A DNA stretch of 55,979 nucleotides, from the IMG/VR virus record IMGVR_UViG_3300020385_000019, positions 1 to 55,979 of that record; one strand, given 5' to 3'. Shown here piece after piece: positions 1-55,979 of this stretch; within the stretch, counting starts at the first letter, position 1, and each line of letters begins with the position of its first letter. This stretch comes from a virus (taxonomy: Duplodnaviria > Caudoviricetes). The position numbers were made by a program, and so were the translations under genes. The notes below the pieces were generated by a model. That model saw only the letters and a list, made by a program, of their open reading frames with translations, made no database searches and had not been told where the DNA came from.

Positions 1-77
1 AGATGAAATAAAGGGGGTAAAAGAGGGATAAAAATAAATAGCGGTAGATGACTAAAGGCAATGAATCATTAAGTTTA
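1..77 (+). repeat. Left att core-like direct repeat (may extend beyond the window start)
   Basis: Exact match to 55843-55919; copies diverge at 78/55920. Confidence 0.85.
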
Positions 78-155
78 ATAGCTTGCCCGTATCTGAACCA
101 AACTCATGTTTTTCAATGTTTTTTTCTTGTGTCATGGTCTTGCCTTTTTCCGTTT

Positions 156-176
156 TGGTACACAAATTGGTACTCA
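156..176 (+). promoter_or_regulatory. Putative integrase arm-type binding sites (TGGTACACAA, TGGTACTCA)
   Basis: Same motif recurs next to the right repeat, direct at 55743-55752 and inverted at 55703-55723. Confidence 0.6.
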
Positions 177-358
177 TTTAGATTTTACAACGAATGTTAT
201 TCAACTAACATGGACTAGAATATTGTGATTTAAGAAGTGTAATTCAAGGGCTGGGCGGCAAATTTCTCGTAGACTTAACGATCAACCTACTATAACTTAA
301 TTACGCAATATTAATACAGGTAGTTTTATATTGCTGGTTGATGACTCGATACTCTGTT

Positions 359-385
359 AAAAGCCCTCTTAATTGAGGGCTTTTT
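359..385. terminator. Bidirectional intrinsic terminator after the antirepressor
   Basis: AAAAGCCCTC-TTAATT-GAGGGCTTTT perfect inverted repeat with A/T tails. Confidence 0.85.
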
Positions 386-390
386 GTTTG

Positions 391-1146
391 TTATGCTGCG
401 TGCTCTTGATCTCGCTCGCTCCAAAGTTTTTGAAGTTTGGCGAGCCCTTTACCTGTAACCAATGCTGTTACTGATTGCTTAAGGCCGTGATCTGGGTGCT
501 CCCAACTTCCAAGCTTAACATCAAGATAGCCTGCTTCAATTTTTGCTTGGTAAGGCTCATTGTGTCTTGTGATCCAGCCTATTTGACGAAGGAACGCAAA
601 TAACCGACGCTGGCCTGTACCAATAATCTTTGCGGCTTGCGCTACACTTATTGCATCAGGCGCGACTTCAACTTGCTTGGCAAAGGCTACGCGCGGTGCT
701 TCCTCTTCAAGTTGATGCTCAAGCTTTAGCTTTTCTTTCTCAAGCCTAATACGATCTTCTTCTGATTGCATGGCCAGTTGCAAAATATCCATGCGCGATA
801 AGTTTTCCGCTGGCGCTTGGCGCTTGTTCAGTTCGTCACGCATTTCAAAGAACGCTTTGATCAGTGCTTTTTTGAATGCTTTAACCGTTTCGTTGTTTCT
901 AAAGTACGTTAATAGCAAGGCTGATTGCTGCTCGTTAAGAATTGCATATTCAACCTTTGAGCCCCCGCCCTGCGGACGCTTCACCACCCGCATTTCAAAT
1001 GCGAGTGGGCCAAACTCTTCAAAATCACTGGCATTCTGCCGAATCAATTGAATAACTGACTTGTGCGTGCCGCCCACACCTTCAGCAATTGCCAGTGAGG
1101 TGGTGATCGGGCAATTTGTATCATTTAAGGTCACGATGCTGTTCAT
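391..1146 (-). CDS. ant: Phage antirepressor, Rha N-terminal domain plus ANT/KilAC C-terminal domain
   Basis: N-terminal TTSLAIAEG..HKSVIQLI...FKKALIKAFFEM (Rha-like); C-terminal ISVAQAAKIIG..RLFAFLR..GW...NEPYQ..VTGKG (KilAC-like). Confidence 0.85.
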   Translation of the reverse strand: MNSIVTLNDTNCPITTSLAIAEGVGGTHKSVIQLIRQNASDFEEFGPLAFEMRVVKRPQGGGSKVEYAILNEQQSALLLTYFRNNETVKAFKKALIKAFFEMRDELNKRQAPAENLSRMDILQLAMQSEEDRIRLEKEKLKLEHQLEEEAPRVAFAKQVEVAPDAISVAQAAKIIGTGQRRLFAFLRQIGWITRHNEPYQAKIEAGYLDVKLGSWEHPDHGLKQSVTALVTGKGLAKLQKLWSERDQEHAA

Positions 1147-1412
1147 TGGATAGTCCTCATTGGCATTGATTCAAATTTAACTTGCATATCGCCCAGGCGA
1201 TCAGATACAAGCCACAATAAATTAGAAATTTGCTCCATGGAGAACCCCTCCATGTTGTCGTTACCTATCATGAAATCTACGAGCGATTTGGTTTGCGTTA
1301 ACAGACGATCAAAGTCATCGTAACTGTCGTTTGTCATGATGTTTGCTTTTACGAGTAATTCACTTTCATTTACTCGTTGTGCGTTATCTTGGTTTTTTGC
1401 TATATTAGCCAT
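1143..1412 (-). CDS. Hypothetical protein (89 aa, start MANIAK)
   Basis: AAGGAGAG RBS before ATG at 1412; ATGA overlap with the ant start. Confidence 0.7.
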   Translation of the reverse strand: MANIAKNQDNAQRVNESELLVKANIMTNDSYDDFDRLLTQTKSLVDFMIGNDNMEGFSMEQISNLLWLVSDRLGDMQVKFESMPMRTIQ

Positions 1413-1488
1413 GAAGACTCTCCTTACAAATGCTTTGTTGGCTGTTTTCATTGGCCTCAACTGTTCCCGCAGTTGGGGCTTTCATTTT
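1413..1488 (+). ncRNA. Putative sar-like antisense RNA of the antirepressor operon
   Basis: Extended -10 TGcTATATT at 1398-1406; antisense to the RBS of the 1412 gene; ends in hairpin GCCTCAACTG-TTCCCG-CAGTTGGGGC plus T-rich tail; resembles P22 sar as recalled. Confidence 0.55.
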
Positions 1489-1648
1489 ATTGCGCGGTTT
1501 TAACTTGCTCATCAGCTTTCCTTTTTTCATCAAGTAAAAAATTAAGCTCGGCTGTAAGTGAGCGGCGGTTCTTTTTGGCCTGCTCTTTTAGCCATTCGTG
1601 GTTAGCCGGTACAACTCTGAATTTAACTTGTGCATATTGGTGTGACAT
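1487..1648 (-). CDS. Arc-family ribbon-helix-helix repressor (53 aa, start MSHQYAQ)
   Basis: QVKFRV...WLKEQAKKNRRSLTAEL Arc motif; AGGAG RBS. Confidence 0.8.
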   Translation of the reverse strand: MSHQYAQVKFRVVPANHEWLKEQAKKNRRSLTAELNFLLDEKRKADEQVKTAQ

Positions 1649-1649
1649 A

Positions 1650-1817
1650 CTACTGCTCCTGTTGATTTGATTGCGCAGCTTCATCGTCGGCTTTAATTTT
1701 TTTAAGCCACATTTCAACTTGCTTGTTACGCGATCGCCCCTCTTCTTTTGCCTTTGCTGTTATGTACGCTTGCATTTCCGGCTCAAAGCGGAATGACATG
1801 GGTTGGTATTGTTTCAT
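1650..1817 (-). CDS. Second Arc-like RHH protein (55 aa), absent from the ORF track
   Basis: Manual translation MKQYQPMSFRFEPEMQAYITAKAKEEGRSRNKQVEMWLKK...; GGAGAG RBS; stop 1 nt before the next ATG. Confidence 0.75.
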   Translation of the reverse strand: MKQYQPMSFRFEPEMQAYITAKAKEEGRSRNKQVEMWLKKIKADDEAAQSNQQEQ

Positions 1818-1844
1818 TTTATCTCTCCAAACTTATTTATGCTT

Positions 1845-1930
1845 AAGTAACACTACATAGTAGTTACACCAAATATTACACCGTGAAACTATACTGTCAA
1901 ACTTTTTTTAACTACACTGTGTAATAATTT
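1845..1930. promoter_or_regulatory. Divergent promoter/operator region of the immI-like module
   Basis: Lies between divergent Arc-family genes; short palindromes ACTAC-ATA-GTAGT (1852-1864) and TACAC-T-GTGTA (1913-1923). Confidence 0.5.
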
Positions 1931-1948
1931 GTTCGGAAGAAGATAATA

Positions 1949-2713
1949 ATGAGTAGAGATATAGCTCCATTTGGGGTTAGGATGCCTAGCCATTTAAAAG
2001 AAGAACTTCACAAAAAATCTAACCTGAACGGTCGTTCTTTGAATGCAGAGATAGTCTCAAGGCTAGAGAAATCAGTTGATGAAGAAGTAAATAAAATTGA
2101 ACATGTAAATGCCGACTTGTTGGAGCAGTTGCAAACAGCACTAGATCAGCGCCAAGCTCTAGGAAATCAAGTCCACACCATGCAAGAAAGACTGGGCGGA
2201 TTATCTATATTACTATCAAACCTTAACCATCATGTGATACCTGCTTTGTGCCAAACCAAAAACACTCGACTAGCCAGTGCGGGCACAACTTATGGTGACA
2301 AGGATCGCCTTTGTGCATTTATTAATGGCTTTTTTAGCGCATCAGAAATTGTGTTTTACATTCGTGATGGGCACTCCAACCATAGCGCGCTAACCGTTTT
2401 ATTAAAGGGTGATGCAAATAACTTTCTTGCAGACGCTACCCCTATGACCGTTGAACGCCTGCCAAGAGAAAGGGAAGTTTTAGAATTATTCCAAGACCTT
2501 GATGAGCGTGGCTTATTGGATGTTGCCGAGTTTGCTGTTACTCGAGTAAAACAAACACGTGATTTACCTGTAGATCAAGCGATTGAAGAGTTAGAGCAAT
2601 ACGAAACTAAACCTGTACGTTCTAATGTTTACGAATTTTTAAGCCTGTTTTTCCGTGAGCCAGAAAAGGTAAAGCCTGATTGGTTTGTTGACGAATGGAA
2701 AAAGTTGAATTAG
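1949..2713 (+). CDS. Arc/Mnt-family DNA-binding protein with a long C-terminal extension
   Basis: N-terminal PFGVRMPSHLKEEL...NGRSLNAEIVSRLEKS; divergent from the arc-ant operon like P22 mnt. Confidence 0.8.
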   Translation: MSRDIAPFGVRMPSHLKEELHKKSNLNGRSLNAEIVSRLEKSVDEEVNKIEHVNADLLEQLQTALDQRQALGNQVHTMQERLGGLSILLSNLNHHVIPALCQTKNTRLASAGTTYGDKDRLCAFINGFFSASEIVFYIRDGHSNHSALTVLLKGDANNFLADATPMTVERLPREREVLELFQDLDERGLLDVAEFAVTRVKQTRDLPVDQAIEELEQYETKPVRSNVYEFLSLFFREPEKVKPDWFVDEWKKLN

Positions 2714-2765
2714 TTTATTGTGCTTACGCAATTAAAAACATAAATAAATAGTAAAGGAGTTACAT

Positions 2766-2975
2766 ATGGGCGGTATAAGTATTTGGCAGATATTAATTTT
2801 AGTGTTCTTTTTTGTAGGTTTTATATTACCTTGCATACTTGCGTTATGCTCTAGCAAAGCCAAAGGACACCATAAATTTATTTGGTTTTTACTTTCATTC
2901 TTATTTTCATGGATAGGTTACGCAGTTTACTATTTCTCAGTAATAAAGAAATTAAACACTGAGAATATCCAATGA
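2766..2975 (+). CDS. Small two-TM membrane protein (moron; possible superinfection exclusion)
   Basis: AAGGAG RBS, two hydrophobic segments, AT-rich. Confidence 0.65.
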   Translation: MGGISIWQILILVFFFVGFILPCILALCSSKAKGHHKFIWFLLSFLFSWIGYAVYYFSVIKKLNTENIQ

Positions 2976-3021
2976 CAATTCAAAGCGCATTCCCGTTAGC
3001 AGCGCCGCTAAAGGATTTAAA

Positions 3022-3918
3022 ATGAAGCAGCTAATTTTAATATTATTTTTATTTTTCTTTTCCCCTTTATCGCAAGCGTTAACGTTTTCAAAGCTTGGTG
3101 GCACATTTTTAATAAGAGGCGAGATAGAAAAAGGCGACTTTCACGCTTTTTTAAAAAAATTCGCGGAGTGGGAGCGAGCTCCTACGGTGTTTGAAATTGA
3201 TTCGCCTGGCGGCGATCTTAACGAAGCTATAGAGATAGGTAGTTTTATTAGAAAAAGCCAAATCCCTGTTTGGGTTTGGAATGAATGCAGTAGCGCCTGC
3301 GTATTCATATATGCATCTGCTGTAGAAAGGTACGTTAAAGGGAAAATAGGGCTACACAGGCCCTACTTTGATTCAAAGTATTTTTCATCCCTAACCTCTT
3401 CAGAGGCTGAAAGCAAATATAATGAACTAAAGTTAAATGCCAGTTTATATTTAAAGCATGCGGGCGTTAAGCAAAACATAATACATAAGATGTTTAGCAC
3501 AAGCTCAAAAGATATACACTACATTTCAGGTGACGATGCAAATAAAGAGTTTGGTGTTATATCTGACTTTTACGAAGAATGGATAATATCAAAGTGCGGC
3601 GCATACACTACGGCCGAACAAAAAGTAATAACATCGATTGGAGATTTGAATGCAGCAAGAATGACTGCTGTCGCTATGCAAGATCAAAATATAGACAAAG
3701 CGGATGATTTTGGCAGTAACTTAGAAGAACTTTGGAATGGCGCCCAACTTGCCTTAGAACTCGACAGGAATGGCATGTTACAACCCTATGCTGAGAAGCT
3801 AGAAAAGCGAAGTAGATGTATAGATAAATCAACAAATGCTCATATTTTAGAATGGCACTTAGTTCTAAAAGAAAATTTAGTAGAGGTATTGGAAGAGTTA
3901 AATACTCTTTCGCGCTAA
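3022..3918 (+). CDS. Exported ClpP/crotonase-like fold protein (COG3904-like moron)
   Basis: Signal peptide (..SQA); DSPGGD, CSSAC and IGLHRP motifs. Confidence 0.7.
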   Translation: MKQLILILFLFFFSPLSQALTFSKLGGTFLIRGEIEKGDFHAFLKKFAEWERAPTVFEIDSPGGDLNEAIEIGSFIRKSQIPVWVWNECSSACVFIYASAVERYVKGKIGLHRPYFDSKYFSSLTSSEAESKYNELKLNASLYLKHAGVKQNIIHKMFSTSSKDIHYISGDDANKEFGVISDFYEEWIISKCGAYTTAEQKVITSIGDLNAARMTAVAMQDQNIDKADDFGSNLEELWNGAQLALELDRNGMLQPYAEKLEKRSRCIDKSTNAHILEWHLVLKENLVEVLEELNTLSR

Positions 3919-3942
3919 ACCGTTTTAAAGCTTTAAGATATA

Positions 3943-3962
3943 AACCCGCATTAGAGCGGGTT
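3943..3962. terminator. Hairpin between the convergent moron and late operon
   Basis: AACCCGC-ATTAGA-GCGGGTT. Confidence 0.6.
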
Positions 3963-3979
3963 ACCCCCCAAACTAACCG

Positions 3980-6900
3980 CTAATCATTTTTGATTATGCG
4001 GTTAAATCGACTTCTTACCTCCCTTGCTGATTCATTGTCCATTATTAACTGCGCTCGCTTCACTGCGCTTTCAAATGAGCGGTCAGATAGATTTACTGGC
4101 GGCACTTGCTCACGCAGTAAAAAGCCAACATTGCGCTTACTAATCCCCGCTAAAAAGAGTATTTGCACAACTTGCCTGCGACTTGCTCCCCCTGTTTGAG
4201 CTGCTTTGATCAAGCGCGACATTTGCTTAAATGCTTGCTCTTGCTTTGTTTTGGCTCGTGCTTTGGCTGCGCTTATTTCTTCGTCAGATACTTTGTTAGG
4301 GTCCCTTAGTACGCCGCTTAGCTCTTTTCGGGCTTCGGCTATGGCACTGTTAAAGTCAAACGTGCGGTAGTATAAGCCGACCTTTGGATCAAAAGTTGAG
4401 CTTCTAAAGCCTGCAAGCGCCAGCATTTCATCTGATAGGCTGTAAGGCTTACCGGTTGATCGCTTAACATCACCTGCCGCCATGCCAATACGCCACGCAT
4501 TATTTACAAAGCCGGGTGCTAAACCTAATGCTAGATGGCTGGCTATATCTGCACTTTTGCGTATGGCGGTATCGCTCTCTTTGTATACTTGCCCACCGCT
4601 GCTTTTTTTATTACTGAGCACTTCAAGTATTTTGCTTGTTGTTATATCAGTGCCTAAAAATGGCGATACCATATCGCTAAGTGATGAGGCTATAGCCTCG
4701 TTAACAGGTTGGTCGCGCATCATGGCCTCTATTGGGCGTTTCCAGTAGGCGTAAGGGTCTAAGAACGACATATCAAAGTAACGTAGATTGTTATCGCTAT
4801 CTCGGCCTGCGTAAACAAAGGTTGAATTTTTTTGCCATGGCGGCGCTAAGTCTCTTAGCGCTTCTTCTTCATCATCGGTCACGCCAAACATGGCGGCGCT
4901 TAATGCAGATAGAGCAAACATGCCGCCACTGGCTAAGCTCATGCCTACAATTCGTTTTGCGCCCATTGCGCGTATCTCTGGGTTGTCCGACTTAATTTCG
5001 CTTGCAGCAAGCTTCATCATGTTGCCTGTGGTTCTAATGATTTCAGCCGGAAACGACACAAACGTACCCGCTAGCGGGAACCGTGACAGCCAAACACCTG
5101 CTTTGCCTACTCGGCTGTATGTTGGGTAGGTATCTTGTATGCGCTCAGCGGCCACTACCTCTGCATCACTTTCTTCCATACCAGTACGTATTAGTGCTGC
5201 TTTTTCATTTTCAAATCCGACTATTTTCCAAAAGTCATCGCCAAAGCGATAAAACCCTGTGGCCTTTGCAGTTAACCAGCGCAAGTTCTCCGTTGTTTTG
5301 TCGGCTAGTTTATTTAACCCATCAAAGCCTGTGTTGCTTCTGCCTTCAAGCATTTGGTTTATTTTGCCATCAGTCATCACCTTGACTATATCGCCTGCAT
5401 TAGCTGAGTCATAAAGCACGCCTAATTTAATTAAGCGTTTTATGTAATCAGATTCGCCATCGGTTACTTTTTCTTTAACTTGTGCGTTAAATGCTGCCAC
5501 GGCTTGCTTCATGTATTTTTGGTTAAAGTGCCCGTTGGCAACGGTGAAAAAGTACGCCGACATCACATTACGCATGGCTGTTGTGGGTGACAGCACAGTT
5601 TTGCCGTATTTAATAAGCCCGTTTAGTCGTATGGCTTTTTCTAGCCACCCCTCACCACGCTCACCGCCCATCGCATCTTCAAACGCTTCTTTTATTTCTG
5701 GCGTTGTCCACATGCCGTTTAACGGCGCGTACACTTCGGATTTTTCACCCGCCAGTTGTACTGTCGCATTAGGTGGGCGGCTGTCTTTTTCAAAAATGAA
5801 ATTGTTAATGCCCATATCGCGTATTGTGCTTAGTAGCTTATCATTAGCGATCATAGCTGACATTTTTGATACTGATTTAGCATAATTAACACGCGGATCA
5901 ATGTACTCACCTAGTAAAGCTCTGATCTCAGGTGATATATCTTTACGTGGTATTAGTGTAGATAAGTCTTTAGAGCCAAGCTTACTTTCAGCAATAAACG
6001 ATCCCAAGCTGTCGTAAGCGGTGCTGGTTTTAACCATTTCGTTCATGGTTACTTGGGCTTTTTGCTGTGCTTCTTTTGCTGTTGCGCCGTCTTTTTCATA
6101 TTGCTTCATTAAGTATGCACGGGCATCATCAATTACCTTGGTGGGTATTTTTTCAAACCACTTAGGATCATCGAACGCTTTATAGCTGCGGTTTAAATAT
6201 TTGCCCATGTTACCTAGCATTTTTTCAAGGCGTGCCGACTCTTTAGGGTCAAGAGTGCCATCCTCTGCAAATCGCTGATGAAGCTTGTTATTGACGCTTG
6301 CTACGTAGTCTTTTGTTAGCCCATCGATATGCTCGCGCATCAGTATAAGCGTGTCTCGCTCGCTTTTATTAAGCGCCTTGCCATCATTTTCACCCGTTAA
6401 AAACTCGTGGTATTTGGACCATTGCGCATCGGTTAATCTGTCAGGGTTTATTTTAGCGCTTTTCATTGCTGAATTTAGCTTCCCTACCAGCATAGACACA
6501 TCAAACTCATGCACCGCCACATCGCGATCACGGCCTCTCTTAGCTTGCTGGACGGTTTCAGGTAAATTGCCACCTGGCATAAACCAGCGTGAAAGCTGGC
6601 GTTTTATTTTTTCGCCTGCTGTTTTATCGGTTTCGCGTAGTTGTGCGTTTAGCGCCTCCCACTCTGGCACGCTTGATTTTTCAAAGCGGTCGCGGGTAAA
6701 CGCTTTTTTTACTGATCCCGCTATTTTGTTTGGCGCTGGGCTAGTGTCGTTATTGGCTGTGCGGCTGAAGCTTATGTCAGGGTTTTCCTTGACAATGTCC
6801 TCTTTAGTAAGTACATTTTTACTCAGACCCTGTGATGGTGAACCACTTCTGGACAATTGGAGTCCAACAAGTCGTACCAAAGCAGGGTTTTTGCCTTCAT

Positions 6901-9900
6901 TTAAGTATTCAAGCTCAAAACCTTTCAGTGCACTATCCGCGTTATCCTTTCCATACACACTCGCTATATTATTAATTTGAAGGTTACGTCCTGCTTTTTT
7001 CTCGAAGTGAACAGCTGCAATTATCGGATTGTTATTATTATCAACCGCGTCAATAAGCAATACCTTGCCGTGTGTTTTCGATTTGAAAACAGCTATTGGA
7101 TCAGATAAATGCTCTGGTAGGTTTGCAATTACATCCATGCCAACAGCGTGTTTAATGCCGTTGGTCGCTTTTTTAATGGTATCTCTCGATATTTGTAAAG
7201 ATAAGTCCGGAGCGCCAAGAAGCCTTAACACTTTTGGGGTTTTTCCTAGCGTGATCATTTGAGGATTAGATCGAAGTGAGCGCATCGCCTTAGCTAAATC
7301 TTTTCGGTATTGCTCGCTTTCGTTTGAGTCGCCATTGTCGCTTGGCTTATTTTTCTTTGAGCTTAAAGCTATACCGCCTTGTTGCTGCTCTGCTGTTTCG
7401 CGCTGCGCTTTGAATCCTTTAACTATACTTTCGAGCATGTCACGCATTGCGGTTACTTCGTCATCTTCACGATAAACAACACCAAGCTTATCTAGCTGCT
7501 TACGAATAAAGCGTTTTAATGCGTTCCACCAATATTTAACTTCGCCTTTGCTTGGTTCGTTTTCTACAAAGCGTGCAAAAATTTCTTCCGCTTTTACATT
7601 GTCGTCCATATCCCAATAGTCGTTATTGGCATCTTTCCAATACTGTTCAAACGCTTTACGGCCTTTGGTCTTTTTAATACGATCAATAAATTCTTGTTTT
7701 GCTTCTTTACCAATAACGGTATCAAGTCCACCATGCGCGATAGTTTCATGTGCTAGCGTTTGCTTTAAGTCTGTTTCGCTATCAATGTTTTCAGCAATAA
7801 CATAAACAGTATTGGACATTTCGCTATAGGCACCCTTAACAGTTGCGCCGTCAAGGCTCATGCGCCATAGTTTTTCTGCTGTGGCGGTATCATCAAGAAT
7901 ACTAACAGTGATCCCGTTAGCGCCTTTTAAGTCTTTAACAAACTTATCAGCAATACGCTGCGCTTGCTCAGTGCTGATTGATTTGCCGCTAGTTGGCTTT
8001 TTAGATTTTGAGAATAAACGTATTCCCTGACTGGTGTTTTCGCTTTCAACAGTATCAAACAATGTTTGATAAGCAGGGTTTATTTTCTCTTGTTCTTCTT
8101 TGTTGGGGTATGGGTAGGTGTTGTCAGACTCAAAACCCATCGACTCTGCTGCTGCCCATGCCTCACTGCCCACTACGTTAGCAAGGTAGTCGTTAGTTAT
8201 ACCTTGCTGATTAAGCTTATCAATAATGTAAGTTTCAAATGAACGCGCCGTCATTTCTACTGGTGTTGCCCAATATGCTTTAGACCGTCTTGTATCAAGT
8301 TCTCTTGAACGCTCAGGTAAACCACTTTGAGCAATAGCACTTTTTACATGTTTAAATGCACTTGCCATTTCTGGGCGTATTTCATCGCTACCCATAGAGT
8401 GCGGCGATTCTGTTATAAATTCGCCTTTTGTTTTTTGCTTACCAAAATAGTTGTCTAAGGCGTGCCACCACTCATGCGCAAGCGATCCTGAACCTGCCTT
8501 TTTAGTAAGGTTAATAACAACGCTGTTTGGTTCGTAATGTGCAGCTGCAGGATTTTTTCCACCTTTACCTCGCGCACCAAATGCGAGCCCTAGCTTACCG
8601 TTTAAACTTAATGCTTTTGGTGGTAAGTCTAATGCTTCAGCTAAATCCATTAATCCATCGTAAGCTTGGTTTAGATTCTTTTGGCGCTTAGCTTGTTCTA
8701 CCCAATTACCAAATTCTACACCTCTAAAACCAAACGTTTCACCAAACGTATCAGGCGTTACATTTTCAGCATAGCGTTCTGGTCCTATGCGCTCAGCATT
8801 AACCGGCTTACGCATACTAGGTGTTTCTTTTATTTTCTGTAGCGTTTGCTCGACTTCTTCGCGATTATTTTTAAGGTAATCTCTGGCTGCACCTAAATCA
8901 TCAAATGACTTTATTTTTAAAACACCGCCTGCACCTTTCCAGCCTAGATAAATATCTTTGGTGTAACGATCACGATAAACGCTTATTTTGCTTTTTTTGC
9001 CACTTGTAGCATTAGCGTTGTCAGTCTGTTCGGCTTTGATTACTTTAGTTAGCAGTGCCTGTACGTCACTTAATGTTTCGCTAGCGCCATCATAAACAGG
9101 GCGACCATTGCGCTCTATAAAGTAAAACACTTTACTAGGTGAATATGTTTTACCGCCAAAAATAGAAAAGCTACCAGAAGAAATTCGGTAATCTGCAACG
9201 TTTTTCAAGGTGTCAATATCAGCCTTTGCAATGGAAGGTATAGCGTCAACAACAGCGGCTAGCTTTGAGCTATGATTACGCATTCTTTGCATAACGCTTG
9301 CTACGTTACGATCACCATTCATTAAGTCTGCGGCAAATGACTTTAACGTATTAACTTTTTCAGCCCATCTTGCAACTTTTCTAGCCACTCTTGGCTTTGA
9401 TGGTATTTCACTTCTCATTGCAGCAATTAGCGCTGCTGACTCCGCATTAGCTCCTTTTTCTACAAGCTCTTTGTAGTTAGGCTCAGGCCATGCTTTGCTT
9501 AATGGTAACTCAGTCGTGCTTTTCTGATCTTGGATGGCTTCACTAAAGCCACTCCAAACATCTTTACGTGCACCGCCTAGCTTCTCTCCAAAGTCATCAA
9601 TATTCTCTTGCTTGACCGTTGCTTGATTGGTGCTTGATTTATTATTGGCAGGCTTCTCGCTCACTTTATCTTTCTGCTTTGCAACTTTTAACAGTTCAGA
9701 AAATGTCATTCCTATATCTGCGACTTTACTTAACCCATACCGTAGTGATGTATCATGATCAAAGCCCGCGCTTCTCGCTTTGCCATACGCTGATTTTGCT
9801 ATGCTATTATCATTAAATGTTGCGATAGCATCGTCATAGTCAGCTTTATTAACGTCCTCAAGCTTACCTATTGGGTTCAAGTATGACTTTTCGCCTTGCA

Positions 9901-12900
9901 ATGATGAATCACGCATACCGCCCATAACCATGCCGCCAGTACGCTTACCCTGTCCTCTCAGATTGCCCCAATCTTCTGTTTTTGTGTTGGCCAATTCGTT
10001 TTTTGTTTTATTGATAACTGCCTCTATTTCATCGGCGGTCATGCCATCCGCATTCAGTGTTTCAGGCAAAGAAAAACCGCTCTTAGGCGGCTCTGTTTTT
10101 TTAATTTGCTGATTTGAACTATCTGGAATTTCCGGATTGTTGGATTGAGCTGTAGGATCTTGGTTAAATAGAGGGGGCTCGCTATCACCAAACATATCAG
10201 GGCCGTTGTTTTGCTCTGTGCTTTCTGGCTCGGCTTCTGTTTCTGTAATAGGTGCGGTACTAGGTGCGGACTTTCCATCTTTAGGTGCGGATATTGAATC
10301 GCGTATTTGTTGAGCTGGTTTTTCTGCTTGTAATGTATCATCAATGCCAAACTCTTTACGCAATTCGTTATACGCCATGCGGTTAATGCTTTCTGGCGTA
10401 TCACTATTAAACTCTTGATATGTTTCAAACGATGATTCAGCGAGCGCTTTATCAATAGCCGGTTCATAACTTTCTTCTATTTTAGCCATGGCAACATCAA
10501 AGCCAGGTGAGCCTTTTTTAAGGCCCTGCTCTTTGGCTTGGCTCTGTAACCATTTGCGTTTAGTGGCTTTTAGTATCGGTGGTAGTTCGGCTGATTGTTC
10601 AGGATTAACAGCGTCTTGTTCACTATTTTCAAGTTTTTGCTCTGGAATAACACTGTTTTGTTCATTCGTAACAGTCTGGCTACCCTGCGTTTCGGTGCTG
10701 GGCATTTCTTTGGCTAATGGCACTAGCTGTTCAATAGGCGCATTTAAGCGGGTTACTTTTACAGTTTCGCCTTTTTCGCGTGCGGCTAACCATTGGTGAT
10801 GCCCGTCTAATATATAGTTGTCATTCGATACCAGTATAGAGCGGCTGCCGCCTTCAAACTCTTTCGCTTGCTTTACTTTTGCTGGCGAAAATTCTTGCTG
10901 TGTTGGTTTTAATGAGCTTGCTTGCACCTCATCTTTTTCATTGCCAATATCACGCGCTTTCATAAAATTAACCATAGCGCCGCGATTTTCAGCTTTGATT
11001 TGTGGCATTTCTGAACGCGGTATATTTTTGGTGCCGCTCTCCTTGGTAAATGATTGCCATTCATCATCAATCATTTCACCTGCAATATTCTTATTTTCTT
11101 CGCTATTCACTTTTTCCGTGTCAACGTTTAACGATAACGCTTCACCTTCTTGTTGGGCTGGCTGCGCTTGATCACCCTGTTCATTTTGCGCAACTGTATC
11201 AGACTCAGGACTTTGCTCCGCTGCTGCCTGCTCTGAATCTTGCTTGGTGCCGTCATCACCTTTAATCGTCCAGCCAAAGCCGTTATCAAAACTAACCGCT
11301 TTTGTTTTGTGGCCGGCTCTGCGTGCTGCGCGTGCTTCTTTACTTAGTAGCGCATCGCGTTTCGTTTTAAATGCTTCACCATTTTTAGCCACGTTAACGC
11401 CGCTTTCGTTACCGGCAAACACAATATCTTTTTGCGGCAATAAATTTTGCGAGTCTTTACCGGCTTGTTTTACACGCTCTGCTGCGCGTTGCTGTGGTCG
11501 GCCATCTTCACCAAAAATAATATCTTTTTGTGCAATGCCTTTAGGCTGTGACTCAAGATCCGCTTGTGCTTGCTCGCGCATTTCACGGTTTTTAGTTTGC
11601 TCAGTTGTTGGCAGCTTGCCTTGCTCGGGTACTGTCTGACCATCAATAGGGGCTTTTTCAATACCTGGCGCGTTCGGCGCTTCTGCTCTTATCAACTCGC
11701 CTTCGTGCTGATACTTTATAGGACTAAAGCGATCCTCTGGCGTTGGTGACTTGTCAAACGCTGCCGCTTTTACGCGTTCGTCTACAGTAGGTGCGTTGTT
11801 GCCTGCTTCTAAATCTTTTAACGATTGCTGTGCGGGGCTGGTAAGCATATCACCATACTGGCCGGCTGCTTTTGCTGTTTGATCAAAGCCTGCCTGCCTT
11901 GCGGCTGTTGGCGCATCGTAATCAATATCATCATTTTTAAATACAGGCGTTTGCGTATCTTCTGGTATTGTTTGCGCTTGCTCAACTTGCCGCGCTTCAT
12001 TCGTTACCCCTTCATCAATACCAAATTGATCTCGCACTGTCTTAGAAACTATTTCTTGCGCTTCTTGTTCGTTAAATCCTTTTTTTATAGCCGCTTCATA
12101 CTGCTGAGATTTAATTTTATCCATAGCTTCTTCTGGTGATATTCCAGCTTCAACCATTTGTTCGTAACCATCCTTTACAACCTGCTCAGATTTTTCCTTA
12201 AAGCTTTCAGCTCTGCGGTTGGCAATACCGCCTATTGCGCCTGCTGCCCCACCAAAGGCACCGCCAGCAATGCCTTCATTTAATCCTGCGGCTACAACTC
12301 CTTTCATTGAATCTCTATTATCAATAGGTTGCAAGGCTTCATTTATACCATACTGCTGAGCGCCAGCTTGAATAGACTCTGTTGTTCCTTCCGTTACAGT
12401 TCCAGCCAAAGCGCTCTTTAGCGCTCCACTTTTGGCTATTCTTGCACCCGTTAACGCCTTGCCTATAATCGGGTCGCCTATTGCGCTTGCCGCAAAATTC
12501 GCAACTAACACCTTGGGGTCTGTTCTTACATCTTGAGCAACACGACTAGCAATTTCATCTTTTGCCAAGTCCCATTTTTCAGCACCGCTAAGGCTTGGGT
12601 TTTTTGAGTGTATATCTTTTAGCACGCCTACAAACATTGGTGAATCGGCAAGCATATCATCAGGCATGTTTTGAATTTCCTGCCTTGCTTGCTCCATGCC
12701 TTGACCAGTGCCAGCCGCGCCACCTGTAGCGCCCATGCCTATAGCGCCTGCAACCTTGCTCCCTTTACTGCCTAAGCTCGCCACCTTTGTTACTGCTCTT
12801 GCTGCTGCGCCACCTGGAACCACTGTTCCTGCGAATTGGCCTGCAACATTGGCCATTGTTAAGATCCACGTATCAATATCCTTCATACCCTCACCAATAG

Positions 12901-13183
12901 CCATATCGCCATTAGCATCTTCGGTTATGAATTGTTTGTTTAGTGACTCTCTACCGCTTTCTGACATTGTTTTTTGCTGGTCATCCGACCAAGCATAAAG
13001 CGACTTAGCCACCCCCTCCGCGCCAACAAAGTCAAACATGCCGCCCATACCGCTAAGCGCCCCAGCTTGGAATGAGTCTGCAACATCACCGGCAAGCCCA
13101 TCGTTAAGGGTCGTGTTTTGACTTTCCTTTTCAATTGTCGGGGCTGCTTCTACGGGTGATTTTTCAAAATAATTATAGGCCAT
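3980..13183 (-). CDS. Large polyvalent ejection/internal virion protein (ParB-like, LPD1-type zincin, second HExxxH zincin, MuF-C/PBECR-like, LPD38-like C-terminus)
   Basis: 3067 aa, last gene of the late operon; motifs ILDGHHQW, FGEKLGGARKD, SLAHEWWHALD, LAHETIAHGG, INNIASVYGK. Confidence 0.75.
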   Translation of the reverse strand: MAYNYFEKSPVEAAPTIEKESQNTTLNDGLAGDVADSFQAGALSGMGGMFDFVGAEGVAKSLYAWSDDQQKTMSESGRESLNKQFITEDANGDMAIGEGMKDIDTWILTMANVAGQFAGTVVPGGAAARAVTKVASLGSKGSKVAGAIGMGATGGAAGTGQGMEQARQEIQNMPDDMLADSPMFVGVLKDIHSKNPSLSGAEKWDLAKDEIASRVAQDVRTDPKVLVANFAASAIGDPIIGKALTGARIAKSGALKSALAGTVTEGTTESIQAGAQQYGINEALQPIDNRDSMKGVVAAGLNEGIAGGAFGGAAGAIGGIANRRAESFKEKSEQVVKDGYEQMVEAGISPEEAMDKIKSQQYEAAIKKGFNEQEAQEIVSKTVRDQFGIDEGVTNEARQVEQAQTIPEDTQTPVFKNDDIDYDAPTAARQAGFDQTAKAAGQYGDMLTSPAQQSLKDLEAGNNAPTVDERVKAAAFDKSPTPEDRFSPIKYQHEGELIRAEAPNAPGIEKAPIDGQTVPEQGKLPTTEQTKNREMREQAQADLESQPKGIAQKDIIFGEDGRPQQRAAERVKQAGKDSQNLLPQKDIVFAGNESGVNVAKNGEAFKTKRDALLSKEARAARRAGHKTKAVSFDNGFGWTIKGDDGTKQDSEQAAAEQSPESDTVAQNEQGDQAQPAQQEGEALSLNVDTEKVNSEENKNIAGEMIDDEWQSFTKESGTKNIPRSEMPQIKAENRGAMVNFMKARDIGNEKDEVQASSLKPTQQEFSPAKVKQAKEFEGGSRSILVSNDNYILDGHHQWLAAREKGETVKVTRLNAPIEQLVPLAKEMPSTETQGSQTVTNEQNSVIPEQKLENSEQDAVNPEQSAELPPILKATKRKWLQSQAKEQGLKKGSPGFDVAMAKIEESYEPAIDKALAESSFETYQEFNSDTPESINRMAYNELRKEFGIDDTLQAEKPAQQIRDSISAPKDGKSAPSTAPITETEAEPESTEQNNGPDMFGDSEPPLFNQDPTAQSNNPEIPDSSNQQIKKTEPPKSGFSLPETLNADGMTADEIEAVINKTKNELANTKTEDWGNLRGQGKRTGGMVMGGMRDSSLQGEKSYLNPIGKLEDVNKADYDDAIATFNDNSIAKSAYGKARSAGFDHDTSLRYGLSKVADIGMTFSELLKVAKQKDKVSEKPANNKSSTNQATVKQENIDDFGEKLGGARKDVWSGFSEAIQDQKSTTELPLSKAWPEPNYKELVEKGANAESAALIAAMRSEIPSKPRVARKVARWAEKVNTLKSFAADLMNGDRNVASVMQRMRNHSSKLAAVVDAIPSIAKADIDTLKNVADYRISSGSFSIFGGKTYSPSKVFYFIERNGRPVYDGASETLSDVQALLTKVIKAEQTDNANATSGKKSKISVYRDRYTKDIYLGWKGAGGVLKIKSFDDLGAARDYLKNNREEVEQTLQKIKETPSMRKPVNAERIGPERYAENVTPDTFGETFGFRGVEFGNWVEQAKRQKNLNQAYDGLMDLAEALDLPPKALSLNGKLGLAFGARGKGGKNPAAAHYEPNSVVINLTKKAGSGSLAHEWWHALDNYFGKQKTKGEFITESPHSMGSDEIRPEMASAFKHVKSAIAQSGLPERSRELDTRRSKAYWATPVEMTARSFETYIIDKLNQQGITNDYLANVVGSEAWAAAESMGFESDNTYPYPNKEEQEKINPAYQTLFDTVESENTSQGIRLFSKSKKPTSGKSISTEQAQRIADKFVKDLKGANGITVSILDDTATAEKLWRMSLDGATVKGAYSEMSNTVYVIAENIDSETDLKQTLAHETIAHGGLDTVIGKEAKQEFIDRIKKTKGRKAFEQYWKDANNDYWDMDDNVKAEEIFARFVENEPSKGEVKYWWNALKRFIRKQLDKLGVVYREDDEVTAMRDMLESIVKGFKAQRETAEQQQGGIALSSKKNKPSDNGDSNESEQYRKDLAKAMRSLRSNPQMITLGKTPKVLRLLGAPDLSLQISRDTIKKATNGIKHAVGMDVIANLPEHLSDPIAVFKSKTHGKVLLIDAVDNNNNPIIAAVHFEKKAGRNLQINNIASVYGKDNADSALKGFELEYLNEGKNPALVRLVGLQLSRSGSPSQGLSKNVLTKEDIVKENPDISFSRTANNDTSPAPNKIAGSVKKAFTRDRFEKSSVPEWEALNAQLRETDKTAGEKIKRQLSRWFMPGGNLPETVQQAKRGRDRDVAVHEFDVSMLVGKLNSAMKSAKINPDRLTDAQWSKYHEFLTGENDGKALNKSERDTLILMREHIDGLTKDYVASVNNKLHQRFAEDGTLDPKESARLEKMLGNMGKYLNRSYKAFDDPKWFEKIPTKVIDDARAYLMKQYEKDGATAKEAQQKAQVTMNEMVKTSTAYDSLGSFIAESKLGSKDLSTLIPRKDISPEIRALLGEYIDPRVNYAKSVSKMSAMIANDKLLSTIRDMGINNFIFEKDSRPPNATVQLAGEKSEVYAPLNGMWTTPEIKEAFEDAMGGERGEGWLEKAIRLNGLIKYGKTVLSPTTAMRNVMSAYFFTVANGHFNQKYMKQAVAAFNAQVKEKVTDGESDYIKRLIKLGVLYDSANAGDIVKVMTDGKINQMLEGRSNTGFDGLNKLADKTTENLRWLTAKATGFYRFGDDFWKIVGFENEKAALIRTGMEESDAEVVAAERIQDTYPTYSRVGKAGVWLSRFPLAGTFVSFPAEIIRTTGNMMKLAASEIKSDNPEIRAMGAKRIVGMSLASGGMFALSALSAAMFGVTDDEEEALRDLAPPWQKNSTFVYAGRDSDNNLRYFDMSFLDPYAYWKRPIEAMMRDQPVNEAIASSLSDMVSPFLGTDITTSKILEVLSNKKSSGGQVYKESDTAIRKSADIASHLALGLAPGFVNNAWRIGMAAGDVKRSTGKPYSLSDEMLALAGFRSSTFDPKVGLYYRTFDFNSAIAEARKELSGVLRDPNKVSDEEISAAKARAKTKQEQAFKQMSRLIKAAQTGGASRRQVVQILFLAGISKRNVGFLLREQVPPVNLSDRSFESAVKRAQLIMDNESAREVRSRFNRIIKND

Positions 13184-13193
13184 TTCGTTCTCT

Positions 13194-14666
13194 TTATTTT
13201 TTCTCAGAAGGTTTTTTGGTTAGCCAGTCTAGCGCAGGCGAAATAGCTTCATCGCCTATATACTCGCCAATATCGCCAAGCGTGCCAGGCACCGAGCCAA
13301 GGGTTTGGCCTGTCTGCGTTAATACGCTGTCTAGGTGAGACATATCCGAATAATCAATTGGCTTTGCTTCGTTCTTATATTTGCCGCCGATACCATCTCT
13401 AAGGCCGTTAAAAAACCCCGGCTCAGCTAGCTTACTGTTAGAATTGCTAGAGGGTGCCGGAGTGCCGCTTGATGTTCCATTCAAAATTGAGTTTGCGAGA
13501 TCTTCTTTTACCTTTGCTCTTTCCGCGTTGCCATTATTGCCGCTTGCCTCGCCTGCTTTGGGCTCATCTCCTTTTTGCTCACCTTCGCTTTTAATGCCGT
13601 AAGCCTTGTTGAGCTGGTCTATTCTTTGTAGGTATATGTTTTTCACTCGCTCTACGGCTTGCTGTCTTTCTTCATCGCTTGCGCCTAAACTGCTATCAGA
13701 CTGTATTTTTGCAAATGCTTTGGTCATATCATCCTGAAGTGCGCCAAGCTTTTTCTGGTAGTCAGCTTTAGACTCTCCGCCCTTTCCACCAAATCGCGCG
13801 CCTATCTGCGCGCCTATCTGCGCACCCATTTTATCCCAATACTCAGGGCGCTCCATCATATCGGCCATCATTGCGCGAGTTTTTATAGTGGCAAAAAGCT
13901 CTTTGGGCGTATAGGTCATTACTGGATCATCAGGTTCAGATGTTCTGCCTTTTGTCATAGACTTTCTTTCTTTCATGCCATTTTCATAAGTAATCTCTAA
14001 CTCAAAACCAAACCTTACTGGCTCGCCTGGTTCACTCAGCGGCACATAGTTAACAATTCTATTATTTGCCACCTTTGACTTAACACTCTCGTCGTACTGT
14101 CCAATGGTTGAATTTAGCTTGTCGGAAAAAGCAGCGTTTGTTAGCTCCAATGCTCTTGGTGAGTTCATTTCTGAAATTTTCCCAGTCTTCGCCACGTCAC
14201 CAAGGAATGAGTCAAACATTTTTATGTTTTCTCTGACTTCAGGCTTCGTGTACGTGCGAGGGTCCATAGCCTTGTTACGCTGCATTACTTCTTCTAGTTC
14301 TTTCGGTATAGTCCCCGTATCTCTGTATGTTTGCCACGCCATTGCTATTGCTGGCTGGTCTTTTTTCCAATTCGCTTGCTGTGTTTGGTAGTTTTGCTGC
14401 CACGTTCTTTGCAGCTGGTTCGCTTCAAGCGTGCTTTTGCGGTAATCCGCGGTTGCTTTAGCCTGATCTTTACGATAAGTAACGTCCTGCTCGCGATTGT
14501 CTTTTCGTTCTTTATCTAACTGCGCTTGTCGATCTAAACCATCTTGATAGCGTTGCTCATTTCGCTTATCCATATCAGCTAACCGGGCTTTATTATCTTG
14601 GTTTGATTGATAACGCTCCATCATTTCAAAGCCTTTCAATGCACCGTCTACAAATGCGCCTGCCAT
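13194..14666 (-). CDS. Putative DNA ejection protein
   Basis: 490 aa, Q/R/D-rich coiled N-terminus, directly upstream of the giant protein. Confidence 0.55.
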   Translation of the reverse strand: MAGAFVDGALKGFEMMERYQSNQDNKARLADMDKRNEQRYQDGLDRQAQLDKERKDNREQDVTYRKDQAKATADYRKSTLEANQLQRTWQQNYQTQQANWKKDQPAIAMAWQTYRDTGTIPKELEEVMQRNKAMDPRTYTKPEVRENIKMFDSFLGDVAKTGKISEMNSPRALELTNAAFSDKLNSTIGQYDESVKSKVANNRIVNYVPLSEPGEPVRFGFELEITYENGMKERKSMTKGRTSEPDDPVMTYTPKELFATIKTRAMMADMMERPEYWDKMGAQIGAQIGARFGGKGGESKADYQKKLGALQDDMTKAFAKIQSDSSLGASDEERQQAVERVKNIYLQRIDQLNKAYGIKSEGEQKGDEPKAGEASGNNGNAERAKVKEDLANSILNGTSSGTPAPSSNSNSKLAEPGFFNGLRDGIGGKYKNEAKPIDYSDMSHLDSVLTQTGQTLGSVPGTLGDIGEYIGDEAISPALDWLTKKPSEKK

Positions 14667-14676
14667 ACATTACCCC

Positions 14677-14934
14677 TTAAAGTGAACCCGCAGCTAAGCC
14701 AATTGCTGCGCCAATTGCTGCGCCCCACGGACCGCCAACTGAACCAGCTTGCGCTCCTGCCATAGCTCCTGCCATAGCACCTGTTCCGGCAGCGCTAATT
14801 TGTGCTGACTTCTTTTGTTGCTTTAGGTTTTCATTGGTCATATCGCGATTTTGTTCCATATCCGACAATGTTTTAAGTGAGCCAGTAGCCTTGTTTTTGG
14901 TACTCTGGCCAGCTTGCATGATTGAATAAGCCAT
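14677..14934 (-). CDS. Small glycine-zipper virion/ejection protein
   Basis: C-terminal GAMAGAMAGAQAG...GAAIGAAIG. Confidence 0.6.
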   Translation of the reverse strand: MAYSIMQAGQSTKNKATGSLKTLSDMEQNRDMTNENLKQQKKSAQISAAGTGAMAGAMAGAQAGSVGGPWGAAIGAAIGLAAGSL

Positions 14935-15368
14935 TATTTACCACCTATATCAGCTAGGGATTTAGGCGCACCGCCTTGCCCCGTTAGTATTGAATTTTGT
15001 AAGTCATCTACTGACTCGCGTGTTTCGTTGTTTACAGAGGCCGTTGTAAGGCTTTTTAATAAGCCTGTATTGGCGCTGCTTTGCTTTGTTTCGTCCGGTG
15101 TTAAACCGTATCGACCTAAGCGCTGAGATTCAGCTACCTTGGACTGATTGAAAGAGGTATTTATATTTGTTTCATTACGGGCCATTTGCTCATTTAAAAG
15201 CTTGTCGCTAGTCGCTAAGCCAAACAATTCTTCCTGTACCGGTAAAAAGCGCGTTTTATAATCTTCAAATTGCTGGCGAGTTAGATCCGCTAATGCGTCT
15301 TTATAACTGGCTGTTCTGATATTGGTGGTATCAACATCGTAAATGTCGTATTCAAAATCATCGTCCAT
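14934..15368 (-). CDS. Putative virion protein
   Basis: GGGGG RBS-like, tightly coupled within the late operon. Confidence 0.55.
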   Translation of the reverse strand: MDDDFEYDIYDVDTTNIRTASYKDALADLTRQQFEDYKTRFLPVQEELFGLATSDKLLNEQMARNETNINTSFNQSKVAESQRLGRYGLTPDETKQSSANTGLLKSLTTASVNNETRESVDDLQNSILTGQGGAPKSLADIGGK

Positions 15369-15376
15369 ATATCCCC

Positions 15377-16003
15377 CTAAGCTGGTTGGTCGCCATTGTA
15401 ATTGGAAGGTGTGCCAGCAATAATGCTTGCATCATTAACATCAACTTCTGGCAAGTTTTTGTAGTAACTTCCAGCCGCGCCAGCAAGCGCACCAGCTGCG
15501 CCTAAAACTGAGTCAGTATTTTTTCTGCTGTTGCTAGCATCGTTAATGGCTTTTCGTTGCGAGCTGACGGCTATATCACTAAGCGTTGCTGTTGCTTCTT
15601 GTGACTGCCCTTGCCCCATAGCCATTACATTACTCATCTTGCCAGCGTAACGCTCCTGCCCTGCAACCTGTGAGCGTGATTTTGCATCGCTTGTTACTGT
15701 CGCTTCATTGTCAGCCATGTTGCCAACAACACTTTTAAACTTGCCGCTGTTTGGGTTTATGCCGTTCGCTTCCATGTTTGAAAGTGTATTGTTGCTGGCT
15801 TCTGAAAACGATTTTTTATAACCAATATTGGTGCTCTCGGCTATGTCATCGTAAACGCTTGCGTCATTGGCTTGCTTGGCATCGTCAATAACCATGTTTT
15901 CAAACGGTACAATGCTGTCTTGGTAGTAGCCCCATTCCTCGGCATATACTTTTGCTAGCTCTTTTTCGTACGATGTTTCTTTGACTTCGTTGGACTTACC
16001 CAT
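15377..16003 (-). CDS. Putative internal virion/ejection protein (start MGKSNE)
   Basis: MGKS start, A/S/Q-rich, C-terminal GAAGALAGAAG zipper. Confidence 0.55.
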   Translation of the reverse strand: MGKSNEVKETSYEKELAKVYAEEWGYYQDSIVPFENMVIDDAKQANDASVYDDIAESTNIGYKKSFSEASNNTLSNMEANGINPNSGKFKSVVGNMADNEATVTSDAKSRSQVAGQERYAGKMSNVMAMGQGQSQEATATLSDIAVSSQRKAINDASNSRKNTDSVLGAAGALAGAAGSYYKNLPEVDVNDASIIAGTPSNYNGDQPA

Positions 16004-16008
16004 GAATC

Positions 16009-16425
16009 TTAATCCCCTAAAAAGTGTCGCCACACGGTTAAACCATCACGCACGCCAGCGTGAGCCCAGCCATGCGAGGGAGCTACTTTGTTAAACCCGC
16101 GTCTAGCGGTTGCAAATTCGATAAATTGAGCCTTGCCGCATTTAGCAAGTCTAATGATGTGATGCAGGTAACGCTGCGTAGCATTCCCGCCGTGGCATGA
16201 CGCTACTGTTATCTCGATAAAGGTTTTGCTTTCAATATGACGAGGCCGCAAAATAAAAAAGCCATCTGGCACCAAAAACAAAAAAGCCCACTCGTTTGAG
16301 CAGGCTTTGTCGATTTCTTGGTATAGGTGTGGGTCGTTTGCAATATTACCTATTCGAGTTATTGGCTCTTTAAGCCGATCACGGTGTTTATCCCATGATA
16401 CGCATTGCAGATAAGACTTTTCCAT
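16009..16425 (-). CDS. Hypothetical protein, possibly GNAT-like fold
   Basis: Position before the ejection genes; alpha/beta pattern ending IEFATARRGF. Confidence 0.5.
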   Translation of the reverse strand: MEKSYLQCVSWDKHRDRLKEPITRIGNIANDPHLYQEIDKACSNEWAFLFLVPDGFFILRPRHIESKTFIEITVASCHGGNATQRYLHHIIRLAKCGKAQFIEFATARRGFNKVAPSHGWAHAGVRDGLTVWRHFLGD

Positions 16426-16463
16426 TATGTAGAAATACTAACCTATATTGGGGGGTTTATCCA

Positions 16464-19400
16464 TTATGATATTGTAGAGCCGGCTTTAAACGCCTCAAAT
16501 CTCACGGGGCCAGATGCAGCACCCTGGTTCCCTGCGCCAAGGCGAATATAATATGTTCGCGCTGTATTTGCTGGAATGGTCGTAGTAAAGCTAGGGATCA
16601 GCCCTTCTCCATATGTTGTATGGTTTTGAATAATTGAAGATGTGTGGCTAGCATATAGGCTAACTGACTTAAATCTGCTATTCATCCCGCCCCAATCTGA
16701 AACCCTAATCCCTGAGATAACAACATAACGAGCAAATGGCAATGCGGCCACTGTAAAACTAACAAGCTCGCCATTGCTGCTGCCAGAGTTAACAGGCGAT
16801 GGCGACTTAATTATCGAGTCGTAAACATCGCCCTCCAGGTTTTCTGCATATACAGTACCGTAAAAGCTCGCATTTTGGCCGAACAATTGGTTTATGTAAG
16901 CTTGGTTTATTTGAGCAGAGCCAATAGCGCCGTTAGCAATATACGTAGTCACATTCGAACTCAAGATTTTACTAAGTCCTGCAAATGGGCCAAGTGAAGG
17001 CTTGCCCGTTATGCTGTCATATGCAAGTGAGTCTTTAGAGGCTAAGTTTCCTAGCCCTGTAACTTTAGAGGACGGTATTGCGCCGGTCGATGACATTACA
17101 ACGTTGCCGTTGTTGTCTTTAATGGTTACAGATTGAAGCGTGGCACTTTTAGCAAGCATGTTACCGTTCGGATCAATCGAAAAATTACCACTTCTTGCGC
17201 CGTTGCTTGGGTTGTAATTAATTGACGGCGTTGTCAGTCTTGAGCCAACAAGCAACCTATTGGCAAGCAGGTCATCAGTAACCAGGCTTTTTATAAATGC
17301 CTCGTCAATAATCGCCGTATTTATAACCGTTTTACCGCCTGAAACTGCAAAAACAGGCGTCAAGTTAGTAGGATCTTGATCTGTTATAACGGCAAGCTTA
17401 GCGCCTTTAACTGCGAATATAGGCTCAACACCATCATTCACCAAGCCAACACTTGATTGCAGGCCGTTAACGCTGGTCTTTACACCCCACAAGGCTGAGA
17501 AGTCCCCCTCGTTAGATGCAACTGTTTGGCTCAGAGTTTGCAGACTAGCGCCCACACTATTACCGTTTGCATCCTCAATGGTGGCCTTTAGTATCTGATT
17601 TGCGCTACTTATTGCGCCGTCCGCATCTGTTTTGGTGTAAAAGTTATTGTATAAATCAGCACCTATGCTTGAGCCGTTCGGATCTTCAATGGTACTTTTT
17701 AGCTGCGTAGTTGCTGAACTTATCGCGCTATCGGCTTGCGTCTTTGTGTAATAGTTAGTTTGAAGTAATGAGTTTACATTGCTTAATTCAGTATCAAGCT
17801 CAGATCCTAGAGTTGTTACAGCTGAGCTTATAGCGCTATCTGTATCGGTTTTGGTGTAGTAATTCGTTTCAAGCTGAGATTTGTTGCCATCAATATTCGA
17901 TTGTAACGCCGTTCTTGCAGAGCTAATTGCCTGGTTTACTTCTGCTGTGGTTGAGTAATTAACGTATAAATCCGCACCAACACTATCACCGTTAGGATCC
18001 TCGATGGCGCTTTTCAATTGCGTAGTTGCTGAGCTGATCGCACTATCTGCTGCCGCTTTAGTGTAATAATTGGTTTGCAAATCAGCACCAATACTATCAC
18101 CACTTGGATCTTCTATAGCCGCACGTAAAGCAGTATCAGCACTAGCAATAGCCTCGTTTACCTTGGCGCTCGTAAAGTAATTATTTACTAGGTCGGCTTT
18201 TACATTGCCAACGTCACTATCAAGCTTTAATAAGTCTTGAGCGGTTGCCTGCGTTTTGGTGGCAAAAGTGGTTTGCAGTTGGTATAAACCTGCTTTGCTT
18301 TCATCAATTGACGCATTTAAAGCAAAAACACTTTCTGCCAATGCTGTTTGCTCGTTGGCTAACACGCGCTGGTTTAATATCAAGTCCGCTTCTGCAAAAG
18401 TCCTTCTCTCACCTTCTAAGTCATTCGCTAACGCGTTTTCAATAATCGCTTGTGCGCTTGGCATAAACTCTGCTCGCAACTGCTGGCTAGAGCTTGCGGT
18501 TGCTTCTTCTGCGTCCGCTTTAGTTTGAAAATCGTTAAACAAGGTTGCGCCAATGCTGCCACCCTCAGGATCTTCAATTTCACTTTTTAGTGCGGTGGCT
18601 GCCTGGCTTATTGCTGTGTTTGTTTCTGCCGTCGTCGAGTAGTTTACCTGTAGGTCTGCGTTTATTTCATCTTTAACGCCTTGATCACCATCTGTAATAT
18701 CGCTATCAATAGTTGACTTTAAAGCGGTGGTAGCAGTGCTTATCGCTGATTCAGTGTCGGTTTTCGTTGAAAAGTTTTGATATATGTCAGCTGCTAAGCT
18801 ATCGCCTTCGGGATCTTCAATCGCTGATTTTAGTTGTTGCGTTGCCTGTGATATTGCAAGCCCAGTCTCTGCTGTGGTTGAATAATTTTGCTGTAAATCA
18901 GCGCCAATGCTTGAACCGTTAGGATCTTCAATGGTTGCTTGCATTGCGTTTACAGCTTCGCTTATGGCGCTATCTGTATTCGCTTTGGTGTAGTAGGCAT
19001 TAAACAGCGTTGCGCCAAGGCTATCGCCGCTCGGATCTTCTATGGCCGCTTTTAATAAGGTTGTCGCATTACTAATTGCGCTGTCCGCTTCGGTTTGCGT
19101 GTAGTAATTTGTTTGAAGATCGGCGGTAATAGTTTGCAACGCATTGGCATCACCATCATCTATCGCTTGCAAAAGCTCTGTTTTAAGCGCGGTAACACTG
19201 CCCGCTATAGCGCTGTCTGTATTCGCTTTTGTGTAAACGTTTTCATATACATCAGATTTTAGATCGTCAATATTGGCATTTAGCTGTGTAGTGGCCTGCG
19301 CTATTGCTTCTTCTACTTGCGTTGTAGTCGAGTAATCATTAAATAGCACTGCGCCAATGCTGCTACCTTGCGCATCCTCGATTTCAGATTTCAGCAATTG

Positions 19401-22181
19401 CGTTGCTTGGCTAATTGCCGTATCTGTCGCAGATTTAGTAAAATAGTTATTTTGTAAATCTGCTGTCACTTCACCAATTTCACCATCAATAACAGACTTT
19501 AACGCGGTGGTTTCTTGACTGATCGCACTATCGGCTTGCGCTTTGGTATAAACGTTTTCGTATATATCAGCTTTGGCCTCGTCAATGTTTGAATTTAATT
19601 GCGTGGTTGCTTCACTGATTGATTGGTTTACGTCCGCTTTAGTCGAGTAATCATTAAAGAGTATTGCGCCAACACTATTGCCATCAGGATCTTCTATTGT
19701 TGCCTTTAGCAATTGTGTTGCCTGGCTAATAGCGCTATCTGTCTCGGTAGTCGTGTAAAAGTTAGTGTGTAGATCAGCACTCACACCTTCAATGCTAGAT
19801 TGTAGCTGCGTGCTTGCTTGTGTTATTGCGCTGTCAGTATCCGCACTGGTGTAGTAATCATTTGTTAGTACCGATTGAAAACCGCTCTCTACCTCAGATT
19901 TTAAACTGGTGGTTGCTTCACTTATGGCGCTTTGCGTATCAACCTTTGTAAGATAATTTACCTCTAAGTAAGTTTTATTACTTTCGACCTTACTATCTAG
20001 CTGAAATATTTTCTCAGCACTTGACGAAATACTATTAGATACCGCTTTATCAAGCGCGGTAATGCGCGCGCTGCTGTCATTAAATTGCGTTTCAATAAGC
20101 GACAGCGATTGCGCTAACGCGTTTGATTCATCCGTGATAGCTTCTTGTGTTCGTAGTATGTTCGCAGTGATAACTTGCTGGCGTTCGTTCGCTATATCGT
20201 TTGCCAACGCGTTTTCAATGACTGACTCGGCCAATGGATCAAATTGACTGTTTAACTCAAATACAGCGCGGGCAATCGCTTTTTCAGTATCTACCGTGGT
20301 TGAGTAGTCGTTAAATAAAGTCGCGCCTAAGCTTGTACCCTGCGGATTTTCTATTTGTGATTTTAAAAACTGTGAAGCAACGGCTATAGCCTGGTCAGTA
20401 TCCGCGCTAGTGTAGTAATCACTTGTAAGCGTTGAATTAACAGTGTTTATACGCTGCTCAATATCATTAGAAAGGTCACTGTCTAATTGCTCGATAGTGG
20501 TTTCTATTTGCGAGTTGAGCTGTGTAGTGGCTTGGCTAATCGCATTATCTGCTTGTGCGCTTGTGTAATAGCTTTCATCAAGTAACGCTGTTATCTCGCC
20601 CTTTGCATCGTTATCACCTGCCTCAATAACTGAACTTAAATTTGTTACCGCTTGGCTAAGCGCATTATCGACTTGTGATGATGTGTAATAATTCGTTTGA
20701 AGCGTAGCGCCAATGCTATCGCCGTTAGGGTTTTCAATGTCACTTTTTAGCTGCACGCCATACGCTGCGATTGCATTATTAGTTTCAACGCTGGTGTAGT
20801 AATCACTATGTATCAACGCCCCTAAACTGCCGCCTGTAGGGTTCTCTATCTCAGATTTTAACTGCTCTGCTGAAAAACTTATCGCGGTGTCCGTTTCTAC
20901 TTTTGTGTAGTGCTGTGACTGTAATAACGCCCCAATGCTATCGCCGTCAGCGTCCTCTATTTGCGATTTAATTAATTGCGTAGCTTCGGCTATGGCTTGA
21001 TCTGTGGTTGCTTTCGTATAGTAAGTGCTTTCAATATCACTCGACAACGCCAAGCCAGTCGCTTCTATTTCAACCCTGATAGTTTCCGCAGCTGCCGCTA
21101 TCGCTTCGTTTGCTTCTGATTTTGTTAAGAACTCAGCTTCTATGCGTGCGTTAACGTCTTTAAGTGATGATTCAAATTCATATAGCTTGGTTGTATTAGA
21201 CTGCCAGTTAGTATCATTTATAGATGCGCTTTCAATTAATTGTCTCGCCAGTGAATCGCTGCTAATTTCAACGGCCTCAACTCTGGCTTTAGCAGTATCG
21301 GCGGTTTGCTTTGCTTCACTCGTTTCACCTGTAAGGTCAATTAAGTTTTGACGCAACTCTGGTATGTCGTCATTAAATACGGCGATCTGCTGCTGAATAT
21401 CAGGTATATCAATAAGCGTTTGATCAACGCTCTCTTTGATTAAAGGGATCTCAACTAAGTTTTTATCAACGTCCTCTCTTAACGAGTCAATATCTATGCC
21501 GTAGTCATCAACTTTTACTTTTAGTGCGGGGATTTCTAAATCGGCTATGTCGCCAACTAAAAAATCGAGCGCAGGGATCTTGCTAATTTCAGACGTTAAA
21601 AAAGTACCAAGGTGCGACTTTTCGATCTGTCCGCCAATTTCATTGAGTATAAGCTCTGCTGATTGCTGCGTTTCTGCAAAAACACCTGCTGCGCCTTGTG
21701 TTGGCCCTTTCATATCGGCAATGTTTACAAAGCGCACCCAATAGTAAAACTCAGCACCCATGTTTACCGAGTCGCTAAATACGTCCGCCACTTCGGTTGC
21801 TATAAGCGTTGCACTGCCAAATGAATCTGTTTCACTGCGCCATATTTCAGCATAAGCATGGCCTCTGTAAGTAGGGTGATCCCAGCTCACAGCAATAAAT
21901 GTAAATCCACCTACGGCGGTTAGATTGACAGGCGCGTGTGGCCTTTCTATGCCGCCTGTTGTAATTGGCAACCCACCATCATTCGTCCCGCCGCCCGCGT
22001 TATTAATCAGCGCTTTTCGTTTCATATCATCCAGGTCAACAAGGTCACTTAATAATAAAGCTCGGTTGTTGCCGCGTTGGCCTGTTAATATTTCTATGTT
22101 TTCGGTAATAGCGCTACTGGTGGGATCTTGTCGGCCTTTTCTTACTATGCCTGGGAACATGCCTTTTTTTAATTTTGCCAT
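16464..22181 (-). CDS. Large tail/host-specificity protein (FnIII-like N-terminus, long repeated stalk, DUF1983/J-like C-terminal region)
   Basis: PHAPVNLTAVGG..WDHPTY..AEIWRS..YYWVRFVN; many YYTK..TDSAISQATT.LKS.IEDP.G.SIGA repeats; VFAVSGGKTVINTAII. Confidence 0.75.
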   Translation of the reverse strand: MAKLKKGMFPGIVRKGRQDPTSSAITENIEILTGQRGNNRALLLSDLVDLDDMKRKALINNAGGGTNDGGLPITTGGIERPHAPVNLTAVGGFTFIAVSWDHPTYRGHAYAEIWRSETDSFGSATLIATEVADVFSDSVNMGAEFYYWVRFVNIADMKGPTQGAAGVFAETQQSAELILNEIGGQIEKSHLGTFLTSEISKIPALDFLVGDIADLEIPALKVKVDDYGIDIDSLREDVDKNLVEIPLIKESVDQTLIDIPDIQQQIAVFNDDIPELRQNLIDLTGETSEAKQTADTAKARVEAVEISSDSLARQLIESASINDTNWQSNTTKLYEFESSLKDVNARIEAEFLTKSEANEAIAAAAETIRVEIEATGLALSSDIESTYYTKATTDQAIAEATQLIKSQIEDADGDSIGALLQSQHYTKVETDTAISFSAEQLKSEIENPTGGSLGALIHSDYYTSVETNNAIAAYGVQLKSDIENPNGDSIGATLQTNYYTSSQVDNALSQAVTNLSSVIEAGDNDAKGEITALLDESYYTSAQADNAISQATTQLNSQIETTIEQLDSDLSNDIEQRINTVNSTLTSDYYTSADTDQAIAVASQFLKSQIENPQGTSLGATLFNDYSTTVDTEKAIARAVFELNSQFDPLAESVIENALANDIANERQQVITANILRTQEAITDESNALAQSLSLIETQFNDSSARITALDKAVSNSISSSAEKIFQLDSKVESNKTYLEVNYLTKVDTQSAISEATTSLKSEVESGFQSVLTNDYYTSADTDSAITQASTQLQSSIEGVSADLHTNFYTTTETDSAISQATQLLKATIEDPDGNSVGAILFNDYSTKADVNQSISEATTQLNSNIDEAKADIYENVYTKAQADSAISQETTALKSVIDGEIGEVTADLQNNYFTKSATDTAISQATQLLKSEIEDAQGSSIGAVLFNDYSTTTQVEEAIAQATTQLNANIDDLKSDVYENVYTKANTDSAIAGSVTALKTELLQAIDDGDANALQTITADLQTNYYTQTEADSAISNATTLLKAAIEDPSGDSLGATLFNAYYTKANTDSAISEAVNAMQATIEDPNGSSIGADLQQNYSTTAETGLAISQATQQLKSAIEDPEGDSLAADIYQNFSTKTDTESAISTATTALKSTIDSDITDGDQGVKDEINADLQVNYSTTAETNTAISQAATALKSEIEDPEGGSIGATLFNDFQTKADAEEATASSSQQLRAEFMPSAQAIIENALANDLEGERRTFAEADLILNQRVLANEQTALAESVFALNASIDESKAGLYQLQTTFATKTQATAQDLLKLDSDVGNVKADLVNNYFTSAKVNEAIASADTALRAAIEDPSGDSIGADLQTNYYTKAAADSAISSATTQLKSAIEDPNGDSVGADLYVNYSTTAEVNQAISSARTALQSNIDGNKSQLETNYYTKTDTDSAISSAVTTLGSELDTELSNVNSLLQTNYYTKTQADSAISSATTQLKSTIEDPNGSSIGADLYNNFYTKTDADGAISSANQILKATIEDANGNSVGASLQTLSQTVASNEGDFSALWGVKTSVNGLQSSVGLVNDGVEPIFAVKGAKLAVITDQDPTNLTPVFAVSGGKTVINTAIIDEAFIKSLVTDDLLANRLLVGSRLTTPSINYNPSNGARSGNFSIDPNGNMLAKSATLQSVTIKDNNGNVVMSSTGAIPSSKVTGLGNLASKDSLAYDSITGKPSLGPFAGLSKILSSNVTTYIANGAIGSAQINQAYINQLFGQNASFYGTVYAENLEGDVYDSIIKSPSPVNSGSSNGELVSFTVAALPFARYVVISGIRVSDWGGMNSRFKSVSLYASHTSSIIQNHTTYGEGLIPSFTTTIPANTARTYYIRLGAGNQGAASGPVRFEAFKAGSTIS
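17560..21030 (-). repeat. Degenerate coding repeats (~35-45 aa unit) in the tail protein
   Basis: Recurrent units such as SIGADLQTNYYTKAAADSAISSATTQLKSAIEDPNGD; boundaries approximate. Confidence 0.8.
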
Positions 22182-23791
22182 TAGGCTGCTACCTCTCTCA
22201 TAGTCGTTGCAATAGATATACTGTGAATGGTCGCTTGCCCATAAACCTCAAAGGACCATGAATTACCGCGCGTGTTAGGCAACCTAAATGCTGATTTAGG
22301 TATTTGCCCTGGCGCTAAATGCAATACTTCAACTTCATCAGCGTAAATGCGCAGCCCTGAAAGCTCCGTGTCTACGCCTTTCACCATTGCACATGCAAAG
22401 CTTAGATCGTTAGCTATAAACGCCTTAGACTTCCATTCGTAGCTCATAACTTCGGGTCCAGCCTCCCACTTGCTAAGGTTTTTACCTTGGCAAATGTAAA
22501 GCGCATCATCAACCAAGCTATTAAAGCCGCAATTGGCCGTCGCTGTAAAATGCCTAAAATCGCCATTCGTAGGATCAAATATAAATGCCTTATCTAAATT
22601 GGCACCGTAAAAAGCCAGGTAACGCCCTTCCTGGTGGTACGCTTCAATCGTGCTTGGCTCATATTCCTGCCACTGCTCGCGAGTAATTATTTGCCCGGTA
22701 AGCATGGATAGCCCACCACCGTTAAGACCTATTAAACCATCAGGACTTGCGTAAATAAGTGAGCCGTTAACAATAACCGCTGATCGCGCGCTGGTGCACG
22801 ACTGATTAGATTCAAGCTTTTGCCCAGCCATTGAGTCTGGGTTAATGCCACTAAATAAATACGGGTAGCCCTCTGTGAGTACCGCCAGTGTATTGCCAAG
22901 TGCTGCACACGTTACTATTTTATGTTCGGTTGTTAGCTGGTAACCGGTAGGCCAGGCATATGGTAGGTAGGATTCACTAAAGCAAACGGTACTATCAAAA
23001 AAGCCCGCAAGTATCCCGTTAGCCATTGACGTTAAGCCAATCATGTTTTCGTTTGGCATTTCATAATCGTAAGTATCAAGTGATGAGCCTAGCTCGTCCG
23101 TTGGAATATCATCAACAAATTGATTTTGAGAAATAGGGATTTCAGCAACAAACAGGTAATCAGCTATGCCGCCGCCGGTTGCTGTTCGGTAGATTCGTCG
23201 GTGCGTGATATTCGACGCGTTCACGTTAGGCGGTGAAAACGATAGCTTTACATGCGTACCTTCTTCATCGGGGTATCTAATATCAATACGCTGAGATGCT
23301 TCTCCCGGCGGGCCTTCTTCACCCTGTTCAGTGACAAACGTGTGCGTGTAATAACGCGTTTCATCATCATTTGGATCAACTTCATCGGTAGCCGCATCGT
23401 TAACAATAGCGATTATCGGCACTTCTGGCGATTGTACGCCCAGCCGATAGGCGCTAGCTGGCATGATGGAACCGCTAAAAATCGCGTTGTTCGTTACCTT
23501 CGGGTAGCCGTCGCCAGTAAAGTAAACACGTTGCCATGGATCATCTGCTACAGGACTCGCCACCGCGTTAACAACTTTATTCCATGAAAACCAATGCTCA
23601 TTTAAGTGCTTGTAAATGGTTTTTGCATCAGAGATAACGGTATCGCCGGTAAGTGCCGGACGCTTTAAAGGTGATAAGTTGCCATTGTCAAAGTGGCAGC
23701 CATAGGATCTAGCGGCTGATTCGTTAGGTAGCAAGCGCGGATCAACTTTAGGCCGTTCACCGGCAAATGTTTTAACGGATATGGCAGGCAT
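22181..23791 (-). CDS. Tail tubular/stabilisation (nozzle-like) protein
   Basis: 536 aa; FAGERPKVDPRLLP start, CFSESYLPYAWP; position in the podovirus tail module. Confidence 0.65.
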   Translation of the reverse strand: MPAISVKTFAGERPKVDPRLLPNESAARSYGCHFDNGNLSPLKRPALTGDTVISDAKTIYKHLNEHWFSWNKVVNAVASPVADDPWQRVYFTGDGYPKVTNNAIFSGSIMPASAYRLGVQSPEVPIIAIVNDAATDEVDPNDDETRYYTHTFVTEQGEEGPPGEASQRIDIRYPDEEGTHVKLSFSPPNVNASNITHRRIYRTATGGGIADYLFVAEIPISQNQFVDDIPTDELGSSLDTYDYEMPNENMIGLTSMANGILAGFFDSTVCFSESYLPYAWPTGYQLTTEHKIVTCAALGNTLAVLTEGYPYLFSGINPDSMAGQKLESNQSCTSARSAVIVNGSLIYASPDGLIGLNGGGLSMLTGQIITREQWQEYEPSTIEAYHQEGRYLAFYGANLDKAFIFDPTNGDFRHFTATANCGFNSLVDDALYICQGKNLSKWEAGPEVMSYEWKSKAFIANDLSFACAMVKGVDTELSGLRIYADEVEVLHLAPGQIPKSAFRLPNTRGNSWSFEVYGQATIHSISIATTMREVAA

Positions 23792-23921
23792 AGTATTCGC
23801 TTATAGTTAGATTAAATGTTTAATTGCTGCTTTGGGGCGGGTTATCTGAGTTTAATTACTTTGCTTTCCCATTTGTGCGCGCTTGCAGTGGCTGTCCCCG
23901 TCAAACGGCTTTGCTAAAAAA

Positions 23922-24341
23922 TCAATAATTAGCATTTGATATTGCCCACATTGCTGCAAAATTATCTGTTGCAAGCTCATGCGCCTCTACTATTTCGGCT
24001 TTGGTGCACTCAATCATTACACCGGTATCTACGTCAGCCGTAGACCATGGCACTATATGACTGTCGGGCTTATCCATTATCTTAATAACTGCGTTTCCAA
24101 GGCGTATAATGCTGCGCTCGTTTGCATCAAACGACTTGCCCGATGCGATAACGACTGTTGCAGCATCTATCGACGCCTGGCGCTTAGCTTTAAATGACGC
24201 TACATGCGGCGGCTCTTGCGATTCTTCGTATGCTTTTTGACTCAGAACGGCTTCGATCGCGTCGCCATCTAAACCTAATTTGCTCATGTATTCAGTGCTT
24301 GTATCTGTGTGATACTCACCATTATGTAAATATTTAAACAT
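23922..24341 (-). CDS. DUF4376-like tail fibre assembly/chaperone protein (start MFKYLH)
   Basis: GAGGC RBS before ATG at 24341, overlapping the RT stop; GKSFDANERS...WSTAD motif. Confidence 0.6.
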   Translation of the reverse strand: MFKYLHNGEYHTDTSTEYMSKLGLDGDAIEAVLSQKAYEESQEPPHVASFKAKRQASIDAATVVIASGKSFDANERSIIRLGNAVIKIMDKPDSHIVPWSTADVDTGVMIECTKAEIVEAHELATDNFAAMWAISNANY

Positions 24342-25611
24342 AGTCGCCTCTTTTAAATGATTGGTTAAGTAGCTTTTTGCGCAGGTTATAACTATTTGCG
24401 TGACTTGCATGGCCTATCCATGACTGTACGGATTGATTTATTTCGGGTAAATTTACCTGCCCAAGCTCGTACTTTATATGAAAAATTTTTAGCTTTCGCT
24501 TTATGCTTTTTACACTGCTTTTGCGTAACAGGCGGTGGGTTGAGTAAATTCTATAGCCTAAAAAATCGAGCGCACGACCGCCTTTTTTGGCGATTGGAAA
24601 AACTTGTGTTTTGCTGTTGGTTTTTAGTTTTAAATGCTGCTGTAAAAAATTTTGTATCGCTATGCGCTGGGTGTGTAAGTAGTTTTTATTTTGATGAATA
24701 ATTACAAAATCATCCATATAACGCGTATAGTTTTTTGCTTTTAGCGTGTGTTTTACATACCAGTCCAGCTCATGAAGGTACACGTTGGCAAATATTTGAC
24801 TCGTTAGATTACCCAGCGGCATACCAACGCCTGGGCTGTCACTTGGGCTTGCGTCAATAATGTAATGCAGTAACGTTAATGTCATTTCGCATTTTATTTT
24901 ATTGCTCAATAGTCGCTTTAATATTGCATGATCAACGCTTGAGAAGTATTTGCTTATATCCGCTTTTAGCGCGTAGGCCACTCCATGCTTGCGCTCTATT
25001 TGTTGAATTTGCCTTTGCGCCACATCGGCCCCTCTGTGCGCGCCTTTGTTGTTTCGGCACGCATATGAGTGATGAATAAATGTTTTATCGAATAGTGGCT
25101 CTATAACATTAAAGATGGCGCGATGCACAACACGATCGCGAAAGTTGGGCGCTGATATTAGCCGGCGCTTGGGTTCAAATACATAGAAATGGTGGTAGTT
25201 CGATAGCTCATACGTTCCCCAGTTTAGTTCGTTATATAGGTTGATAACGTTTTCTTCGAGGTTGTTAAAAAAATTGAGGGTTGCCGGTGAGTTTGCCTTG
25301 CCTTTTCTGCACTGGTACGCTGAGTTTAATATATTCTCATAGCTGACTATTAAACTAAAAGTGCAGCCGGTTGACGCATCAACCGGCTTGTTCAGTGTTT
25401 CAGCAAGCGCTGAGGTTGCAGCATCCTTTTCAAGGTTGCACTGGCACAGCCCCGTGAGGTCGGTACTTCTGGCGTTATCAAGAGCTGGACGGAAACCAAT
25501 ATTGCTGTTCGCATTCGTGCGCGAGTTGTTGAAGTTGAGTGCTCCAAGCCCAGCATTGGACGTGTTGTTCCAATTGCCACCGCGATACGGCATACGCTCC
25601 CGCGTAATCAT
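24334..25611 (-). CDS. brt: DGR reverse transcriptase (ORF includes TR in-frame at its 5' end)
   Basis: PKRRLISAPNFRDRVVHRA, GMPLGNLTSQIFANVYL (DGR SQ motif), YTRYMDD, DFLGY. Confidence 0.95.
   Translation of the reverse strand: MITRERMPYRGGNWNNTSNAGLGALNFNNSRTNANSNIGFRPALDNARSTDLTGLCQCNLEKDAATSALAETLNKPVDASTGCTFSLIVSYENILNSAYQCRKGKANSPATLNFFNNLEENVINLYNELNWGTYELSNYHHFYVFEPKRRLISAPNFRDRVVHRAIFNVIEPLFDKTFIHHSYACRNNKGAHRGADVAQRQIQQIERKHGVAYALKADISKYFSSVDHAILKRLLSNKIKCEMTLTLLHYIIDASPSDSPGVGMPLGNLTSQIFANVYLHELDWYVKHTLKAKNYTRYMDDFVIIHQNKNYLHTQRIAIQNFLQQHLKLKTNSKTQVFPIAKKGGRALDFLGYRIYSTHRLLRKSSVKSIKRKLKIFHIKYELGQVNLPEINQSVQSWIGHASHANSYNLRKKLLNQSFKRGDYV
25365..25388 (-). other. 10-bp perfect hairpin in the spacer 3' of TR
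   Basis: AGCCGGTTGA-CGCA-TCAACCGGCT. Confidence 0.7.
25483..25601 (-). repeat. DGR template repeat (TR)
   Basis: 119 bp, AAC/AAT-rich; 103/119 identical to VR. Confidence 0.95.
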
Positions 25612-25964
25612 AATGCTGCATCCTTGTTTTTCATCTTAACAGATTTTACCCACCCACCAAGCATCTTGCCTATTTCAATGAGCTTTTCGCTCCATATTTT
25701 ATATTTTTTAGTGTCTAGGTAGCGCATATCCTTGGCTGTGCGTATCATTCTTTTGAGCATGGTTAGTTCTATATCCATATCGGTTAACGTGGTCTTTTTG
25801 TGGTATCGCTTAAATGCAGTAATAATAAGGCGCTGCAGTGCAAGCATGCTGCGGCGTATTTCTGCGCCCATAACGTGCGTTTCGTGCTTTGGGAATTGCT
25901 TTAATGCTAAATAGCCGTAAACCATCATTTCTCGTGTTTTTTCTTCTATTGATAATGCGTACAT
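25608..25964 (-). CDS. avd: DGR accessory variability determinant
   Basis: 118 aa basic helical protein; FPKHE..G..IR, EIGKMLGGW motifs; located between target and TR. Confidence 0.92.
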   Translation of the reverse strand: MYALSIEEKTREMMVYGYLALKQFPKHETHVMGAEIRRSMLALQRLIITAFKRYHKKTTLTDMDIELTMLKRMIRTAKDMRYLDTKKYKIWSEKLIEIGKMLGGWVKSVKMKNKDAAL

Positions 25965-25994
25965 TTACCTAATCTTAAAAGTGAAGTTGATTGT

Positions 25995-26012
25995 GCTGCG
26001 CTATCGCGCAGC
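25995..26012 (-). promoter_or_regulatory. DGR homing hairpin/cruciform downstream of VR/IMH
   Basis: GCTGCGC-GATA-GCGCAGC on the coding strand, 17 nt after the target stop. Confidence 0.85.
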
Positions 26013-26029
26013 GTTCAAAGTTGCTAAAT

Positions 26030-27580
26030 TCAAGACTCAAATAAAGCTGGACGGAAACCAATAATGCTGCTCGCAGCCGTGCGCGAGAGGTGGAAGAGGA
26101 GTGCTCCAAGCCCAGCACCGGACGTGTTGTACCAAGCGCCACCGCGAGACGGCAAACGCTCCCCAAAATTTCGACTGTAGATGCTACCATTTAAAATAGC
26201 GCCGGTTGGCGGCTCAATACCCATTTGTCGCATTAGCAGGTTTTCAACGTAAGACGGGTCTTTGCTTGTAGTACGCCAAGTGTTTGAGTTTGTATTTCCA
26301 GAGTTTTGACTATCACCCAGCGTGCCTAGTCGATTCTCAATCATGCTATTTAAAATAACGCTTCCACTGGTTGCACCGCTTGAATCAAAATAGCATTCGT
26401 GGGCTGGCCAGTCCCCTTCAAGCATGTCAGGGTTATTATCAATCGGTGCAAATATCTGGCCTTCTTGCAGTTTGAGCTGATCTTGCCACTCCCACACGTT
26501 ACCAACCATATCGAATACGCCAAATTGCGTGCCGTCGTGGCTCCACGTTGCAGGGCCTGTGCCTGTGTAGCTCGATGCTGAATGACCAGTGTCGCCAGGC
26601 GCATGAGCTGCCGATGCGCGGGTTGCAACTTCGTGCTTTGCATCGTGTGCGCGTCCGTAGTTTGTATCGCCGCGTGGTTGCTCGCCAAATGCAAGGCCAT
26701 AAAATGCCACCGCAAGCCATTCAATATTTGCAGATAAATGCCAGCCTGTGCCTTTGTTTGTGCACAGTGATTTTGCGGTGTCGTAATTAACTGACGTGCG
26801 GGGCTGCACGCCTGCAACAACGCTGCATCCACCATTCTCGCCAGCGCTGGCAATGTATTTTGCATACCAAAAACCACGCATTTGCACACCGTTTTTAATA
26901 AACGCAGGAAACACGCCTGTTCCTAGCTGTAAATCAACACCGTGGCGCGCTAGAATTGCAGCGTTAACGTCCTCGCTGTTGAACTTAGGTATCCACACCA
27001 TGATGTTAGGGTTGCCTTGTGCGTCATATTTTACCGTGTTTTTGCCGCTACTCGCCGCCTCCACGGCCTCACGGTAAGCGGTTTGAGCGCGAGTTTCTAC
27101 TGCATCTCGCGCCGCATTCCATTCCGATCTTGCAGTGCTGGCGGCCTGCTCTGCATCATCAATCATTTGGTGCGGTGTTTTTATTGACTGCTTCAAGCCA
27201 TGGCTGTCGGTTAATTCTTCTGTCGCATTGCTAGAGTTTAACCAAGTGCGCAATTCATCTAAGAACAATTGCTTTTGGTTAAATTGAACTGACACTTGGC
27301 CCGCAATTCGTGTAAGTATTGTGCCGGAAGTGTTACGTAAAATTGCGTATGATTTATCTGGGCCTGTGCTGCCCTCAAAGCCACGATCAAGTGTAATGCT
27401 TGTATCACTATTAACTGCTATTACTTCATACCAGGTCTTTGCATCTAGCGTGAAAACATCACCAATAGCAATAGCAATTACATCGCTTTGCCAATTTGTA
27501 TCCACGCCAACGACTGATTGGCTACCACCAACTACGTTTACTTTACCTACGCGATACCACGCGCCTGCGCTTGCTGTCAT
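26030..27580 (-). CDS. Tail fibre/receptor-binding protein, DGR target with C-type-lectin (FGE-sulfatase-like) fold
   Basis: Fibre-type N-terminus WYRVGKVNV..GSQSVVGVDTNW; GVFDMVGNVWEW, RGGAW, IGFRPAL. Confidence 0.9.
   Translation of the reverse strand: MTASAGAWYRVGKVNVVGGSQSVVGVDTNWQSDVIAIAIGDVFTLDAKTWYEVIAVNSDTSITLDRGFEGSTGPDKSYAILRNTSGTILTRIAGQVSVQFNQKQLFLDELRTWLNSSNATEELTDSHGLKQSIKTPHQMIDDAEQAASTARSEWNAARDAVETRAQTAYREAVEAASSGKNTVKYDAQGNPNIMVWIPKFNSEDVNAAILARHGVDLQLGTGVFPAFIKNGVQMRGFWYAKYIASAGENGGCSVVAGVQPRTSVNYDTAKSLCTNKGTGWHLSANIEWLAVAFYGLAFGEQPRGDTNYGRAHDAKHEVATRASAAHAPGDTGHSASSYTGTGPATWSHDGTQFGVFDMVGNVWEWQDQLKLQEGQIFAPIDNNPDMLEGDWPAHECYFDSSGATSGSVILNSMIENRLGTLGDSQNSGNTNSNTWRTTSKDPSYVENLLMRQMGIEPPTGAILNGSIYSRNFGERLPSRGGAWYNTSGAGLGALLFHLSRTAASSIIGFRPALFES
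26045..26163 (-). repeat. DGR variable repeat (VR)
   Basis: 3' end of the target gene; 16 differences from TR, all at TR adenines. Confidence 0.95.
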
Positions 27581-27581
27581 T

Positions 27582-28235
27582 TTACTGCCCCTTCTCTTGC
27601 GCCATCATTGCAACGTCTGCTTGGCTTTTTTCGCCTAGCTGACTTCTAAATGCGTTCATGTGCATTTGGCTCTTATTAGGGTTGGCCGCATATTCAGCAT
27701 CTTTCATGTATGAGCGGTATAAAATCCACTCAATAATCGCGTTCACATATACATCATCAAGCGCAATTACTTCGCCTGATTCATTGGCTGCGGCGTCAAT
27801 CGCCGGCGGCGCTTTAGAGTAAACAAGGGTTAAATTAATACCAGTAACAACACCAGGATAAACGTAGAATGTTTTAGGGTTGCGCTCGTCATAAATGTAA
27901 AGCTCTACTTCTATCGCTGTTTTACCCGCGTACCACGTATCGTAGTTATCATCGAGCACTTGGCGGTTATAAGGACCGCGTATTGCTTTGCCTGATTCAT
28001 TGCGAGTCACATCAATGAGCTTTAAAGCATCTGCGGGCAATGACTGCTTTGTGCCTTCTACGCACACAAAGTTATCAATATCGGCTGTGTATGAGTCAGG
28101 ACGGCGCAATACAATAGCGCGCTGAGCATCGTTTAAGTAATTTAAAAGCTCCTCTTTAGGCCAGCGTGTGTAGCCGGGATCGTTAAGCAGTTTATTTACT
28201 CGCGTTAAAATTTCGTTTGATGTAACAATAGCCAT
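27582..28235 (-). CDS. Head-tail adaptor/tail protein (DUF6682-like)
   Basis: LLNDPGYTRWPKEELLNYLNDAQ...RPD motif; synteny. Confidence 0.65.
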   Translation of the reverse strand: MAIVTSNEILTRVNKLLNDPGYTRWPKEELLNYLNDAQRAIVLRRPDSYTADIDNFVCVEGTKQSLPADALKLIDVTRNESGKAIRGPYNRQVLDDNYDTWYAGKTAIEVELYIYDERNPKTFYVYPGVVTGINLTLVYSKAPPAIDAAANESGEVIALDDVYVNAIIEWILYRSYMKDAEYAANPNKSQMHMNAFRSQLGEKSQADVAMMAQEKGQ

Positions 28236-28795
28236 TAGTAAAACACTCTTGGTTGTGAAGGTCTTTGCTCATCCAGGGCGTTAACCGCCACCTTAAAAGC
28301 ATCGCGGTAGCCATCTGTAAAACGGCGCTTGTAGTAATCAGACTTTGCCAGATCAGTCCATGCGGTATTAGGTATCATTAATAAATTTGCTGCCGCTCCA
28401 TCGGCAATCGCATCAGCCCAGCGGTTAACAATGGTGCTGTCCGCTTCAAAGTCATTAGGTAGTAGGAATTGCGGGGCGATATGGTAAAACACGCGCACCT
28501 TTGGCGTTGTGTTTATAACCGTAACGGTGCCATTAGGTGACACGGTGTAATCATCTGAGCTTTTAAGCTCTCTACCATTGGCATCTAAAACAAAATCAAC
28601 ACTGACAAATACGTGATCATCATCAATGTTAAGCTCCCCGCTTTGGCCTTTCTCAATTTCTTGAGTGCGAGCTAAAAAACGAGACTCATAACAAAACTTT
28701 TGGTAGGCGCGACCTAGCTGGTCTTTCGCCATTTGATCAAGAACGCCCCCGCAGCGCTCACGAACTAACGGGATCAAGCTAGATAATTGCGCCAT
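28235..28795 (-). CDS. Putative adaptor/virion structural protein
   Basis: WADAIADGAAANLLMIPNTAWTD motif; synteny. Confidence 0.55.
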   Translation of the reverse strand: MAQLSSLIPLVRERCGGVLDQMAKDQLGRAYQKFCYESRFLARTQEIEKGQSGELNIDDDHVFVSVDFVLDANGRELKSSDDYTVSPNGTVTVINTTPKVRVFYHIAPQFLLPNDFEADSTIVNRWADAIADGAAANLLMIPNTAWTDLAKSDYYKRRFTDGYRDAFKVAVNALDEQRPSQPRVFY

Positions 28796-28797
28796 GA

Positions 28798-29253
28798 TTA
28801 TTCGCCCTGGTCTGTATTTTCGTCAGCAACAGAAGCGCGGAACGCATCACGTACTTTCTTGCAGTATGCTGGCACTGGCTTTTTAGCACCTTCAATAGTT
28901 AAGTCGTGCGCTTCAACGAATGTACTAAGTTGATTTGAGCTGTACTTGCCTAAGTCAATTTCTTCGCCATCAACGATGATTAACATGCTTGCATCAAGCG
29001 CTTCTTGCTTTTCAGCTTCTTCGCGTGCAATGCGTGCGGCTTCGGCTTCTTCTTCTCGTAGTTTTTGGCGCTCGATATAAGCTTTAGCATCTTTTTCAGC
29101 AACCCAAACTTCGTTAAAGTCTAAAAAACGCTGAACAAGCTCAGACGGTACAGCCGTTGGCTCGCCTTGCTTGAAAATAGTGCGGGTATTACATACGGTG
29201 TCTTTTTTAAAAGGCTTCTTACCGATGTAAACGATATTCGTTGTATTGCTCAT
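28798..29253 (-). CDS. Hypothetical head-module protein
   Basis: IVYIGKKPFKKD start; synteny after the capsid genes. Confidence 0.55.
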   Translation of the reverse strand: MSNTTNIVYIGKKPFKKDTVCNTRTIFKQGEPTAVPSELVQRFLDFNEVWVAEKDAKAYIERQKLREEEAEAARIAREEAEKQEALDASMLIIVDGEEIDLGKYSSNQLSTFVEAHDLTIEGAKKPVPAYCKKVRDAFRASVADENTDQGE

Positions 29254-29267
29254 GGATATTCCCCAAT

Positions 29268-29294
29268 AAAAAAGCCCCGCAATTAGCGAGGCTT
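29268..29294 (-). terminator. Intrinsic terminator after the capsid/decoration genes
   Basis: GCCTCGC-TAATT-GCGGGGC followed by T6 on the minus strand. Confidence 0.75.
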
Positions 29295-29318
29295 GATTTA
29301 AACGTGTATCGAAAAGGC

Positions 29319-29711
29319 TTAGTAACCTTTGTAGCGGTACTCTAGTTGAAGTACAACTTTGCCGGTTGCCGCAGCCGATCCCGTATTTTTAACAACTAAA
29401 TCACTTGGACCTTCATCGCCAATATATACAGGCTTAACAAATGCGCCTGCATTGCCAGCACTTGCAGTATCAAAAGCGGTTAAGTCCTTTTTACCACCTG
29501 AATGATCAACAACCTGAACTGTTAGCTCAGTGTCAGCGCCTAGCGCATCGTTAATAATACGAACGCCAGTGATTTGCGTGCCGATTGGCAAGCTCTCAGA
29601 CGCAATAGTTGTAGCATTAGCCGCTAAAGCAGCAATCGAAAGTGTTGCCAGGTGTAGCGATAGATTACCGGCGGCACCTTTATAAAATGTTTCTTTCATA
29701 ATTTTATCCAA
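29319..29711 (-). CDS. Putative capsid decoration/cement protein
   Basis: 130 aa, beta-rich, directly after MCP. Confidence 0.55.
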   Translation of the reverse strand: MDKIMKETFYKGAAGNLSLHLATLSIAALAANATTIASESLPIGTQITGVRIINDALGADTELTVQVVDHSGGKKDLTAFDTASAGNAGAFVKPVYIGDEGPSDLVVKNTGSAAATGKVVLQLEYRYKGY

Positions 29712-29758
29712 TTATTAAAAGTTAAAATGAAAAGCCGGATAGCTCCGGCATAAAGGGC

Positions 29759-30973
29759 TTACTGTAGAGATACAGCCGTATCAATTACCATCGTGCCGTA
29801 ATCGTTTACGCGACCTGTTTTGTCAGAGAAACGTACTTTCTTACAACCATTCATCCATACGATAGCTGTTTCGTTTGCGTTATCGTGGTCGGTTTTCTTC
29901 GTTGACATAGAGAAGTGCGAGCCTGAATCAGACTTACCGTAAGCATTCGCAAGCGCTTGACCACCAAGTAAGATAGCGCGGTCAATGGTAGTGCCGGCTG
30001 TTACTTGTTTTGTTGTTGCTAACTTGTCGTTGTTAGATACCGTTACAGTATCGCCAGCATAGAAACGTACAGGCTTGCGGTATTGACGAACAAGAATGTT
30101 GCGCCACATGATAATGTCACCTTTGAATACAGGGTGATTGAAGCCTTGGCCGCGTTTCATAGCGCGTGATTGAAGCTCTTGTAACTTTTTATCAGTCGCA
30201 GAAGCATAAAGGTCACGCCATTGGCGCGGACTAACGAACAACAAGAAGAATGGCGACTCGTTAGCCATTTGGTCAGCTTCAAAGCTAATGTGCTTCATTG
30301 GATTAGCTTGCTCTTCCAAAATAAGCGCTAAGTCGTCCAGCTTTTCAAGCGTCATAATATCCGCAGCATCAATTGCTTCAAAGCTTGTCGCATCACCGCC
30401 AAACTGGTGACGGTCATACGTTGGTGCCATCACATCGTTAACCATGATTTCTTTAAATTCTTCATGGTTTTCAAGTGGAATGATGATGTCATCAGGAGCA
30501 AATGAGCCGCGCGCACCGGCCAGGTGATACATAGCAACTTCATCTTTAAGGTCGTTGTAGTAGTTACCAAGCAACGTTTTAGCTGTGCTAAGCAAGTTGT
30601 GCTTAGTACGCTTTTGCGACATTTTACCGCCGCTATCAACCATCTTACGGCCTTGGTCAATACGCAATTCAAATACTGTTTTGCTCAAGCTTTCGCCACG
30701 GCCTTCCAGTTTTTTATCGCCCATTGTTGGTAAACCGCTTAGGTTGTGGAATAAATCCATTTCAACCGAATCACCGGCTTGGCTTTGCAAGTCGTTGATC
30801 ATAACCACTGGCGCGCCCTTTTCAGTTTGCTTTTTTCCGTGGGCCATATCAGCTTTAGCCGCTTTTGGTGCAGAGCCGGTTAACATGTTCACGAACGTAT
30901 TTTGACGGCGTGTATGTGTAAACAGGGCAGCGCCAAACGCTTTAGCCGCTTGTGCTTTTGTAATTGTGCTCAT
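29759..30973 (-). CDS. Major capsid protein (N4-gp56/DUF4043 type)
   Basis: 404 aa; DLQSQAGDSV, PTMGDKKLEGRGE, IDRAILLGGQALA, DYG motifs; follows the scaffold. Confidence 0.85.
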   Translation of the reverse strand: MSTITKAQAAKAFGAALFTHTRRQNTFVNMLTGSAPKAAKADMAHGKKQTEKGAPVVMINDLQSQAGDSVEMDLFHNLSGLPTMGDKKLEGRGESLSKTVFELRIDQGRKMVDSGGKMSQKRTKHNLLSTAKTLLGNYYNDLKDEVAMYHLAGARGSFAPDDIIIPLENHEEFKEIMVNDVMAPTYDRHQFGGDATSFEAIDAADIMTLEKLDDLALILEEQANPMKHISFEADQMANESPFFLLFVSPRQWRDLYASATDKKLQELQSRAMKRGQGFNHPVFKGDIIMWRNILVRQYRKPVRFYAGDTVTVSNNDKLATTKQVTAGTTIDRAILLGGQALANAYGKSDSGSHFSMSTKKTDHDNANETAIVWMNGCKKVRFSDKTGRVNDYGTMVIDTAVSLQ

Positions 30974-30982
30974 TTTAATTTC

Positions 30983-31990
30983 CTAGAGAAAATCTGACGC
31001 GCTTTCAAGCATCGCTTCAATTTGCGCTTCGGTCATACCTTCCATTTCTGCTGTGATAGTCGCAGCATCTTTGTCCAGTAAGTTTGCGTTAGCGCTCATA
31101 TCGCTGGCTTGTGTGCCTACGTCAGTGGGGGTATTTGGGATTGGTGCAGAGTTTGCGTTGCTTGGCTTAGGCTTGTGCTGTTCACCAAAGGCGCTTTGTA
31201 CGCGCTTTTCAACTTCTTTAAATCGCTCTGCTACAGATTTGTTTGCAAACGATGGGTCTTTTGCGAGCTTGTCATCAATAACCTTTGCCATATCCCACTT
31301 ATCAACATCGTTTTGCTGCCACTGCTTTAAATGCTGTGAGTTAGCAAACGCGTCTTGCACCTCGTTTTGAGTCGGTGCCGATTGCGGTTGGCTCTGGTTG
31401 TTGCTGCCATATTGTTGAATTTGATTAGCTAATTCGCTAACTAACTCACCTAGCTCTGGATATTCGTCTTTAATACGCTCCATTAGCTCAGGATCTTTTA
31501 GCATTTCGCCTGGCAGTTTGCGCGGGTCCATTCCAGCCTCTTTTAACTGGCTGCTGTGTAACTCTGCTACACGTTTGGTTTCCTCAAACTGACTTTCAAG
31601 TTCTGCTTTTTCTCTGGCTAGTGCTTCACGTTCAGCTTCGGCTGCTGCGGCACGCTCACGCGCTTGTGCAAGTACATCATAAGGCAAGCTGTGTTGCCCG
31701 TTCTTGCTGCTTACGTCCGTTGCTTCTACGTAATACTTACCATCAATTTCAACATAACCTTCTGGCGCTTCACCCTCTTTGGTTGACGACTCCGCTTCTA
31801 CGTCTGTTTTAGTTGGTGTTTCGCTATCGTCCTGCGCTGGTTGTTCTGGTGCTTTTTCTTTAGCGTCTACTGCAGGCTTTTCGCCATCTTCATCGCCAAA
31901 TAATGTATCACCATCAATGTCGAGCTCAGCAAGTGCTGCCTCAATCTCTTCATCAGTACCAGTTGCTAATATTTCGTCTAAATCATCCAC
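30983..31990 (-). CDS. Capsid scaffolding protein (GTG start VDDLDE, 335 aa)
   Basis: Acidic, coiled-coil, SKNGQHSLPYDVL; located between portal and MCP. Confidence 0.7.
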   Translation of the reverse strand: MDDLDEILATGTDEEIEAALAELDIDGDTLFGDEDGEKPAVDAKEKAPEQPAQDDSETPTKTDVEAESSTKEGEAPEGYVEIDGKYYVEATDVSSKNGQHSLPYDVLAQARERAAAAEAEREALAREKAELESQFEETKRVAELHSSQLKEAGMDPRKLPGEMLKDPELMERIKDEYPELGELVSELANQIQQYGSNNQSQPQSAPTQNEVQDAFANSQHLKQWQQNDVDKWDMAKVIDDKLAKDPSFANKSVAERFKEVEKRVQSAFGEQHKPKPSNANSAPIPNTPTDVGTQASDMSANANLLDKDAATITAEMEGMTEAQIEAMLESASDFL

Positions 31991-32076
31991 TTTATTACCC
32001 CATCGACCATTTAACGTATGGTTACGAAAATTAAAATTTAGGCGTATCGCTGCCCTTGCGAATTTGTGCATCGCAC

Positions 32077-32108
32077 AAAAAAGCCGCCTTGATTTCTCAA
32101 AGCGGCTT
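32077..32108 (-). terminator. Intrinsic terminator
   Basis: AAGCCGC...GCGGCTT with T6 on the minus strand. Confidence 0.65.
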
Positions 32109-32133
32109 CATTTCTGCGTAGTACCTTTGTGTC

Positions 32134-32334
32134 CTATTGATTCGCCCATATTCTGCTTGACAGTGTTTCGGCGTAGGCTTCCATAAATCCAGCCTGCTTA
32201 ATCATTCTTGCCTGCTCTATATCACCGAGCGTTTTAAACTTTTCATTTCCATGAATGAAGGAGTTAAGCGCCTTAATTTTCACTGCAAGCTGCTTGTGTT
32301 CATCTTTCATTCTTTCTACATAGTTATTGCTCAT
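32134..32334 (-). CDS. Small conserved phage protein (crAss001_48-like)
   Basis: YVERMKDEHKQL..KIKAL..FI...Q...M.AY...L..RI pattern. Confidence 0.6.
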   Translation of the reverse strand: MSNNYVERMKDEHKQLAVKIKALNSFIHGNEKFKTLGDIEQARMIKQAGFMEAYAETLSSRIWANQ

Positions 32335-32348
32335 TTTAATTCGCCTTA

Positions 32349-32522
32349 TTATCTGTATGGTTTGCGGAGCTTTACATTGAAACCTCCCCAGCTTATTGCC
32401 GTTACTCGCCGACCATTTTTTAAATGAGACGCAGGCCGTACCGCGCCATTTGATTTTTCTACGTTAGCCGGCTCAAACGCTGGCATTATGTATTTTAAAA
32501 ACCAGTGCTTGAGTACGTTCAT
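32349..32522 (-). CDS. Possible 57-aa hypothetical protein, absent from the ORF track
   Basis: Manual translation MNVLKHWFLKYIMPAFEP...; fills the gap between two genes. Confidence 0.35.
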   Translation of the reverse strand: MNVLKHWFLKYIMPAFEPANVEKSNGAVRPASHLKNGRRVTAISWGGFNVKLRKPYR

Positions 32523-32524
32523 GT

Positions 32525-32914
32525 TTACCCCGCGTGAATGGCTTGTTTAACTACGCTATGGAATAGCGCATCTTTGACTTGCTGTTTTTCAGGCAAGTGA
32601 TGAAATGGCTTCAGATGCTCATGCGTTTTGTTTTTTATTGAGCGCTTAGGGCCATACTTCCAGCCGGCAACAATCATTTTTGCAACCCAAGCGTCATGCC
32701 ATGCTTTAGCGTCAGCATCAATGTTGATAATTAAAAACGCCACATGCTCAATAACACCGTCTTTTTCTGGCTGCTCTAGCTCATGCCAATGCTTTAATGG
32801 CTCACGAATTACCGCTGTGTAAGCTTGATTAACTTCGTGACACATTTTTGCAATGGCTTGTATTTGTTCAATGTGATCTTCTGGTATGTGGTCTATGCTC
32901 TCTAGCTGCTTCAT
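32525..32914 (-). CDS. RyR-domain protein
   Basis: HDAWVAKMIVAGWKYGPKRS..NKTHEHLKPFHHLPEKQQVKD matches the RyR repeat signature. Confidence 0.75.
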   Translation of the reverse strand: MKQLESIDHIPEDHIEQIQAIAKMCHEVNQAYTAVIREPLKHWHELEQPEKDGVIEHVAFLIINIDADAKAWHDAWVAKMIVAGWKYGPKRSIKNKTHEHLKPFHHLPEKQQVKDALFHSVVKQAIHAG

Positions 32915-32916
32915 TG

Positions 32917-35013
32917 CTACACCTGTATTGCGTCTAGTTGCTGTTGAATGTTTGCTTGTACGTTTGATTTCATTGCCGCTATTTCAGCATTGCTTCTGCG
33001 TACTTCACTTAAAATCTTTTCAGTTTCAGCTATCAACTTGTCGTCTTTAACTTCTTCTGTTTCAGTTTTCTTCTGTAATTCAAGTATTTTGACTTTTAGC
33101 TGTTCGCGCTCAAGTGCAAGCTTTTCCATATTGCCTTGGATTTCTTGCATTTGTAGTTGCTCCATAGCCTGCGCTTTTTCAGCTTGTGCTTGTGCTTGTG
33201 CAAGCTCTTCTTCGCTCATATCTTCTTGAGACTTAGGAATGTTTAACGCCTGGCGTAACGTTGCCAAAAACTCCTCTTTATTCGGCAGGTCCATTAGTTC
33301 AACGAACATAGGCATAGTTGCTGCTTGTGCTTCTGGCGGTATCTGTGCCATTACATTACTTAGGAGTGTTGCTTGCTGCTGTCGATACGTTGGCGTTGCT
33401 TTAACTGGCGCTAATGCTAAGTGACCCTTCCAGCGCGCTACATCGTTATCACGCTTGCCGCTTTCATTCGGTTGGTTAAGTACAATCTGCTTGCGCTTAG
33501 CTTTGTCATTGCGATTAGCGGTTACCTGTATATTGTTTTGCGGCTTCAACTCTTCAATAATGTACGCAAGTAGTAGGTCGCCTACGCGGTTACGTGAAAA
33601 GTGAAAGTTATCGTTTAACTCAGCAAGTGTTGTTGTACCTTGCTCAACCAAGTTAGATATAGCTACACCACTTGTTGCGTTGCTGTCCTGGCCTAGCATC
33701 GAGTTATAAACGCCGGCAGTGTCCTGGATAAGCTTCATATCATTTTGCATTAAGTTAAACTGCTGCGCCGCAATGCCTACATCGTTTTGAATGCTTAACG
33801 CATCTGACGCCTTTAACTTGCTTTTACGGTCCGGGTTGAGTGGTATGTAACCGTCCGGCTTTTCGATTTCTTCTTTTAATCTGTCATTACTTAACTGCGT
33901 CGCATCTTCATCGGCTATTACTCTTCGCGCTTGCAGCAAATAGTTAAGACGTATAACGCGCGCATTAATACCGTCTTGCGCTGGCACCATTCGACTAATA
34001 AGGCCGTAAGGTTCACCGCTTGCGTCTTTTTGGTAACCAATAAACGGCACTAGGTTATACATGCCATTAGGCGCTTCACTGGCTCTGTCAATAATACGGT
34101 GAGGACCAATAAACCACGCTTCACGAACATTAGGAAACGCAGCGTATTCAAGAGTAACCTTTCCGCTCTGTACTGCCGCTTGATGAATTTGATTGTTTTT
34201 ATCGTATTCAATTACGCGGCCATCGCTCATTTTAATAACATGCGCGCGTTTCCATACTTTGTAGTAAATAACTTGCAGTAATACGCGGTTGCGAGTTTGG
34301 TCTAGCCATTCGCTTTGCCCCCGGTTCCAGCTTTGGCTATCGTGCCATGCAGAGTGAAGAGCATGATCATCTACATGTTCTTTATCAATCGTATTGTAAA
34401 AATCTTCCCACAAGTTGACTGAGTTTTTTAAAATCTCTTTATGATCTGGAAAGGTTGCAAGCGCTTCATCTAAGTCCATCCATTTTTTACGTAGCATCCA
34501 GCGTGCATCGCTGCGATCTGCTTCTTGTGCGTTCCAATCCCACCACACCTCGCGGCGGTGAATAAACTTAACACGGTAAGGCGCAGCAAAAGGAATAGGG
34601 TTTTTAGTCACTTCAACCCAGCCAATGCCCGCTTTCAATTGACTAGCATACGCATCTGAACAAGCACGATCAGCATGTGATAAGCGCCACGCATCCTTAA
34701 ACTTTTCATTTAGCCCGCTTGCTAGTTCATCGCCGTTTTCATCATCGGCAACAATCATTAAATCAGACCGTGAACGCGCTTCTAAGCCAAGTACGCCGTC
34801 AATAGTAGGACCAATCATATTGTGTACTATTTCTGGCTGGCCGCGATCACGCAAAACCTTTCTGATTTCTTCACTTAATTGGTCGCCATCATAATAAGCG
34901 CACGCTTTGGTTGCAGGTGTGCGCCAGTCCGGCTGACTATCTATGTCGCCTAGTAGCGTTAACAGCTTATCTAGCGTAAAGCCGTCTTTATTTGATTTTA
35001 CGTGATCAGCCAT
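32917..35013 (-). CDS. Portal protein
   Basis: 698 aa after TerL; YYDGDQL, RGQP..HNMIGPTIDGVLGLE, ATSGVAI; C-terminal coiled-coil barrel. Confidence 0.88.
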   Translation of the reverse strand: MADHVKSNKDGFTLDKLLTLLGDIDSQPDWRTPATKACAYYDGDQLSEEIRKVLRDRGQPEIVHNMIGPTIDGVLGLEARSRSDLMIVADDENGDELASGLNEKFKDAWRLSHADRACSDAYASQLKAGIGWVEVTKNPIPFAAPYRVKFIHRREVWWDWNAQEADRSDARWMLRKKWMDLDEALATFPDHKEILKNSVNLWEDFYNTIDKEHVDDHALHSAWHDSQSWNRGQSEWLDQTRNRVLLQVIYYKVWKRAHVIKMSDGRVIEYDKNNQIHQAAVQSGKVTLEYAAFPNVREAWFIGPHRIIDRASEAPNGMYNLVPFIGYQKDASGEPYGLISRMVPAQDGINARVIRLNYLLQARRVIADEDATQLSNDRLKEEIEKPDGYIPLNPDRKSKLKASDALSIQNDVGIAAQQFNLMQNDMKLIQDTAGVYNSMLGQDSNATSGVAISNLVEQGTTTLAELNDNFHFSRNRVGDLLLAYIIEELKPQNNIQVTANRNDKAKRKQIVLNQPNESGKRDNDVARWKGHLALAPVKATPTYRQQQATLLSNVMAQIPPEAQAATMPMFVELMDLPNKEEFLATLRQALNIPKSQEDMSEEELAQAQAQAEKAQAMEQLQMQEIQGNMEKLALEREQLKVKILELQKKTETEEVKDDKLIAETEKILSEVRRSNAEIAAMKSNVQANIQQQLDAIQV

Positions 35014-35016
35014 CTG

Positions 35017-36750
35017 TTATCTTGCCATCCAATGATTAGTGTTGTGTGGGGCGGGTGTATTATCTTTAATTAGTCGCTTAGGCATTCTTACTCGCATCTC
35101 TTGTGCAATTGCATAGCTCATTACTTGATCATCAAAGCCGCCTGGTTGTGCGCCCATGCGGCCTTTTTTGTCGTAAACAAACGTATTGAGCTCGCTAACT
35201 GTACCGCGCCAAACAATGCCGTCTTTGTCGTGAGTAAGCAGTTCATCAAGGCCACTCGTTAAAATTGGCTTTGATTGTGCGCTTGTGTGCCAGCCTACCT
35301 TGCGCGTTTCTTCGTCCGTATCTTCACGATCAATGTGTTCTTCCGTGTAAATCCGGCTCGTTGGGTAAATCTCAACAAGCTCTTGAAGTGTTGCGTGACC
35401 GTGATTGTTTCGCTCAACGCCGATATAAGCCTTGTTATACATAAGTCCGATATGCTTATTTATGTGTGCAAAGCGCTTGGGGTCTATATGACCAAACCAA
35501 TGCGCCACTTGTCGCCCGTCCGACTTGGCAACAACGTCTAATGAGCTGCGATCGCCATGTTCAAGTCCTTCTGCAACATCGCTACCGATCGCATAATCTT
35601 CGTTTTCGTCGGGTAATTCCCAAATAAGTAGATAGCCTAACGTTGATTGGGCCAGTTTATCGCCACCTTTAGCGCTTAAATCAACTTTACCGTTCATTTT
35701 TTTACGCTTGCCGGTGTAAGGCTCAAGATCATAAACAATCAACGGCTTAACGCATCGCCCTTCAACGCGCATTAAATCATCACTATCAAACACTTTACGG
35801 CCTGACGTTAAAAAAGCCTCCATCGGTGTAGATGGGTATTCCTGCTTCATCTTGCCTTTTTGGTTGCGCTCTTTGCCTATGTACCAGCTAATTTGCTCGT
35901 CTGTGAGCTCAACACCGTTTGCTTCTTCAACGGCCTTGAAGTATTTGGCCTTTTCCTTTGATAGTTTTAAACCCCCTGGCGGTACTGCGGCTACGTACTT
36001 GGGATCTTCAAACCAAGGATAAAAATGAAATTTGAAGTCTTGAAAGCCTAGCTCAATGCCGGATGCTAATAGCTCCATTGCATCGACTGACATATCAAAG
36101 AAATTGCCGCTTGCGCCTTCCGCTGTTGACTCGATAAAAATATAAGAGCCTTCATGGACCGCATTTAACGAGCCCGATTGAACCTCGTCTGCTCGTAATG
36201 GGTAGTTAGCGCATATTTTGCCGTATTCAGATACATGCAAAACCTGCAGTGTTCCCGAGCGAAAAGAAACGGCAACGCGTACCCATGAGTCATTATTAAA
36301 CTTAATGCCAGTGCCGGTTTTACTTTTAACTGAGCGCTTGCCCGTTTTAAGCCAACTTGGTAGCCGCTCGTAGGGATAAAGTATCTTAGATGAAAATATG
36401 GCACTGGCTTCTTCTTTACCCTGAGCGATTACTCCACACTGCCTGTTATCGTTAAACATGGCATGGTCTAGGATAAAAACTTGTATTGCTGTGCTAAAGC
36501 CAAGCTGGCGCGCTTTTAAGATGATGTTTAAAAACCACATCGTTACAAAAAGTACGGTTTGCGCTATACGACAACGAAACAACACTTCGCGACCTTTCTC
36601 GTCCGCTATGATGTATAAGTTGTTTAAACGCCACCACCAACAATCAATGTAAGGCTCGCAGCGCTCTAATAGCTCAACTTCGTCTAGTTCAAAGCGTTCT
36701 TCTGGCGTTAACCACGTGCTTTTTGGGTATTTAGCGAGTTTAGGTTGCAT
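35017..36750 (-). CDS. terL: Terminase large subunit
   Basis: ILKARQLGFST Walker A, LHVSE Walker B, ESTAEG, nuclease IGSDVAEG and DDQVMS. Confidence 0.93.
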   Translation of the reverse strand: MQPKLAKYPKSTWLTPEERFELDEVELLERCEPYIDCWWWRLNNLYIIADEKGREVLFRCRIAQTVLFVTMWFLNIILKARQLGFSTAIQVFILDHAMFNDNRQCGVIAQGKEEASAIFSSKILYPYERLPSWLKTGKRSVKSKTGTGIKFNNDSWVRVAVSFRSGTLQVLHVSEYGKICANYPLRADEVQSGSLNAVHEGSYIFIESTAEGASGNFFDMSVDAMELLASGIELGFQDFKFHFYPWFEDPKYVAAVPPGGLKLSKEKAKYFKAVEEANGVELTDEQISWYIGKERNQKGKMKQEYPSTPMEAFLTSGRKVFDSDDLMRVEGRCVKPLIVYDLEPYTGKRKKMNGKVDLSAKGGDKLAQSTLGYLLIWELPDENEDYAIGSDVAEGLEHGDRSSLDVVAKSDGRQVAHWFGHIDPKRFAHINKHIGLMYNKAYIGVERNNHGHATLQELVEIYPTSRIYTEEHIDREDTDEETRKVGWHTSAQSKPILTSGLDELLTHDKDGIVWRGTVSELNTFVYDKKGRMGAQPGGFDDQVMSYAIAQEMRVRMPKRLIKDNTPAPHNTNHWMAR

Positions 36751-37424
36751 TATTGACTGACCACCGTATCTAAACCGCCTGTGCGCTTATCAATGAAATC
36801 ATCAAGCTTACTAGTGCCGCCGGCCTCTTTACGCGCTTTGGCTGCTTCATGCTCTGCTATTTCTGCCTGATGCTTACCGCGCTTAGTCGCGCTAACCAGT
36901 GCTTTGGTCTGCTGCGTAATACGTGCGGTTTCAGCAACTAACTTGCCGCGTGTTAATGAGTCGGTCTTAATGTTTGATAGCGTTTTAGTTATCGACTCAG
37001 CACGTATGACATTTCTATCAAGTGACATTTCAGCTTTAAATAACGACTCATAAAGCATCACTTTCGATTCGTTTGTAGTATCCGCATCATCTAATAGCTT
37101 TTGGATGCCCTCAATCGAGTCCATAACCATGTGAATGCGAGCGCGACATAAATCAAGCTCATCTTCTAGCGTTGTTGCTTCAACTAACTGATTAACGCCT
37201 TGCTTAAAATACTTTGTATAACCACCGTGTTTAAAGTTCGGCGCTCTTTTTAGCTTTTGCCCTTCGTCTTTAGCTACTTTGCGCGGCGCTTTTCTTGATG
37301 TTTTTATGTGTTTTCGCGCAGTGCTGTAGCTTAAACCGTGGCTGTCGCAAAATTCCCGCAGCGAAATCTTAGTTTCAGCGTGCTGCTTTTGGAAAAGCTC
37401 GTTTAAGTCTTTCCATTTTGACAC
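36750..37424 (-). CDS. terS: Terminase small subunit
   Basis: N-terminal HTH (ISLREFCDSHGLSYSTAR), NFKHGGY motif, directly before terL. Confidence 0.8.
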   Translation of the reverse strand: MSKWKDLNELFQKQHAETKISLREFCDSHGLSYSTARKHIKTSRKAPRKVAKDEGQKLKRAPNFKHGGYTKYFKQGVNQLVEATTLEDELDLCRARIHMVMDSIEGIQKLLDDADTTNESKVMLYESLFKAEMSLDRNVIRAESITKTLSNIKTDSLTRGKLVAETARITQQTKALVSATKRGKHQAEIAEHEAAKARKEAGGTSKLDDFIDKRTGGLDTVVSQ

Positions 37425-37696
37425 CTGCGGCCATCCTCACCAACCCGCTTATCGAATGGGCTGCTCTCTTTGTCGCTCAATAACTCTGCCATTCGTGCAC
37501 GATGAAATTCAGCATCTTCGGCGCGCTTTTGTAGCTCTAGCTCATGCCGCTTGTGTTGACTGCGCCAATTAATGAAAAACGTAGCCGCAGTAAATGCGAT
37601 GCCAAGAATAAGAGCGATCGAGTTTAACGATAATAAACCAGCCCCAGCGGTGCCAATGCTTGCTGTATAACTAGCAACTGTTGTTGATTTATCCAT
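37403..37696 (-). CDS. Holin (HP1-like; start MDKSTT)
   Basis: ASYTAS...LSLNSIALILGIAFTAATFFINW transmembrane segment, charged C-tail. Confidence 0.75.
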   Translation of the reverse strand: MDKSTTVASYTASIGTAGAGLLSLNSIALILGIAFTAATFFINWRSQHKRHELELQKRAEDAEFHRARMAELLSDKESSPFDKRVGEDGRRCQNGKT

Positions 37697-37970
37697 TGTT
37701 CTCACTGGCCCACTGTTTGATTCGGTTAATGTTTTCATTGCATTGGTCTACTAATGCCTCTAAAAGTTGTGCATAGCTAAGCAAGTCCGCATTGTCTGCT
37801 ATGACTGTTTGATTGACTTCGCAAGGGGATAAATATTCGCTTGGTGGCGTAACATACTTGTACTGAGTTTGAACAATAATCTCAGTTACAGTTTGCGGTT
37901 CTTGTGTACTTGAGCAAGCTGATAGCATCACAAGGAATACTGTTATTAGCCCATTTTTTAACAGTTTCAT
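37689..37970 (-). CDS. Outer-membrane spanin lipoprotein (Rz1-like)
   Basis: Lipobox LSAC; PPSEYLSPC...CN; overlaps the Rz 3' end. Confidence 0.8.
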   Translation of the reverse strand: MKLLKNGLITVFLVMLSACSSTQEPQTVTEIIVQTQYKYVTPPSEYLSPCEVNQTVIADNADLLSYAQLLEALVDQCNENINRIKQWASENNG

Positions 37971-38307
37971 TGTGCGACTCCCTCAAGCTGTCGATTTCAA
38001 ATTGTGTTACTGCGAGTTCAGACGTAATTATTTCTATTCTGCGCTCGTATTCGCTGTTGATGCGTGAGATTGAATCACGTTCACGAATTAGTTTTTGGTT
38101 CTGCTGCTCTGATAGCTTGACGCTTTGAGATAGGTACTCCGCTTGAATTGATAGCGTTTCGAGTTGAGCGTCTTTTGTTTTGATTGTTGTGTGCGCTGCG
38201 TTTAAATCACTTTCTGACTGCGCAAGCTGGTACGTTGCGTAAGCTAGTGCGAGCAATAACGCGAGTATCAATGCTCTTTCAATGCTGCTGAATAGTGTCG
38301 TTATCAT
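37882..38307 (-). CDS. Inner-membrane spanin (Rz-like)
   Basis: N-terminal TM, coiled coil, WANNSIP C-terminus. Confidence 0.8.
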   Translation of the reverse strand: MITTLFSSIERALILALLLALAYATYQLAQSESDLNAAHTTIKTKDAQLETLSIQAEYLSQSVKLSEQQNQKLIRERDSISRINSEYERRIEIITSELAVTQFEIDSLRESHNETVKKWANNSIPCDAISLLKYTRTANCN

Positions 38308-38782
38308 TTTTAGCACTGTTAACACCCTCTAAACACATTTTACGCTCTTGCTCTCTACGGTTAATTAAGCCTGGTAACTTTTGTCCTTTTGCATAAACCC
38401 AGCGAGACAATTCATCGCAAGCGCGCAGGCGTTGCCCTTCATTTAAGTAACGTAGTAATGAGCTGCGGCGAAAGTTACCCGCGCCCACGTTATAAATAAA
38501 AGAAAGGTAAGCCATGTGCTCACCCCTAGAAAGTGGGACGGCAACAACGCTCATTAGTTGTTTGTTATGCTCTGCTAGGTCTTGCGCTAACAAGTTTAAG
38601 CATTCATCTTCTGAGTATCGCTTACCTACCTGTGCTGTTTTGGTGTGGCCGTAGCACGTTGTTTCAATACCAACGGGATCAACATAACCAACCAGCTCTT
38701 TGCCCTCAAAATTAGCAACCGTTACGCCAGCGGCAGCAAGCACACCAGACAAACCAAGTGCGATTAACTTTCCTGCTTTCAT
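38279..38782 (-). CDS. SAR-type endolysin, GH24 lysozyme (start MKAGK)
   Basis: Gly/Ala-rich N-terminal anchor; E-x8-D-x5-T triad (FEG...VDPVGIET), CYGHT, YNVG, GLINRR. Confidence 0.92.
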   Translation of the reverse strand: MKAGKLIALGLSGVLAAAGVTVANFEGKELVGYVDPVGIETTCYGHTKTAQVGKRYSEDECLNLLAQDLAEHNKQLMSVVAVPLSRGEHMAYLSFIYNVGAGNFRRSSLLRYLNEGQRLRACDELSRWVYAKGQKLPGLINRREQERKMCLEGVNSAKNDNDTIQQH

Positions 38783-38805
38783 AGTGGGCCTTTTGTTTCG
38801 CGCAT

Positions 38806-38886
38806 AAAAAAGCCCGGCTGTTAAACCGGGCAAAGCAAGTAGCATAGAGCAAAAAAAATCCGCTCAGTCATAAACTAAGCGGATTT
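38806..38886 (-). terminator. Two tandem intrinsic terminators (tR'-like) in the late leader
   Basis: AAATCCGCT...AGCGGATTT plus T8 (38851-38886) and GCCCGG...CCGGGC plus T6 (38806-38831). Confidence 0.75.
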
Positions 38887-38900
38887 CTTCAACATGTGAA

Positions 38901-38929
38901 AAGATATATCAATCTTGGGGGGTTTGCAA
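38901..38929 (-). promoter_or_regulatory. Putative late promoter pR'
   Basis: TTGCAA-17 nt-TATCTT immediately upstream of the terminators and lysis genes, downstream of Q. Confidence 0.6.
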
Positions 38930-39027
38930 GGCGATGTTTGATTTTTACTCTCAGCGCTTCAAATTCTATAGCGCAAAAAGGAACATTGACTCGATAAACA
39001 GGACAAATCGTTATATTTCCCCTTCAA

Positions 39028-39204
39028 TTGTTCCGCTTAAAGCGAACATCAATTAAATATCAACAACTTACATTTTCAATTGTTCCGCCATTTGTTCCGC
39101 GTTGTTCCGCTAAAACTTTGCTTTAGACAATAAAAAACGCCCTTAATTTAATTAAGAGCGCTATTTTGTTCCGGTGTTGTTCCGTTTTGTTCTTTAATGT
39201 TCCG
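39028..39204 (+). repeat. Array of 7 TGTTCCG boxes with an IHF consensus site at 39058-39070
   Basis: TTGTTCCG at 39028, 39080, 39092, 39102, 39166, 39177; TGTTCCG at 39198; TATCAACAACTTA fits WATCAANNNNTTR. Confidence 0.8.
39132..39160 (-). terminator. Terminator of the early-right operon
   Basis: CGCTCTTAAT-TAA-ATTAAGGGCG plus T6 on the minus strand. Confidence 0.65.
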
Positions 39205-39351
39205 TTAGTTACTTGTCTATGAGTATTGGATACTTAATCATTATCGCTGTTAGTATCCTGTTGGGCTTTATTAGCATGCTATCGGCCTCTCATAATATTG
39301 CCGTTTATTGTTATCTTATTCATGCTTATCTCGCTCTTGCTTTAAATATAC

Positions 39352-39582
39352 TTATCTGTGTGCGTTGTTTATATCCATGCTTTCTACAATCCACGTATCA
39401 ATGCCGAATATACTGCGCTTAACAAACGTTACAGTGCTTTGCTCTAAGCAAGTGGTTTTGCCCTTGTAGCTTGCTGCTGGCTCAAGCACGTTATGAAGCA
39501 TTATTTGAATGCTGTTATATCTAAACGTTTCGGGGTCTGGCAGTCGTGTGGTTGCGTTTGCAAGTTCGGCGGCTGTTATCAT
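39352..39582 (-). CDS. Hypothetical protein
   Basis: ATGA overlap with the Q stop. Confidence 0.5.
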   Translation of the reverse strand: MITAAELANATTRLPDPETFRYNSIQIMLHNVLEPAASYKGKTTCLEQSTVTFVKRSIFGIDTWIVESMDINNAHR

Positions 39583-40139
39583 GCTACGTCACCCATTTTT
39601 ACGTGTATATTTTTAAATATATCGCGCTCCCACTCAGCTATAAGCCTAAGCAACTCCTTTGTTACTTCATCGTGTGCGCTGGTATAGCTTTTATGTCCGA
39701 TACCGATAATTTTACATCGACTGCGGTTTGATATTGGCTTGCGTCCTCGTCCGTGGCACTTAACGCATATATCAGCTTCTAAGTTAGTAGCCTTTTGCCC
39801 CGGTGCTAAGCCGCTCCCATCACATTCACCACATACCGGCTGAACGTGCTCATACACTGCTGACATTACCAGGCCGTTTAATGTGTCTGGCTTTATCTTG
39901 TACTGCCGTATCTTGATAAAAAGCGTTGCATGCATAGTTAGCGAGCGTACAACACGATTAAGTCTTGTTTCCTCACCCGCATAGCGAAAGTAAGCCCAAT
40001 TGGTTTGGCACTGCGGTAAACCTGCTAAAGCATGTGCCGCCGTCCGCCAATCAATAACGTCTTGCCCACCACCACCAAACGTACCAGTGAGATTTAGCGT
40101 TTTAGTTGTAAGCTTTGCAAGTAGCTTTATTGGTTGCAT
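39579..40139 (-). CDS. Late antiterminator Q-like protein
   Basis: Two CxxCxGxG zinc motifs (CGECDGSG, CVKCHGRG); position before the lysis cassette. Confidence 0.75.
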   Translation of the reverse strand: MQPIKLLAKLTTKTLNLTGTFGGGGQDVIDWRTAAHALAGLPQCQTNWAYFRYAGEETRLNRVVRSLTMHATLFIKIRQYKIKPDTLNGLVMSAVYEHVQPVCGECDGSGLAPGQKATNLEADICVKCHGRGRKPISNRSRCKIIGIGHKSYTSAHDEVTKELLRLIAEWERDIFKNIHVKMGDVA

Positions 40140-40140
40140 A

Positions 40141-40335
40141 TTATCTCACTCCCATACGTTTAAATATAGCGGTAACTTCTCTATGTGCTGCTAGCTCTTC
40201 ATCTGTCGCAACTGGGGGCGTTGCTGTTAAACACGGCCAAGACAAATCAAACGTTTTAATCAAACCCTGCTTTATCATCCAGCCATAAATATGCTGCTCT
40301 TGCGTCATTTTTAGTTTTAACGGCTCATCATCCAT
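40141..40335 (-). CDS. Hypothetical protein (probable start MDDEPL)
   Basis: Coupled between neighbouring genes. Confidence 0.5.
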   Translation of the reverse strand: MDDEPLKLKMTQEQHIYGWMIKQGLIKTFDLSWPCLTATPPVATDEELAAHREVTAIFKRMGVR

Positions 40336-40768
40336 AAAGCGCCACCAAAGCGGCATCGCGCTTATCTTCGTTGCTTCTACCCTTCCAGCCTGTGATCTGG
40401 TTAAAGTATTTGTCGCTGCTTTTTGCCATGCGCTTAACTGAGCCCTTTAGCGGTGTAACTAACTTCACTTTATAGCCCTGACTCTCTAGCACTTGCTGTA
40501 TTAGCGAGCCTGTCGCTTTACACTTGCCTACGTCCTGGCAAATTTTTTCACGTACAGCGCGTTTGTTTTTAACCTTGGCGCCAAAAAGTGGCTTTATCGC
40601 GCTTGGGTTTTCAAGCTTTATCAATACTTCTTCTTTTGGACCCGCCGCCGCTATGTACTCGAACATATCGACAAAGCTTAGCGACTCAAGATGAATGATT
40701 GTTTTGCCATGGATAACAGCAACACCGCTTTTAACAAAATCTGGATCAATACCAATCGTTATGTTCAT
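40328..40768 (-). CDS. RNase H-fold nuclease, putative RuvC-like Holliday junction resolvase
   Basis: IGIDPD..KSGVA, LE, RSNEDKRDAAL acidic triad pattern. Confidence 0.65.
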   Translation of the reverse strand: MNITIGIDPDFVKSGVAVIHGKTIIHLESLSFVDMFEYIAAAGPKEEVLIKLENPSAIKPLFGAKVKNKRAVREKICQDVGKCKATGSLIQQVLESQGYKVKLVTPLKGSVKRMAKSSDKYFNQITGWKGRSNEDKRDAALVALYG

Positions 40769-41067
40769 TTAGCCACCTGTATCAATTCTTGCTCGAGTAA
40801 AAGCTTTTGCGTTCTAACCATGCCCTCATAGGCATAAACCATTACTTCGTTAGCGCTTCCTTGACGTACTCGTCTATCAATTACATCGTGACAAGCAGAG
40901 CATGCGTAAGTGGCATGTATATCGTCACACTTCTGGCCCATACCAGCACCACCGCCAACGTGAGCAAGTATTACGGTTTCAGAGTTATGGTTGCATACAC
41001 CAGGTATGCGCACTTGGCACTGCTGGCCGCGTGCGCTATTTCTTATTTTTTTACTAATGAGCGACAT
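40765..41067 (-). CDS. DUF1364/YbcO-family putative nuclease
   Basis: SARGQQCQVRIPGVCNHNSETVILAH...CSACHDVID. Confidence 0.8.
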   Translation of the reverse strand: MSLISKKIRNSARGQQCQVRIPGVCNHNSETVILAHVGGGAGMGQKCDDIHATYACSACHDVIDRRVRQGSANEVMVYAYEGMVRTQKLLLEQELIQVAK

Positions 41068-41506
41068 TGTTTGACTCTCCATACATAGCCAAGTGATAAA
41101 GATCGTCCGGCTGTGGCAGTAAAAGCTCTAAATACTCAGCGCAGTATTGCTCTAACCAATTTAGATACTCGCAAAACTCTTTTGTGTTTAGCTTGCGGGT
41201 CCGCTTGCGCACGATGATTGGTTCCTCGTTGCCAGCTTGGATAACCCTCACCCCAAACTTCCTACGCACAAATACTTCGTGTACGTCCTCTGAACTATTC
41301 TCTTGTCCATAGTGCTCGCGAAAATAATCAGCAATTATCTGGTTCCACAGCCAAAGCAAACGGTTTTGAGCTAAAGAGCGCTCAGCTTTGTACTCTTTAA
41401 ACTCAATGACAACGTTTTTGCCTTGCTTTAAAAGCGCCCTTACCGCCTGCCCTATTTGGGGCATGAGGTATTGGGCGTTAGTAGTGGTTACTACTTTCTT
41501 TGCCAT
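41054..41506 (-). CDS. NinB/YbcN-like recombination protein
   Basis: RSLAQNRLLWLW...TRKLNTKEFCEYL..LE. Confidence 0.75.
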   Translation of the reverse strand: MAKKVVTTTNAQYLMPQIGQAVRALLKQGKNVVIEFKEYKAERSLAQNRLLWLWNQIIADYFREHYGQENSSEDVHEVFVRRKFGVRVIQAGNEEPIIVRKRTRKLNTKEFCEYLNWLEQYCAEYLELLLPQPDDLYHLAMYGESNNVAH

Positions 41507-41823
41507 TACGCGGCCTTATCTTGTTTTTTACTTGACTCCGACTTTGCCTCGTTCGCCTGGACTGCCACCGCTTCTTTTTGCGCTTGCACTAAAATGTAAG
41601 CGCCAATTGCTATAAAAGAGTCGCGTTGCTCTCTGTCTAATCCGTTTTTTTCGGCGGAAACAGCAAATAACTTTGTAAAATTGGCAAATACTGCATCGTG
41701 GCTCACCTGTGAACCATCCTGTATAATTTTTGCTGCTTGCGGCTTCGCGTTAGAGATAAAGCCATCGCAAAGAACTTCGCCGGCTGGTGATAACTGAGTA
41801 AGTGTGCTTTTTTTAGTAGTCAT
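41506..41823 (-). CDS. Hypothetical protein
   Basis: AGGAG RBS, coupled in operon. Confidence 0.55.
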   Translation of the reverse strand: MTTKKSTLTQLSPAGEVLCDGFISNAKPQAAKIIQDGSQVSHDAVFANFTKLFAVSAEKNGLDREQRDSFIAIGAYILVQAQKEAVAVQANEAKSESSKKQDKAA

Positions 41824-41832
41824 AATTAGCTC

Positions 41833-42261
41833 CTAAGCTGTTTTTCTTGCGTTTTGATATGTTTTTTCTAGCTGCTCGTTAAGCGAGTAGCCTTGATTTG
41901 CCGGCACCTTCTTTGATGTAAAGTTGCCAGGGCTTGCTTTAACGTCTTGCATACGATTAGCCGCTTGCCTGTTTTTGCTGTGCGACTTATTACGGTTTGC
42001 ATGTTTGTTTTTAGCGGCCTCTTTTTGGTCCTTGATATACTGCGGCACGCTATCAACCCCATGCGCTTTAGCTGCTCTTGCCATTGCGCGGTTAGCTTCT
42101 GCCGTAGCAAAGCCAATCTGTTTTGGTGTTGGGTTACTTATCCCATCAAGTGCTGCCGCCTTAGCTGCTTTTGCGTCAACCAATGCCGCTTGGTAATCGC
42201 TACCTAAAATCTGCTTAAGCGCACGAATAAACTCTTTTTGGTCCTGTTCGTATGATTTCAT
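41833..42261 (-). CDS. Hypothetical basic protein
   Basis: ATGA overlap with the upstream gene. Confidence 0.55.
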   Translation of the reverse strand: MKSYEQDQKEFIRALKQILGSDYQAALVDAKAAKAAALDGISNPTPKQIGFATAEANRAMARAAKAHGVDSVPQYIKDQKEAAKNKHANRNKSHSKNRQAANRMQDVKASPGNFTSKKVPANQGYSLNEQLEKTYQNARKTA

Positions 42262-42737
42262 CGCCCTGATCTCCGTTTTAGTTGCTCACGCAAAGCTGTA
42301 AGTTTTTGCTCTGTACTTTCGCTGCGCGGTCCTTTTGCAAGCTGCGGTAACAAAAAATCGCGATTAATTTCTTTGTGTGCTGCATGCTGCTTAGGCTTTT
42401 GACAAAGCGACAAAAGTTTAGGGATTGACGGTGGATGCTCTGCCCCACTCTCAAGCAATTTAATGCTCGCGGCGGCAACATCATCGGGGCTTTTAAACTT
42501 TTCAGTGAGCAAACCAAGTAAGTATTTAAAATCATCACTCCCCAGCCCCCCATGTTCCCGCGTCCACCGGCCCGTAAACATTTGGTCCAGACGAGTCCAC
42601 AGGGCCACTACCGCTTTCTCTAGGTCCGGCGAGTCCGCGTGATTCCAAGTACGCTTGTGCGTCGCTGTACCGGGTATTAGGATTCGACCGCAATTGTCGA
42701 TGTGATTGGCTTGTAAGATTGTGCTGACTGCTTTCAT
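42258..42737 (-). CDS. Replication protein P-like (helicase loader position)
   Basis: LWTRLDQMFTGRWTREHG...HPPSIPKLLSLC; overlaps the end of the initiator gene. Confidence 0.6.
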   Translation of the reverse strand: MKAVSTILQANHIDNCGRILIPGTATHKRTWNHADSPDLEKAVVALWTRLDQMFTGRWTREHGGLGSDDFKYLLGLLTEKFKSPDDVAAASIKLLESGAEHPPSIPKLLSLCQKPKQHAAHKEINRDFLLPQLAKGPRSESTEQKLTALREQLKRRSGR

Positions 42738-43632
42738 GGTTTGCCCCCGTTGTGTATTCATCGTTCCAGCGCTCTTGATTCAAAAAAGTGGCCGGCATCG
42801 GGATAAATTGCCCGCTGTCTTTGGTCCACTGCGGATCGTCAAGTTTGCGTTTTTCAACATGGCTAATAATTTCGCCAACCAAGGTTTTAAATTCATCAGG
42901 CTTGGTTTTGAATTTTGCTGCGATTTTTTCAAACGCCTTGCGACCAGTGGGTTTTGATTTTTTGCTTGGGTACGATTTCCAAAACGTATCAAACAACGCA
43001 GTCACCCCCTGGGGGGTTAGGGGGGTTATTAGATCTTTATTATTAATATCATTCTTATTTAGTGGGTCACTTCGTGGGTCACTTCGTGATTCAGCGCGTG
43101 GGTCGCAACTACTCGCAACACCTTTGTTTTCGCGGCTTTCGCGTGGGTCATTACGTGGGTCATTGCGTGGGTCATTACGTGGGTCGCTTTTTTGGTTAAA
43201 TTTTGAGTAATTTGGCATAGTAATTACAGTACATTGCGTCACCGTTTTACCAATAGATTTACGTGTTAAAAAACCATCTTTCTCAAGTTTAACTAACGCT
43301 CTTTTTGTCGCTGTATAAGCTGAATCCTCAGTTTTATACAGTGAGTTTATAGCCGCTTTAGCCGCAAGCTCTCTAACGGTCGTCACAAACTGCCCAGCGC
43401 TTAATTTAAGCCTGTTGCTGCGGTACTCAATACTTATCGCCTTAAACGCCGCGTTACGTATTAAATACTGCGCTATAAGCATGCACACGCCGTCACTACT
43501 CCACGGTTGCTGATCAATGCTTCTGTACGTACTAGCAAAGCCGCCTTTGTCGCTCATAAACTTTCGCCGCTCTTTTTCGTTCAATCCCCCCTCTTTGCCA
43601 GGGAACTTGTAAACTTCTGCTAAATTGGTCAT
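42535..43632 (-). CDS. Replication initiator (O-like)
   Basis: wHTH-like N-terminus (GQFVTTVRELA), internal iteron-coded DPRN repeats, FDTFWKSYP.K and FIPMPATFLNQERW. Confidence 0.85.
   Translation of the reverse strand: MTNLAEVYKFPGKEGGLNEKERRKFMSDKGGFASTYRSIDQQPWSSDGVCMLIAQYLIRNAAFKAISIEYRSNRLKLSAGQFVTTVRELAAKAAINSLYKTEDSAYTATKRALVKLEKDGFLTRKSIGKTVTQCTVITMPNYSKFNQKSDPRNDPRNDPRNDPRESRENKGVASSCDPRAESRSDPRSDPLNKNDINNKDLITPLTPQGVTALFDTFWKSYPSKKSKPTGRKAFEKIAAKFKTKPDEFKTLVGEIISHVEKRKLDDPQWTKDSGQFIPMPATFLNQERWNDEYTTGANHESSQHNLTSQSHRQLRSNPNTRYSDAQAYLESRGLAGPRESGSGPVDSSGPNVYGPVDAGTWGAGE
43027..43190. promoter_or_regulatory. Phage replication origin: iterons plus AT-rich tract
   Basis: GTGGGTC at 43062, 43074, 43098, 43143, 43155, 43167, 43179 (12-bp period; degenerate copy at 43086); AT-rich 43027-43061. 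Confidence 0.8.
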
Positions 43633-43691
43633 AATTACCTCGTTGAATTGAACCCCGCTATCGTGCCCTCTAAGCTGATGCGGGTTTTGTT

Positions 43692-44109
43692 TTACCTGCG
43701 AGTTACATCAGCCTTTGCTGTAACTCGCGCCTTAATTCTTTTTTCTAGAAAATTGAGCGCAAACATTAAAAACGCGTATAGAAATTCAATAAAATAAAGG
43801 GATTCTCTAATGCGCTGGTTTTCTAGGCTTAAACTAAAAAATCCCATAACAAGAAAAATAAGAACCCAATACTTCAAGTTGATACGCCATAAAAAATTCA
43901 AGCTCGCTGTCATGTTTGAAAACTCCTGCATACTGCTGTTTTTAACGCCTGCTGCCATCTATGGCGCCCACATAAAAGCTGCATCTATATCTGCCAATAC
44001 CGAGCTAGTGTTTCTTGTTTATGCTGCATCGCTATTCATCCCATTAAACTTTTTAGTAAACTGCTACTACGGGTATAAAAGGTTAAAAACACGCTTTGAA
44101 CGATATTAA
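43692..44109. other. Ambiguous overlapping antisense ORFs (43692-43958 minus; 43810-44109 plus), both hydrophobic
   Basis: ORF track; the coding strand cannot be decided by eye. Confidence 0.35.
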
Positions 44110-44319
44110 TTAACGCCTAAACTGCTTTCGTTTGATTTCTTGCATTTCTGCACAACCAATACATAAATTGGTATTCACTGCCTTGCGGCGTTCTTCTGGT
44201 ATTTCGTTACCGCATTCAATGCAATCGTCTGTAGGCTCAACGTCTTGTTGTTTTAAATTGGCAATTTGCCGCGCTTGTTCGCGCTCTATTTCTATTTGTG
44301 CACTATCTGCTGTATCCAT
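44110..44319 (-). CDS. TraR/DksA-family C4 zinc-finger protein
   Basis: MDTADSAQ N-terminus; CIECGNEIPEERR...CIGC. Confidence 0.88.
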   Translation of the reverse strand: MDTADSAQIEIEREQARQIANLKQQDVEPTDDCIECGNEIPEERRKAVNTNLCIGCAEMQEIKRKQFRR

Positions 44320-44341
44320 AAACAAAACCTAAAATTAAAAC

Positions 44342-44409
44342 TGATTAAAAAGCGCCCTTTTGTCTGCTAGCATGCAAGTGCGAATTACTAAACCAACAAA
44401 CAAAAGGAC
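44342..44409. repeat. 68-bp structured element, copy 1
   Basis: 63/68 identical to 45174-45241; contains TGcTAGCAT and AAGGA. Confidence 0.85.
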
Positions 44410-44415
44410 AACAAC

Positions 44416-44739
44416 ATGAAATTCGATATTTCTTCTTTCAATGAAATTGCAAAGCCACTTTTAAATACCCTTGCAGAGCAATTTCCATTGCCACTTCAGA
44501 TCGATACAAAAAGATACGAAGTGCTTAATTTGGAACTCAAAACCGAGACCGAATTATTAAAAGCAACGCTTCACTTTTTAGTTCAAAATAATTACCTCTC
44601 CGTTCAAGTTCCAACATCAGGAGGAGTAATAGTTGATCACTACCTAACATCAAAAGGCTTAGCCCTACTTAACATCAACCTTGAAACAGAGTTCAACAAA
44701 ACCTCTTCTGTTTACGAGCAAGGCAAAGTGGGTTGCTAA
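44416..44739 (+). CDS. Moron, possible winged-helix protein
   Basis: RBS inside the 68-bp element; LHFLVQNNYL...YLTSKGLALL pattern. Confidence 0.65.
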   Translation: MKFDISSFNEIAKPLLNTLAEQFPLPLQIDTKRYEVLNLELKTETELLKATLHFLVQNNYLSVQVPTSGGVIVDHYLTSKGLALLNINLETEFNKTSSVYEQGKVGC

Positions 44740-44751
44740 CTCCCCACCCAT

Positions 44752-45153
44752 TTACCGGCTTACGAATCCTTTTTGTAAGCCTTCCACATAATTGGCAACA
44801 TCAAGAACAAACCCATCACGCGCGCAACCATGAAAACCTAACTCATCTGCCTTTTGGCTTATCATCTCGGCTAAAGCCTCTGCCGCGTTGTAATATTTGT
44901 TAACGCTGTCTCTTTTTTGCTCAGCTGATAAGCGAACTTCATCATTAGCTTTAGGTAAATCACCCTCGCTATACAAAGGCTTGATTTGCTCAGCATCAGC
45001 TAATGAGCAAACAGCTTTACCGTTACAATAAAAGCCAGATCCTTCGTCTGTATCTTCAATAAGCGCCGCTACAAAAACGCCATAACAGGTGTTCCCACCA
45101 AATGAAAACGAATAAAACTTGCCATCAACCAGATTTAAATTGTTATCGCTCAT
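44752..45153 (-). CDS. Hypothetical protein
   Basis: AAGGCGG RBS-like, same strand as the early-right operon. Confidence 0.55.
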   Translation of the reverse strand: MSDNNLNLVDGKFYSFSFGGNTCYGVFVAALIEDTDEGSGFYCNGKAVCSLADAEQIKPLYSEGDLPKANDEVRLSAEQKRDSVNKYYNAAEALAEMISQKADELGFHGCARDGFVLDVANYVEGLQKGFVSR

Positions 45154-45173
45154 ATCAAACCGCCTTCATATAT

Positions 45174-45241
45174 TGATTAAAAAGTGTCCCTTCGTTTGCT
45201 AGCATGCAAGTGCGAATTACTAAACCAACAAACAAAAGGAC
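45174..45241. repeat. 68-bp structured element, copy 2
   Basis: See copy 1. Confidence 0.85.
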
Positions 45242-45246
45242 TAAAC

Positions 45247-45438
45247 ATGTCAAACAACGAACACCTACCGCCCGTGCTCTGCCCTGTGTGCAAAGCAAAA
45301 TTCAATAAACCGCCGAGTTGGTTTCATGACCAATCGGTGTACATTTGCCCCTGTGGGTATGAAATCCCAATAGATAAGACGATCAGGGCGCACTTTGCCG
45401 GACTCGCAAAAGAGATCTCTAAATTCCGCCATTTTTGA
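45247..45438 (+). CDS. Small zinc-ribbon moron protein (63 aa)
   Basis: AAGGA RBS in the 68-bp element; CPVC...CPCG. Confidence 0.6.
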   Translation: MSNNEHLPPVLCPVCKAKFNKPPSWFHDQSVYICPCGYEIPIDKTIRAHFAGLAKEISKFRHF

Positions 45439-45549
45439 TTCAGAAAACTGATCCCATTTAAGCTCTGTCATGAAAATGGGCTCATCAACTAAATGTAACC
45501 AAGGTGGCGGAGTGTCCTCATTGATGTAATTTAAAAGTTCGCCGCTCAT
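45265..45549 (-). CDS. Hypothetical protein overlapping the moron in antisense
   Basis: Starts 1 nt after the cII stop. Confidence 0.4.
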   Translation of the reverse strand: MSGELLNYINEDTPPPWLHLVDEPIFMTELKWDQFSESKMAEFRDLFCESGKVRPDRLIYWDFIPTGANVHRLVMKPTRRFIEFCFAHRAEHGR

Positions 45550-45550
45550 A

Positions 45551-46078
45551 TCACGCCACCTTTAACGATGCAGGATTAACAACAGCCGGTTCATTAGGAT
45601 CAGGCCTAACCATTTGCTCAAGCTCTGCTGTAATATGCAAAACAGCGACTATGGTTTCTAATGCGCGCTTTTGAATACCGTCAAATTCAGTTTGCGTGAT
45701 AATCCCGTCCTCTCTGGCAAGTCTTACTGATTTAGCAAAATCGCCGGCAGCTTCCTGCAAATGCAAAACCTGATCAGCTAACTCCTCGTCAGATAAGCTC
45801 ACTTCTGGTAAATCAATAACCGTTTTACCTTCGCTATAAGCCCAGGCATTTAAAATGCGACAATCTTCAGTTATATGCTGAATGGCAATTGCTTCTTGCA
45901 GTGTTAATACATGCGAATCAATATTTGTATTTAGCTTATTGCTAAGTGTTGTTGGTGACTTAGCCATAGCACGCGCTATATCAGACACATTAAAGTCGCC
46001 CGCAATACTTGCCGCTGCTTCAAGTGGGCATCGAGCGCTTGGTTTTGCGTTTCTCGTACTCTTTTTAGATAAAAGCAT
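45551..46078 (-). CDS. CII-like regulator (186/CP76 family)
   Basis: IARAMAKSPTTLSNKLN...HVLTLQEA; DGIITQTEF..I; follows cro. Confidence 0.8.
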   Translation of the reverse strand: MLLSKKSTRNAKPSARCPLEAAASIAGDFNVSDIARAMAKSPTTLSNKLNTNIDSHVLTLQEAIAIQHITEDCRILNAWAYSEGKTVIDLPEVSLSDEELADQVLHLQEAAGDFAKSVRLAREDGIITQTEFDGIQKRALETIVAVLHITAELEQMVRPDPNEPAVVNPASLKVA

Positions 46079-46089
46079 CTATAGTTCTC

Positions 46090-46302
46090 CTATGCTGCTG
46101 ATTTGGGTTGATCACTTTCATAAAGAGAAAGGTCAACTTTTAGTGCGCCCTTAGTGATCATTTGCAATTCAAATGCACGACCACGCGGGACACGTCCGTC
46201 ATTCGACCAATGAGTTATTGAGCCCTTGGTTAGTGGCGGCGTAAAAGCTTGAGCTAACTTCGACTTCCCACCAAAATATGAAACTGCGTCACTAGTTTTC
46301 AT
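46090..46302 (-). CDS. cro: Cro-like repressor
   Basis: MKTSDAVSYFGGKSKLAQA...W...VPRGRAFELQMITKGALK; divergent from cI. Confidence 0.88.
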   Translation of the reverse strand: MKTSDAVSYFGGKSKLAQAFTPPLTKGSITHWSNDGRVPRGRAFELQMITKGALKVDLSLYESDQPKSAA

Positions 46303-46329
46303 GTGATCCTCCTAATTAATTTAACTGGG

Positions 46330-46403
46330 AGTATAGTTTTATGAACCCTGCGGAGTCAAGACAAATGAACCATTTAAATAGTAAGATATTTAGATAACTA
46401 TAC
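46330..46403. promoter_or_regulatory. OR operators and pR
   Basis: 16-bp sites at 46331, 46355, 46388 resemble the OL sites; minus-strand TTGACT-18-TATACT. Confidence 0.75.
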
Positions 46404-46418
46404 TTTTAGGTTGTAAAT

Positions 46419-47060
46419 ATGACATTTCAAGATCGCTTAAGTGAGCAGATGGCCGCTGCTGACATAAAGGCAGTTGAGATAGCAAGGAAGCTAAAAATAT
46501 CTAAAGGAACAGTTAGCCAGTGGTGTACTGGGCTAAACAAGCCACGTGGCGAGAATGCAGTTAAATTGGCTAAAGCTTTAAGATGTAACGTCTCATGGCT
46601 TATGGAAGGCAAGGGGTCACCTAATAAAAATGTAGAATTAGAGCTAGGCCCCGACTTAAGAGGTCAAGCGCCTTTAATTTCATGGGTGCAAGCAGGTAAA
46701 TGGAAAGAAATAGATATGGAAAGCTTGCACCAAGCAGATACTACGTTTTATCAGCATACCGCCAACGTGAGTGATGAAGCGTTTGCCTTGCGCGTAAAGG
46801 GTGACAGCATGACCAGTCTAACAGGGGGTAAATCCATTCCTGAAGGATCTGTGATAATAGTTGATCCAAATATGCAGGCCGAGCACAGTAAAGTGGTTGT
46901 GGCCATGCTAGACGACAGTGAAGAAGCCACACTAAAGCAGCTTGTTATAGATGGCGGAGCAAAGTATTTAAAACCATTTAATAACAGCTACCCCACTATG
47001 CCAATTAACGGTAACTGCACTATCATTGGCGTAGTTAAACAGGTGATACAGGATTTTTAA
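46419..47060 (+). CDS. cI: CI repressor (HTH plus S24 autopeptidase)
   Basis: HTH; VQAG cleavage site, VKGDSM serine, ATLKQL lysine. Confidence 0.93.
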   Translation: MTFQDRLSEQMAAADIKAVEIARKLKISKGTVSQWCTGLNKPRGENAVKLAKALRCNVSWLMEGKGSPNKNVELELGPDLRGQAPLISWVQAGKWKEIDMESLHQADTTFYQHTANVSDEAFALRVKGDSMTSLTGGKSIPEGSVIIVDPNMQAEHSKVVVAMLDDSEEATLKQLVIDGGAKYLKPFNNSYPTMPINGNCTIIGVVKQVIQDF

Positions 47061-47077
47061 TATAAGGATATCTAGTA

Positions 47078-47461
47078 ATGTTTAGTTTTTTCAAAAAGAA
47101 AGAAAACTCAAACCGCACAGCTTTCTGCCAAAAGTTCGATAGAGCTGTCAAGGAACTTCACGCTGCTGATCATAATATACAAGTAGCTGTTGGCTCGGCC
47201 ATAAACATGGCAGACGCTATTTTTCAGAAATCGTATGAAACACCTCAAAACTTTCGGAATGCAGCAAGCTCAGAACAGCTCGCATACATTGACAAGCTTA
47301 CGGTGGTTGAGGATGAGTTGCGCAATAAGCAAGGGGATCACTATGCGGCTCTTGGTTTTAGTTTGTACAAAATGTGGCTTGGGGTTATAGCTTCCAAAGA
47401 CAAAGAACTGTTTGATAGGTTTTACTCTGAGATTGCATATTTTAGCAATAAAGGGGTTTAA
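47078..47461 (+). CDS. Hypothetical protein downstream of cI (rex-like position)
   Basis: AAGGA RBS, 17 nt after cI. Confidence 0.6.
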   Translation: MFSFFKKKENSNRTAFCQKFDRAVKELHAADHNIQVAVGSAINMADAIFQKSYETPQNFRNAASSEQLAYIDKLTVVEDELRNKQGDHYAALGFSLYKMWLGVIASKDKELFDRFYSEIAYFSNKGV

Positions 47462-47552
47462 TTTTATAAAATTTGGGAACAAGTTAAACTGCTAATTGTT
47501 CCCAGTACACTCTAAGCGCCGGTAACCCTTATCTGGGTTGCGAAAATATTAG

Positions 47553-47981
47553 TTAATAACAATTTCCTAGTGAGTCACAAATAACCGTTTTAATCTTTCC
47601 TGTATCCGCATTGTAAGAGTCATGTGTTGTGTTGCCTGAAGAATCGGTAAAGCTATTCCAAGTGCTACCATTACTGCTAGACCCAAATGTCTGGCTACTA
47701 CCACCTAAATCGTAAGTACTCGAGTTCCAGTAAGCACCCTTGCTACTAGATCCAAATGTTTGGCTTGTATTGCCGCTTCTAAACGTGTTACTCCCCCACA
47801 CTGTGCCTGTATTGCTATTGTATCCACTTGTAACTGATGATGTTCCATAATCGGACGTAGAATAACTATTGCCACTATCATAGTCATAGCAGTAAGTTGT
47901 ATCGCCCACAGTTGTACATTGAGCGGAAACCGCAGCTGTAAACGCTATCGATGCCACTAAGGTTAACGATTTTAAAAACAT
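47553..47981 (-). CDS. Secreted Ser/Gly/Thr/Asn-rich protein (start MFLKS)
   Basis: Signal peptide ..VSA; repeated TSG/TFG...G..W.S units; terminal cysteines. Confidence 0.65.
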   Translation of the reverse strand: MFLKSLTLVASIAFTAAVSAQCTTVGDTTYCYDYDSGNSYSTSDYGTSSVTSGYNSNTGTVWGSNTFRSGNTSQTFGSSSKGAYWNSSTYDLGGSSQTFGSSSNGSTWNSFTDSSGNTTHDSYNADTGKIKTVICDSLGNCY

Positions 47982-48094
47982 AATTGCATCCCTTTTCTGA
48001 TTTATTTCCAATCTAAATAATAAACGCTACAGAATATATATCAAGCTGAAACAGGCGCAACTAGAGCTTTTGTCATTTTAAATCAAAATAAAAA

Positions 48095-48170
48095 GTTTAG
48101 TTTTATGAACTTTTTATTTGACAACTTAGTTTAGTTGTATAAACTAAATTCAAAGTTTAGAAAAACGAAC
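48095..48170 (+). promoter_or_regulatory. OL operators and pL
   Basis: GTTTAGTTTTATGAAC (48095), GTTTAGTTGTATAAAC (48129), GTTTAGAAAAACGAAC (48155); TTGACA at 48118. Confidence 0.8.
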
Positions 48171-48185
48171 CTTGAGGTTTTAAAA

Positions 48186-48482
48186 ATGACTATCAACACT
48201 AAAACACACCCAGCGGTCACGCTAGAAATAAAAGGGCTAGTTGCAGCACTGGCTATTGAATCATTCAACTTTCGCGAGAATGTTGCGGTAAACGTAGTCA
48301 CCAACGCGCAAGAGCCGTTTATTAACGTGTATGTGTATATCAATGGCGTATCAGCTGAATCATTCATGATCACGCTAACTGACGATGACGCAGAAGCGCA
48401 ACTTAAACACACACTCGATCAAGTTCTTCACTACAAAAAGCAAGACAAGCTTTTTGGCCAAAATATCAAGTTAGCGAGCTAA
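48186..48482 (+). CDS. Hypothetical early protein (start MTINTK)
   Basis: GAGG RBS; first gene after pL. Confidence 0.6.
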   Translation: MTINTKTHPAVTLEIKGLVAALAIESFNFRENVAVNVVTNAQEPFINVYVYINGVSAESFMITLTDDDAEAQLKHTLDQVLHYKKQDKLFGQNIKLAS

Positions 48483-48486
48483 GACG

Positions 48487-49413
48487 ATGGATATTAAAAA
48501 AATTCAACGCTTATTAGCCGACCCATTTGAAGCGCATGACATTGAATGGCGCGTTCAACAAAGCGGCGTATCTGGCTCAAGCAAGCCGTGGGCAATGGTT
48601 ATTCCTTACATTACTAACCGCGCTATTCAGCAACGACTAGATGATGTGGTGGGTATTGATGGCTGGAAAAACGAATTTAAAGAAGCAACCAGTGGCAAAG
48701 GTTACCTATGTGGTTTAAGTATTCGCTTTGGCGATAGCTGGGTAACTAAATGGGATGGCTCAGAGTACACGCAAGTAGAAGCGTTAAAAGGCGCGCTATC
48801 TGGTGCCATGAAACGCACAGCAGTGCAATTTGGCATTGGTCGTTACTTGTATTCACTTGATACTGAATTTGCAACATGCAACCCAGTTGAGAGCCGCTTT
48901 AAAGCTAATGGTGAGTTTATCAGCATACCACTTAATAAAAGCAACAAAGGTGGTCCGCGCATGAACGCAGAATGGTTCCCGCCCACTTTACCTGATTGGG
49001 CCTTACCCTCTGCCAAGTTTGATAGCTACCTAACCGCCATTGAACAAGCTTCAAGCTTAGAAGCACTGCGCGAGCATTACGAGCAAGCTTATAAGTTTGC
49101 AATGGCTGTTAACCGCATTGATATACGTGATAAAGCCATTGAAATAAAAGACCACAAAAAAGCAGAACTTGAAGCAAAAGCGCAAGAAAACACCCTAGCG
49201 GCTAATCAAAAGTTTATTACCTGGTTAAACACGGCCATTAAAGACCGCATAACCACCGCTGAAAACGAATCAGTATTAAACATGAACCATAAGCACTTAT
49301 TGCAAGAGCTTAAAGGTCATTGTCGAGCCAACAAAGTAGACAGCAGTAACTTTGTAGCTCAAGTAAACAAAGCGCATACAGAGGCGCTTAACAACCTAAG
49401 AAACGGAGTATAA
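48487..49413 (+). CDS. Rad52/Sak-family single-strand annealing protein
   Basis: PF...IEWRVQ, YITNRAIQQRLDDVVG..GW, KWDG, KGALSGAMKRTAVQFGIGRYLY. Confidence 0.88.
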   Translation: MDIKKIQRLLADPFEAHDIEWRVQQSGVSGSSKPWAMVIPYITNRAIQQRLDDVVGIDGWKNEFKEATSGKGYLCGLSIRFGDSWVTKWDGSEYTQVEALKGALSGAMKRTAVQFGIGRYLYSLDTEFATCNPVESRFKANGEFISIPLNKSNKGGPRMNAEWFPPTLPDWALPSAKFDSYLTAIEQASSLEALREHYEQAYKFAMAVNRIDIRDKAIEIKDHKKAELEAKAQENTLAANQKFITWLNTAIKDRITTAENESVLNMNHKHLLQELKGHCRANKVDSSNFVAQVNKAHTEALNNLRNGV

Positions 49414-49417
49414 GAGC

Positions 49418-50668
49418 ATGACTACTAATCAAAACACAGCCACCAACTTGGTAGAAGTTGTTTACCAAGAAGATTTAACCAAGCAAGGGCTTGCTAATTT
49501 ACGCAAGCAATACCCTAAGTCGTTTTCACTTGATATGGCAAAAGACGACGAGTTTAAGCAAGGCCGTAAAATTCGCACCGAACGAAACAAGCTGGTTAAA
49601 TCTATTAACGATCGCCGCATTGGATTTACTAACGAGCTTAAAGCCTACGGTGATGAATTAATTTCAAAAGTAGATGTAATTTACGATCCAATCATTAGCG
49701 CATTTGAAATAGAAGATAAACGCCGCAAAGAAGAAGCCGCACGCATAGCTAAAGAACGTGAAGAGTTTTTGAGTAAGCAGCGCGATGAAATTGCACAAAT
49801 GGGGTACTTTACCGAGCAATGTAAAGGCCAAAACTCACAGTTTATTGCTGACACAATTGAAGCAGTAGACCTGGTAGATACAGAAGCGTTTGACAAAGAG
49901 CTCATACACGAAGCTATCGACACCAAGAAAAACATTCTTGAAGCGCTTAACAACATGTACCAAGCAGCAAAAGCCGCCGAAGCGGTAGAGGCAGAGCGCG
50001 AACAATTACGCATCCAGCAAGAAGCCATTGCACAGCAAGAACGCCTACAAAAACAAGCGCAAGAAATCGAACAGCGCATTAATAATCTGCGCAATGATCC
50101 AATGAACTACTTTGGCAAATCGAGCCAAGAGGTTATGGCGCGCATTCAACAGCTTGAAAACTTTACACCAAGCGAAGAAAAGTTTGGTGATCGCACCAAC
50201 GAAGTAACGCAAGTGCTAGCACAAGTTATCCAGCAATTAACCATGATGCACACGCAGCAATCACAAGTTGAGCAAGCGCAGCAAGCAGCTAATCAAGCAC
50301 AAGCGCAACAAATAGAGCAATTGCAAGCCGACTTAAACACACAGCGCAACGCAGAGCATCAAGCTATTGAAGTTGAGCAAGCACCGGTTGAGCAACAAGA
50401 GCATGAAGCGCTAACCGAAGTAAATCGCATGCTAGACCAAGACGAACCGTTACTTGGTAGCAACTTTAAATCGCCAGTGTTTGAAAGCACAAACGCGCCT
50501 ACAGATTACACGCCGCTGGATATATGGCCGAGCAGCCAGGACCGCGCAGAAAATGACGAGCTAGACCGTGTTTGTAACCAGCTATGCGTAGCTGAATGTC
50601 ATATCGCAGATCAGAACGTTCTTATAAAAGATTTAGAGCAGCGACTAAACAAAGCGCTAGCAGCATAA
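49418..50668 (+). CDS. Coiled-coil hypothetical protein
   Basis: 416 aa, Q/E/A-rich. Confidence 0.65.
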   Translation: MTTNQNTATNLVEVVYQEDLTKQGLANLRKQYPKSFSLDMAKDDEFKQGRKIRTERNKLVKSINDRRIGFTNELKAYGDELISKVDVIYDPIISAFEIEDKRRKEEAARIAKEREEFLSKQRDEIAQMGYFTEQCKGQNSQFIADTIEAVDLVDTEAFDKELIHEAIDTKKNILEALNNMYQAAKAAEAVEAEREQLRIQQEAIAQQERLQKQAQEIEQRINNLRNDPMNYFGKSSQEVMARIQQLENFTPSEEKFGDRTNEVTQVLAQVIQQLTMMHTQQSQVEQAQQAANQAQAQQIEQLQADLNTQRNAEHQAIEVEQAPVEQQEHEALTEVNRMLDQDEPLLGSNFKSPVFESTNAPTDYTPLDIWPSSQDRAENDELDRVCNQLCVAECHIADQNVLIKDLEQRLNKALAA

Positions 50669-50719
50669 GTTTCCAACTCCAACCGAGCCAAGCGCCTACG
50701 GGCGCAGCTCTTTACAAAG

Positions 50720-50965
50720 GTGAACAGTATGTCTTTACGTATTCCACAACTGCGCATGGTTGAGCACTTAAACCGCGAAGATATAAACGTAGGTGAAGCA
50801 ACAATAGTAGCAACAAAGAAAGGTGGCTTGTCAGGTTGGGCATTGCCTGGGGGCAAATTCACTACACAGCTAACAATAGCAACAAAAGCCTGTAGAGAAG
50901 TTGCAAATCTAATTAAACAAAACGGTGGCCTATCTATACCTCCGAAACGCAGCCAGGCAGCTTAA
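50720..50965 (+). CDS. Hypothetical protein (DUF1317-like GWALPGG motif)
   Basis: GWALPGG motif. Confidence 0.55.
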   Translation: MNSMSLRIPQLRMVEHLNREDINVGEATIVATKKGGLSGWALPGGKFTTQLTIATKACREVANLIKQNGGLSIPPKRSQAA

Positions 50966-51118
50966 TTATGCACGATTACATGGCAATCAAAGGAAACAGC
51001 TCAAGCGCTTTAGAAAAGCAAAAGCGCAGAGATTTTTTAAAGATGGTAGCAGTAAATACAGTACGCGTTTTAGTGCTAGCCGCCATCATTTTTTTAACGA
51101 CCAAGCAAGGAGTAAGTA

Positions 51119-51856
51119 ATGGCTAACGATCTAAATCAAGCTAACTTTATCGGTAGATTAGGTAAAGACCCTGAAATTCGCTACACCCAATCAGGGCAAG
51201 CAGCGGCATCATTTTCTATTGCTGTTGGTAGCAAATGGAAAGATAAAAACACAGGTCAGCAAAAGGAAAATACCGAATGGGTAAATCTTGTTGCGTTCGG
51301 TAAGCTAGCCGAAATAATGGGCGAATACCTGCGCAAAGGCTCACAGATTTTTGTTACAGCAAAATTCAGAACCAGAAAATGGCAAGACCAAAGCGGCGCA
51401 GATCGTTATACGTCAGAGTTTGTAGTAGAAAATATGCAAATGCTCGATTCGCGGCAAGATAATCAACATCAGGGCAACCAAGGTAATAATAATTACCAAG
51501 GCCAACAAAACAACCACGCACAAGGCAGTAACCAAGGCCAACAAAACAACCACGCACAAGGCAATAACCAAGGACAAGCGCAGGGTAATAATTCTTACGG
51601 TAATGGTAATAATAATCACCAAGGCAATAGCCAAGCGCAGCGCCAAGGTAGCGGGCAAGCTCAGCGCCAAAATAACCAAGGCCAACAGCAAGGAGGTCAA
51701 GCGCAGCAAGGCGTATCAAATAGCCAATACATGAGCGGCGGGCAACAGCAAGGCACAGCAGGTAACCCAATGGGCCCGAATGACAATTTTGAAATGGATG
51801 ATATTCCGTTCGCGCCAATCGGCTTGCAATACCCAGCACTCTTAATGTGCATGTAA
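51119..51856 (+). CDS. ssb: Single-stranded DNA-binding protein
   Basis: IGRLGKDPEIRY, TEW, YLRKGSQI, RTRKWQD; Q/N/G linker; DDIPF. Confidence 0.93.
   Translation: MANDLNQANFIGRLGKDPEIRYTQSGQAAASFSIAVGSKWKDKNTGQQKENTEWVNLVAFGKLAEIMGEYLRKGSQIFVTAKFRTRKWQDQSGADRYTSEFVVENMQMLDSRQDNQHQGNQGNNNYQGQQNNHAQGSNQGQQNNHAQGNNQGQAQGNNSYGNGNNNHQGNSQAQRQGSGQAQRQNNQGQQQGGQAQQGVSNSQYMSGGQQQGTAGNPMGPNDNFEMDDIPFAPIGLQYPALLMCM
51495..51573 (+). repeat. 36-bp tandem duplication in the SSB linker
   Basis: ACCAAGGCCAACAAAACAACCACGCACAAGGCA(G/A)TA twice. Confidence 0.85.
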
Positions 51857-51866
51857 GGAGCGCCCC

Positions 51867-52499
51867 ATGTTTGAACAATTTAACGGCCAAAAATTTAACC
51901 TGATATACGCAGATCCTGCTTGGCAATTCAGCAATAAAAAGACCGGCGGCAGTATGAAAAGCGGTGCAGCACATCACTACAAATCAACAATGAGCGTAGA
52001 CGAGCTAAAAGCGATGCCTATTGATGATATTGCCGCTGACGATTGCATATTGGTTATGTGGTACGTGGGTTCAATGCCACAAGAAGCCTTAGACGTTGTT
52101 AAAGCATGGGGCTTCACCCTTAAAAATATGAATGGTTTTGTTTGGAACAAGCTAACTGTAAACAACAACCCGCTGTTCGGCATGGGATTTTGGACCCGCG
52201 CCGGTAGCGAGTCGGCCATTATTGCCATCAAGGGCAAACCAAAAGTTGCAAGCCGTTCAGTGCGTGCGGTTGGATTTTACGAGCCGGAAAGTTTAGATGA
52301 AATTTTAAAGCACACCATTTTTAGCGGCACTTTTAAAATAGGCCAACACAGCGAAAAGCCTAACGAGTTTAGAGAAGCCTGCGTTGAATTAGCCGGTGAC
52401 GTACCGCGCATCGAGTTATTTTCACGTAAGCGCACAAAAGGCTGGGCTGTTTGGGGTAATGAAGTAGGTAAGTTAAACAAAAAGGCGACAGCAGCATGA
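51867..52499 (+). CDS. MT-A70-family N6-adenine methyltransferase
   Basis: IYADPAW, WGF, FVWNK, GMGFWTR..SE, HSEKP, IELFSR..GW..WGNE. Confidence 0.85.
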   Translation: MFEQFNGQKFNLIYADPAWQFSNKKTGGSMKSGAAHHYKSTMSVDELKAMPIDDIAADDCILVMWYVGSMPQEALDVVKAWGFTLKNMNGFVWNKLTVNNNPLFGMGFWTRAGSESAIIAIKGKPKVASRSVRAVGFYEPESLDEILKHTIFSGTFKIGQHSEKPNEFREACVELAGDVPRIELFSRKRTKGWAVWGNEVGKLNKKATAA

Positions 52500-52732
52500 G
52501 TGCAGCAAGAGAGATTGCAGCTAACGCTGTAGATAACATTGAAGAACTGCTAACAGATATGTTCGATGGAGATTATGCCGACAATGAAGTCTCTTTAGGT
52601 GTTCTTCTAAGCGGAAAAGAAGAGATTCAAGTTCAACTTAAAGTGACACGAAGCCCAGCTGAGTTTATTGACACAGATTACTCAAATTGGGATGAAAGCG
52701 TCAAGCGAATTGACGTTAAGGCGGGAGGGTAA
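52496..52732 (+). CDS. Hypothetical acidic protein
   Basis: ATGA coupling to the methylase. Confidence 0.55.
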   Translation: MSAAREIAANAVDNIEELLTDMFDGDYADNEVSLGVLLSGKEEIQVQLKVTRSPAEFIDTDYSNWDESVKRIDVKAGG

Positions 52733-52734
52733 CC

Positions 52735-53151
52735 ATGGCTACAGGAAAGGTAAAAACGGGCGATGTATTCAACAATTGGACCGTTTTAAGTGAGAGTGAA
52801 CGGGATAATAAACGAGCTCAGCAATTTTTATGTAAGTGTATTTGTGGAACTCAGCGCGTTGTTAAGAAATATAATCTAGGCAAAATTAAAGGTTGCGGTT
52901 GCGACAGGGCTGCGCCAAAGCCTTATAAAAAAAGGCACTCAAAATCAGCCAATAAAGCAGCATCAGTAAAAACTGTTTTTGAGCCGACGATGCAAACAGG
53001 GCCGCGCATTAAAGGTGAGCGTTTAGAGAAGCCACCAGAAAACAATGCGGCAAGACCTGAATACATCGAGCGCAAAAAAACAAAGCGTGAATTAATAGAG
53101 CTTCGCTTGGAAGAAATGAAGTTAGAAAAAGAGTTAAGTGAAGCATGGTGA
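52735..53151 (+). CDS. Hypothetical protein with a Cys-rich zinc-binding N-terminus
   Basis: GDVFNNWTV...CKCICG...GCGC. Confidence 0.6.
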   Translation: MATGKVKTGDVFNNWTVLSESERDNKRAQQFLCKCICGTQRVVKKYNLGKIKGCGCDRAAPKPYKKRHSKSANKAASVKTVFEPTMQTGPRIKGERLEKPPENNAARPEYIERKKTKRELIELRLEEMKLEKELSEAW

Positions 53152-53249
53152 GTAATGAAACCACAAGTTAAACGCAGAGCGCATAACTGGTATGCGCTTA
53201 AACCTAAAAAGGCGGTAAAGCCTGAGAATAAAGAACATAAGGTGAGCCC

Positions 53250-53666
53250 ATGAATAAAGCAAAAATAAAAGCCCTAGCCCTACAGCATGGCTTTAAATTA
53301 AAAGAGCAAAAAGGCGGTGAAATGGATTTAGACGACAACTTTTATTCATTCGCCTGGGAGCTACTGCAAAGCGGACAGCCAAATGTATCGCATAAAGCGT
53401 ACTTAGCTGACTTGTTAAAAGATGCGGCTGATTGCATCCCCGAAAAAAGCGGCGGTTACCGCGTTAATATTTACGCTAACGATATATGTAAAGACGAACC
53501 ACGCATGCAATGGGACTTTTACAACGGAGTAAAACGCGACGCTTTTGAGGTGGAAATACCAGACACCCGCGAAGATTTTAACAAGCGCCTTAACAACGCC
53601 AAAGGCTGTATGAAGTCTGCGTGTTATAGAGCAATGAACCCTGATTATGCCAAAAAATTAGCATAG
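53250..53666 (+). CDS. Hypothetical protein
   Basis: AAGGTGAG RBS-like; IKALALQHGFKLKEQ N-terminus. Confidence 0.55.
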   Translation: MNKAKIKALALQHGFKLKEQKGGEMDLDDNFYSFAWELLQSGQPNVSHKAYLADLLKDAADCIPEKSGGYRVNIYANDICKDEPRMQWDFYNGVKRDAFEVEIPDTREDFNKRLNNAKGCMKSACYRAMNPDYAKKLA

Positions 53667-53673
53667 GTGATTT

Positions 53674-54126
53674 ATGAAAAAAAATTCTATAGCCATTAGA
53701 AAGCTAAACGAACTGATGAACAGCTACAGATTTAACAAAATAGTCTCAATTGATGGTAATGGTACAGTGAATCTAGAATTTGATAACAAGCTTTGCTCAG
53801 TTGATTGCTATGGGCGCTGCGAATGGGGGCCGTCTAAGGAAATCGATCATATGAAAGATATAGCAAAAAACATCTGTAATATTGCACCTGAATTTAGAGA
53901 TGAATTTATGGACAACGAGCTTGTTAATTCAGCAAAGAAAGCAATGGAAGAAAAATTAAAAGCAGCAAGGAATAAAGGTCGTGGTGGTTGGTGGTCAGAT
54001 GATTGTAAGGCTGAGTCACTAAAAGAAATGCTAAAAGAACATGTTGAAAAAGGTGACATGCGCGATGTGATGAACATTGCTGCAATGATTTACTATCGAG
54101 AATATGCGGGGATAGGTGAACAATGA
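53674..54126 (+). CDS. Hypothetical protein
   Basis: C-terminal MEEKLKAARNKGRGGW...HVEKGD.RDVMN motif seen in phage accessory proteins. Confidence 0.6.
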   Translation: MKKNSIAIRKLNELMNSYRFNKIVSIDGNGTVNLEFDNKLCSVDCYGRCEWGPSKEIDHMKDIAKNICNIAPEFRDEFMDNELVNSAKKAMEEKLKAARNKGRGGWWSDDCKAESLKEMLKEHVEKGDMRDVMNIAAMIYYREYAGIGEQ

Positions 54127-54308
54127 GAAAAACCTACGATCCTGAATTTCACTTTAACCATAAAAAACCTTGGCTAACAACTGAAATTCAATATTTAAAA
54201 GAAATGCGCGGCTATAAATCACTTCAAGACATTAGCTTAGCGCTTGGGCGAACATACAAAACCGTGGCTGATATGGTTTATAGATTAAAAAAGGCAGGTG
54301 ACTTATGA
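54123..54308 (+). CDS. Small HTH/Myb-like DNA-binding protein
   Basis: KPW...E..YL...ISLALGRT..TV. Confidence 0.6.
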   Translation: MRKTYDPEFHFNHKKPWLTTEIQYLKEMRGYKSLQDISLALGRTYKTVADMVYRLKKAGDL

Positions 54309-54508
54309 GTTTACCAACTAGCAAATACTTAGTAACAAAAGATGTAGCCGCCCTATTCGGCGTTAAGCCAAATACTATTTTGGAATGGGAAAAAGAGGGT
54401 AAATTCCCGCCGGCTACAATTGTTGGAAAGCCTAAGCGCTGGGATGCTCAAGTAGTTGATCAGCATTGCCAAGCGCTTAGGGATCAAGCTACCCGCCTTT
54501 CAGCATGA
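54305..54508 (+). CDS. xis: Excisionase (AlpA/MerR-like wHTH)
   Basis: DVAALFGV..NTILEWEKEGKFP...RW; adjacent to the integrase. Confidence 0.8.
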   Translation: MSLPTSKYLVTKDVAALFGVKPNTILEWEKEGKFPPATIVGKPKRWDAQVVDQHCQALRDQATRLSA

Positions 54509-55688
54509 GAACCCAACGGTTAACCCACTCAGTTAAGCCATCAAGCATTGGCGATTTATTGTATATCGCCAATACGCCTTTCATCTTATGCCCTAGCAAC
54601 TTCTCAGTGAATTGCAAAGGGCATCCCGCATCCGTTAAGTGCGTTGATATAGTCCGCCTAAAGTCGTGCATCCTAAACGGTCCAACACCTTCAATCGCTT
54701 CATAACACGATTTAGATATTTGGCTCACGCTTGAGCCGCTAGCGGGATGATCCCCATCACGGTTAGGAAACATATAGCTATACGATGGCGATTGCGCTTT
54801 TATATATTTTAGGTCCTCAATTAACTCGCTTGGTATAGGCCGAACGATAGAATGCAAAGCGCCCTTTGTGTTTTCTCTTTGAGTTGTAAAAAGTTGGTTA
54901 TCTAAATCAAAATCATCTTTTTTAGCTTTGCATAACTCACTTATACGACAACCAAACACCATGGCGCAGCGAAGTATCACTTTGTTTCTATCCGTCATGT
55001 TTATTTCATCTAAATTAGCCCAAATTAACTGGCACTCTTTTAGTGTTAAATAATGCTCACGGGAATCATAATCTGTTGCAAAATCGCTTGGCCTTAACGC
55101 TTCAAATTGCGTGTTGCTAATAAAGCCCTGGCGAATGCAAAACCTAAATACAGATCTGATCTCTATAATGGCATTAAAAGCAAAGCCTTTGCCTCTGCCC
55201 TTCTCAATAGATACATCACCCATCGACTTAAAAAACGCGGTAAAGTGCGTTTTATCCATTAGTGAAATATATTGATTGCCCCACGTATCATTTATACATG
55301 ACACCATACGGCTCTTTATACCTGCAGGATTATCGCGCTTTTTTAGGCAGTAATTTATATACCAATAATCAATGCAATCTCTGATGGTAGGATTTTCTAT
55401 TACCTCCGACTCAACCGCGTTGACGGCCTCCATATTTCGAGGATCTAAGTTTTGATTTACCAGTGCCATTTGCGCCGCACATTCAGTACGTGCTTGTGCA
55501 AGTGTCATTGCTGGATAGGTTCCTAATTTATATCGAACCTGCTTACCATTAATTCGATAGCGTATTTGAAATGAGATCTTACCCTTTGGCGAGATCCTTA
55601 ACGATAGGTTATCGCCGTCCGTTATTTCAGGCTTGCCGGCATACTCTTTACCGTTCAAGCTCTTTAGTTTGGCTGCTGTAATGTTCAT
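54489..55688 (-). CDS. int: Tyrosine integrase, P4-like with arm-binding domain (start MNITAAK)
   Basis: DGDNLSLRISPKG..SF..RY...LGTYP; GCRISE, HDFRR, LLGH, catalytic Y in AIYN. Confidence 0.93.
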   Translation of the reverse strand: MNITAAKLKSLNGKEYAGKPEITDGDNLSLRISPKGKISFQIRYRINGKQVRYKLGTYPAMTLAQARTECAAQMALVNQNLDPRNMEAVNAVESEVIENPTIRDCIDYWYINYCLKKRDNPAGIKSRMVSCINDTWGNQYISLMDKTHFTAFFKSMGDVSIEKGRGKGFAFNAIIEIRSVFRFCIRQGFISNTQFEALRPSDFATDYDSREHYLTLKECQLIWANLDEINMTDRNKVILRCAMVFGCRISELCKAKKDDFDLDNQLFTTQRENTKGALHSIVRPIPSELIEDLKYIKAQSPSYSYMFPNRDGDHPASGSSVSQISKSCYEAIEGVGPFRMHDFRRTISTHLTDAGCPLQFTEKLLGHKMKGVLAIYNKSPMLDGLTEWVNRWVLMLKGG

Positions 55689-55702
55689 TGACTCTCCGAC
55701 TC

Positions 55703-55764
55703 TGAGTACCAAATGTGACCAAAAATAGAGTCACAAATAAAATGGTACACAAGTTAGGACACAA
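55703..55764. promoter_or_regulatory. Putative integrase arm-type sites
   Basis: TGAGTACCAAATGTGACCAAA (inverted copy of the left sites), TGGTACACAA at 55743-55752, GGACACAA. Confidence 0.6.
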
Positions 55765-55842
55765 AAGTCACCAATAACAGCGTTAAAAGTCAGTGCATAA
55801 CCGTAGATAGGAGTGTTAACTATACATTTAAGTTATTGTTTT

Positions 55843-55919
55843 AGATGAAATAAAGGGGGTAAAAGAGGGATAAAAATAAATAGCGGTAGATGACTAAAGG
55901 CAATGAATCATTAAGTTTA
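55843..55919 (+). repeat. Right att core-like direct repeat
   Basis: Exact match to 1-77. Confidence 0.85.
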
Positions 55920-55979
55920 GTAATTGTTTTACTTCTGTTTGAAAGCCTAATGTTTCTTTTTGTGCTGCAGTCATTTATG

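Follow-up and report, generated by a model that had tools for sequence, protein, structure and literature searches.

A conserved, lineage-restricted 68-bp element as a putative composite regulatory cassette for small backward genes in the early operon of lambda-like prophages

How are small genes that point backwards accommodated inside the early lytic operon of a temperate phage, and why should two of them be headed by the same 68 nucleotides? The question is raised by a complete IMG/VR virus record of 55,979 nt, the whole of which was analysed and is called the window in what follows. Matches to Pfam and PHROG place cI on the plus strand (46419-47060) and, on the minus strand, the genes of Cro (46090-46302), of a CII/CP76 protein (45551-46078), of a DksA/TraR zinc-finger protein (44110-44321) and of an O-like initiator with iterons (42535-43632). 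Farther downstream lie NinB, an HNH protein, a resolvase, a weak Q-like hit and the lysis genes, and the other arm carries Erf, SSB, a methylase and an integrase. According to this layout, the operon runs in the order cro, cII, orf94, the second copy of the element, orf133, the first copy, traR and O. Two plus-strand ORFs, of 63 and 107 aa, oppose it, which confirms the orientation against the cro-cII-O operon that an earlier note on this DNA had given to these cargo genes; that the two cargoes are unrelated to each other also holds. Every cassette contains, besides its cargo, an operon-strand gene convergent with it: orf133 (44752-45153, minus strand), for which no family was found, converges with cargo A in cassette 1, and orf94 (45265-45549, minus strand) belongs to cassette 2, its 3′ part being antisense to a portion of cargo B.

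The repeat search of the window returned one family of two copies, 68 nt long and 93% identical: copy 1 (44342-44409; class V1) upstream of cargo A and copy 2 (45174-45241; class V2) upstream of cargo B, to which the covariance model described below gives 95.8 and 99.4 bits, respectively. Both the duplicated element and its five differences, all C/T and located at element positions 12, 14, 17, 20 and 23, were thereby confirmed, and the whole record of 55,979 nt holds these two copies alone. The right-hand 44 nt are the same in both, a repeat expected 0.00 times by chance in 100 shuffles. The answer proposed here is that the element is a real, conserved and lineage-restricted composite regulatory cassette. 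In the more specific form defended below, it would serve at once as promoter and leader of the cargo, as a hairpin on the operon strand and as a recombination substrate; we rate this reading somewhat above an even chance. The 68 nt would then be the conserved leader of small accessory cassettes that sit backwards inside the early lytic operon, between cro-cII and traR-O.

The covariance model was built from six variants and finds the element in 11 of 20 related IMG/VR loci retrieved through CII, so that homologues do exist in other phage genomes; the other nine loci gave zero hits even with the filters off. The same model finds it in 6 of 140 Pseudoalteromonas genomes. Pattern searches, both exact and degenerate, led to 11 IMG/VR contigs, to two species genomes, both Pseudoalteromonas, and to marine metagenome contigs. 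A looser gapped pattern added zero IMG/VR contigs, and retrieval guided by traR returned the same 20 contigs plus three distant ones, in which the model had no hits. In the metagenome pattern scan, 4 of the 12 stretches (L036, L042, L043 and L047) are chance matches that lack the arms and score at most 17.3 bits; one further contig (L040) was left out of the model search and is apparently the same record as L006. Two host genomes carry prophage copies alone (one and two copies, respectively), and the element is not a host repeat. The cassettes belong to a group of lambda-like Pseudoalteromonas prophages, each with one to three copies. With the weaker hits counted, nine sequence classes can be distinguished. 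The close variants are V1 to V6; three loci (L022, L032 and L038) have V7, placed between traR and O, and V8 and V9 come from one locus each (L075 and L076). The earlier note did not recognise a named element here, and for Rfam this holds: release 15 gave nothing at the element, and its three matches within positions 40000-50000 (E 3.7-9.1 at a cut-off of E ≤ 10) do not overlap it. Searched with blastn, the GenBank phages yielded no homologue of the element, only chance pieces of 20-34 nt (E 0.2-0.7), and the surrounding 4.6-kb region matched solely the traR/O of a Pseudoalteromonas phage and a cI fragment. A literature search found no account of this element.

The plus strand of the element contains a putative σ70 promoter followed by a leader for the cargo. 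The predicted promoter of cargo A (44345-44373) comprises TTAAAA at 44345-44350, a 17-nt spacer, TG at 44365-44366 and TAGCAT at 44368-44373; that of cargo B (45177-45205) has the same layout, with TGc-TAGCAT at 45197-45205 as at 44365-44373 in copy 1. After the promoter come a C/A-rich, unstructured leader of about 40 nt and the Shine-Dalgarno sequence AAGGA. For cargo A, this sequence lies at 44404-44408, with a distance of 7 nt to the ATG at 44416; for cargo B, it lies at 45236-45240, with a distance of 6 nt to the ATG at 45247. The extended −10 and the AAGGA at 6-7 nt from the two start codons are therefore present as first read, and transcription of the cargo would proceed from TTAAAA-17 nt-TGn-TAGCAT through the leader and AAGGA to the ATG. 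The comparison of classes points in the same direction. The −10 hexamers TAGCAT, TAGGAT, TAAGCT, TAATCT and TAATAT share the same alignment columns in the nine classes, with T-12, A-11 and T-7 invariant (TAnnnT) and the middle bases variable. The TG before the hexamer is found in most classes; by our own reading, it is absent from V7 and from the copy of V5 in L009. The −35 region is merely A/T-rich and by our count matches the consensus at 3-4 of 6 positions. A consensus scan called no promoter at the element; under its rules, 9 of the 12 hexamer positions have to match and, by our count, 8 do. The most conserved block of the element, GCAAGTGCGAAT (44374-44385, plus strand), follows immediately 3′ of the −10, reads thus in V1, V7 and V8 and, in the RNA of the opposite strand, makes up the apical loop. 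It is predicted to hold the start site and the initial transcribed region. The 17-nt spacer doubles as the 3′ arm of the operon-strand hairpin discussed below.

The association with the cargo genes is without exception among the model hits. In 31 of 31 hits (E < 1e-5; drawn from the window and from 11 IMG/VR, 2 genome and 7 metagenome loci, with a few duplicate records of one contig among them), the ribosome site is followed at 5-8 nt by an ATG, and the ORF that starts there runs against the operon and encodes 63-109 aa. Together with the retention of T-12, A-11 and T-7 in the nine classes, this gives comparative support to the suggestion that the element is a reusable expression cassette. The cargoes fall into three groups: the cargo A family, a 63-aa protein with Cys pairs and a 75-aa Cys-rich protein. 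Their diversity is lower than the start peptides suggest, since four different-looking start peptides belong to the one fast-evolving cargo A family (27-78% identity; invariant F8, F23-P24, T78 and K80). This family is the commonest cargo, and V8 and V9 precede longer relatives of it. Cargo A of the window (44416-44739, plus strand; 107 aa) matches phrog_2266 (2.7e-10), and a profile search gathers 112 distant relatives at E ≤ 0.001; Pfam has no family for cargo A of the window and none for the 10 relatives tested out of these 112. Its structure model is confident (pLDDT 85.1) and predicts a winged-helix fold. The best structural matches are winged-helix proteins (eS10, MarR and PadR), at a TM of about 0.5 and an E of 6e-3 or weaker, and the structure search gave no match at E ≤ 0.001. 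Just 3′ of the cargo A stop codon lies a 10-bp stem-loop with a weak U tail (44757-44781, plus strand), which relatives retain with an A-to-G change that pairs on the plus strand alone; it may mark the 3′ end of the cargo A transcript. Cargo B (45247-45438, plus strand; 63 aa) has Cys-pair, zinc-ribbon-like motifs with sub-threshold Zn-ribbon hits, and 11 of its 20 substitutions fall on third codon positions. Neither cargo has a tblastn match among the GenBank phages, and PADLOC and NCBIfam returned zero families for 10 cassette and neighbouring proteins. As for expression, 19 public RNA runs were consulted through their Logan contigs, each of which represents a small share of the stretch. Contigs from four RNA libraries cover cargo A and bridge element 1; these contigs are unstranded, carry-over of DNA is possible, and stretches left bare by the contigs carry no weight. 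In a further RNA-library contig (X3; record 17), adapter letters abut an element of the V5/V6 type and join it 9 nt past the −10. Such a join could be a plus-strand 5′ end or the end of a minus-strand fragment, and was excluded from the evidence.

The other strand of the same DNA may have a second function. Because the promoter spacer is complementary to the leader, RNA of the operon strand, of the kind that a pR-type early transcript would supply, can form a long G.U-rich hairpin, which would stand at the downstream end of each cassette. In copy 1 (44354-44409, minus strand), the 5′ arm spans 44409-44392, the apical region 44391-44372 and the 3′ arm 44371-44354, followed by a U5 run at 44351-44347; copy 2 forms the same hairpin at 45186-45241 (minus strand), with its U5 run at 45183-45179. 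The minus-strand RNAs of the two copies fold at −26.4 and −26.2 kcal/mol (z −4.06 and −4.82), which 0 of 200 shuffles equal, as against −11.2 and −10.8 kcal/mol (z −0.84 and −0.44) for the plus strand, where 38 and 61 of 200 shuffles do as well. Over seven variants, the operon strand ranges from −22 to −28 kcal/mol and the cargo strand, in every case the weaker, from −11 to −20, with V6 and V7 being the ones whose cargo strand also folds fairly well (−19.9 and −17.1 kcal/mol). When the 3′ arm alone is shuffled, the observed energy is matched in 0-4 of 1000 trials in each of the seven variants; the complementarity of the arms is therefore not a product of base composition.

Comparison among relatives adds to the folding energies. 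The outer helix comprises 18 pairs and is paired in 92.2% of the cells of an alignment of 14 distinct rows, while slid registers reach 38-56%. Seven of these pairs are changed on both sides and five on one side, against a shuffle mean of 1.4 doubly changed pairs (0 of 500 shuffles reach seven), in a model-fitted alignment in which the doubly changed pairs derive solely from the single diverged classes V7, V8 and V9. By our own reading, V8 has in addition an inserted C that pairs with an inserted G. The structured RNA that had been postulated for the lytic transcript is thus supported, on the operon strand, by the covariation count, by the arm-shuffle control and by the asymmetry between strands, and the variation that preserves it elsewhere includes the seven doubly changed pairs of V7-V9. 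Several details of the first description have to be adjusted. The strong fold and the U5 run 1-2 nt after the stem stand; the stem itself has 18 bp in ViennaRNA, not the 16 first counted. Within what had been described as a 24-nt loop, ViennaRNA draws an inner helix of 4 bp, but this helix is paired in 62.5% of the cells across the relatives and is unsupported. It is also true that all four stem differences between the window copies exchange U-A for U.G; yet this is near-automatic and weaker evidence than it appears, since the opposite arm is rich in G and U and transitions keep the pairing at 16 of 18 positions. A coding cause for the period-3 spacing of these stem differences was rejected: the frame in which they would be synonymous is closed by a stop just upstream of them, lacks a start and is lost in V7-V9. 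As regards the U run, U5-U6 follows within 1-2 nt of the stem in V1, V2, V5, V6, V8 and one context of V4, whereas V7, V9 and the context of L026, L027, L015, L037, L046 and L074 either lack such a run or have it interrupted. Since the run occupies the same place as the A/T-rich −35 region of the cargo strand, it may be a by-product of the latter.

The third part of the proposal concerns exchange between the copies. In eight of the nine element-less relatives, those inspected, cII abuts traR and there is no opposite-strand ORF between them; the window hence carries a 1.2-kb insertion of two cassettes at 44325-45549. In one relative, L030, two stretches align with the window, one with 43599-44418 (97.6%) and the other with 45174-46113 (94.9%). 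As both matches overlap on a single element, L030 corresponds to an exact deletion of 832 bp between the copies, which removes orf133 and cargo A; in the one element that is left, the left arm is that of copy 1, and the cargo behind it is that of copy 2. The recombination handle that had been suspected thus has a natural deletion product to its credit, and the role of the near-identical copies as a substrate for homologous recombination is supported. L027 stands in a similar relation to L026, with a junction that shares just about 9 nt. Homologous crossover between copies would accordingly be able to delete, add or swap cassettes. The 60 columns from 44326 to 44385 are identical in 8 of 8 phages, whose flanking traR and cargo genes show 20-95% identity; this complete identity could reflect recent exchange instead of selection. 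An integron attC-like site was considered and rejected, since the deletion fits a homologous crossover within the shared 44 nt and there is no dedicated recombinase nearby.

On the operon strand, the hairpin may be a terminator-like attenuator or insulator that would mark the end of the cassette in the direction of the operon, a reading that we put first and yet place short of an even chance. Intrinsic (Rho-independent) terminators and the dual terminator/processing hairpins of lambda tI/sib are the natural comparators. The element partly recalls the former in its G/C-closed stem of −26 kcal/mol and in the U5-U6 run that follows within 1-2 nt in most classes; it differs from them in that the stem of 18 bp is rich in G.U pairs, in that the run is absent in three contexts and in that the hairpin stands upstream of essential replication genes. 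Against termination count the absence of the U run from those contexts, its coincidence with the −35 region and two further points. The apical region of 20-24 nt is atypically long for an intrinsic terminator (the consensus scan, in which by our count the loop exceeds the 8-nt limit, called none at the element), and a strong terminator before traR-O-P would harm the phage unless it were read through; no N-like family was found in the genes beside cI, and far downstream there is merely the weak Q-like hit. Termination is favoured, besides the U run of most classes, by L075, in which the second cargo paralogue has on the operon strand an unrelated short stem with U4 over its ribosome site. Processing ranks second to terminator-like attenuation and seems to us on the whole unlikely: the hairpin could be a target of RNase III or a stem that protects a 3′ end, and would either separate the RNA antisense to the cargo from the traR-O-P message or retro-regulate the upstream genes, by a logic comparable to that of lambda sib/tI. 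Three observations speak for processing. The stem, with 18-19 bp and an apical extension, is longer than expected of a terminator; V7, V9 and the L026/L027 context retain the hairpin although they lack the U run; and the hairpin is invariably preceded by antisense RNA that is not translated and followed by the start codon of the next operon-strand gene. The U5-U6 run directly after the stem in most classes speaks against it. The two functions might also be joined in a strand-split mobile module, in which a conditional hairpin would terminate unmodified transcription and become a processing site when read through. With such a module, whether the cargo is silent or expressed would depend on the choice between lysis and lysogeny, and the replication genes would be shielded from the antisense pair. 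Together with the convergent genes, it would form a recombination-mobile cassette array in a lambda-type early operon; this fuller scheme is in our opinion improbable, a shade more so than processing.

It may also be asked whether the operon-strand hairpin has any function. If the plus-strand promoter and leader were functional alone, complementarity and conservation could be by-products of recent spread and gene conversion. This would agree with the 100% identity of 44326-44385 in phages with flanking genes that diverge by up to 80%, with the transitions of the window copies, which by our own count would leave 16 of the 18 positions paired by chance, and with the coincidence of the U run and the −35 region. 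Against it, the fold is lost in at least 996 of 1000 trials for each of the seven variants once the arm is shuffled, V7-V9 keep the helix through seven doubly changed pairs and one paired insertion, and there is no known reason why a promoter spacer should be complementary to a leader. We hold this explanation to be distinctly unlikely, and less so than the reading of the inverted repeat as a DNA operator, which would have the arms as symmetric half-sites of a multimeric regulator, for example cargo A acting as repressor of its own promoter. The confident winged-helix model of cargo A (pLDDT 85.1), with matches that include MarR and PadR regulators, and the position of V8 and V9 before further relatives of cargo A speak for that operator. 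Against it, the complementarity of the arms is unbroken over 15-19 bp and their centres are separated by about 45 bp, which is unlike the operators of MarR or PadR; G.U pairing accommodates all the mismatches, but on one strand alone; the arms are kept in phages with cargo B alone (L027 and L030), and none of the fold matches, all weak, reaches E ≤ 0.001. Taken together, this makes an operator very improbable. Control by the immunity repressor was rejected as well, since the operator repeats between cI and cro are unrelated to the element and the same element occurs across phages of different cI types. Hardly credible, finally, is a nut- or rrn-like antitermination site with a boxB-like stem followed by boxA in the U/A-rich run. 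That run loosely resembles a boxA consensus (9 of 12 positions by eye), but it is not kept in three contexts, no N-like protein was found in the genes beside cI, and a search with this 12-nt consensus at up to two mismatches gave 13 matches in the window against 9.6 expected, none of them at the element or near pR/pL, on which the boxA/nut reading was rejected.

The composite reading, that of a cargo promoter and leader sharing their DNA with an operon-strand hairpin and a recombination substrate, has its closest published concept in the PeSLs (promoter-early stem-loops) of T4-like phages. Two papers, by Arbiol et al. (2010) and Comeau et al. (2014), describe PeSLs as small repeated intergenic cassettes that combine a σ70-like promoter, a stem-loop and, at the 3′ end, a Shine-Dalgarno sequence and start codon; the stem-loop may fall between or over the −35 and −10 and has G-T pairs in its stem (PMC2839356, PMC4122927). 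According to the same papers, PeSLs precede small genes of unknown function in variable regions, with about 50 copies per lytic T4-like genome, their stem ends the transcription that arrives from upstream in the same direction, and recombination between copies leads to insertions, deletions and replacements (PMC2839356, PMC4122927). The element is like them in its σ70-like −35 and −10, here recognised by sequence alone and below the threshold of the consensus scan, with a Shine-Dalgarno sequence and start codon behind; in the G.U pairs of a stem that lies over the promoter spacer; in the recombination between copies, of which the 832-bp deletion in L030 is the instance; and in the differing cargoes behind the same leader. 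It differs from them in several respects. The stem of a PeSL is on the promoter strand, whereas the stable fold of the element is on the opposite strand in all seven variants, with arms that span from the spacer to the ribosome site. The element occurs in one to three copies, inside an essential operon of temperate lambda-like prophages (with cI, cro, cII, O and integrase), and has no sequence similarity to PeSLs. Since same-strand termination and the T4-like setting are both lacking, the element is PeSL-like in its working and not a member of that class; what sets it apart is its opposite-strand geometry. Also akin in concept are the morons, extra genes in lambdoid phages that bring along a promoter and a terminator of their own and are often expressed from the prophage. 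The cassettes recall morons in being present in 11 of 20 loci and cleanly absent from nine, in their predicted promoter and in the stem-loop after the cargo A stop codon; they differ in that they oppose the host operon, carry a convergent operon-strand gene and share one conserved leader. That accessory loci are highly expressed in lysogeny is stated in general terms in one paper (PMC7067206).

The analysis yields two side products, namely a winged-helix cargo family with more than 100 distant relatives and no Pfam family, and a pair of genes that overlap in antisense. If the composite reading is true, a single compact sequence with a different role on each strand would allow temperate phages to take up accessory genes in reverse orientation within an early operon that is essential, and to leave this operon unbroken. 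The covariance model would then provide a signature for small prophage accessory genes, which annotation pipelines often miss or call on the wrong strand, and the PeSL idea of mobile promoter/stem-loop cassettes would reach the lambda-like prophages, in a new geometry.

The two copies of the 68-nt element (44342-44409 and 45174-45241) differ within their minus-strand hairpin stem at four sites, element positions 14, 17, 20 and 23 (44355-44364 and 45187-45196), spaced exactly 3 nt apart. Of the four pairs concerned, two are U.G and two are U-A in either copy, and the predicted hairpins are therefore equal in stability (-26.4 for copy 1 vs. -26.2 for copy 2). A coding explanation of the 3-nt spacing was considered and rejected: the frame in which the changes would be synonymous has a stop codon just upstream and lacks a start codon.

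Downstream of the second copy, cargo B (45247-45438, plus strand) and the operon-strand gene orf94 (45265-45549, minus strand) overlap in antisense, codon for codon, over 174 nt (45265-45438). Compared with L004, a related locus, the window diverges by 26% in the non-overlapping part of orf94 and by 12% inside the overlap, that is, divergence is halved where both frames are present. Outside the overlap, 18 of the 29 substitutions fall on third codon positions of orf94, while inside it the third positions of cargo B take 11 of the 20. Judging from these sequence patterns, orf94 appears to be a genuine gene, its tail overprinted on the back of cargo B. The start regions of orf94 and orf133 (44752-45153, minus strand), the corresponding operon-strand gene of the first cassette, are 74% alike (45529-45562 and 45133-45166; family D3 of the repeat search). 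The ribosome site is included in this similarity, as is the stop-start junction, and the 3′ end of cII constitutes one of the two regions. At the upstream border of the cassettes there may be a copy of the cII-end junction.

The element class V7 (L022:6919-6988, L032:7099-7168 and L038:3573-3642) marks another place of insertion, between traR and O, where the cargo is a Cys-rich protein of 75 aa whose 3′ end is again overlapped by a convergent operon-strand ORF. In the Pseudoalteromonas genome of L075, a second cargo-A-like gene lacks an element copy. Where the complement of this gene's ribosome site lies, the operon strand instead carries a short stem followed by U4 (region L075:2825-2960), with the same geometry as the element hairpin but an unrelated sequence.

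A third backward-facing gene may lie within 43697-44109 of the window. The candidate, a plus-strand ORF of 99 aa (43810-44109), has its 3′ end coincident with the end of traR and is preceded by a strong stem (approximately 43697-43730), with a T-rich run after it on the plus strand, and by a promoter-like site found by consensus scan (43766-43795). It has no family match in Pfam, PHROG, PADLOC or NCBIfam, and a competing minus-strand ORF (43692-43958) occupies the same DNA.

Elsewhere in the window, six GTGGGTCA-type iterons, 12-nt-spaced (43050-43211; family D1 of the repeat search), lie inside the O-like gene, a stretch which is likely the replication origin. Adjoining cI and facing against the left operon, a minus-strand ORF of 152 aa (47553-48011) is rich in Ser, Thr, Gly and Asn, has a hydrophobic N-terminus and gave no match in family searches including PADLOC and NCBIfam. 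Its place is occupied by other genes in relatives, and this position beside cI is another accessory slot.
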